Shown: positions 1-41,811 of the stretch, in pieces
Position numbering within the stretch: position 1 is the stretch's first letter
How the letters are laid out: each line of letters begins with the position of its first letter
From: Promethearchaeota archaeon
Lineage (GTDB): Archaea > Asgardarchaeota > Lokiarchaeia > Sigyniarchaeales > SOKP01
Length of the DNA: 41,811 bases
Assembly (NCBI GenBank): GCA_019058015.1
Contig: JAHLWH010000183.1
Coordinates: forward strand, 1 to 41,811
Reading direction: 5' to 3'
The notes under the pieces: generated by a model
Seen by the model: the letters and a program-made list of their open reading frames with translations, nothing else
Told to the model about the DNA's origin: nothing
Database searches by the model: none
Program-made: the position numbers and the translations under genes

Positions 1-261
1 ATTACCGATATCTATTTTAATATTTTCAAGCGTTTGTTAAATTTGTGGTCTTTTTGTTATATCCGCTTTGTTTGTCTTAATACGTCCAATATTTAAATAT
101 TTATCAAAATCTTTATTTGCTTTTTTTTTTTCCTCAGAAATATCAATTACTTCAACCTTTGCGCCATAATCACAAATAACAACAGAAAATTGCAAACCAA
201 GCTGGCCAAAACCGCCAGTAACAATAGCAACTCTATCATCCAATCTAAACAGATCTTTCAA
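1..261 (-). pseudogene. SDR-family oxidoreductase N-terminus, interrupted by an in-frame TAA; runs off the window edge
   Basis: Rossmann motif VAIVTGGFGQLG and ADIT. After the TAA at 37-39 the frame continues with SDR-like QTLENIKIDIGN, indicating a nonsense mutation (likely GAA>TAA) or a sequencing error. Confidence 0.75.
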
Positions 262-779
262 AACTTATTCTCCTTTATATTTGATTTTGTTTTATATATC
301 ATTTCACAAAATTCTCTTACAGCGCCATATCCACCTGCTTTTTTAAGAATTAAATTAGAAGCTTTTTTAACATAAGGAAATGCGTCTCCTACAGCAACAC
401 CCATTCCTAAATAATTCATACATTTGATATCATTAATATCATTACCAACAAAAGCCGCATTATCAGGAGATATTTTTTTCTCATCAAGAATTTCCTCAAG
501 TAGCGCAAGTTTATTCTCTACTCCAGAATAACAATCTATTCGGAGTTTCTCTGCTCTTTTTTCTACAACCTTATTGACCTCAGATGATATTATCAGAAAA
601 TCAACTCCAACCTCCTTGAGCATTTTTAAGCCATATCCATCACTACGGTTGGACATCACACATTCTACGCCATTTTCATTAGTAAAAACAAAATTGTTGG
701 TAAAAACTCCGTCAAAATCAAAGAAGACTATTTTTAGATTTTTAATTTTTTTTTTAAGTTTAAAATGAGAAAATTTCAT
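258..779 (-). CDS. KdsC/YrbI-family HAD phosphatase (probable nonulosonate-9-phosphate phosphatase)
   Basis: HAD motif FDFDGVFT, DGYG, GNDIND and the C-terminal GGYGAVREFCE typical of the KdsC family; adjacent to neuB. Confidence 0.88.
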   Translation of the reverse strand: MKFSHFKLKKKIKNLKIVFFDFDGVFTNNFVFTNENGVECVMSNRSDGYGLKMLKEVGVDFLIISSEVNKVVEKRAEKLRIDCYSGVENKLALLEEILDEKKISPDNAAFVGNDINDIKCMNYLGMGVAVGDAFPYVKKASNLILKKAGGYGAVREFCEMIYKTKSNIKENKF

Positions 780-781
780 AA

Positions 782-1837
782 TTATTCTAAATCATCTAAT
801 TTTATTTCTTCTTCTACTTTGAGAGAAACTTTTAGCTTTTTACCTATTACTCTATTAAGATAATATGGTGGTAGTCCTCCGGCAGGCGTCTTTATAGTAA
901 TATCATTCTCTGTTATTATAGTCCCCTTTTCAAGATCTTTAGAAGTGTATATGCTCTTACCCATTTTTTTTCTTGCCTCTTTTTCACAATCCATAATAGT
1001 TTTGTTTGCATTACCCAGAGATATTTCGATTCTTTTAAGATCCCTTATCTGTTTTCTAAGACCTTCAGGTTCCAAAGAAAATTTATGATCTGTCCCCTTC
1101 CATGAATGATTTAATGTAAAGTGTTTTTCAAAGACTACTGCTCCCATCATATAGGCAAGAACAGGTGCAAGTATCCCGTTATCATGGCCAGAGTAGCCTA
1201 TAATAGCATCAGGAAATTCTTTCTCCAACTTTTTGATAACTTTAAGATTTAAATCTTTATATTCGGTTGGATATCTAGAAGTACAATGAAGCAAACATAT
1301 TTTATCATTATATTCTCTAACAGCGTGATAAGCTATTTTAATTTCTTCAAGAGTAGAAGCCCCGGTTGAAATAAAAAGCGGTTTATTTAATTTTGCTACA
1401 TATACTAGAAGTGGTATATTTGTTAGGTCACCTGATGATAATTTAAAACTTGTTATCCCAAGATCTTCTAAAAAATCTACACTATCATGTTCAAATGGAG
1501 TACACATAAATTCAATATTATTTTCTTTAGCGCATTTCATAAGTTCTTTATACTCATCTACTCCGAACTCAAGATATTCCCTGTGTTCACCGTATGTATA
1601 ACCATAACTATTTTCATTATCATACAATCTGTTATAATAAGATTTAGTGAATAGTTTTTTGTTATTGCGTTTTTGAAATTTTACGGCATCAGCTTCAAAA
1701 AGCGCTGCAATCTTAATCATCTTTTTAGCTATTTCAAGATCCCCCTGATGATTATGCCCTATTTCAGCAATAAAAAAAGGTGGACCTTCGGTTGAAATTC
1801 TGCTTTTACCGAATTCTATAATTTTTTGAGCGGTCAT
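782..1837 (-). CDS. neuB: N-acetylneuraminate/nonulosonate synthase (NeuB family) with C-terminal SAF/AFP-like domain
   Basis: IAEIGHNHQG, DAVKFQK, LLHCTSRYP, GYSGH, EKHFTL, GTDH motifs. Confidence 0.93.
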   Translation of the reverse strand: MTAQKIIEFGKSRISTEGPPFFIAEIGHNHQGDLEIAKKMIKIAALFEADAVKFQKRNNKKLFTKSYYNRLYDNENSYGYTYGEHREYLEFGVDEYKELMKCAKENNIEFMCTPFEHDSVDFLEDLGITSFKLSSGDLTNIPLLVYVAKLNKPLFISTGASTLEEIKIAYHAVREYNDKICLLHCTSRYPTEYKDLNLKVIKKLEKEFPDAIIGYSGHDNGILAPVLAYMMGAVVFEKHFTLNHSWKGTDHKFSLEPEGLRKQIRDLKRIEISLGNANKTIMDCEKEARKKMGKSIYTSKDLEKGTIITENDITIKTPAGGLPPYYLNRVIGKKLKVSLKVEEEIKLDDLE

Positions 1838-1879
1838 TATTTTTTCTTAGAATTTTTTATTTTTTTAAATTTTATAATC

Positions 1880-2731
1880 TTATTTATCTATTTTTTCAAA
1901 AATATAATCAAATATTGGACTTTTACCATGCTGATTTTTTTGAATTATTTTAAATTTATATTTTTCTAATAAATTACAAATCCTAATTGTATCCGCGGAA
2001 TTAATATCTATCTCAACTTGAATTGTTTTTAATAATTTACTACTTAAAATTTTATTTGCACCTTTTAATATATAAAACTCATGACCATCAACATCTATTT
2101 TTAAATGATTTGGTAAATCTAAATTCATTTTAGTAACAATATCGTCTAAAGAATATTTAAATATCTTTTGTGAAAAAACAAAATTTTTTCTGTATTGCGA
2201 AGTATAACTTTCTTTATTAATTCCAGGGTGTTCTGCAGAACCGCTAAAAATACTATTGTATTTAAATTCATCAATTCCAGAAGTGTCTGACAAAGTTATA
2301 TTTAGTGGAATTATTTTTTCATGAAAATTATTTAAATATATATTATAACAAAGGTTTTTAAAAGTACTGAAGCCAGGTTCAAATGAATAAATTTTACATT
2401 TTCCGGAAGTGTTAATATATGCAACAAATGAGTAGGCTCCAATGTTAGCTCCAATGTCATAAAAAACATCATTTTCCTTAATAAAATCTTCTATCCATTT
2501 AACAGTTTTAGGTTCCTTTTTACATGAGTTAAGGCGATAAAGCACCCTTGTTGAATCAACATGAATTTTTATTAATTTATTTTTGTAATCTAAATATCCA
2601 ATATTATTATTTAAGATAGAACTTAATATATTGGTTCTCCATGTTAATGGCAAAAAATTCACTATTCTATCGTTAAGAAAGATTATTCTAAAAAAATTAT
2701 ACACTCTTTTAAATAGAGCTTTTATTATCAT
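1880..2731 (-). CDS. FkbM-family SAM methyltransferase
   Basis: FYDIGANIGAYS, SFEP, LKIDVDGHEFYILKGA motifs. Confidence 0.9.
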   Translation of the reverse strand: MIIKALFKRVYNFFRIIFLNDRIVNFLPLTWRTNILSSILNNNIGYLDYKNKLIKIHVDSTRVLYRLNSCKKEPKTVKWIEDFIKENDVFYDIGANIGAYSFVAYINTSGKCKIYSFEPGFSTFKNLCYNIYLNNFHEKIIPLNITLSDTSGIDEFKYNSIFSGSAEHPGINKESYTSQYRKNFVFSQKIFKYSLDDIVTKMNLDLPNHLKIDVDGHEFYILKGANKILSSKLLKTIQVEIDINSADTIRICNLLEKYKFKIIQKNQHGKSPIFDYIFEKIDK

Positions 2732-2816
2732 AATAGAAATATATATTTTCTACGAACTAATAATTTATATTGATTTAAATATTTTAATATCATTTAATTT
2801 GAGAAGAATGGTAAAA

Positions 2817-3236
2817 TTATAGCAATAAAAAGTCAATCAAAATTCTCTTTAGTTGTCGTACAACATTAAAAAATATCTTTAAATCTAAGAAATTCTTCCT
2901 TTTTATTGGTTTAAACCTTTTTTCAAATAATTTAATTTCTTTATAATTTTTAATTACTTGTAAATGCATTTCGCTAGAACTTCTGGATCCAAAATAAACA
3001 CGAATCATTTGACTTTCTAATTCAAAATTTTTTGCATCTACCTTAATACTTGAGATCTTCACTGTCGGATAATCGATTTCCATAAAATTTATTCCTCCAA
3101 ATGCGGCTGCATATTGATCTTGTACGCCACTTTCTAAACTAAGCTCTTCTATTTCGAGTTTATATGCGAATTCTGCTATTTGATAAGGATCAATCAAGGC
3201 AACAGCAATACTAGAACTAGCGCTTATTAATTTCAT
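2817..3236 (-). pseudogene. Fragment of a GHMP sugar kinase (HddA/heptose-7-phosphate kinase-like)
   Basis: SSSIAVAL and SGVQDQYAAAFGGINFME are GHMP-kinase motifs. The N-terminal domain with the GSGLG loop and the C-terminus are absent, and a short internal deletion appears to follow VALI. Confidence 0.75.
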
Positions 3237-3332
3237 TTATTCTATATTTACTTATTGATTTTATAAATATTTTACTAAGCTAAACAATTAAAGTAAATCT
3301 TTTTAAATATGTTAAAGATTACAAATCTGATC

Positions 3333-4958
3333 TTAATCTTTTTCTTTACTTGGGAAAAATCTGATTAAGACTTTGGATATGTTTTTATTAAGCCCTTTTA
3401 GGTTTCTTGAGAAGATGTCTCTACTAAGTAGTTCATTTATTTCTTCTTTAGTAATTGTCTTAGTAACATAAATTATAAGATAAAAAACAATGAAAAAAAC
3501 ACCCAATTCTATTGAATCTTTTAAAATCCTTTTAAAAATATCATGAATTAAAAAATTCTCAAAATTAATAAGATTTAAAATAAAAAATGAAAATATTAAA
3601 GAGATTAACAAACTAATTAAAAATAAAATTAGCATCTTTAATATCGGCCAAATTTTTAAATTTACCTCTTTAACACTTCTAGTTTTAAAAATTAACCAAT
3701 TAACAAATAAATTAAAAAAAGAGAATAAAACCACAAATATTATATAGCCTGAAAAACCCCAAAAATAAATTACAAATAATGAAAAAAGAAGGTCTAATAT
3801 TCTTAATATAATATCTCTTTTAAATATTAATTTCGGTTTATTGATTGAAACCAAAATTGCATTTAAATAACTATAAAGTATAAATGCAAACCCATCAAAT
3901 AACAGAATCTGAATAAAAAAAGCTATCAATAGATAATTTTCAGTATAAATTAACAAAATATATACATCAATGAAAAAAAATAAAATAGCTGAAATAATGC
4001 AGTGTATTAAAATACCATATTTTGAAATCATATAAACAGTATATTCCAACTTTTCATATTGTTTTTTTGCACTTAATTCCGAAAAAATAGATAATAATGG
4101 AGTACCTGAAGCTCCAGATGCTTGAAGTGCAAAATTTCTACTGTTTCTACTTATTTTGTAATATGTCAAATATTCAGGACTTCCAGAATAAAATAAAAAA
4201 TTCTGCTTTATATAAAGTACCCCTTGACTAACAGAGCTTGCCACCTGGAAATATATTCCAAATTCTTTAGAAATTTTAAATACTTGCCTAATATTTAATA
4301 GATTATTCTTTTTCTTAGCCTTCGGTACAATCCTAATAATGAAAATTATTGAGAAAAATACTGGAATTAAATATGAAAGAACATTAGCAAGTGATAATAG
4401 AATAATTGGATTTTCGGGAGAATTAAAAAAAATTATTGTATATAGAGCAAGGAGTAATAGAATTCTAGAGAGGTTTATAATAGCTACTTCTTTAAATTTA
4501 TAAAAACCTCTTAAAGTAAATGCACATGTGTTTATCATTATTTCAAAAACAATAATAGGAGAGAGAATAACGTAAATTTGAAAAAGAATATTTTGATTAA
4601 TGAAAATTATAAAAATTAGGAAAATGATAATCCAACAAACCAATGAGATTAATAATCTTAAAAATAAAATACTATAAATCAAGCTTCTAAGTTTATCTAT
4701 CTCATTTTTATAATTATATTGAGGGATATATTGATTTAATATTAAATTTGCAGCAGGCGGGAAAAATGCAAATAAAATACCAAGGATTGAAACCGTATAT
4801 AGACCTAATATAAGAAATGCCCAGCTTTCTTCTGATAGTAATCTAGCTATAAAAAATGAAGATAGAATTGTTATGAAAAAGGATCCATAAGTTTGTATAA
4901 TGGTATAAAAATTTCCTTTTATAATTTTTTCAGAGGTTGATTCTTTAGGTTCATTCAT
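3333..4958 (-). CDS. Polysaccharide/oligosaccharide flippase (Wzx/MOP superfamily)
   Basis: About 12-14 hydrophobic segments, N-terminal 'KIIKGNFY...FFIARLLS' pattern; located in the glycan cluster. Confidence 0.8.
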   Translation of the reverse strand: MNEPKESTSEKIIKGNFYTIIQTYGSFFITILSSFFIARLLSEESWAFLILGLYTVSILGILFAFFPPAANLILNQYIPQYNYKNEIDKLRSLIYSILFLRLLISLVCWIIIFLIFIIFINQNILFQIYVILSPIIVFEIMINTCAFTLRGFYKFKEVAIINLSRILLLLALYTIIFFNSPENPIILLSLANVLSYLIPVFFSIIFIIRIVPKAKKKNNLLNIRQVFKISKEFGIYFQVASSVSQGVLYIKQNFLFYSGSPEYLTYYKISRNSRNFALQASGASGTPLLSIFSELSAKKQYEKLEYTVYMISKYGILIHCIISAILFFFIDVYILLIYTENYLLIAFFIQILLFDGFAFILYSYLNAILVSINKPKLIFKRDIILRILDLLFSLFVIYFWGFSGYIIFVVLFSFFNLFVNWLIFKTRSVKEVNLKIWPILKMLILFLISLLISLIFSFFILNLINFENFLIHDIFKRILKDSIELGVFFIVFYLIIYVTKTITKEEINELLSRDIFSRNLKGLNKNISKVLIRFFPSKEKD

Positions 4959-5118
4959 TTACATTAATACAATTATTTATTCATTAAAAAAATTTATAAA
5001 ATCTACGCAAATCTCTACCATTTTTTACATTTTAATGTTAAAAATAAAAGACAGCAAAAACATTTTAATAATAATATATAAATCTAAAAAAATTAAATAA
5101 AAAATAAAATATTAAGAA

Positions 5119-8100
5119 TTATTCTTTTTTAAATTGAAATTCTATTGACTTAATATCTCTAGCTTTTAATTTGATATTACAATATGGACAATTTAATTCA
5201 ATTTTATCCTTTAATTTTGAAATTATATTATCTTTTAAAGAAGCCAAACAATCTTTATTTGGACAAATGTTTAATGTTTCAATTACTTTCTCTTTATCTC
5301 TTGTTAAATCACCGAAACTAATTTCAAGATTTTTGGCAGTTACCTTATCTGAAATGGTATCTTTATTTTTTTCAATATATTCCTTTAAAAATTGAGCGTT
5401 TGTTCCAATCGTTAAAGATATTTTTTCTCCTACTTTAAAATTGTTTTTTTTCCGAGAAAATTGAATATTTCTTACTAAATCATTTACCACGCGCTCAGCT
5501 AAGAGTTCTTCATCAAGGCTAATATCCAAATAAATATTACATAGTTTTGATTCTGCCTTAAGGAGATTTTTTGTTGGCTTTATAGATTTAACAATCTCTA
5601 ATTCTTTAACATTTCCCATTTGTTTTATTACATCTGGGAATATAATCTCCGGCATCCCATCTTTGGGTTCAATTATTATTTTTCTATTTGGCCATCTTAA
5701 CCTAATTTTATGTTCATCTTTTATAGAACGGATGATTTCTATCAGATCTCTCGTAAATTGCATTTTTTCTTCTAATTCCAAATCAATTACTTCTCCTTTG
5801 ACTTCCGGCCAGTCTTGCAAGTGAATGCTCTTAGTTTCCCCTAAACCCATTGATTTAAGAAATGGTTTAAACATTTTTAGGAAAATTTCTTCACTTAACA
5901 TTGGATTTATGGGAGCTAGTAATAAAAGAACTTTAAATAACACATCGAACAGCACAGCCATAATTTGAAATTTGTTTGGATCCTCGGAATATAATTCAAT
6001 TTTCTCCCGGTTTAGCATTATGTACCACCGGCTAATATCATTTACTATTAGATCTCTCAGTTGCTGTGTAATCCACGGAAGTTTATACTTATCAGATAGT
6101 TCTGTAACATTTTTAATTGTAGAATTTACTCTTGAAAGTAGCCATTTATCTAATTTGTTTAATCTTTCTATATTGATTTCCACTTTTGAAGGATCAAATT
6201 TGGCTAAAGTAAATTTCTCATTTGCATACACATAGATATTCCAGAGTGTATTAATGATTTTATAAGTATCTGTATATTCTTTTACGCTAAAATTTAAATC
6301 ACGACCGGGTTGGGTCGCACCAATTGAATAAAAGCGAAAAGTTTCAATTCCCTTAATATCGGAATATTTTTTATTATTTTTTATTTCTTTTAGAGTTCCA
6401 TTAATGAGATCTTCAGGGCCGAAAAAAGTTCCACGCGATTTACTTAATTTTTGATTATCTCTTAATACCCAACCGTGCATATAACAAGCATCATAATTTT
6501 TACGTTTAGATGAAACCATTGCACTACATAAAAGACTATTAAACCATCCTCTAATCTGGTCCTTTCCTTCTATAATAAAATTTGCTGGAACCCATGTATC
6601 ATAATGTCTTTTTCCATCATAAACTTCTTGAGCTGCCCACATTACAGAGCCAGAATCTAACCAAACATCTAAAATATCAGGTATTCTTTTTTTAGTTCCT
6701 ATTTTGCATTTTTCACATTTCCAGGTAACCTTATCGATCCAAGGACGATGTAAATCTTCAGGACATTCTCCAGCAATTTCTTTCAATTCTTTTCCTGAAC
6801 CAATTACAGTAGTATCACTACAATCTTCGTTATCACAGATCCAAACACTCAAAGGAACTCCCCAGAATCTTTGCCTTGAAATACACCAATCTTTTAAAGA
6901 ACTTAACCAACTTTTAAACCATCTATTTCCAGCCCAATCAGGAACCCAGTAAATTTCCAAATTTTTTTCTAACATTTCAGAAATAAGAGGTTCAGTTTTA
7001 AAAAACCATTGGTCTGTTGCTCTATACACTAATTTTGAATCGCATCGCCAGCAATGTGCATATTCATGCTCTATTTCATTCGTTAATAAAAGTGTTCCTT
7101 TTTCCTTCAATAAATCTAATATTTCTTGATTGGCATCAAAAACAAATTGTCCTTCAAATTTTCCTGCTTCTTTTGTATATATCCCTCTAATATCAACAGG
7201 TGTAAAAACTGGTATATTATTAGCCACACCAACCTCAAAATCTTCTGGTCCATGTCCTGGAGCAGAATGTACCAATCCCACACCTTCTGATGCAGAAACG
7301 TATTCATCTGATAAAACAATCGAATGAACTGTATCACTTTCTTTAGCTAATTCTTTTTGATAGGGAACCTCTTCTAAAAGTGGATGGATATATTTCATCC
7401 CTTCAAGGGCTTCACCCTTATATTCCTCCACAATCTTGAATTTATATCCCAACTCTCCAGTTATAACAAAAGTTGAGGAGCTTTTTGATAAAATCCAATA
7501 TTCATTTAAATCTTCAATTTTAACTTTCACGTATTCAGCATATGGATTTGCCATAATTGCTTCATTAGCAACTAAAGTCCAAGGGGTCGTTGTCCAAATA
7601 ATAAAATAGGTGTTTTCCATATCAATGGATTTGAGTTTTAAGAATAAACTTACATCCTTAATATTTTTATAATCGAATTCATGTTTGGCTAAAGCGGTTG
7701 CACATCTCGGGCAGCAATTTTGGGGTCTATAAAATCTATATAGTAAGTTATTCTCCCATGCTTTCTTTAATGTCCACCAGATACCTTCGAGATAACTATT
7801 TTTTAAAGTGATATATGGATTGTCCCAATCCCAAAAATAACATCCTAATCGTTTAAATTGTTCATTCATAATTACACGATTGTCTTCAGCAAATTTCTTA
7901 CAATTTTTAATGAATTTATCTACTCCATATTCGAAAATTTCTTGCTTATTTTTAATTCCTAGTTGTTTTTCCATTTGGACCTCAATGGGCAATCCATGAG
8001 TGTCATATCCTGGAGTATCTGTAACCTTAAACCCTTTCATTCGTTTATATCTAATTAGATAATCTTTCAATATCTTATTCCAAGCGGTTCCAAGATGAAT

Positions 8101-8256
8101 TGACCCGGTAGTATAGGGAGGTCCATCAATAAATCTCCAAGTTTCTCTACCTTCTTCTTTTTTTCTTATTAAGGAATATATATTCTCCCTTTTCCAATAG
8201 TCCAGTATTTTTTCTTCTAATTTTAATAACTCCAACTTTTTATCCAATGTTTCCAT
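5119..8256 (-). CDS. ileS: Isoleucine--tRNA ligase, archaeal/eukaryotic type
   Basis: DGPPY, HIGH-like HLGT, GYDTHGLPIE, WTTTPWTL, DWCISRQRFWG, EGKDQIRGWF, KLSKS. Confidence 0.97.
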   Translation of the reverse strand: METLDKKLELLKLEEKILDYWKRENIYSLIRKKEEGRETWRFIDGPPYTTGSIHLGTAWNKILKDYLIRYKRMKGFKVTDTPGYDTHGLPIEVQMEKQLGIKNKQEIFEYGVDKFIKNCKKFAEDNRVIMNEQFKRLGCYFWDWDNPYITLKNSYLEGIWWTLKKAWENNLLYRFYRPQNCCPRCATALAKHEFDYKNIKDVSLFLKLKSIDMENTYFIIWTTTPWTLVANEAIMANPYAEYVKVKIEDLNEYWILSKSSSTFVITGELGYKFKIVEEYKGEALEGMKYIHPLLEEVPYQKELAKESDTVHSIVLSDEYVSASEGVGLVHSAPGHGPEDFEVGVANNIPVFTPVDIRGIYTKEAGKFEGQFVFDANQEILDLLKEKGTLLLTNEIEHEYAHCWRCDSKLVYRATDQWFFKTEPLISEMLEKNLEIYWVPDWAGNRWFKSWLSSLKDWCISRQRFWGVPLSVWICDNEDCSDTTVIGSGKELKEIAGECPEDLHRPWIDKVTWKCEKCKIGTKKRIPDILDVWLDSGSVMWAAQEVYDGKRHYDTWVPANFIIEGKDQIRGWFNSLLCSAMVSSKRKNYDACYMHGWVLRDNQKLSKSRGTFFGPEDLINGTLKEIKNNKKYSDIKGIETFRFYSIGATQPGRDLNFSVKEYTDTYKIINTLWNIYVYANEKFTLAKFDPSKVEINIERLNKLDKWLLSRVNSTIKNVTELSDKYKLPWITQQLRDLIVNDISRWYIMLNREKIELYSEDPNKFQIMAVLFDVLFKVLLLLAPINPMLSEEIFLKMFKPFLKSMGLGETKSIHLQDWPEVKGEVIDLELEEKMQFTRDLIEIIRSIKDEHKIRLRWPNRKIIIEPKDGMPEIIFPDVIKQMGNVKELEIVKSIKPTKNLLKAESKLCNIYLDISLDEELLAERVVNDLVRNIQFSRKKNNFKVGEKISLTIGTNAQFLKEYIEKNKDTISDKVTAKNLEISFGDLTRDKEKVIETLNICPNKDCLASLKDNIISKLKDKIELNCPYCNIKLKARDIKSIEFQFKKE

Positions 8257-8401
8257 GAAAATTATCTACTTCTTTATGTTAATTGTTTATTATAAGAGAA
8301 TTAGATTAAAAAATTTAATCAAATCTTATAAAAAGATTAGATTTGAATTATAGAATTTAACATTTTCTAAAAAACTAATTTAAAAAATGATGACTTTCAT
8401 T

Positions 8402-10048
8402 TTACGGCATCATATGTGGAGGCGGAGTTTTTAAACAAAATCCACATTTACCAAATGAAGAAATTGTTTGATCCCAACAATGTTTATGATATAATCTCTC
8501 ACAATATGGACATTCCGTTCGACATTGATTATCATCAGCAGACGCAATAGGTAATTTACATGCACCGTCTGGACATTGAATTTGATGACAAATTACACAT
8601 GAAATAACCGAAACTTCAAAAATCTTTTTAGATATCGTGTTAAATAAATCAATTAGATATGTAAAAGGCGTCCAGTCATCAAAGAATTGCTGAATAGATG
8701 TTTCCAGTTTCTTTTTTATTGGCTCGTGGATTTTATCTTCAAATTCATTTAATACTTTAAGTTCGGGAGGATTCATAGGATAATTTGGGGGTAAAATTGC
8801 TTGAAATTCAAAAATAATATTCTCGGTTTTCATTTTACCTTTCATTTTCAGATTAATTGTATTTGTGAAAGCGTCAAATTGAAGCTCATCAATGCCACCT
8901 TTTAATAAATTAATCTCAAAATTTACTCTCGAATTTTTATCAACTAGCCAAGATATTTCTCTTAAAATGTCCACTACTTCTGATTGTTTAGGTATCCAAC
9001 TATTGATAGAGTCTAACTTGGAAGGAGAAATTTGTATTAAACTATTTAATTCTGGGCTGTAATGCAAAACGGGTGGGTTTGGATATTTACTAATATCTAC
9101 CTCTAAATCGTATTCTTTAAATCCATATGTAAGTAAATGAACATTCAACTTTGAAATGTTTCCCTCTATTGGTTCAGCTTGATATTCTCCTGATATTTTT
9201 TTGAATTGAACTTCAATATCTTTTACGAAAAATAATTTATTTTCGATTTCTCGTATTAACTCTACAATATGTGGAGGTGATTTTGAGTTCCATTTTTTAA
9301 GCAAATTAAGTACTTTCTTTGGTTCTCCTAAAAGATTTATTACTTCTTCTGGAAATGTAATGATGGGTTTTTCAGGGTAGTTATTGAAATCAATCTCGAT
9401 GATAAATGTTTTTTCTAAGGTAATTGTGAGATACACGTTGATATCTGCTTTATTTTTTTCTTTTTGATCAATTGGATATTCCATTTGGATTAATCCTAAT
9501 TCTGTAATGACTTCTAAAGGCATAGTAAATGCTTCTTCAGTAAAAGATTGCATTTCTGGTTTTGGAGATTGAAAAGATTCCTCCTTCGGTTTTTCTTCTT
9601 CATAATAGTCAGGAGTAATGAATGAGTCTTGTTGAAGAGATATTTCTTCTGCAGGATATTTGGAATAATCTGGAGTAATATACTCTTCTAATTTTTCAAC
9701 AGGAGGTTGAATAGGACCTAAATCTTCTACAATTTTTGCCGTTCCACTTAAAGCACTTTGAATTTTATCTTTTAATTCTTTTATTATATCAACAACTCTT
9801 GAATCAGGAGTCCAATTCTTTATTTTATCAAGATTTATATCTCCTAATAAATCTTTTATCTCTTGATGAAGTATTATTTGAGGAGGGGCATGAGGAAAAG
9901 TTTCATCAAATTTCACCTCTATAATGAATTTTTGTTTTGAGGTTTCATATACAGCTCCATATAAATGAGCAATATTTCCAGATACCATCCAAAAAGAAAA
10001 TTGTGATGCGATAATTTGAGCTTCTTTTAAAATTCTCTGCTTTTCCAT
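8402..10048 (-). CDS. Four tandem catalytically inactive UBC-like (UEV/RWD) domains plus C-terminal C4HC3 RING; putative FANCL-like E3 ligase
   Basis: Four repeats with (F/Y)Pxx(x)P and W...(V/I/L)(V/I)(D/E) signatures: FPHAPP, YPEKP, YPNPP, YPMNPP. No Cys occurs before the RING. RING pattern CVIC...CPYCx4Hx2C...FGKCGFC. Confidence 0.75.
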   Translation of the reverse strand: MEKQRILKEAQIIASQFSFWMVSGNIAHLYGAVYETSKQKFIIEVKFDETFPHAPPQIILHQEIKDLLGDINLDKIKNWTPDSRVVDIIKELKDKIQSALSGTAKIVEDLGPIQPPVEKLEEYITPDYSKYPAEEISLQQDSFITPDYYEEEKPKEESFQSPKPEMQSFTEEAFTMPLEVITELGLIQMEYPIDQKEKNKADINVYLTITLEKTFIIEIDFNNYPEKPIITFPEEVINLLGEPKKVLNLLKKWNSKSPPHIVELIREIENKLFFVKDIEVQFKKISGEYQAEPIEGNISKLNVHLLTYGFKEYDLEVDISKYPNPPVLHYSPELNSLIQISPSKLDSINSWIPKQSEVVDILREISWLVDKNSRVNFEINLLKGGIDELQFDAFTNTINLKMKGKMKTENIIFEFQAILPPNYPMNPPELKVLNEFEDKIHEPIKKKLETSIQQFFDDWTPFTYLIDLFNTISKKIFEVSVISCVICHQIQCPDGACKLPIASADDNQCRTECPYCERLYHKHCWDQTISSFGKCGFCLKTPPPHMMP

Positions 10049-10128
10049 AATTAATCAAAAAATTTTCTTTAAATTCATAAATTATGTATTAAAATCATAC
10101 TTCTGGAATAAAAATATATGTGAAATGG

Positions 10129-11028
10129 CTATAAATTTTTATGCTCTTTCATAAAATTTAGACCTTCATCTAAATTGAAGATTTTCAATTTATTTCCTAA
10201 TATTTTTTTGAGCTTAGATATATTGAGTGAAGCATTTTTTGGTCTAATGGCTTTTTGTTTAAAAAAATCAATTGGGTGGATTAATTTTTGTGAAAAACTA
10301 AAAATTTCAGCACATTTTACTGCAATTTCATATCGACTTAGTGCATAATCTCCAGCAGTATGAATGATCCCTGATTTATTATAATCAATTAAATGGAGTA
10401 AAATTTCCGCCAAGTTATTTGCTAAGGTTGGTGAATTTATTTGTTCAGTAACAATATTTATTTTATTACCTTTTTCTAGATTATTTAATATCCAAGTTAT
10501 GAAATTTTGCCTATACGGATACCAACCATACAAAACAGCAGTTCTACAAATCAAATAATCAACTCTTGTTTTTATAATGCGTTTTTCACCTTCAAATTTC
10601 GTTTTTGCATAGTAGCTTAATGGCTTCGGTTCATCAATTTCTGAATAATCTCCTTTTTTCCCGTCAAATACAAAATCTGTTGAGAGGACTATTATTTTTG
10701 AATTAATTTCCCTACATCCTAAAGCTACATTTTCAGGACCAAGAATATTTAAATCATGAGCGAGTTTCTTCTCATCTTCACATTTATCAACATCAGTATA
10801 GGCTGCAGTTAAAATAACAGTATCTGGGTTTATTTTTTTTATAGTCTCGATAGTTTTTTCCTTATTTGTTATATCAATTCTCTGAAAATCAATTTCTTTT
10901 GGGATTGTATTGTTTTGAATGTCTGCAGCAATTGGAATAAATTTATGGCTGTAGAGTTCATTTTGAATATAGTAAATTAATTTACTCCCTAAAAACCCAT
11001 TTGCTCCTATTAATAGAACTTTTTGCAA
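10129..11028 (-). CDS. rfbD: dTDP-4-dehydrorhamnose reductase
   Basis: GANGFLG, AAYTDVDKCE, STDFVFDG, YAKTK; TTG start. Confidence 0.93.
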   Translation of the reverse strand: MQKVLLIGANGFLGSKLIYYIQNELYSHKFIPIAADIQNNTIPKEIDFQRIDITNKEKTIETIKKINPDTVILTAAYTDVDKCEDEKKLAHDLNILGPENVALGCREINSKIIVLSTDFVFDGKKGDYSEIDEPKPLSYYAKTKFEGEKRIIKTRVDYLICRTAVLYGWYPYRQNFITWILNNLEKGNKINIVTEQINSPTLANNLAEILLHLIDYNKSGIIHTAGDYALSRYEIAVKCAEIFSFSQKLIHPIDFFKQKAIRPKNASLNISKLKKILGNKLKIFNLDEGLNFMKEHKNL

Positions 11029-11059
11029 GATTTCTTAAAACCAATTTTACGTAAAATTT

Positions 11060-12082
11060 TTAACGATCCTTATACATTTCTTCATAATATTTGAGATACT
11101 CTTCATTGACTATATGTTCTAACCAATCTTGATTTTGTAAATACCATTGTACTGTATCTTTTAATCCATCTTCAATATTGGTTTTTGGTTCCCAAGATAA
11201 CTCATTTTTAATTTTATTAAAATTAATAGCGTATCTTAAATCATGCCCAGGTCGGTCTTTTACAAATTTTATTAGAGTTTCTGGTTTATTTAAAATAGAT
11301 AAGAGCTTTTTAACTAAATCTAAATTTGAAATTTCAGAATTCCCTCCAATATTATAGATCTCTCCAGAAATTCCATGCTTTAAAACTAAATATATAGCTT
11401 CACAATGATCTTCTACAAAAATCCAATCTCTAATATTTTGTCCGGTTCCATAGATTGGTAATTCTTGATTATTCATCGCGTTGTTGATCATTAAAGGTAT
11501 TAATTTTTCAGGAAATTGATAAGGACCGTAATTATTTGAAGAACGGGTGATATTGACTGGTAAATTGAAAGTTTTAAAATATGAGCGGACGATTAAATCT
11601 GCCGATGCTTTACTTGCAGAATAAGGGCTATTTGGTTTTAGTAGTAGGTCTTCAGTAAAAGCAGGATCTTTAAAATTTAATGATCCATAGACTTCATCGG
11701 TCGAGATTTGGATAAATTTTTTAATTTTTAATTTTTTTGCTACGTTCAATAAAGATTGAGTTCCTAAGATATTTGTTTTTATGAAAATATCTGGATTATC
11801 AATAGACCTGTCTACATGTGATTCTGCCGCAAAATTTACTAGATAATCGACATTTTCATAGTTTACGATTTCTAAAATATGTTCAAAATCACAAATATCG
11901 CATTTATAAAATTTATATATTTTCTCATCAAAACCTTCAAATTCTATTAGATTTTCGGGATTTCCAGCATATGTTAAATAATCTACATTAATTATTCTGT
12001 ATTCTTTTTGATTTTTTAACATATAGTGAATAAAATTGCTCCCAATGAAGCCCATACCGCCTGTTATTAAAATATTTTTAAT
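11060..12082 (-). CDS. rfbB: dTDP-glucose 4,6-dehydratase; start extended to ATT at 12082
   Basis: FAAESHVDRSI, STDEVYG, PYSASK, DRPGHD. The Rossmann motif (I)KNILITGGMGFIG begins upstream of the ORF-track ATG. Confidence 0.93.
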   Translation of the reverse strand: MKNILITGGMGFIGSNFIHYMLKNQKEYRIINVDYLTYAGNPENLIEFEGFDEKIYKFYKCDICDFEHILEIVNYENVDYLVNFAAESHVDRSIDNPDIFIKTNILGTQSLLNVAKKLKIKKFIQISTDEVYGSLNFKDPAFTEDLLLKPNSPYSASKASADLIVRSYFKTFNLPVNITRSSNNYGPYQFPEKLIPLMINNAMNNQELPIYGTGQNIRDWIFVEDHCEAIYLVLKHGISGEIYNIGGNSEISNLDLVKKLLSILNKPETLIKFVKDRPGHDLRYAINFNKIKNELSWEPKTNIEDGLKDTVQWYLQNQDWLEHIVNEEYLKYYEEMYKDR

Positions 12083-12130
12083 AAAATACCACCTGTTAAC
12101 AAAATCTTTTTTTTATAAATAATTAATAAA

Positions 12131-12169
12131 TTTCATACATTCTAAATTTTTTTCATACATTCTAAATTT
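12131..12169. repeat. Tandem direct repeat, 2 copies of TTTCATACATTCTAAATTT at 20-bp spacing
   Basis: Read directly: tttcatacattctaaatttt tttcatacattctaaattta, between rfbB and the inserted gene. Confidence 0.85.
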
Positions 12170-12272
12170 ATATTATTAAAGAAATGGAGAACTTGTATTA
12201 ACTTTAATTAAAAGATATATATCTTCAGAATTATTGAAACGTAATTTCTATTAAATATAAAACTTTATTCAA

Positions 12273-14255
12273 TTACTTTAAACTCTTTTTTTGTTCTCTT
12301 AAATATTTTATGAGAGAATTTAGAATTAGAACAGATTCAAGAGAGTGATTTTTAAAAAGTATTATTATTTTAGACAATTCTTTTCGTTGCTTATGCTCTA
12401 ATTGTGTTAAAAGATCCTTAGCTCTTCTATATATTGTTATCTTTGAAGCATTAATTTTATTTCCAATTTTCATAACATTTATTGGTTCATTAAAATATTT
12501 GGTACATAAATAAATTGCACCAGTGGCAATTCCTTTGAGGTTTTTCTTTCCAATAGAAAACCTGTTATTCATTGCATTTTCAACCAATTTTATAGCGATC
12601 TTCTTTACTATAGGTGATAAACTAAAATCATCAACAAATTTATCTATATACTTCTTAATTTTATCAATTCTTTTTATGGGAAAATTTTTGTAAGAGAAGG
12701 AATCAAGAGTAATTTGTTTTTTTTTAGTTTGGAGATCAGAATATAATAAATCCGCCATTTTATTATCTTTTATATATTTAATAAACTCCCTATTCCCAAA
12801 ACAATATTTTTCCTTTAATAAAATCTTGCTTGCACTTGCTAATTCAGCTAATTCCATTCTAGAGTGAGAATTGTATAATGCACTATTAGCTAATTCTACC
12901 ACATGATTAAATTCATCTAATAATTTCCCTTCAAAACCCATAAAATCAGCAAATTCTTTATGGTTTAAGATTTTGATATGTTCTCTAAAAAATATCTTGA
13001 CATCTCTCGGAATTTCTTGATGTAATCTTTTTGATGCACCCAACGGGACTAAAATTAACATTTTTTCCTTTCCTTGATAACCTCTTTGACATTTCCTGAT
13101 TGCTTTTTTCATAGAATATCCAATATAAAAATCCACATTTATTTCTTTAATTTCTTCTTTTATTTTTTTAATCACATTTTGTTTAGATTCGATTGCACCT
13201 TTAAAAACTTCATTTCTCATAATAGTTAAATCAGGAGCCTTTGTGTTATCTCTTAAACTTGTTTTAGATTCTATAAAAGTATTACATTCCAAATTTCTCG
13301 TATGTTCTATACAAATCCTCTCAACACTCCAATGGGTATTTTTACCCGCTTCTATTGTAATATCAAAATTATTAGGAAAATATCCAAGTTTTTCTTCGAC
13401 CTCAGAAATTCTTATTCCTCTTTTATTAAATGCAGATAATATACTAGTGTGTCCATATTTTATGAATTGTTCTAAGGTTGGTACTTGCCTTTTTCCAAGT
13501 TTAATTCCTTCTAAATTAAATAATTTATTTTTTACATCTTTTATAACTGGTTCTAAAAAATCTGGTGCGCTTTGGCTATTCAAATCCTTATATTTTTTGT
13601 GATCGTAAAGATTTTCATAACCCAACTTTCTAAACATATTATTTAAAGTAATTCCTTTTGTATAGGCTATAGTTAATAAGCTTCCATAACCACATTGGGT
13701 AATTTGATCTAAAGTGGGCGCTTCTTTGATTCCAAGTGGTGCTTGATTGTGTATTTTTCTTTTCTTGTTGATTTTATTTACTACATCTTCGATAATTTTT
13801 TTAAATATATCTGGTGCTGTATTTTTATTTAAATCCCTATATTTAGTATCCCGTACAACTTCTCGAGATTCTAAACCATATTCTTTCACTTTCTTTTGTA
13901 CAACATCAGGTTGTATTGTCAATCCTTCTATTTCCTCCATTTTTGAGATTTTGTTTGTAGTGTAATTAGTGCTCTTAAGCTAATGGATAATATATTTCTC
14001 AATCCATTTCTCACTATTAATTATTTTAATTTTATATAATAATTCTTCTTTTTCATTAGGTTTGAGCTTTTCATAATTTTTTACAAATTTCTTGAAATCA
14101 GGTCTTAGTATAAAACCATAATTGACATGGCCATACTTCTTATCTTCACAGTTAGAATATTCTTTATATAAAGTTGTTAATTTAGGATATAATAAGTTAT
14201 TATCAAAAATTTTTTCATCAAATTTCTTCTCAATTTCAGGTAGAAAATCGTTCAT
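12273..14255 (-). CDS. About 660-codon gene: HTH-like segment, two ~75-aa repeats, putative PD-(D/E)XK nuclease and C-terminal TFIIB cyclin-fold domain; one in-frame TAG at 13980-13982 (possible pseudogene)
   Basis: ORFs 13980..14255 and 12273..13940 share a frame and are joined by an open linker (*LKSTNYTTNKISK-M). Repeats KY(R/K)DLN..APD...PTL(D/E)Q...KLGY. GKNTHWSVE...PDLTI...VDF. C-terminus YIDKF..GKKNLKGIATGAIYL..SKITIYRRAKDL resembles TFB repeat 2. Confidence 0.6.
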
Positions 14256-14881
14256 TTTTTAACGTGTTCCAATTAAAACTTCCTACATTTTTCTACAGAA
14301 ACATTAATAATTTTTAACATATAACTTAATTGACCTTAACAATTTTTAATAAAATAGATTATCACAAATTCTGCCTTTTGTTAAATCCTTATCATCTCAG
14401 AAAAAATAAAATCCTTATTTTTAATTGGATACTTCTTCCTCTTTTTAGTTTTTTGAAAACTTTTATATTCCTTTATTATCTATTCGGAAAAGAAATTTGT
14501 AATCCCGTAAAATTTACAATACAATTAAATAATCGATATAATTCATTATTTACTTTAATAACACTTTTAATATAACACCTACGTTTTTTAGCATCTCTGA
14601 AAAATTAATTTCAAAAATCTCTTATTTCATAAATCGATGATAGGTATTTTTTTATCTCAACATTTGATGAGATAGTTCGAATCATCTAAAAATTGCTATT
14701 ACTAAAATATATTTGATTCTAAGTACTGCATAAAAAAAGGTTAAGAAAAATTTTTTCAATCAAAGATATAACGCTTTATTTCGCGCAAAAAAAGCTTAGT
14801 GAGGTCCAAAACTTTTTTAATTTTTATAACTGATATATCTTTAGATTTTCAGATTGGTTTCTCCCTTTTTCCTTTTATATT

Positions 14882-15346
14882 TTAACCCATTTTAATTTCC
14901 CAATCATAACCTATTTCTTTTGCATTATATGGTAATCGATATTCATCCGGATTATCATAATTATAAAGCTCCGTTGGACAATTCAAAATTACAGCTTCTT
15001 TTCCTCCAATAGCTTTAAATCCATGCCAAACATGATTGGGAATAGTTAATAATATCGGATTTTTCTCCCCAATAAAAAATTCATTTATCTTTTTATACGT
15101 AGATGAGTCCTTGCGATTATCACATAAAACAACTTTAGCATTTCCCTTAATACATATAAAATTATCTGTTTGAATTTTATGATAATGCCACGCTTTAACT
15201 ACATTCGGATAACCCATTGTAATATATGCTTGCCCAAATTTTTTAAATGTAGGCCAATCCGATCTAAAACATTCCATTAAATACCCTCTTTCATCTGGAA
15301 TTACATTAAGCTTTTTTACTTTGACATCTTCTATTAAACCTTTCAT
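14882..15346 (-). CDS. rfbC: dTDP-4-dehydrorhamnose 3,5-epimerase family cupin
   Basis: DERGYLME, KAWHYH, IPNHVWHGF. Confidence 0.9.
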   Translation of the reverse strand: MKGLIEDVKVKKLNVIPDERGYLMECFRSDWPTFKKFGQAYITMGYPNVVKAWHYHKIQTDNFICIKGNAKVVLCDNRKDSSTYKKINEFFIGEKNPILLTIPNHVWHGFKAIGGKEAVILNCPTELYNYDNPDEYRLPYNAKEIGYDWEIKMG

Positions 15347-15380
15347 AATTTATTTCTCAATCCCTTAAATGTTATTTAAT

Positions 15381-16121
15381 TTATTCTTTATTCAATTGAT
15401 TTTTTATAAAATTGCTACATTTCAATAAAGTCTTAAAAGTTCCTGCATCAGACCAAAATCCTTTAAAAATTTTAGATTTTGTTTTTCCTTTTTTTATATA
15501 ATAATTATTAACATCGGTTATTTCTAATTCTCCCCTTGTTGAATAACCAATCTCCTTAATTACATTTTCAATTATGTTAAAGACATTCTCATTATAAAAA
15601 TATAATCCGGTAACGCATAGGTTTGATTTTGGCTCTTTAGGTTTCTCTTCTATTTTCAAAATCTTCCCGTCTTCATCAATTTCTGCAACCCCAAATCGTT
15701 CTGGATCAGTTACTTCTTTTAAAAATAACATACATTCCCAATCGTTGGAATTTTCAAATTCTTGAACCTCCTCCTTAAAATTATCTTCAAAGATATTATC
15801 ACCTAATATAACAGCGATTCTGTGACCTTTTACTATGTGTTTTGTTAAATTTAGTGCCTCAGCAATCCCACCAGCACCTTCTTGATAAACATAACTAAAC
15901 TTTGCCCCAAATTCTTTTCCATCACCTAGTAATCTAATAAAATCTCCAACGCTTTCTCCACCTAAGACAATTACGATATCATTTATTCCTGAATTAGTTA
16001 AAGTTTTTATTACTTTATATATCATAGGTTCATTATAAACCGCCAATAAATGCTTATTGGTTACTTTTGTTAATGGAGACAATCGAGAACCAGTACCACC
16101 AGCTAATATAACTCCTTTAAT
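15381..16121 (-). CDS. rfbA: Glucose-1-phosphate thymidylyltransferase; start extended to ATT at 16121
   Basis: The frame upstream of the ORF-track start reads (I)KGVILAGGTGSRL. Also NKHLL, LGDNIF, EEKP, RGELEITD, WSDAGT. Confidence 0.92.
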   Translation of the reverse strand: MKGVILAGGTGSRLSPLTKVTNKHLLAVYNEPMIYKVIKTLTNSGINDIVIVLGGESVGDFIRLLGDGKEFGAKFSYVYQEGAGGIAEALNLTKHIVKGHRIAVILGDNIFEDNFKEEVQEFENSNDWECMLFLKEVTDPERFGVAEIDEDGKILKIEEKPKEPKSNLCVTGLYFYNENVFNIIENVIKEIGYSTRGELEITDVNNYYIKKGKTKSKIFKGFWSDAGTFKTLLKCSNFIKNQLNKE

Positions 16122-16255
16122 TTTCGCTCACTATTTTTAATATATCTTCTGATAAACACTAATTATTTATAAATAATATATAGAGAAATTTATTTAAAAA
16201 TTAGTTAGAAACTGATTAATTATAAAACTTTAGAAAAAAATGAATAATCGTCTTT

Positions 16256-16564
16256 CTATAAATTGAGGATTTTGAGTATTCTTCTATTCGTAATATCATA
16301 ATAAATTTTTATTTTACTCACTTTGCTTAAACTCATTGAATTCTTATTAATTTTAACTACTGTAATCACTTTCACTACTAAGGTGTCTTGGAGTTTGTTT
16401 TCATTTTCGATAATATATTGTTGAAATGAAATAGGAAATAAATTAGGAAATTGGCCAAAAAGCAATTTTAATTCATTTAATCCCAAACTTTTTATTAAAA
16501 TATTCGGATTTTCTTCATTTTCCAAAAATTCTTGGACTATTTTTAAATTTAGTATATTTTCCAG
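16256..16564 (-). CDS. Hypothetical protein; possible CTG start at 16564 (ORF-track start 16525)
   Basis: The open frame extends 13 codons upstream to a CTG preceded by GTGAG. No recognisable motif. Confidence 0.5.
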   Translation of the reverse strand: MENILNLKIVQEFLENEENPNILIKSLGLNELKLLFGQFPNLFPISFQQYIIENENKLQDTLVVKVITVVKINKNSMSLSKVSKIKIYYDITNRRILKILNL

Positions 16565-16628
16565 GTTTTCTCACAAATAAATTCTTATTTAATATAATAA
16601 AAAGGAAAAGAATATTTTAAAATAATTT

Positions 16629-17363
16629 TTATTTTAAGTTTAAAGTTTTTCGTTGGAATTCTATTATTTCCTTTATCCCCTTTTTCCCTAGATTTAAAAG
16701 CTCTAGTAATTGTTGATGATCAAATGGATTTTTTTCAGCGGTTCCTTGAACCTCAATAAATTTTTCTTGTTCATTCATTATAATATTCATATCTACATCT
16801 ACTCTAGAATCTTCTTCGTAATTTAGATCTAGTATTGGATTTCCATCTCTCATTCCTACAGATATCGCAGCAGTAATTATATAATCGGGAAATTTCTGAA
16901 TTAAACCTTCACTATGTAGGTATCTTATTGCATCGAACACTGCAACAAATCCTCCAGTTATAGATGCACATCTTGTCCCTCCATCTGCTTGGATTACATC
17001 GCAATCCACTTTTATTGTTCTTTCTCCTAATTGTCTTAAATTAAAAGCCGCTCTTATGCTTCTTCCTATTATTCTTTGGATTTCAATAGTTCTCCCTCTT
17101 AAAAATCCTCTCCTACTCTCTCGATTATTTCTGATTTGTGTTGCTCTCGGAAGCATATTATATTCAGCAGTTATCCAGCCAGAACCTGAATCTTGTAAAA
17201 ATCTTGGGACAGATTCATCAATTGAAGCAGTTATTACTACTTTTGTATTTCCTTGGGAGATTAAGACTGATCCTTCTGGATACATTAAGTAATTACGATC
17301 TATTTGTATTTTGCGTAGGTCATCATTTTTTCTTCCATCAATTCGTTTATCAAATAGTGTCAT
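16629..17363 (-). CDS. rph: Ribonuclease PH, bacterial type
   Basis: GWITAEYNMLPRAT, RES, GRTIEIQRIIGRSIRA, LGERTI, DCDVIQADGGTRCASITG, EVQGTAE. Confidence 0.92.
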   Translation of the reverse strand: MTLFDKRIDGRKNDDLRKIQIDRNYLMYPEGSVLISQGNTKVVITASIDESVPRFLQDSGSGWITAEYNMLPRATQIRNNRESRRGFLRGRTIEIQRIIGRSIRAAFNLRQLGERTIKVDCDVIQADGGTRCASITGGFVAVFDAIRYLHSEGLIQKFPDYIITAAISVGMRDGNPILDLNYEEDSRVDVDMNIIMNEQEKFIEVQGTAEKNPFDHQQLLELLNLGKKGIKEIIEFQRKTLNLK

Positions 17364-17510
17364 TAATCATTACCCGAAATGTTCAATTATTTCTTATAAA
17401 TAACTCTAATCTTATAATTTTTTACATATTGACAAGTGTATAAAGGGTAATAAGGTGTTAATTAATTAGGTAATTTGATTGAGTGTAAATTTATGTGTCT
17501 AATCAAATAT

Positions 17511-18602
17511 TTATTTATTTTCAAAAGATTTTGGAACAAAAGATCCCAAAATTTTATACCAGACAGTGATATCTTTCATTTTTTTAAGAGCTGATTTTAT
17601 TTTTTTGTCATTTTTATGGCCTTCAAAATCCAATAAAAAAATATATTCCCAGAGTCCTTGCCGTCTTGGTCTCGATTCTATTTTTAATAGGTTTATATTC
17701 TCTTCAGCAAATATTTTTAAAACTCCATATAATGCACCTGGAACATGTTTTGTAACAAAAATAATAGATGTTTTATAGCTATCTGATAGTTCCTTACTTT
17801 CTTCTTTGGAAATTACTAAAAATCTTGTATAATTAGATGGATTATCTTCTATTCCTCTTGCGACAATTTCTAAGTTATTAAGATTCGCTGCGATATCGCT
17901 TCCAATTGCAACATTTCTATTATCACTTAACTTCGCAATTTTTTTTACAGCTTGTGCTGTGGAATTTGTTTTAATGATTTCTGCATTAGGAATATTACTT
18001 CTAAGCCAATTTTTAGTTTGAGATATTGCTTGTGGGTGTGAATAGACAGCATTGATTTTATTTATTTGAGTATCTTCAAAGCCTATTAAGTTTTGAATTA
18101 TCCTAATCTCGAATTCACTATAAATCTTTAAATTTTTTTCAATTAACAAATCCACAGTTTCTCTTACAGTCCCTTGAAGTCTATTTTCAATTGGAAGGAC
18201 TCCATAATCTACTTTTTCAGTTTCTATTTCTTTAAATATATCCATAATAGTATTGGCTTCAATTAATTCAGTTCCAGATTTAGGGAAAAATGTTAAGGCT
18301 GCTTTATGAGCATGAGTTCCTTCTGGCCCTAAATAGCTCACTTTTATTGTTTGTCCTTGAACTTCCTTACAAGCACTTATGATTTCTTTCCAAATTGTTT
18401 TTATATTTGTCCTTAAAAGGAAAGTTTTTTCTTGAACGTTTTTAATTACTGTTTTTTCTCTTTCAGGTTGATAAATATTTATTCCCAATTTTTCCTTTTT
18501 TTCTCCGATTAATTTTGAAATTTCAGCCCTTTTTTCTAATAATTCAACGATCTTTTCGTCCAGTTCGTCAATTAAGGCTCTTAATTTTTTCAAATCTTCC
18601 AT
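17511..18602 (-). CDS. pheA: Bifunctional chorismate mutase/prephenate dehydratase with ACT domain
   Basis: LRALIDELD (chorismate mutase), YLGPEGT, PIEN, SHPQA, NYTRF, KIESRP. Confidence 0.94.
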   Translation of the reverse strand: MEDLKKLRALIDELDEKIVELLEKRAEISKLIGEKKEKLGINIYQPEREKTVIKNVQEKTFLLRTNIKTIWKEIISACKEVQGQTIKVSYLGPEGTHAHKAALTFFPKSGTELIEANTIMDIFKEIETEKVDYGVLPIENRLQGTVRETVDLLIEKNLKIYSEFEIRIIQNLIGFEDTQINKINAVYSHPQAISQTKNWLRSNIPNAEIIKTNSTAQAVKKIAKLSDNRNVAIGSDIAANLNNLEIVARGIEDNPSNYTRFLVISKEESKELSDSYKTSIIFVTKHVPGALYGVLKIFAEENINLLKIESRPRRQGLWEYIFLLDFEGHKNDKKIKSALKKMKDITVWYKILGSFVPKSFENK

Positions 18603-18617
18603 TATTCTTCCTTTTTA

Positions 18618-20312
18618 TTATATTAATTGCTTTCCTAGCAGTTTATTTATATCCATTTCTAAAGCTGCGACAGGAAATTCTAAATTAAAATTTAGAATTA
18701 CTTCAGGGTTAATTTCCCCAATTATTCCAATGGATTCACCATTATACGATATCTTTCCGACTCTTCCTTCAATATAAGTTGGACTATCTGTTGGCGTGAC
18801 TTTAATTTTTTCATTAATTCCAAGTGAAATCGTTAAATGATCTAATAAACTTCTAATCTCTGTGAAATTGGAGTTTTCATGGTATGTAACAGCCGCCAGA
18901 TGTAAATTTTGTCTTGCACCAGTTTCTGTAGATAAATCAAGTTCAATTATTTCTCCAACTTCAAATATTTTAATTGGTTTTTCCTCAGATCTATTATAGA
19001 GTAAATTTTCCATAAGTCCAGGAAGTAATTGTGTTCGAGTAGTATCAAGTTCTTTTGATTTTGGGTTTAAAATTTGTATATGGTCTTTTAAGACATATTC
19101 TCTTTTCATAAAATTATAATGTCTTTCAGAATTTGTAAGCATAAAATTTACAACTTCTAAATATTGTGCTCCAATCATTATTTTTCTAATCAAATTGCAT
19201 AGTTCTTGAAATGGATGAAACTCACCAATACAACCTTCTTGAATAGTTGTTGGTAGATTGAAATAACCATACCCTATAGCACACTCCTCTACAAAATCTA
19301 CAGCATGCATAATATCCACTCTGTATGCTGGAACCCAGATGTCAACCATACCCTTTTCTTTCGAAGGTTTAGCATTAAATCGTACTTTTTGAAAACATTT
19401 AATCATTTCAGTTTCACTTAGATTAACTCCTACATAATCATTAATGTATTTTTTTGATACTGTCCACTTCATTAAATTTAAATCGGGTGTTGTAATTTGC
19501 TTTCCATCTTCATTATAATTTACTTTAACACTCTCTATTTTTGCGCCCATATCTGCTAAAGTTGTAGAAAGAATGTTTAAAGTATAATTAATCGCTCTAA
19601 AATCAGTCCCTGTTATATCAATAAATAAATTTTTTGTCTCATCAGTTACCATTGTAAGAATCCCATTAATTATCGGAGGAAAGGATATAACTTCATTATT
19701 CTTATCGAATATTATTGGATATACTTCTTTACCTTCCAAGATATGTGCATATTTGATTCCTTTTGGATGCTCCTCTAAAATTTCAGCTGGAGTTAATTCA
19801 AAGCGTTCCAGTTGTAATGCACGAAATTTACAACTATCGGGTTTAACTGCTGTGTAAAGATATGGCGGAATAATTTTATCTAAATCATGCACACCTATTG
19901 CAACTTTTTTCCTATCTCTACCAAGAGCCCAGTGCAAGTCTTCTTGAATATTCATTAAAGTCGCAACTTCATCCTCATCTAAATCAATATTTCTAATGAT
20001 TCCTCCCACTATATAGGGTCGAACTTTATTAACTATTGGATCTACATTGATTTCTAATGATCCGGGACTAACTTTATATGTTGGAGCCCCCAATTCTAAT
20101 TCATAATACCCTTTTAAAGTTCTGGCGATACCTTCTGGACTGGAAAAATCAGGTCTGTTTGGACTATATTCTACTTTTATTTTATTTTCTTTCTCATCTA
20201 TGGATTCTAGATCTAAGCCAATCCATTGAAGATCATACTCAAGATCTTTTATATTTAATTTTTTACCGACTAATCTTTCCAATCTTTCTACTTTCAATTC
20301 AAGTGTTGGCAT
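18618..20312 (-). CDS. pheT: Phenylalanine--tRNA ligase beta subunit (archaeal type)
   Basis: MPT start at 20312 behind AGGAGG; PNRPD, RKKVAIGVHDLD, SFPPIING, YRVDIMH. Confidence 0.95.
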   Translation of the reverse strand: MPTLELKVERLERLVGKKLNIKDLEYDLQWIGLDLESIDEKENKIKVEYSPNRPDFSSPEGIARTLKGYYELELGAPTYKVSPGSLEINVDPIVNKVRPYIVGGIIRNIDLDEDEVATLMNIQEDLHWALGRDRKKVAIGVHDLDKIIPPYLYTAVKPDSCKFRALQLERFELTPAEILEEHPKGIKYAHILEGKEVYPIIFDKNNEVISFPPIINGILTMVTDETKNLFIDITGTDFRAINYTLNILSTTLADMGAKIESVKVNYNEDGKQITTPDLNLMKWTVSKKYINDYVGVNLSETEMIKCFQKVRFNAKPSKEKGMVDIWVPAYRVDIMHAVDFVEECAIGYGYFNLPTTIQEGCIGEFHPFQELCNLIRKIMIGAQYLEVVNFMLTNSERHYNFMKREYVLKDHIQILNPKSKELDTTRTQLLPGLMENLLYNRSEEKPIKIFEVGEIIELDLSTETGARQNLHLAAVTYHENSNFTEIRSLLDHLTISLGINEKIKVTPTDSPTYIEGRVGKISYNGESIGIIGEINPEVILNFNLEFPVAALEMDINKLLGKQLI

Positions 20313-20326
20313 TTTGATCCCTCCTG

Positions 20327-21862
20327 TTAATAGGATACCTCCCTTAACCATTTTATTGGATTTCTATATAAATCTCTAATATCTTCCCGCCCATATTTTA
20401 ACATTACTAATCTTTCTAAACCTAACCCCCACGCCAAAACTCTTGTTGGATCTTTAATTCCCCACGGATAAGTGACTTCGGGCCTGAATATTCCTGAACC
20501 TCCCATTTCAAGCCATTCGCCTAATTTTTCATAATACACTGCAATTTCTAAACTAGGTTCAGTATAAGGGAAGAAACTAGGACGTGTGATTATTTTAGGA
20601 AAACCCATTTTTCGATAAAACTCTGTTAATAATCCTCTTAAATCACATAAAGTTACATTCTCATCAATTACAATTCCTTCAATTTGCATAAATTCAGCAA
20701 GATGAGAATGATCTAATCTTTCATTTCTGAAAACCTTATCAATTGAAAATACTTTTACTGGTGGTTTTTCTTTTTCTCGATAAAATTGAGCTAATCTTCT
20801 ACAAGTCGTTGCTGTTGTATGTGTTCTTAGAACTACTTTTTTTGCAATATCATAACTCCAATCATATCCCCATCCTATTGAGCCACAATCTCCTCCATTT
20901 TCATGTGTTGCTTTTACCGCTTCAACTCGCTCTTTTTCAGGCAATTTAGATTGTTTAGGGTTATTAAGATAAAAAGTATCTTGCATTTCTCTTGCTGGAT
21001 GATCTTGAGGTTGAAATAATGCATCAAAATTGAAAAATGCAGATTCTACTATAGGTCCTTTTATTTCAGTAAATCCCATTGAAAGAAAAATCTCTCTAAT
21101 TTCATTGATTATATTTATTAATGGGTGGATCTTTCCCGCATGCATTCTGGGACCTGAAATCGAAACATTAAAAGGTTTTAAATTAATATTTTTCCATTTT
21201 CCAGAAATAAGCATCTCCGAAGTAATCTTACTTACTTCTTTTAATATTTCGATTTTCCGAATATCTATTTTTTTACCTTCTGGAGTTAAGAAAATTAATC
21301 TTTGAGTCTTCTTTTCTCTCTGGATTAAATTTCTTTTATTTAGAATCTCAATTAATTCTGCTTCTTTCTTAGATAATTTACTTTTATCATAAAAAGGTTT
21401 TTTTTTAAATGTTTTAAGAAAAACTTCCAATTCTTTATTTGGGAAATCATCTGCAACCATAAACACTTTATTTTCACCTGTTGCTTTGCTAGTAGCAATC
21501 CATTTATTACGTCTTAAATTTTGAATCGCTCTATAAAAAGGTTTATCAGGTAATTCTGATTTGTCTTTTAATTCTGCTATAGATATTTCCTTAATTTTAT
21601 TTTTAACTAAGTAATTTATTAGTTGTCTACTTGGAAGTCCTTTTTTGAGATAATTAAGTCCTTCTTCAGTTAAATATAGATAATCGATATATTTCTCTTT
21701 AAAACCTCCCAAATTCTCCTTATCTAAATCATTTACGGCGGACATTAGAATAATATAGTCTAAATTGATCTCTTTTGCTAATTCTGATGCATCACATTCT
21801 ACATCTTTTTCTTGAAGTGTTTTTAAAATTTCTAAGACATTTTGTTTTAATTTAATTCCCAA
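20327..21862 (-). CDS. pheS: Phenylalanine--tRNA ligase alpha subunit (archaeal/eukaryotic type)
   Basis: NFDALFQPQDHPAREMQDTF, LRTHTT, FRNE, FPYTEPS, GSGIFRPE, WGLGLERL; TTG start. Confidence 0.96.
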   Translation of the reverse strand: MGIKLKQNVLEILKTLQEKDVECDASELAKEINLDYIILMSAVNDLDKENLGGFKEKYIDYLYLTEEGLNYLKKGLPSRQLINYLVKNKIKEISIAELKDKSELPDKPFYRAIQNLRRNKWIATSKATGENKVFMVADDFPNKELEVFLKTFKKKPFYDKSKLSKKEAELIEILNKRNLIQREKKTQRLIFLTPEGKKIDIRKIEILKEVSKITSEMLISGKWKNINLKPFNVSISGPRMHAGKIHPLINIINEIREIFLSMGFTEIKGPIVESAFFNFDALFQPQDHPAREMQDTFYLNNPKQSKLPEKERVEAVKATHENGGDCGSIGWGYDWSYDIAKKVVLRTHTTATTCRRLAQFYREKEKPPVKVFSIDKVFRNERLDHSHLAEFMQIEGIVIDENVTLCDLRGLLTEFYRKMGFPKIITRPSFFPYTEPSLEIAVYYEKLGEWLEMGGSGIFRPEVTYPWGIKDPTRVLAWGLGLERLVMLKYGREDIRDLYRNPIKWLREVSY

Positions 21863-22056
21863 TTACAAAACCTTATTTTAATTATTTTTTTTCCTATATT
21901 TTTTTTAAATCTTTGATTTATTTAAATCTTTTGGTGTATATCTCTAAAATATTCGACTAAAATGTTATAAACTTAAATTAGATTATAAAATCACCTCTTT
22001 ACGTTAAAATTTTTCATTAAAGAAAATTTTATCTAATAACTTTCATTTAAAAACTC

Positions 22057-22088
22057 CCAAGAGAACTTATCAAAATATGTCTCTTGGG
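22057..22088 (-). terminator. Stem-loop followed by a T-tract between coaD and pheS
   Basis: CCCAAGAGA-N14-TCTCTTGGG, followed by AGTTTTT on the minus strand. Confidence 0.5.
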
Positions 22089-22251
22089 CTAAATAAAGAA
22101 TAAAGAGGCTAGATTAAAAACTACTGCCGTTTCATCTATTGTTAAATAATTGTAACCCTTCTGAGTAATCTTTTTTCAACTATAAATTTCTTAATATTTT
22201 AAATCTAGCTAATTAAAAATTTAAAATAAGATATAATTTTTAAAATTACTT

Positions 22252-22692
22252 TTATTTAAGATTTTTTCTTATATCTGTAGAACTAATTTTTTTACCATTT
22301 TTGTCTTTGAGTAGTGATATGATTATAAATATTAGAGGTTTCATGCCCTTTTCTTCTCTAATCTCATTTATTTTAATTGCATTGGGAAGTGTCTCTAAAC
22401 TAAATACTAATGCTTCATAATCCTCATCTTCAATTGGAGGACCATAAGGATCATTCAATTCTATAATTTCAAGACGGCTTAATTCAGTGAACGATTGAAC
22501 AAAATTTTCAATATTTTGTTTTCTAGTTGAATAATCTTGAATTTCTTCTTTATATTGCTTCTTTTGATTCATTTTATCGGTGGTTAAACCAATTACCAGC
22601 TTTTCTGAAACTTTAAGAGCAGTACTTATTAAATATTTATGTCCTTCATGTAAATGATCGAAACAACCCCCCATCCCTGTTTTGGAAAACAT
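22252..22692 (-). CDS. coaD: Phosphopantetheine adenylyltransferase, archaeal/eukaryotic type
   Basis: GGCFDHLHEGH, GLTTD, DPYGP, INEIREEKGMKPL, ISSTDIR. Confidence 0.88.
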   Translation of the reverse strand: MFSKTGMGGCFDHLHEGHKYLISTALKVSEKLVIGLTTDKMNQKKQYKEEIQDYSTRKQNIENFVQSFTELSRLEIIELNDPYGPPIEDEDYEALVFSLETLPNAIKINEIREEKGMKPLIFIIISLLKDKNGKKISSTDIRKNLK

Positions 22693-22704
22693 ACTTTTTC
22701 AAAA

Positions 22705-23088
22705 CTAAGATTTTTCATTTTTTAATTTTACTGAGTAAATATCATTGATTTTCATTGAGCCATCACATTTTGAGCATTTTCCCGCTACTTTATAAACAAA
22801 ATCCCCTTCTTTATAATCTTGAACTTTTGTGTAATCACAAAGATCACATCGAAGTACACATAGAGTTTGAGTTAACGGTTCTTTGGGCCTTTTCTTTATA
22901 TTTAGAAAAAAAGATGCTATACACATTATAGAAACACCTACCCAGAATAAATAAGTCACCCCAAGGACATTTCCAAGGGCAAGTATTATTACTCCTATGA
23001 TTATAAGAATAAATGTTAAAATGCTCTTTATAATTGATTTTTTACTTTTTTTCTTGTTTAAAAAATCTTCATCTTCTTCTTCAATCAA
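22705..23088 (-). CDS. Two-TM membrane protein with C-terminal zinc ribbon
   Basis: Two hydrophobic helices, then CDLC...EGDFV...CSKC. Confidence 0.75.
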   Translation of the reverse strand: MIEEEDEDFLNKKKSKKSIIKSILTFILIIIGVIILALGNVLGVTYLFWVGVSIMCIASFFLNIKKRPKEPLTQTLCVLRCDLCDYTKVQDYKEGDFVYKVAGKCSKCDGSMKINDIYSVKLKNEKS

Positions 23089-23276
23089 TGAGTTCCACTT
23101 ATGTTCTAAATAAATTAATTAAAAAATCAAATTTTATTTACTAAATTATAATTAATAATGAAAAAAAATAAATCTTTAGATTATTTCTTTTAAAATTAAA
23201 TGAAATATCAAAGTTTTTATTTTCGGTTTTTTTTAAAAATATAAATCTTTAGAGATATAATAAAGTTTTAAATATT

Positions 23277-24419
23277 ATGATTTACCAGTTTGGCCAAACT
23301 CAAGGAACTGATCCGATTTCACTACTATTAAGTATATTCTTTTATGTTATATTCATTGTTTTTATGTTTTATGGAACCAAAATTCAGGCGTGGCGTGCCT
23401 CAAAGGAAATCGCTGTAGCTTTAGTTGATCTAAAAGCGTGGAATAATGAGGGAAAGAATCATTTTATAAAAAAGGTGCAAAAATATAAAGACAAAAATTT
23501 ATCTTCTAAAGATTTAAAAGTAAAAATTGACGATGTTATGACATTTGTAACGATCTCGCCGACCAGTTTGGATCCAGCTGGAATTATACCAAAATTGGAT
23601 CATTTAATAAATGTGAGAGATGACCGATTTGAAGAAGAAATCAAGATAATAGCCCCTAATGCCGACTCTGTGACCGCTAGTAATCTTGAGAATCTCTTAG
23701 AGGCATCAATGGCTTTGGATTTCATTTATCGTCTTATTAGGCATTATTTGATCTTAGGAAAAAAAAGTAAAAGTATGTTGTTATTGATGCAGATTCAAAT
23801 GCAATTATCATTAATTATGACAATGGCCAAGTCTTATTTACATGCTACTAGAGCATTTAAGGAAGGTAGTCCCATCGGGGATGCGCTGGGACCATTAGTT
23901 GTGGCTAGTTTAATTCGAGATATTTCAAATAGAGATAATGTTGAAGCTATTGAGATAGCTAAGGATACAATCTATCAACAAGTAGAGTTTGAGGATAGAA
24001 CAATTTTTTTAGTAAGGGCTAAAGGCCCAGGTGGAACTGTCGGAAAACCCGGAGAAGCCATTAAAATATTAGTAGAAAAGCATAAAAACGAGATATCAAG
24101 GATTATTATGATTGATGCAGGTCTAAAATTAGAAGGTGATCGAACGGGTTCGGTTGCAATTGGAGTAGGCGCAGCAATCGGTGGGATTGGAGTTGAAAAA
24201 TTTAAAATCGAAGAATCTACTTCCGGAGTGAAAATACCTATTGATGCTGTAATTTGTAGAGAAAGCTTAGAGGACGCAATAACAACAATGAAACGACCGA
24301 TTACCCATTCTGTTCCCAAAATAGTTGAGAAAATTAAGCAAGCCATCAGAACAAGAACAGAAAAAGGCACAAAAATAATTATTGCAGGAATTGGAAATAC
24401 AATTGGTATAGGAATTTAA
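23277..24419 (+). CDS. DUF1512-family archaeal membrane-anchored protein
   Basis: N-terminal TM, LDPAGI, PIGDALGPLV, AKGPGGTVGKPG, IDAGLKLEG, GVGAAIGG, GIGNTIGIG. Confidence 0.85.
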   Translation: MIYQFGQTQGTDPISLLLSIFFYVIFIVFMFYGTKIQAWRASKEIAVALVDLKAWNNEGKNHFIKKVQKYKDKNLSSKDLKVKIDDVMTFVTISPTSLDPAGIIPKLDHLINVRDDRFEEEIKIIAPNADSVTASNLENLLEASMALDFIYRLIRHYLILGKKSKSMLLLMQIQMQLSLIMTMAKSYLHATRAFKEGSPIGDALGPLVVASLIRDISNRDNVEAIEIAKDTIYQQVEFEDRTIFLVRAKGPGGTVGKPGEAIKILVEKHKNEISRIIMIDAGLKLEGDRTGSVAIGVGAAIGGIGVEKFKIEESTSGVKIPIDAVICRESLEDAITTMKRPITHSVPKIVEKIKQAIRTRTEKGTKIIIAGIGNTIGIGI

Positions 24420-24457
24420 AGGAAAAAAAAAATTATAAAATAAGAGATTTTTTAATT

Positions 24458-24862
24458 TTAATAGAGCTGTGTATCTGTAGCAACAACGCTATTTACCATT
24501 TCTTGGGCAGCTTTAGTTGCACGCATTACTTTTGCCATATTACCAACTAGTTTAAATTTCCCAGCCATTAATCCTTGGATCGGGTCAATTTTTTTAGTTA
24601 AAAGTAAAACCCAATTATCCCAGTTACCTGACCATATGAATTCAGCTTTTGGCTCTTCTACAGATTCTAAAACTCTCCCACTACGACATTTTCCATGCCA
24701 AAGATCAACATATAACTTTATCTCATGATCGAGATTTCCAGCGGGCTCAGCTATGAAGACGAAATCACCTTCCCACCAACTAGCTGCCTCTTCGTATGCT
24801 TTATTATCATTTAAATTCTTAATATATGCATCTACCCATTCTTTAGTTCCAAATAAAGGCAT
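24458..24862 (-). CDS. SCP2 sterol/lipid-binding domain protein
   Basis: FGTKEW, WHGKC, DPIQGLMAGKFKLVGNM. Confidence 0.85.
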   Translation of the reverse strand: MPLFGTKEWVDAYIKNLNDNKAYEEAASWWEGDFVFIAEPAGNLDHEIKLYVDLWHGKCRSGRVLESVEEPKAEFIWSGNWDNWVLLLTKKIDPIQGLMAGKFKLVGNMAKVMRATKAAQEMVNSVVATDTQLY

Positions 24863-25117
24863 TTTATTTACTCATCTAATTTTTTTTAATTAATATGTTA
24901 AATATTAATAATAAAAAAAGTATTTTGTCTTTTAAATTTTAAAAAATATTTATCTTAAAACAATATTAAAAAATAGAACTAGAAATTACATGTTATAATC
25001 TTTAATTAAATTTTTTCTTTAATCTCATAATAGATTAAAAAAAAATATTAAGATTGTTTTATTACAATTATATGATTAAGAGAAAATATCAATTTTAATT
25101 ATGGATTTGTTTTAACA

Positions 25118-27814
25118 ATGGTGACCTCTAATAAAAAAAAACAAATATATACTTTTAAAGAAGGTTCTAAAGATTTAAAGCTTCTTTTAGGAGGGAAAGG
25201 AGCAAACCTCGCTGAAATGACTAACTTAGGATTAAATATCCCTCCAGGCTTCACAATCTCAACTGAAGCGTGTTTAGAATATTTTGAGAATCCAAAAATT
25301 ATTGATGATCTACGAGATGGTATTTTAAAAAACATTAAATTGTTAGAAGAACAAACAGGAAAGAGTTTTGGAAGTAATAAAAATCCTTTATTGCTAAGTA
25401 TAAGGAGCGGTGCGCCTATGTCGATGCCGGGTATGATGGATACTGTGTTAAATCTTGGATTAAATGATAATTCTGTGCTAGGTCTTGCAGCTACTACAGA
25501 TACCCAGAGATTTGCTTATGATTCTTACAGGAGATTTATACAAATGTTTGGAGATGTTGTTATGGGAATTCATGCTGATAAATTTGAAAGAATTTTAGAG
25601 GGTTATAAAAGAAGAATAGGAAGACACGCACAAGATACTGACCTCACTGTAGTTGATCTTCAAAAACTTATTAATGATTATAAACAACTTTATAAAACTG
25701 AAATTGAGAAAGATTTTCCTCAAGTCCCTAAAGATCAGTTGTTTCTATCAATAGAAGCAGTATTTAAATCTTGGAATAATAAACGTGCAATTACATACAG
25801 AAGAATTAATGATATACCGAATTATGGAACAGCTGTTAATATACAAGTGATGGTTTTTGGAAATAAAGGTATTAATTCAGCTACTGGAGTAGCATTTTCA
25901 AGGGATCCAGGAAATGGTGAAGACCATAAATTTGGAGAGTATTTAACTAATGCACAGGGAGAAGATGTTGTCGCAGGAATAAGAACTCCCAAAAAATTGG
26001 AAAATATGAAAGAAGAATTTCCTGAGATATATAAAAATCTGATTAAAACGATGGAGAATCTTGAAAAGCATTATAGAGATATGCAAGATATCGAATTTAC
26101 TATTGAAGATAAAATTTTATTCATTCTACAAACAAGAACTGGAAAAAGAACACCACTTGCAGCTGTAAAAATCGCAGTTGATCTATTCAAAGAAGGACTG
26201 ATCTCAAAAGAAGAAGCAATAGGGAGAATCGATCCAAAAGGTTTATCAAATTTACTCTTTAAAAGTATTGATGAAAATTCTTATTTTCATGTCTTGGCAC
26301 ATGGTATTGCTGCATCACCTGGAGCTGTATTCGGATTGGCAATTTTTGATGCAGATACTGCAGAAAGATTAGTAAATGAAAGCGATAAAGATGTTATTTT
26401 GGTAAGACCTCAAACCAAACCTGAGGATATTCATGGTCTTTATGCATCAAAAGGTGTTTTAACTCAGTTTGGTGGTAAAACGTCTCATGCTGCTGTTGTG
26501 GCTCGTGGAATGGGAAAACCTGCCATTGTAGGTGCTTCTGAAGTCCATATTGATGTTGAAAATCGAGAATTTACTGTTGGAGATGTTGTTATTAGAGAAG
26601 GTGAAGTGATTACAATTGATGGTACAAAAGGATTAGTGATAGCAGGAAAAGTTCCTTTAGTGGAACCAGAGATTAGGGGAGAATTTAAAGAAATATTAGA
26701 AATGGCAAATGAAATAAAATTTCTTGGTGTTAAAGCAAATGCAGATACTCCTACTGACGCTCAAAAAGCTATAGAATTTGGTGCGGAGGGAATTGGTCTC
26801 TGTCGTACAGAACATATGTTTATGGCACAAGATAGATTACCTGTAGTCCAAAAGATGATTTTAGCTAGAAACCAAGAAGATAGACAAGATGCATTAAATA
26901 AATTACTTCCAATGCAAAGATCTGATTTCTATGAAATTTTTAAAGTTATGGAAGGAAAACCTGTTACGATAAGATTACTTGATCCACCATTACATGAATT
27001 TCTTCCAGATTTAAATGAAATTCTACTAGAAAATATGACTTTTAAGATTACAAATAATTTAACACGTCAATTACTCAACCTCACTCCATTAGATGAGGAA
27101 ATTACAGAAAGAAATAAAATGGTTTCCTTAATTCGTTCAATTTCTGAATCAAATCCAATGATGGGTTTGAGAGGTTGTCGTTTAGGAATTACTTGGCCAG
27201 AAATTAATGAGATGCAAGTTAAAGCAATATTTCAAGCGGCATGCCAATTAAAAAAAGAAGGGATTGATGTTAAACCTGAAATCATGATTCCGTTAGTAGG
27301 AGTTGTAGAAGAGTTGCTTGAGGTTAAAACTCAGCTTCAAAAAGTGGCTGAAGAAATTTTAAAGGAAAATAAAAGTGATCTTAAATATAAATTTGGAACA
27401 ATGATTGAGGTTCCTCGAGCTGCATTAGTTGCCGGAGAGATTGCTCAACATGCTGATTTCTTTTCATTTGGAACAAATGATCTCACTCAAATGACGTTTG
27501 GCTATTCTCGTGATGATGCCGAAGGAAAATTCATACCGGTCTATTTAAGCAAGGGAATACTAAAAAAGAATCCATTTGAAGAATTAGATAAAGATGGTGT
27601 AGGTAAATTGTTAAAAATGGCAGTAAAAGATGGGAAAACAACAAATCCTGATTTAGAATGCGGAATCTGTGGAGAACATGGTGGAGAACCATCATCTATC
27701 GAATTTTTTCATGAAATTGGGTTAGATTATGTCTCTTGTTCCCCTTATAGAATTCCTATTGCACGTGTTGCAGCAGCACAAGCACAATTAAAATTTCGAA
27801 TGAAAAAATCTTAG
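25118..27814 (+). CDS. ppdK: Pyruvate, phosphate dikinase
   Basis: LGGKGANLAEM, SMPGMMDT, QGEDVVAG, GGKTSHAAVVARG, GIGLCRTEHMF, SFGTNDLTQ, CGEHGG. Confidence 0.98.
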   Translation: MVTSNKKKQIYTFKEGSKDLKLLLGGKGANLAEMTNLGLNIPPGFTISTEACLEYFENPKIIDDLRDGILKNIKLLEEQTGKSFGSNKNPLLLSIRSGAPMSMPGMMDTVLNLGLNDNSVLGLAATTDTQRFAYDSYRRFIQMFGDVVMGIHADKFERILEGYKRRIGRHAQDTDLTVVDLQKLINDYKQLYKTEIEKDFPQVPKDQLFLSIEAVFKSWNNKRAITYRRINDIPNYGTAVNIQVMVFGNKGINSATGVAFSRDPGNGEDHKFGEYLTNAQGEDVVAGIRTPKKLENMKEEFPEIYKNLIKTMENLEKHYRDMQDIEFTIEDKILFILQTRTGKRTPLAAVKIAVDLFKEGLISKEEAIGRIDPKGLSNLLFKSIDENSYFHVLAHGIAASPGAVFGLAIFDADTAERLVNESDKDVILVRPQTKPEDIHGLYASKGVLTQFGGKTSHAAVVARGMGKPAIVGASEVHIDVENREFTVGDVVIREGEVITIDGTKGLVIAGKVPLVEPEIRGEFKEILEMANEIKFLGVKANADTPTDAQKAIEFGAEGIGLCRTEHMFMAQDRLPVVQKMILARNQEDRQDALNKLLPMQRSDFYEIFKVMEGKPVTIRLLDPPLHEFLPDLNEILLENMTFKITNNLTRQLLNLTPLDEEITERNKMVSLIRSISESNPMMGLRGCRLGITWPEINEMQVKAIFQAACQLKKEGIDVKPEIMIPLVGVVEELLEVKTQLQKVAEEILKENKSDLKYKFGTMIEVPRAALVAGEIAQHADFFSFGTNDLTQMTFGYSRDDAEGKFIPVYLSKGILKKNPFEELDKDGVGKLLKMAVKDGKTTNPDLECGICGEHGGEPSSIEFFHEIGLDYVSCSPYRIPIARVAAAQAQLKFRMKKS

Positions 27815-27871
27815 AAATTTTACAATTTTCCTATTAAATATCTAATTTTTATTGATACTAGTGAAACTTTT

Positions 27872-28492
27872 TTGATTGATATCCTAGTAATTGGAGATAC
27901 TCACATTCCTAAAAGAGCTATGGGTTTATCTCCATTATTAATAAAAGAACTTAACACCCTATCTGCGAAAAAACTTTTTGATTTTGTAATCTTTACTGGA
28001 GATGTAGTTAAATCACCAGAAACTATAAGATTTTTTATAAATCTAGCCAAAAAAAAATTCTTGATAGTTCAAGGCAACATAGACTATTATTATGGAAATA
28101 TTGAAGCTCCTTTATATGATTCTTTATCTATTACATTAAAAAACAACTCTTATTTAAACATAGGAATAACACATGGAGCAGAAATTCATCCGCGCGGAGA
28201 TAAGGATGAATCGATAAAAATTGCTAAAGAAAATGAAGTTAACCTTCTAATTTTTGCACATACACATCTTGCAGAAATCTTTCTTTCTTCAGATGGTATT
28301 CTATTACTTAATCCTGGGAGCTTTACGGGTGCTTGGAGTTTCGTAGCGTCTAGAACTCCATCCTTTATAATTATTAAAGTAGATATTGAAGAAAATGAAA
28401 TTAAGGTTATTCTATATGAACTAAAAAATGATCGAATAATTAAGACGATTGAGAGTTTTTATTTTAAAAATCAACAATTTTTAAAATCTTAA
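27872..28492 (+). CDS. Metallophosphoesterase, Vps29/MJ0936 family
   Basis: GDTHIP, TGD, GNID, THG, AHTH, NPGSFTGA, PSF. Confidence 0.85.
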   Translation: MIDILVIGDTHIPKRAMGLSPLLIKELNTLSAKKLFDFVIFTGDVVKSPETIRFFINLAKKKFLIVQGNIDYYYGNIEAPLYDSLSITLKNNSYLNIGITHGAEIHPRGDKDESIKIAKENEVNLLIFAHTHLAEIFLSSDGILLLNPGSFTGAWSFVASRTPSFIIIKVDIEENEIKVILYELKNDRIIKTIESFYFKNQQFLKS

Positions 28493-28539
28493 ATATTTAT
28501 CAGTTTTTTTGACAGAATTGAAGATAAAAGAAAAAAAAA

Positions 28540-28956
28540 TCATTTTTCTGCAGGGATTTTATCTAAAACTAATATTTTCGAAATTTTTAATAATTTTCCA
28601 AGATTTCTGCCACCTTTCTTAATTCCTAGCTTCCGTTTACCGAATCTATTTTTTTTAATCACCATATGCACAGTTGAATTAGTCCCATTTGAAAAATACA
28701 GTAAATCTCCAGGATCTGACATTAATTCTAAGTCAAAATTTTCTAATCTACCTCTATCTATTTTATAATTTCCGTCTTTTGCAGTTAAATTTAACCAAAA
28801 ATAATAATCTTCCTCAACTTGAAGCCCTAAATTAACAACTCCCTCAAAAGAATTAAGTAATTTAAAATTTTTCGGATTTTTTCTTTTATCTTCTATTATT
28901 GCGTTGATAACTCCACTAAATGTTATAAATAAATTTTTTTTATCAGATTCTTCCAT
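28540..28956 (-). CDS. Hypothetical protein, possibly a divergent SCP2-like fold
   Basis: Helix, beta strands, 'GRLENFDLELMSDPGDLLYFSNG' pattern reminiscent of SCP2; divergent from the ADH gene. Confidence 0.5.
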   Translation of the reverse strand: MEESDKKNLFITFSGVINAIIEDKRKNPKNFKLLNSFEGVVNLGLQVEEDYYFWLNLTAKDGNYKIDRGRLENFDLELMSDPGDLLYFSNGTNSTVHMVIKKNRFGKRKLGIKKGGRNLGKLLKISKILVLDKIPAEK

Positions 28957-29094
28957 TTTTTTTTAACCTTAAATTTCTACATATCTTAGATTTTTCTAAT
29001 TTTAATATAAAATCTATTAATCCTTAATTATCATAAATAATTAAATATTATTTGTTTTAAAATTAAATAAAATAAATTAAGAGGTAAAATAAAA

Positions 29095-30294
29095 ATGTGG
29101 TATTTTTTCAGTCCAAATATTGTCTACGGAGAAGACGCTCTTGATTTCTTAGAAAAGATCCCTGGAAACAAATGTTTTATTGTAACTGATGAAGGTCTTA
29201 TTAAGCTAGGGTATTTAGATATATTAACTGAAAAACTAACGAAATTTGGAAAGGAATTTAAAGTATTTAGCGAAGTAGAATCAGATCCTCATGAAGAAAC
29301 TGTTTTAAAAGCGAGAGAACATTGTATCTTTTACAAACCAGACATTATAATTGGATTTGGAGGTGGTTCTCCAATGGATACTGCAAAAGCTGTTAGAGCT
29401 TTATATGAATTTCAAAATATGGTTGTTGATGATCTGCATCCATTTAACGATGAGTTATTTAAATTAGGTCAAAAAACAAAGATGGTTGCAATTCCGACAA
29501 CTAGTGGAACTGGTGCAGAAACTACATGGGCTGTGGTTATTAATCGTTTTGAAGATAACTATTGGAGAAAATTGGAACAAGCTCATAAGGCATTTGCTCC
29601 CGATATCGCTATTGTAGATCCAATATTTACGGTTGGAATGCCCCCAAAATTAACTGCAGGAACTGGTTTTGACGCAGTTGCTCATTCAATTGAAGGATTA
29701 TTTTCTGTATGGCGTAATGATTTCAGTGACGCAATGAGTTATAAAGCATTAGAACTTATTTTTGAATATCTTCCTAAAGCATATAAAAATCCAAATGATA
29801 TGGAAGCAAGAGATAAAATGCATCAAGCAGCTACTATGGCAGGCTTAGCATTTGGAAATTCGCAAGCCAATCTAGGTCATAGCATGGGTCATGCATTGGG
29901 TGCAGTATTTCATACTCATCATGGTATAGCAGTTGGACTTTTCTTACCTTATATTATGCAATATTGTATAAATGACCCAGATGAAAATGATAAAACAGTT
30001 GCAATCTTAGCAAAAAATGCTAAATTATTGAACTTTACGAAATGGGATATCAATGATAAAGAAGCTGCAAATATTCTTGTCAAGAAAGTTAAAGAATTAC
30101 AGAAATTAGTTGATTTTCCTCAATCTTTAAAAGAATTAAATATTCCAAAAGAAGATTTTGATAAAAACTTAGATCATCTTGTAAGTTTATGTTTTCAGTC
30201 AAGTAGTTCTGTAATGTCTCCTAGATCAGCAGGTGGAGAAGCATTTCGAAAATTATATACATATGCTTATGAAGGTAAAGATATTGATTTTTAA
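29095..30294 (+). CDS. Iron-containing alcohol dehydrogenase
   Basis: GGGSPMDTAK, PTTSGTGAE, DAVAHSIEG, HSMGH, HG; GAGGT ribosome-binding site. Confidence 0.93.
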   Translation: MWYFFSPNIVYGEDALDFLEKIPGNKCFIVTDEGLIKLGYLDILTEKLTKFGKEFKVFSEVESDPHEETVLKAREHCIFYKPDIIIGFGGGSPMDTAKAVRALYEFQNMVVDDLHPFNDELFKLGQKTKMVAIPTTSGTGAETTWAVVINRFEDNYWRKLEQAHKAFAPDIAIVDPIFTVGMPPKLTAGTGFDAVAHSIEGLFSVWRNDFSDAMSYKALELIFEYLPKAYKNPNDMEARDKMHQAATMAGLAFGNSQANLGHSMGHALGAVFHTHHGIAVGLFLPYIMQYCINDPDENDKTVAILAKNAKLLNFTKWDINDKEAANILVKKVKELQKLVDFPQSLKELNIPKEDFDKNLDHLVSLCFQSSSSVMSPRSAGGEAFRKLYTYAYEGKDIDF

Positions 30295-30316
30295 TTAAAT
30301 ATTTGGGTGTATTAAA

Positions 30317-32146
30317 ATAAAAGGATTTAGAGGTAAATTATTAAAGGTTAATCTTACAACAAAAGAAATTACTACTGAACCACTAAATGAAGAAATTGCG
30401 AAGAATTTCTTAGGAGGTTCTGGCTATGCATGTCGTTATTTATATGATTTAGTTGATAAGGAAACAGATCCACTTTCAGCTGAAAGAGTTTTGATGATAA
30501 TGACAGGTCCTCTTTTGGGGACATTCGCCCCTAATACTGGAAGATGGGTAATTTGTGCGAAATCACCTTATACAGGAATTTGGGGTGAAGCAAATTGCGG
30601 TAGCTTTTTCGGTGCTGAGGTTAAAAAAGCGGGATATGATGGCTTAATAATTACAGGTGCTTCAGATAAGCCTGTATATCTTGAAATTAATGATGACAAG
30701 GCTGAAATAAAAGATGCGGACTTTTTATGGGGAAAGGGTACATATGAGACAACTGAGAAACTCAAAGAAATTTTTGGAGATAAAAAAGCCTATGTTGCAT
30801 GTATTGGACAAGCCGGTGAAAATCTTGTAAAATTTGCTAATGTAATATCCGAAGAAAGAGCAGCAGGAAGAACAGGAATGGGCACCATAATGGGTTCCAA
30901 GAAATTGAAAGCAATTATTGTCAAAGGAAGTAACACTAAAGTTGATGTTGCAAATCCTGATAAATTAAAAGAAGCAATAAATATTTCGAGGGAAAGTGTT
31001 AAAAATGCTTTTATTACAACTTTGATGAATGATTTAGGAACATCCAGTGGCGTTGATATGTATAATGCACAAGGTGAATTGCCAATTAAATATTGGACTC
31101 AATCAAATTGGGATGGTGCATTTGACATATCTGGATCAACTATGACTGAAAAGATGTTAGTTGGTAAAAGATTTTGTCATTCTTGTGTTATTGGGTGTGG
31201 AAGGAAAATTGCTATTAAAGAAGGAAAATATCAAACAGAGGAATGTGAAGGTCCTGAATATGAAACGATTGCCGGATATGGATCAATGCTTTTGAATGAT
31301 AATTTAGAGTCAATTGCTCATTTAAATAAAAAATGCAATGATTATGGGATTGATACTATAAGTTCGAGTAGTGTGATTGCTTGTATATTTTATCATTATG
31401 ATCTTGGTAATATTAAAGTAGAAGATATTGACGGACTAAAACCAGAATGGGGAAATATTGATGTTGCTGAAGAATTGTTAGAAAAAATCATATATAGGCA
31501 AGGAATTGGTGATCTTTTAGCTGATGGTTCAGATGCAATTGCAAAAAAATTTAATATTTCACAAGATGAAATCGCTACAGTTAATGGATTAGAAGTTACA
31601 TACCATGACCTTCGTTCTTGTTATGGAATGGCAATAGCATATGGAATTGGACCAAGAGGTCCCTCCCATAATGCGTGCGACACCTATATGGTTTTAATGG
31701 GCCTTCCATTTCAAGAAATTGGCATTCAAAATATTGACAAATTCTTGGATAATAAAGAAATGGCTGAAGTATGTGCTTTAAATCAAGATTATCGCGCGTT
31801 CTATAGTTCTATGATAATGTGCTCTTTTTCCAATCCGCCGCCATCTCAAAACGCTGCATTAATTGAAAATACAACTGGATTAACATTTGGAATTAAAGAA
31901 GTCAAATTATATGGTGAAAGAATTCTCAATATGAAAAGAATGTTCAATATTAAAATGGGTTTAACATCAGCGGATGATAGATTGCCTGATATATTGTTAA
32001 GACCATTTGATGACGGTGGTGCGGCAGGTAGAACGCCAAATTTTGAACAATTGAAGAAATTATTTTATGAGTATCGAGACTGGGATCCTAATACGGGAAA
32101 ACCCAATGAATCTAAACTAAAATCATTAGGCTTGGATAAATTGTAA
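30317..32146 (+). CDS. aor: Aldehyde:ferredoxin oxidoreductase (W/Mo-pterin); start extended to ATA at 30317
   Basis: The upstream frame reads (I)KGFRGKLLKVNLT...FLGGSG...DPLS. Also KSPYTG, GRTGMG, CHSCVIGC, EGPEYE, GIDTIS, DDRLP. Confidence 0.93.
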   Translation: MKGFRGKLLKVNLTTKEITTEPLNEEIAKNFLGGSGYACRYLYDLVDKETDPLSAERVLMIMTGPLLGTFAPNTGRWVICAKSPYTGIWGEANCGSFFGAEVKKAGYDGLIITGASDKPVYLEINDDKAEIKDADFLWGKGTYETTEKLKEIFGDKKAYVACIGQAGENLVKFANVISEERAAGRTGMGTIMGSKKLKAIIVKGSNTKVDVANPDKLKEAINISRESVKNAFITTLMNDLGTSSGVDMYNAQGELPIKYWTQSNWDGAFDISGSTMTEKMLVGKRFCHSCVIGCGRKIAIKEGKYQTEECEGPEYETIAGYGSMLLNDNLESIAHLNKKCNDYGIDTISSSSVIACIFYHYDLGNIKVEDIDGLKPEWGNIDVAEELLEKIIYRQGIGDLLADGSDAIAKKFNISQDEIATVNGLEVTYHDLRSCYGMAIAYGIGPRGPSHNACDTYMVLMGLPFQEIGIQNIDKFLDNKEMAEVCALNQDYRAFYSSMIMCSFSNPPPSQNAALIENTTGLTFGIKEVKLYGERILNMKRMFNIKMGLTSADDRLPDILLRPFDDGGAAGRTPNFEQLKKLFYEYRDWDPNTGKPNESKLKSLGLDKL

Positions 32147-32163
32147 TTTATAAAAAATATATA

Positions 32164-32180
32164 TTTTTTTTCTTTTTCTC
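32164..32180 (+). terminator. Archaeal-type oligo-T terminator after aor
   Basis: Long T-rich tract about 17 nt after the stop codon. Confidence 0.5.
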
Positions 32181-32274
32181 TTGAAAATAAGGTAATTAAT
32201 TCAGAATTTATTAAGTGATTTTGAGAAGATTACAATCGAAAATATTTAAAATGGAAGTTAAAATATACCTGAAA

Positions 32275-32433
32275 TTACTCAGTTTTTTTAATTTCTCGAT
32301 GTTCCTTAGTTATCAAAAATCTAATAATTTCAGTATTATTTTTTATTCCATGATACTCTTTAATGTCTTCTAACTTATGAAATATTTCACTTTCGATTGG
32401 TACATGTAATTCTTTATTTTTCTCAACAACCAT
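32275..32433 (-). CDS. 52-aa ribbon-helix-helix (CopG/Arc-like) regulator, copy 1; missing from the ORF track
   Basis: Translated by hand: MVVEKNKELHVPIESEIFHKLEDIKEYHGIKNNTEIIRFLITKEHREIKKTE*. RHH-like strand-helix-G-helix pattern; frame preserved in the second copy. Confidence 0.75.
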   Translation of the reverse strand: MVVEKNKELHVPIESEIFHKLEDIKEYHGIKNNTEIIRFLITKEHREIKKTE

Positions 32434-32485
32434 TAGGTATATTTTAATTATTTTATTTAATAATTTTTTTGATTATCCAGATAAA

Positions 32486-32637
32486 ATCCACAAATTGGAA
32501 ATTGAATTGATAACTTTATATACAAAAATTATTAATTATCCATTTTTTATCCAAGAATTGGATAAGAAATTAATAAATTTATATATTAAATTTATTATCC
32601 GTCCATTTATGATCCATAATCCATCCAGAAATTGGAT
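32486..32637. promoter_or_regulatory. Divergent promoter region with three ATCCA-N5-TGGA(T/A) inverted-repeat boxes
   Basis: Boxes at 32486-32500, 32547-32565 (TTATCCAAGAATTGGATAA) and 32623-32637, interleaved with TATA-like elements. Confidence 0.6.
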
Positions 32638-32716
32638 AACTTAATAAATTGATTTATATAGATTATTTGTATATATTCCTAAAATTGAATTAAGAATTTA
32701 TATCTTCATTTAAAAA

Positions 32717-33673
32717 ATGTTTGAATTTGTATTTGCGCTACTATTTTTGATTGGCGGGATTTTAATTATATTTTTTGCCAGTAATATAGCTGTCAAGCAT
32801 TCTGCCATACTTGCATCCGCTCTAGGTATATCTCCCTTAATAATCGGTATTTCATTGGTGTCAATAGGCACTGATCTTCCTGAAATATTTAACTCAATCA
32901 TATCATGCTCTTTAGGACATGGAGATATTGATGTAGGGGATTCTGTAGGTTCAATTTTAACTCAGATTACTTTGGTCTTTGGGCTTCTACCTATAATTTG
33001 CGGTTCATTTAAGATTGATAGAAAGGAAATTATTATCTTGGGTGCTTGCCAAATTTTAGGGCTTATAGTGATTTATGCTATTCTTGAAAAAGGATATTTC
33101 ACTCAACTTAATGCTATTATTATGGTTGGAAGTTTGGTGATTTATTTAATAATAATAAGTAGTGTTACTAAGGAAAGCATTTTGGAGCGGGTAGATTTGA
33201 TAGAAAAAACAGATACTACCAGAAGTAAACCATTTCATATTATAATAGCCTTTTTAGGTTTTATAGGAGTAGCTATTGGTGCATCTGCCATTGTTCAATC
33301 AATAATTACACTCTCAAGCATATTTCATGTTCATGAATATATCATTAGTTTTTTTATAGCCAGTCTCGGAACTTCTCTCCCAGAATTAGTAGTCGATGTA
33401 AATGCTATTCGTAAGAAACATTATAAAATCGCAATTGGAGATATAGTTGGTAGTTGTATAGTTGATTCAACACTCTCCATAGGGATAGGGCAAGTACTTT
33501 TTCCACAAGTAATTTCTGCCGAACTCGCAGTTCCGACAGTTCTATATACTCTTTTTGCATCTTTTATAGTTTTTATTATTGTTGCAGTTAAAAAAAAAAT
33601 GGATAAAAAAGCTGGAATTGCTTTCATCATACTCTATTTATTTTCATATTTATTATTATTTATTTTAATCTAA
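32717..33673 (+). CDS. Ca2+/cation antiporter (YrbG/NCX_Mj family), copy 1
   Basis: Ten TM segments; alpha repeats GTDLPE...GDSVGS and GTSLPE...GDIVGS. Confidence 0.9.
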   Translation: MFEFVFALLFLIGGILIIFFASNIAVKHSAILASALGISPLIIGISLVSIGTDLPEIFNSIISCSLGHGDIDVGDSVGSILTQITLVFGLLPIICGSFKIDRKEIIILGACQILGLIVIYAILEKGYFTQLNAIIMVGSLVIYLIIISSVTKESILERVDLIEKTDTTRSKPFHIIIAFLGFIGVAIGASAIVQSIITLSSIFHVHEYIISFFIASLGTSLPELVVDVNAIRKKHYKIAIGDIVGSCIVDSTLSIGIGQVLFPQVISAELAVPTVLYTLFASFIVFIIVAVKKKMDKKAGIAFIILYLFSYLLLFILI

Positions 33674-33675
33674 AT

Positions 33676-33798
33676 TTAACCTTCTTGCGTTTTCAAACCA
33701 GATATTTCCTCTCTTTCCACTCTCTTTATGCTAATAGCATCATTTGGGCAAGTGACTGTACATAACCAATATCCCATACTTTTTTTTGGATTAATATC
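33676..33798 (-). pseudogene. Remnant C-terminus of a 4Fe-4S ferredoxin-domain protein
   Basis: Translates DINPKKSMGYWLCTVTCPNDAISIKRVEREEISG...*, a degenerate CxxCxxCxxxCP-xxAI motif with two Cys lost; no N-terminus. Confidence 0.65.
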
Positions 33799-33998
33799 AA
33801 AATTTATAGACTTGGGCTTAGATAAATTATAGTTAATAAAAATAATCTTTTTATTTCTAAAAACAGATTAATTACTAAAATTTATCTATTAAAATATTTT
33901 TCATTAAAATTTGCAAGCAATATAAAAGTAATCGTTATTAGATTAAAAATTTGAAAAATAAGAAAAACCACCAAAAAAGAAATTGAAAATACCTGAAA

Positions 33999-34157
33999 TC
34001 ACTCGGATGTTTTAATTTCTCGATATTCCTTAGTTATCAAAAATCTAATAATTTCAGTATTATTTTTTATTCCATGATACTCTTTAATGTCTTCTAACTT
34101 TTGAAATATTTCCTTTTCGATTGGAACATGCAATTCTTTATTTTTCTCAGGCACCAT
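33999..34157 (-). CDS. 52-aa ribbon-helix-helix regulator, copy 2; missing from the ORF track
   Basis: MVPEKNKELHVPIEKEIFQKLEDIKEYHGIKNNTEIIRFLITKEYREIKTSE*. Confidence 0.75.
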   Translation of the reverse strand: MVPEKNKELHVPIEKEIFQKLEDIKEYHGIKNNTEIIRFLITKEYREIKTSE

Positions 34158-34208
34158 TAGATATATTTTAATATTTTTTTTTTAATAATTTTTTGGTTAC
34201 TAAAAAAA

Positions 34209-34348
34209 ATCCACAAATTGGAAATTAAATTGATGACTTTATATACAAGAGTTATTGATCATCCATTTATTATCCAATTTTTGGAGAATAAATGGATAAC
34301 TTTATAAATTGATTTAAAGGTTATTTATATATAATCCACAAATTGAAA
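34209..34348. promoter_or_regulatory. Second copy of the divergent promoter with ATCCA-N5-TG(G/A)A boxes
   Basis: Boxes at 34209-34223, 34272-34286 and 34334-34348 (the last degenerate). Confidence 0.5.
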
Positions 34349-34373
34349 AAAAATTCAAAACTTCTGCTGAAAA

Positions 34374-35336
34374 ATGTATGAAATCTTATTTGCGATTATA
34401 TTTCTTATTATCGGAATATTTCTTATAGCATTTTCCAGTAAAATCGCTGTAAAACATTCAGCAATCCTCGCAACTGCTCTTGGTGTATCACCTTTAATAA
34501 TCGGTCTCTCATTGGTATCAATAGGAACAGATCTTCCAGAAATATTTAACTCAATTATCTCATGTTCTTTAGGGCACGGAGATATTGATGTAGGGGATTC
34601 TGTAGGTTCAGATTTAACTCAATTAACTTTAGTTTTTGGACTTCTGCCCATAATTTGCGGCTCATTTAAGGTTGATAGAAGGGAAATCATTGTATTAGGT
34701 GGATGTGAGATTTTATCACTTATAGTAATTTATGCCATTGTTGAAAAAGGATATTTTACTCGACTTAATGCACTTATTATGGTTGGGAGTTTGGTGATTT
34801 ATTTAATAATAATAAGTAGAGTTACTAAGGAAAGTATTTTGGAGCGGGTAGATTTGATGGAAAAAATTGAAACTACTAGAAGCAAACCATTTCATATTAT
34901 GATTGCCTCTTTAGGTTTCATAGGCGTAGCTATTGGCGCATATGCAATCGTTCAATCAATAATAACACTCTCAAGTGTACTTGATGTTCATGAATATATC
35001 ATCAGTTTCTTTATAGCTAGCCTCGGTACTTCTCTCCCAGAATTAGTAGTCGATATAAATGCTATTCGCAATAAACATTATAAGATCGCAATCGGAGATA
35101 TTGTTGGTAGTTGCATAGTTGATTCAACACTCTCCATAGGAATAGGACAAGTACTTTTTCCACAAGCGGTTTCTGCCGAAATCGCAATTCCTACAATTCT
35201 TTATACTCTTTTAGTATCTTTTATTGTTTTTGTCATGGTTGCAGTAAGAAAAAAAATGGATAAAAAAGCTGGTATTATCTTCATTTCCCTATATTTAGCT
35301 TCATACATATTTCTCTTTTTTACGATTTGGATTTAA
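34374..35336 (+). CDS. Ca2+/cation antiporter (YrbG/NCX_Mj family), copy 2
   Basis: Highly similar paralogue of 32717..33673. Confidence 0.9.
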   Translation: MYEILFAIIFLIIGIFLIAFSSKIAVKHSAILATALGVSPLIIGLSLVSIGTDLPEIFNSIISCSLGHGDIDVGDSVGSDLTQLTLVFGLLPIICGSFKVDRREIIVLGGCEILSLIVIYAIVEKGYFTRLNALIMVGSLVIYLIIISRVTKESILERVDLMEKIETTRSKPFHIMIASLGFIGVAIGAYAIVQSIITLSSVLDVHEYIISFFIASLGTSLPELVVDINAIRNKHYKIAIGDIVGSCIVDSTLSIGIGQVLFPQAVSAEIAIPTILYTLLVSFIVFVMVAVRKKMDKKAGIIFISLYLASYIFLFFTIWI

Positions 35337-35422
35337 GGTTTCAGAATTATATTCGTATTTTTACATCTCTAAATCAGAAATATCATAAGTTTAATTAATT
35401 ATTAATAAAAATAAAGATTTAA

Positions 35423-36658
35423 TTACTCACTTAGCTGGATACTGGTTGGAATAATAATTGCTTTTAATGATTCTCCATGATCTTCTGTTAATTTATTAAT
35501 TAAATCTGCCCATTTTTTAAACAATAATACCTTTGACTTTCCATAGATATGATCAATATCATTATTACTGAGGTGTTCTGAAAAACAATATACCTTTCTT
35601 CGTTTTACAAAAGCTTTCCAAATCATTTGTTCACAAACAGGACTATATAATTTTGCTCCTGTTTCCGCAATTAGACTGTGGAATCCACGTCCTTCATAAC
35701 ATGAAGTCATAATGGCAATTGTGCCATATCTTTTTAACATGTTATTTGGGGCTGTCATTAAGAAATTAAAAGCTTTATGCATACCTTGTGTGAGTTCTGT
35801 ATCTTCTGGAAACAGATTAAAAAACGCAACTTCATTATCTAAGGTAACTTTTGTTTTATATACTCGATTACCTAGTTCCATTGCTTTTCTATGAGCCTTA
35901 ATAAAGTCTCCCGTAAAACAACCTCCAATTTTTCCGTTTTCTGTAAGAATAATATTTATGCTAAAATCCAACCCTACCTTTTTGGCAGTATCTTCAATAT
36001 CTTTTCTGATTTCTGTAACACGACCCATCCCTGCTCCTGATCCTCCTTTCATTGCCATATTATGGTTTCCATATAGAGTTTCAATTCCACAAACCCCAGG
36101 TAAGACAATTTTTGCTCCACCACCAAATCCAGCTAATGGATGTGGAATCACACCACCTATTGCGATCTTTAAATCAGATTCATAATACGTTTTATTAACA
36201 TGAATTGGTGTGTCCATTTTGGTCTTCCCCAAATCAACTAAATTCTCATAAGGATGATGGTTTTGAATCCTATAATTCTCTACTATTTCTCTCCCCAGTT
36301 TTAAGGTATAATCATGTCTATTCATTGGTCTATGTGCTCCAGTAGCACCAATTATTGTAATTTCATCTTTAGATATGCCACTGTTGTGAAGTTCTTTTAA
36401 AACATGGGGGATTATTTGGTATATAGGCGTAGGTCTTGACATATCATCAATAACAATTGTAATTTTCTTCTTACCTTGAGCGAGTTCTGACAATTTTGAA
36501 GAACCAATAGGATTCAAAACAGCATTTTTTATTTCCTCTTCTGAAATCTCTTGAGTATTGTTCATTCTGCCTTCTGAAACTTCCCATGAATCTGGAAACT
36601 CAAATTCTCTGAATTCCGGCTCTTTCCATGATGCCCAAGGAACTTTTATCTTTACCAT
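35423..36658 (-). CDS. LarA-family (DUF2088) nickel-pincer-dependent 2-hydroxy-acid racemase/epimerase
   Basis: DDMSRPTP, ATGAHR, PHPLAGFGGGAKIVLPG, NH motifs. Confidence 0.85.
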   Translation of the reverse strand: MVKIKVPWASWKEPEFREFEFPDSWEVSEGRMNNTQEISEEEIKNAVLNPIGSSKLSELAQGKKKITIVIDDMSRPTPIYQIIPHVLKELHNSGISKDEITIIGATGAHRPMNRHDYTLKLGREIVENYRIQNHHPYENLVDLGKTKMDTPIHVNKTYYESDLKIAIGGVIPHPLAGFGGGAKIVLPGVCGIETLYGNHNMAMKGGSGAGMGRVTEIRKDIEDTAKKVGLDFSINIILTENGKIGGCFTGDFIKAHRKAMELGNRVYKTKVTLDNEVAFFNLFPEDTELTQGMHKAFNFLMTAPNNMLKRYGTIAIMTSCYEGRGFHSLIAETGAKLYSPVCEQMIWKAFVKRRKVYCFSEHLSNNDIDHIYGKSKVLLFKKWADLINKLTEDHGESLKAIIIPTSIQLSE

Positions 36659-36765
36659 TTTTAAGAACCTTCTTGAATTTTCTTTATATATTGATTTAAT
36701 TGTTATCTTAAATATTATTTTATTAATTTTAAAATTTAAATCGTAACAAAAAATGGGAATAGTTT

Positions 36766-37251
36766 ATGTATCCAGATAAAGAGAAAGGTATAAAAAAACA
36801 AAATCGAATTTCTAAGGACCAATATTTTATGGAACTTACGGAAATTGTATCAAAAAGGTCCACGTGTATTAAAAGAAAGGTAGGTGCTGTATTAATTATG
36901 GACAATCATATTCTTTCTACCGGATATAATGGCGCTCCATCTGGATTTACTCATTGTACTGCCCAAACATGTGTAAGGCAAAATCTAAAAGAAGGAGAAC
37001 ACCCAGAATTGTGTAGGGGAGTGCATGCCGAAGCCAATTGTATAATTCAAGCTGCACTTCATGGAACATCAATCGATGGAAATACCACATTATATTGTAC
37101 AACGTTTCCTTGTATGTCTTGTTTAAAATTGTTAATGAATGCAAAAGTAAATAGAATTGTATATAAAGAGGGTTATTTTATGGAGAATAAAGTAAAACAA
37201 GATTTGGTAGATGAATCAAAAATGAAAATTGAGCAGTTTTCTGTTAAATAA
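36766..37251 (+). CDS. dCMP deaminase family protein
   Basis: RSTCIKRKVGA, TGYNG, HAEAN, PCMSC. Confidence 0.92.
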   Translation: MYPDKEKGIKKQNRISKDQYFMELTEIVSKRSTCIKRKVGAVLIMDNHILSTGYNGAPSGFTHCTAQTCVRQNLKEGEHPELCRGVHAEANCIIQAALHGTSIDGNTTLYCTTFPCMSCLKLLMNAKVNRIVYKEGYFMENKVKQDLVDESKMKIEQFSVK

Positions 37252-37264
37252 ACTTCATTTTTTT

Positions 37265-38194
37265 CTAATTGACTAACCGATTAACTACTAGATCTTTAAA
37301 AGATTTGAGGTCTTTCCAAGAAGTTGCACACCGAATATTGTTTCCATTTTCGCTTATTTTGGTTAAACCTTTTTCGGTAACTTCAATTTTTAAATTTTCA
37401 ATATTAAGTAATTCCTCAGAAAAGGCAAGATATATCGCAACGGTATCATATAGAATCGAAGTTCTTTGTTCTTTACGAATTAAGTTAGAATATCTTCTTT
37501 TTTTAGCCCAAATCTTAAAATTTTCTTTTATTGAATTCACAATAGGATTGCTACACTTAATGATACGCTTGAAATTTTCACCCGATAATCTGATATTTCC
37601 ACATGTATCCAGAGGGGTAATTGTTATCTCCCATGGAGCTTGAAAAACTTCTCTACAAGCCTGTATATTACGAATTACATTGTATTCTAATTGAGGAATA
37701 GGATTTCCTTCATAACCAATGCGTATACTACCTTGCATTCCTACAAAACGCGCATTCTGTGTAATTTCTGATCTTAATTTAAGTGCCTCAGCGATATTTC
37801 CTAGTGGTCCAATAGAGATAAGTGTAATTGGCTTAAGAGATTCTATTATTGTTGTACATAGTGCTTTAATACCATTTTCATGGATAATTCCAGGATATTG
37901 CAATAAATCATAATCTTTTACCCAACGATATAATGAACCTTTAATATGGCTGTCTTTAGGACCGATCCTGATTGGTATTTCAGTACGACCCGCGATTTCA
38001 AGAAATTTAGCAACAAGCTTAGCCTTAATCATAGTATCTTCTGAAGTAGTTGTAATTAATTTAACATCTAACTCTGGACACTTTAATAATAAACCTAAAG
38101 CCCATGTATCATCGATATCTATTCCGATATCAGTATTAAGTATAACTGGAATTTTCTTAGCATTTAGAATATTAGCATCATTTCCATTTGACAA
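37265..38194 (-). CDS. Inosine/uridine-preferring nucleoside hydrolase family
   Basis: NTDIGIDIDD, IGPLGN, EYNV, PLD, LYD; TTG start. Confidence 0.88.
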   Translation of the reverse strand: MSNGNDANILNAKKIPVILNTDIGIDIDDTWALGLLLKCPELDVKLITTTSEDTMIKAKLVAKFLEIAGRTEIPIRIGPKDSHIKGSLYRWVKDYDLLQYPGIIHENGIKALCTTIIESLKPITLISIGPLGNIAEALKLRSEITQNARFVGMQGSIRIGYEGNPIPQLEYNVIRNIQACREVFQAPWEITITPLDTCGNIRLSGENFKRIIKCSNPIVNSIKENFKIWAKKRRYSNLIRKEQRTSILYDTVAIYLAFSEELLNIENLKIEVTEKGLTKISENGNNIRCATSWKDLKSFKDLVVNRLVN

Positions 38195-38341
38195 AATAGA
38201 TCATCTTTTTATGAGAAATGATTAATTATTATAGTCATTGTTTCTAATATCTAACAATAAATTAAATTTTTCAAATTTAGGAAGTTAGAATTATAAATAA
38301 ATAATAAATTAATCAGAACTATTATATCTATTAAATCTAAA

Positions 38342-38758
38342 TTATTTAATTGATTTGATTCTACTCAAAATTTCCTCAGTTGTTAGAATCTCTATCTGAT
38401 TTTGTTGTTCTTTTAATTTTTTATCATTCGACCAAACTTTAGCGTTTATCGTTAAAGCAAGGGCTAAATAAACAACATCTTTAGGATCGGGAGATATTTC
38501 TGTACCTTGCTCTATAAATAACATAATATCTTCTTGCGGAATAATTTTAATTCTTCGCTTGAATAGCTCTAAAAATTTTTTAAAATCATCGCTAGTTCTA
38601 TGAGTCTTTTTTAGAATTATCTTTTCATATTTTGCAAATTCATCTAAAAGAAATTCTGGTGCATAAAGTTGAAGCTCATCATTAATAATTAATTCAGCAG
38701 TTAATGAGTCTTTAATTAATGCTGCAAATAATATATTAGCATCAATTACCAATCTCAC
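38342..38758 (-). CDS. vapC: PIN-domain (VapC) toxin
   Basis: VIDANIL, DE, DPKD, WSNDKKL; GTG start overlaps the antitoxin stop (TAGTG). Confidence 0.9.
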   Translation of the reverse strand: MRLVIDANILFAALIKDSLTAELIINDELQLYAPEFLLDEFAKYEKIILKKTHRTSDDFKKFLELFKRRIKIIPQEDIMLFIEQGTEISPDPKDVVYLALALTINAKVWSNDKKLKEQQNQIEILTTEEILSRIKSIK

Positions 38759-38985
38759 TAATGATCCCTCTTATATCGCCTAGCTAAAAGTTTACTTACT
38801 TCTTGTCCTAAAACTTCTGCTTCTTCGGGGGAAATATCACTATTCACTCTAAAACCTTTTAAAAAATTAAGATCTGCTATTTTTTGTCTCATTGATGCCC
38901 TTGCAACCTCCGACCAATTAATTTCTGGGAACTTCTCTATTTCTTTCTTTAAATCATCAGGGATTGAAAAAGTAAAATTCGTCAT
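38758..38985 (-). CDS. vapB: RHH antitoxin (VapB-like)
   Basis: MTNFTFSIPDDLKKEIEKFPEINWSEVARASM; translationally coupled to the PIN gene. Confidence 0.85.
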   Translation of the reverse strand: MTNFTFSIPDDLKKEIEKFPEINWSEVARASMRQKIADLNFLKGFRVNSDISPEEAEVLGQEVSKLLARRYKRDH

Positions 38986-39022
38986 TTTATAAACTCTTTC
39001 ATGTTTTTTTTAATATTTATAT

Positions 39023-39049
39023 ACATATATTTATGTGAAAATATGTGAA
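39023..39049. promoter_or_regulatory. Probable autoregulatory operator of the VapBC pair
   Basis: ACATA-TATT-TATGT inverted repeat plus a TATGTGAA direct repeat at 10-bp spacing, next to a TATA-like element. Confidence 0.45.
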
Positions 39050-39182
39050 TTTAAATTTTTGCAATAATTTAGTGAAAGATTATGAGGAAGAAAGCAGAGG
39101 TAATATTGAAGAAAAAACATTAACAAAATAAATATAATCAAGATCTGGTAATACACTTCTTCTTTTATATATAAATGAAGTA

Positions 39183-39364
39183 TTAAAAAAAATTCTGATA
39201 CTTTTTATTTGCAATATTTTTTCTGTCTTGAACTCTCTCTTCCTTACTTTTATTCATTTTAAGTATATTATTACAAATTTCTTTTCCAATAATTACTGAA
39301 GGATTAGTCGCCCAATTCACATTAATCATCGTGCAAAAGTGATATACACTTGCTTGAATTAGTG
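39183..39364 (-). repeat. 182-bp diverged direct repeat of the 3' end of the PGI-like gene (40237-40418)
   Basis: Translates LIQASVYHFCTMINVNWATNPSVIIGKEICNNILKMNKSKEERVQDRKNIANKKYQNFF*, against the gene's LIQASIYFFCTM...NDKFQNFF*. Confidence 0.92.
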
Positions 39365-39594
39365 TTTAAATAAAAAGAAACATCTTGCAAAGTTATATTC
39401 CTATTGTACATTGTACTCAAAACGATTTTAATATAATTAGGTGAATGAGTTCTTGATACTTTTTCATATTGTTTTTCATAACCTTTCTTGGACGGTTTAG
39501 GCAGACTCATCCAATGTTCTCTCTTTTTCTGATAAAATTTTTTAGTTGTTTGTTTAATTAATAACAACCTGCGTAATATAACTTAATGACTAGC
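39365..39594 (-). pseudogene. C-terminal remnant of an XRE-ImmA/IrrE-type protein
   Basis: ASH*VILRRLL...Y...W...Y..IVL....NITLQDVSFYL resembles the VSxEVxLRRL...I...D.S.YL tail of this family. It has an in-frame stop and is cut off by the repeat. Confidence 0.5.
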
Positions 39595-39768
39595 CTAAAA
39601 CAATAGATAAATTTAAATCCTTGAATAACTATATAACAATCACTTCTTGAGATGATGCCATTTTTTACGAATTAGAAAGAAAAAAAGTCAAGAAGTAATA
39701 ATAATTTATAAACTCAAGAAATTACAAAATTTAAAATTATAAAAAATAAAAATGGAGGTTAAATTTCC

Positions 39769-40173
39769 ATGTCAATTGATGAATTAAAATCTCAAATAAC
39801 CGAAAAAGAAGAAGAAAAAAAGAAGGTTGAAGATGAAACAGTTTCTAAAACTACTGTTGCAGAGTCTGAAATAAATTCTAAATATGAACCAAAAATTTCG
39901 GAACTTAAGGAAAAATTAAAAAAATCACAAGGGGAGTTGGAAACAACTCAAACACAATATGCAGAACTCAAGAATAAGCTTGCAGAATACAAAACAAATA
40001 TTAAAAATATAACTAAAGATTTGAAAATAGAAGAAAAGGAGAAAGTAGCTGAATTAAAGGCGAAAAATAAGGAAATAGAGGCGCAAAAGAAAATTAAAGT
40101 AAAAGAGATTGATGTTAAAATAAAAGAATTAAATAGTAAAATTAAAGCAATAGAAAAAGAACAAGCTGCATAG
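39769..40173 (+). CDS. Lys/Glu-rich coiled-coil protein of unknown function
   Basis: Heptad-rich 134 aa; strong GGAGGT ribosome-binding site. Confidence 0.8.
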   Translation: MSIDELKSQITEKEEEKKKVEDETVSKTTVAESEINSKYEPKISELKEKLKKSQGELETTQTQYAELKNKLAEYKTNIKNITKDLKIEEKEKVAELKAKNKEIEAQKKIKVKEIDVKIKELNSKIKAIEKEQAA

Positions 40174-40236
40174 TTTCTTCTTAACTAGAATGCATTTATA
40201 AATGAAAAATAAAAAAATGAAAATGATAAATTTAAA

Positions 40237-41499
40237 TTAGAAAAAATTCTGAAATTTATCATTTGCAATATTTTTTCTGTCTTGAACTCGCTCTTCCTTA
40301 CTTTTATTAATTTTAAGTGCATTATTGCAAATTTCCTTTCCAATAATTACTGAAGGATTAGTCGCCCAATTCACATTAATCATCGTACAAAAGAAATATA
40401 TACTTGCTTGAATTAGTGATATTAACTCTGCGATTGATTTAAGATATACATCTTTACTTGATATTTTTGCAGAAGGAACTTCTTTTTCAATTAATGCTTG
40501 AAATGTAGCATCAGCTTGAAAATTAATTATTTCCTCGGCCGATTTTCCATTGATAAAATCTATTTTCGAATTTAAACCATAATCATATTTTTCTTCATCA
40601 GTCGTCCATAGAATCGGGCTTACAGAACCGGAGCTCCCTCCTAAAAGAAATTCAAGGATTGAATGTTGACACAATGGTGCTGGCTGATAAGTTCCTATCA
40701 AACCTTTCCCATCTTTACCGCTACTTTCACTCAATCCTTGAACAAATAAACCAGTCATATATTCTAAATCTTTAAAGTAGGGCATAGAAAATATGTTATG
40801 ATAACCCTTTAAATAGAGATTATATAAAAAAGTTGCTAATTCTAATGCATAATTTCGATTATCAGAATTATTTGCAATATTCTCTAAATCCATAAAATGA
40901 GAATAACCATAGTCTAGGTATTTTAAAAATGCATTAATATCAATTCCTGCAATATATGCAGGAGCAAGTGCTACATTTGTAATTGAAGCAGCGAATCTCC
41001 CTGAAAGATCTGGAACATCTAAAATTGAGCAACCTATTTCTTTTAAAATTTCATTCATAGGTCCTCTGGAAGATATACCGAGAAAAGGAAAATTTTTTTG
41101 AAGAAATAATTCAAGTGTGGAATTGATATCTAATGTTTTTCCACCGCCAGAAATAGGAATTACAAGAGAATTATTTTCATTGCATAATTTTAAACAACTA
41201 TTAATCTCACTTGGTCTTGAACTTGTAATTGGAAAAATCTTTTTCTCTGTAAGATGACTTAGGCATAATAATGTTTGAATTGATCCCCCAGTTCCTAAGA
41301 TAATTAAATTTCTAATATTTTCATTATTTCTATAAACTTCACAAATCTTTTCTATGTGTTTTAAATCTACAAAATCGGAAGTATTTATAAAAAAAGGCTC
41401 ATCCCAATTATGCTTATTTTTTGAAATAAGTTGCTTTGCTTCTAATAATTTATCTATTGATAATTGTGGATAATATTCAAAATTTAAATTAAGATCCAA
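40237..41499 (-). CDS. Divergent glucose-6-phosphate isomerase-like (SIS) protein
   Basis: GTGGS, SGGGKT, GRF, QGLSESSGK, QHS and NPSVIIGK match the PGI motifs GIGGS, SKSGxT, GRF, QLxxESxGK, QHS and QPxVExGK. Confidence 0.8.
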   Translation of the reverse strand: MDLNLNFEYYPQLSIDKLLEAKQLISKNKHNWDEPFFINTSDFVDLKHIEKICEVYRNNENIRNLIILGTGGSIQTLLCLSHLTEKKIFPITSSRPSEINSCLKLCNENNSLVIPISGGGKTLDINSTLELFLQKNFPFLGISSRGPMNEILKEIGCSILDVPDLSGRFAASITNVALAPAYIAGIDINAFLKYLDYGYSHFMDLENIANNSDNRNYALELATFLYNLYLKGYHNIFSMPYFKDLEYMTGLFVQGLSESSGKDGKGLIGTYQPAPLCQHSILEFLLGGSSGSVSPILWTTDEEKYDYGLNSKIDFINGKSAEEIINFQADATFQALIEKEVPSAKISSKDVYLKSIAELISLIQASIYFFCTMINVNWATNPSVIIGKEICNNALKINKSKEERVQDRKNIANDKFQNFF

Positions 41500-41636
41500 A
41501 TAACTACACCTAAAAATTTTATATTTTTATCATAATATTATAATAGTAAAAAAAAGAAGATTAATAAATCCATTAAAAACTTTTTTTAATTATATATTTA
41601 TTATATGTTATATACAGATAAAAACTGAGAATAGCG

Positions 41637-41811
41637 ATGAGTGAAGAACAACTCCAATACTTGTTGACAAATTTAGTGGAGAATGTTGTTGGACTCCTAT
41701 CAAGTGCATTATTAAGTAAAGAAGGATTAATTGTCCAATCCATATTAGAGGAAGAGGTTTCAGAATTAAAAATTGCGGCTATGAGTGCAACTATTCTATC
41801 CACATGCGAGC
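41637..41811 (+). CDS. Roadblock/LC7 domain protein, 5' part only (runs off the window); missing from the ORF track
   Basis: MSEEQLQYLLTNLVENVVGLLSSALLSKEGLIVQSILEEEVSELKIAAMSATILSTCE, matching the Roadblock pattern (aalvsxDGL...iaAmsa). Confidence 0.88.
   Translation, partial: MSEEQLQYLLTNLVENVVGLLSSALLSKEGLIVQSILEEEVSELKIAAMSATILSTCE

Follow-up and report, generated by a model that had tools for sequence, protein, structure and literature searches.

The window (the whole stretch of 41,811 nucleotides that was analyzed) carries on its minus strand, at positions 8402-10048, an intact open reading frame with an ATG start that encodes a protein of 548 amino acids; its coordinates had been given correctly by the initial annotation. 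The gene, its predicted domains and its downstream neighbor are as follows:

8402..10048, minus strand: whole gene; 548-aa protein composed of a pseudo-E2 array and a predicted three-zinc RING
9746..10048, minus strand: D1 (aa 1-101), UBC fold lacking Cys; by sequence, the domain that most resembles an E2
9521..9745, minus strand: linker (aa 102-176), acidic and predicted to be disordered (68-124 aa across the family)
9653..9682, minus strand: short linear motif of the linker (aa 123-132), aromatic-x-T-P-D-x-x-x-Y-P
9230..9520, minus strand: D2 (aa 177-273), UBC-type fold lacking Cys, related by homology to D1 and D3
8936..9229, minus strand: D3 (aa 274-371), Cys-less UBC-type fold (VIA Z 8.7 to UBE2S)
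8606..8935, minus strand: D4 (aa 372-481), RWD domain immediately N-terminal of the RING
8435..8599, minus strand: RING (aa 484-538), C4HC3 ligands C484, C487, C513, C516, H521, C524, C535 and C538
8480..8575, minus strand: predicted third zinc site (C492, C497, C509, H523), RBX1/RBX2/APC11-like
5119..8256, minus strand: ileS (isoleucine-tRNA ligase), downstream neighbor (NCBIfam TIGR00392 above cut-off)

The ileS gene is located 145 bases downstream and rmlD/rmlB-type sugar genes are located upstream, all on the same strand as the 548-aa gene. The proposed stand-alone position outside a ubiquitin operon was borne out: a scan of the 36 window proteins revealed no ubiquitin, E1, E2 or DNA-repair protein besides the 548-aa protein itself. 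In the 30 loci of the close family (1.5-kb flanks, some of them ended by contig edges), ubiquitin genes did not adjoin the gene, and ileS was the sole recurrent neighbor, starting 81-375 bp downstream on the same strand in 14 of the 30; in the genomes G303 and G305, the family gene is preceded by a universal PUA-domain gene. No NCBIfam model matched the 548-aa protein and the Rfam search of the window gave no match. A metatranscriptome holding 5% of the sequence words contributed two contigs, which lie at 8187-8344 and thus outside the gene; the promoter/terminator scan returned 7 promoter-like sites against 12.6 expected, its model being bacterial.

For the region preceding the RING, four repeats had been described, each with a YPxxPP-type turn and a conserved Trp, and none with a Cys. 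The turns are present at F51-P52..P56, Y224-P225..P228, Y322-P323..P326 and Y423-P424..P428 and the tryptophans are W79, W253, W351 and W459; the turn prolines and Trp residues of all four repeats do not vary among the 58 aligned homologues. The absence of Cys holds for the 548-aa protein (residues 1-483 are Cys-free) but not for its family, as Cys occurs N-terminal to the RING in 92 of 121 close homologues, in most cases within the first D3 strand and away from the E2 catalytic position. Likewise, there are four folds, but they are not evenly spaced: one fold is followed by a 75-aa acidic linker and then by the other three. In the AlphaFold model (mean pLDDT 77), each of the four domains consists of a helix, a three- or four-strand meander and further helices, and each gave VIA matches to UBC/RWD/UEV structures (Z 11.4 for D1, 8.6 for D2, 8.7 for D3 and 11.7 for D4). 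The model, these matches and the Cys-free residues 1-483 bear out the assignment of four inactive UBC/RWD folds. An active E2 was considered for each fold and rejected, since residues 1-483 contain no Cys and D1 has no HPN motif; the pseudo-E2 folds are themselves incapable of thioester formation.

In profile-profile comparisons, the repeat pairs D2-D3 (E 1e-13), D1-D2 (7e-11), D1-D3 (3e-9) and, weakly, D1-D4 (4e-6) exceeded chance, and the comparisons of D2-D4 and D3-D4 were not significant (E 0.22 and 0.16, respectively); the detectable homology among D1, D2 and D3 suggests a local duplication. D1 matched Pfam UQ_con (E 6.8e-6) and, with E 7e-9, the profile of the E2 family to which the genome's E2 belongs, and its VIA match with Z 11.4 is to an E2; in the alignment to the genome's E2 family, the HPN motif and the catalytic Cys are both absent from D1. 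D2 alone had no Pfam match; its VIA match (Z 8.6) is to the BRISC-SHMT2 chain 6r8f_G. A single long helix (residues 358-382 of the model) connects D3 with D4 in a double-RWD-like manner. D4 scored 23.6 bits with Pfam RWD (cut-off 22.8) and gave VIA Z scores of 11.8 to the SEA complex, 11.4 to RWDD1, 11.0 to GCN2, 8.8 to Listerin and 7.7 to FANCL.

The linker had a pLDDT of less than 50 over aa 103-174 in the AlphaFold model, contains on average 27% Asp/Glu and has a column conservation of 0.45 (versus 0.71-0.80 in the domains). Within it, P126, D127 and P132 of the short motif are invariant in 58 of 58 homologues; the strict motif was present in 109 of 120 full-length homologues and near-variants in the remaining 11. 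It is a candidate docking or autoinhibition motif.

For the C4HC3 RING claimed for the C-terminus, the eight-ligand pattern, with the spacing C-x2-C-x4-H-x2-C, is present, and none of its eight ligands varies among the 58 aligned close homologues; a cross-brace RING is the predicted fold. A model of D4 plus RING from a deeper alignment reached a pLDDT of 90 overall and 88-97 in the RING; it is a metal-free model. Judging by the alignments and by conservation across the family, two zinc ions would be bound by the cross-brace of the RING. The extra His and Cys residues had been suggested to bind a third one. Four additional positions, C492, C497, C509 and H523, are conserved (C509 in 57 of 58) and align with the ligands of RBX1/RBX2; in some members the last position is occupied by Cys instead of His, as in RBX2. 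The CxxC insert is accompanied by both partner ligands in 46 of 54 RINGs of the family; three RINGs have three of the four residues and five have none, a count that omits P0157 and P0165 (pattern misfit) and the near-duplicates P0272-P0282 and that is drawn from members that are kin. The UBC-core tree (31 rows, built by a quick method and with some long branches) implied at least two changes of the insert state, one of them nested within the query's own clade. Since the extra ligands are present or absent together and align with those of RBX1/RBX2, the inserted Cys3His site likely binds a third zinc in an RBX1/RBX2-like manner. The proposal was therefore retained as likely for C492/C497/C509/H523 but not for H488, the His of the HQIQC motif, which is replaced in distant insert-bearing members and is thus probably no ligand. 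The additional zinc of RBX1 has three Cys and one His as ligands (PMC5462531); the three-zinc RING class is also treated in PMC3166285.

RINGs that activate E2s usually feature Trp four residues after ligand 6, Pro after ligand 7 and, following ligand 8, a basic residue. The close family lacks all three, the 548-aa protein having T528, G536 and L539, respectively, at these positions; the invariant Trp is W525. Six distant members do have the Pro, and 22 of the 25 members listed keep a hydrophobic residue between ligands 1 and 2.

The protein search yielded 341 relatives, the best 120 of which share 49-93% identity and are nearly all full length; the named relatives are mostly labeled Promethearchaeota/Lokiarchaeota, and one distant member is labeled Thermoplasmata. 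With the 58-sequence profile, matches of E < 1e-40 were obtained in the own genome and 43 of 68 other genomes of the same family, in one of seven sister-family genomes and in both further genomes of the class, and in none of 223 genomes of the phylum outside the class; five of five additional genomes of the order also carry the gene. No match at E < 1e-40 was found in 25 of the 68 family genomes, some of them rated 99-100% complete. The family is class-restricted (Lokiarchaeia-type) and its distribution is patchy. More distant relatives comprise D2-D3-D4-RING only (351-434 aa), D1 being missing from these three-domain forms, or carry an extra N-terminal RING; as they keep D2-D3-D4-RING, the unit of three folds and RING is the shared core. 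The same RING is also present on beta-helix and LRR proteins, which marks it as a mobile module.

The genome (94% complete) encodes one canonical E2 with intact HPN motif and catalytic Cys, a ubiquitin-like protein with a single residue after its C-terminal Gly-Gly, five JAB proteases and an E1-type ThiF protein, the gene of which is separated from the E2 gene by about 750 bases; no match to a cullin was found in it. The E2 spans 169 aa when begun at a conserved ATT codon. Beside the single E2 there are at least six other RING-like proteins. In other genomes, relatives do adjoin ubiquitin genes: the gene of a three-UBC plus RING relative immediately precedes an E1 gene (G237), and a two-UBC plus RING protein lies beside a JAB-Ub-E2-E1 cluster (G047).

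The FANCL-like architecture of the initial annotation, for which a Foldseek comparison with FANCL, LTN1 and BRE had been proposed, found a divided answer: FANCL ranked first for the whole model (E 3.6e-8), followed by BRCA1-A/BRISC chains, Listerin and Knl1, and Listerin ranked first for D4 plus RING. The domain order and the top whole-model match stand; the superposition does not support a specific link to FANCL, as the long Foldseek alignments of the whole model had TM values of at most 0.30 (FANCL 0.22-0.30), and VIA aligned residues 185-548 in order with FANCL 6-369 at an rmsd of 21.6 Å (FANCL matches 21-23 Å). For D3 plus D4, VIA gave Z 10.5 and rmsd 3.6 with Knl1 and Z 9.8 and rmsd 6.2 with the FANCL central domain 3zqs; the modeled pair fits Knl1 no worse than it fits the double RWD of FANCL (a tie within 1 Z). 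None of the Pfam models FANCL_d1, FANCL_d2, FANCL_d3 and FANCL_C was above cut-off on the protein or its five parts, although two of the 58 members matched FANCL_d1 weakly, at E 0.029 or worse, and FANCL was absent among the 60 PDB sequence matches listed for each of four family profiles. The FANCD2/FANCI model PF14631 had no match in the genome but none in any control genome either, and no FANCL-type substrate or core complex was found for the archaeal protein.

By sequence, D4 plus RING was closest to the Listerin RWD-RING (profile E 7e-6, spanning both domains). The same was true of the fold, with a Foldseek E of 1.3e-5 over 175 columns for Listerin and 1.5e-3 for FANCL; the Listerin match had a TM of 0.39 and an rmsd of 16 Å and its alignment runs through the Listerin RING (the VIA rows for D4 plus RING cover D4 only). 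The zinc domain of the 548-aa protein had RBX1 as the first PDB sequence match (E 0.055). With the RING profile, the first 25 PDB rows were all RBX1/RBX2 (E 1.2e-5 to 2e-3), a rank that may be lifted by the tendency of Cys-rich profiles to favor Cys-rich targets, followed by APC11 (E 0.012); Listerin had E 0.57 and FANCL was not among the best 60 of 64 matches. In the ESM Atlas, the RING was nearest to FANCL_C and Listerin clusters (0.85-0.87, leads only). A specific kinship with FANCL, which had been suggested for the protein, is consequently not upheld: D4 plus RING is nearer to Listerin, the RING is nearer to RBX2/RBX1/APC11 and no FANCL Pfam model applies. A search for short stand-alone RING relatives, which needs shared 5-residue words, gave 20 matches among 355 candidates, all archaeal-type or unnamed.

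Non-catalytic UBC domains have been reported in Asgard archaea, and one Asgard sequence has been placed at the base of the eukaryotic RWDs (Tromer et al. 2019, PMC6601020). Supplementary file 4 of that study contains residues 7-86 and 398-478 of A0A0F8W9G2 as two separate rows, and these rows carry the motifs of D1 and D4 of the archaeal family; two domains of a family member are therefore already part of a 2019 supplementary alignment, undescribed, and the four-domain plus RING layout is not described in the part of PMC6601020 covered here. The literature searched (subscription papers and bioRxiv supplements lie outside its scope) provided no description of four pseudo-E2 domains plus RING. 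The main text of a 2026 structural-clustering preprint (PMC13734099) mentions neither RWD nor FANC nor Listerin, and its supplements may list the family.

In our view, the 548-aa protein is a putative stand-alone RING E3 ubiquitin ligase (probability about 0.7), and the E3 role of the initial annotation is kept as the probable reading. It is favored by the folds, the Listerin RWD-RING match, the RBX-like RING, the third-zinc pattern, the cognate machinery in the genome and the relatives adjacent to E1/E2 genes; the missing E2-contact residues, the lack of ubiquitin neighbors, the patchy distribution, the mobility of the RING and the presence of at least six other RING-like proteins speak against it. 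If FANCL and Listerin are taken as models, recruitment of the ubiquitin-charged E2 would fall to the RING, and the rigid D2-D3-D4 arm would bind a substrate or partner complex; D1 on its long acidic tether could offer a further binding site for ubiquitin, E2 or substrate, and one of the pseudo-E2 folds may be where the conserved linker motif docks. For other archaeal RING proteins, E3 activity has been demonstrated in vitro (PMC5654768; bioRxiv 2023.07.25.550441). The main rival to this ligase is a non-catalytic scaffold or adaptor, in which the pseudo-E2 folds bind ubiquitin, E2 or partners in the manner of BRE/BRCC45 or kinetochore RWDs and the zinc domain is structural or oligomerizing. Such a protein would agree with the absence of the three usual E2-contact residues (by the general rule given above) and with the high rank of BRCA1-A/BRISC chains and Knl1/CENP-O in both fold searches, and Asgard UEV domains are documented to bind ubiquitin (bioRxiv 2023.07.25.550441). 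We regard it as unlikely, given the invariance of the eight RING ligands, the hydrophobic residue mostly retained between ligands 1 and 2, an RWD-RING junction that matches a working E3 (Listerin) and the E1/E2 genes adjoining some relatives.

Two more specific identities were weighed against the general E3 reading. A Listerin-like ligase of translation quality control, acting on nascent chains or ribosomal factors, would be a special case of it and is suggested by the best match of D4 plus RING, by the proximity of D4 to the RWDs of RWDD1, GCN2 and SEA, and by the ileS and PUA-domain neighbors. The genome also has an NFACT (Rqc2/NEMF-type) gene, the presence of which says little because NFACT was matched in 11 of 14 control genomes as well; housekeeping neighbors, moreover, can be inherited synteny. 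The long N-terminal, ribosome-binding part of Listerin (about 1400 aa before the RWD in a chain of 1562 aa) is absent from the 548-aa protein, the N-terminal part of which models as UBC folds plus linker, and the RING alone finds Listerin only at the E value of 0.57 given above; this identity appears improbable. Least probable is a true FANCL orthologue that monoubiquitinates a DNA-repair clamp. The top rank of FANCL for the whole model and the in-order alignment would be in accordance with such an origin, as would the three-UBC plus RING relatives, which share the FANCL domain count, and the FANCL clusters that are nearest after the family itself in the ESM Atlas (0.87, lead only); any multi-RWD chain, however, scores by domain count, and the poor superposition, the lack of FANCL Pfam and listed PDB sequence matches, the mutual homology of D1-D3 with its hint of local duplication and the window free of DNA-repair genes all oppose it. 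The best reading is a protein that is built like FANCL, does not match the FANCL sequence models and is probably not a FANCL orthologue. As to the targets of the putative E3, the evidence leans, weakly, to translation-linked ones rather than DNA repair, in view of the ileS/PUA neighbors and of RWDs resembling those of Listerin and of translation factors.

Small proteins encoded in ubiquitin operons are what the cited papers, in the parts covered here, tested as archaeal RING E3s. If the 548-aa protein is an E3, this conserved protein of about 550 aa with a multi-domain arm of its own would show that modular, substrate-selecting E3s existed in Asgard archaea. The protein joins the tandem-RWD-plus-RING layout of FANCL/Listerin with a predicted third zinc site of the RBX1/RBX2/APC11 type, and with both features in one protein the origin of both becomes testable by trees and reconstitution; owing to the single E2 of the genome, the cognate cascade is unambiguous. 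It is conceivable, albeit doubtful, that Lokiarchaeia keep a descendant of an archaeal ligase ancestral to the RWD-RING E3s (FANCL, Listerin) and to the three-zinc RINGs of the cullin ligases and the APC/C (RBX1, RBX2, APC11); this descendant would hold the multi-pseudo-E2 arm and the RBX-type RING in one chain and would work free of cullin.

Compared with known systems, FANCL (7kzp_L, 9a0j_L, 3k1l, 3zqs) likewise has three non-catalytic UBC folds followed in order by a C-terminal C4HC3-type RING, the last two UBC folds being joined by a long helix (PMC5264512, PMC4951507); its double RWD binds substrate or partners and its ELF domain binds ubiquitin (PMC5264512, PMC4951507). The archaeal protein differs from it by the extra N-terminal fold on an acidic linker, the predicted third zinc site and the poor global superposition. 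Listerin/Ltn1 (8aaf_e, 9ofv_e, 9gy4_F) also has an RWD directly before a C4HC3 RING of the same ligand spacing; it possesses, however, one RWD and no CxxC insert (according to the alignment), whereas the archaeal protein has three more pseudo-E2 folds. RBX1/RBX2/APC11 (1ldj_B, 9t7v_R, 8a3t_U) share the CxxC insert after ligand 2 and the Cys twelve residues before ligand 5, and the H-x-H-C and H-x-C-C variants, which distinguish RBX1 from RBX2, both occur in the archaeal family; the RBX-type third-zinc feature (Cys3His or Cys4 in the insert) is thereby recognized by alignment and co-occurrence only. The RING-H2 core of RBX (C-x-H at ligands 3/4) is not present, as the archaeal RING has C513-x2-C516 with R518 at the position of the RBX His. 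Furthermore, the RBX proteins are cullin subunits of about 110 aa, in contrast to the archaeal RING, which is fused to four domains and preceded by the predicted D4 helix.

Prok-RING_1 (PF14446) and the archaeal small RING finger E3s have the same C-P-x-C-x3-Y-H-x2-C-W core. PF14446 found weak matches, at E 0.00087 or worse, in 44 of the 58 members and reached up to 27 bits in insert-less relatives, remaining below its cut-off of 29.1 bits, and the 548-aa protein itself gave no match; unlike the latter, the described small RING E3s are encoded in ubiquitin operons and have no pseudo-E2 array. BRE/BRCC45 and the kinetochore double-RWD proteins (6gvw_C, 6h3c_C, Knl1 8q5h_K, CENP-O) contain tandem non-catalytic UBC folds but no RING. 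At the level of prediction, the archaeal protein thus likely combines in one chain features that are found separately in FANCL, Listerin and RBX1.

The predicted three-zinc RING of the studied family is not confined to pseudo-E2 arrays: it is also found fused to beta-helix (NosD-like) and leucine-rich-repeat proteins (loci L034 and L035; proteins P0176-P0178, P0181, P0192 and P0201), which suggests that the RING serves as a mobile ligase module whose binding domains are interchanged. In four relatives (P0143, P0148, P0165, P0167) the pseudo-E2 array is flanked by a RING at each end; the cluster label of P0167 is Thermoplasmata, i.e. outside Asgard.

Other genes in the window include the following:

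258-4958 and 10129-16082, minus strand: surface-glycan genes (NeuB, FkbM methyltransferase, MatE-like flippase, rmlA/B/C/D-type)
12273-13940, minus strand: gene of a 555-aa protein with a C-terminal TFIIB repeat (E 3e-6)

The latter gene sits within the rml sugar genes; the TFIIB repeat is the only recognised part of its product, the N-terminal part being without assignment. Two short contigs from one size-fractionated metatranscriptome covered window positions 8187-8344, which include the gap before the downstream ileS gene and the first ileS codons; this interval had no Rfam match.

Elsewhere in the source genome, two genes were located as follows:

L092:1501-2007 (contig position G000:C195:38216-38722), minus strand: sole E2 gene
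L083:874-1740: PUA-domain gene, universal in archaea (TIGR03684)

At the conserved start position the E2 gene has an ATT codon preceded by a Shine-Dalgarno-like stretch, with no ATG, GTG or TTG there, and a plain ORF caller shortens the protein to 120 aa. Since the codon at the matching position varies between ATG, ATT, ATC, GTG and TTG among 30 orthologous loci, non-AUG initiation is likely. A single E2 is found in the own genus versus two in most genomes of the family. Three JAB-domain genes (323-475 aa) lie within 16 kb of another single contig (G000:C267; L152-L154). The PUA-domain gene adjoins the ubiquitin gene in the source genome and is positioned immediately upstream of the gene for four folds plus a RING in genomes G303 and G305 (L144, L145).

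At loci of relatives of the family, the following genes were noted:

L032:3856-6161 (genome G237) and L033:4917-7298 (genome G294): second gene, zinc ribbon and RING-like domains
L046:4006-4884 (genome G047): 293-aa protein with a pair of UBC-like folds plus a two-zinc RING

The second gene in both G237 and G294 lies directly after the gene for three folds plus a RING. The clusters at L041, L042 and L045 consist of an E1, a ubiquitin-like gene and the gene of a zinc-ribbon/UBC-like protein, whose UBC-like domain matched the third fold (D3) of the studied family with an E-value of 2e-12; at L041 and L045 the cluster also contains an E2 gene, a gene of the JAB type and a pair of small GTPase-like genes. 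In G047, the gene of the 293-aa protein adjoins a JAB-ubiquitin-E2-E1 cluster. This protein gave a weak FANCL_C match (E 0.0012), and its RING looks more FANCL-like than that of the studied 548-aa protein.
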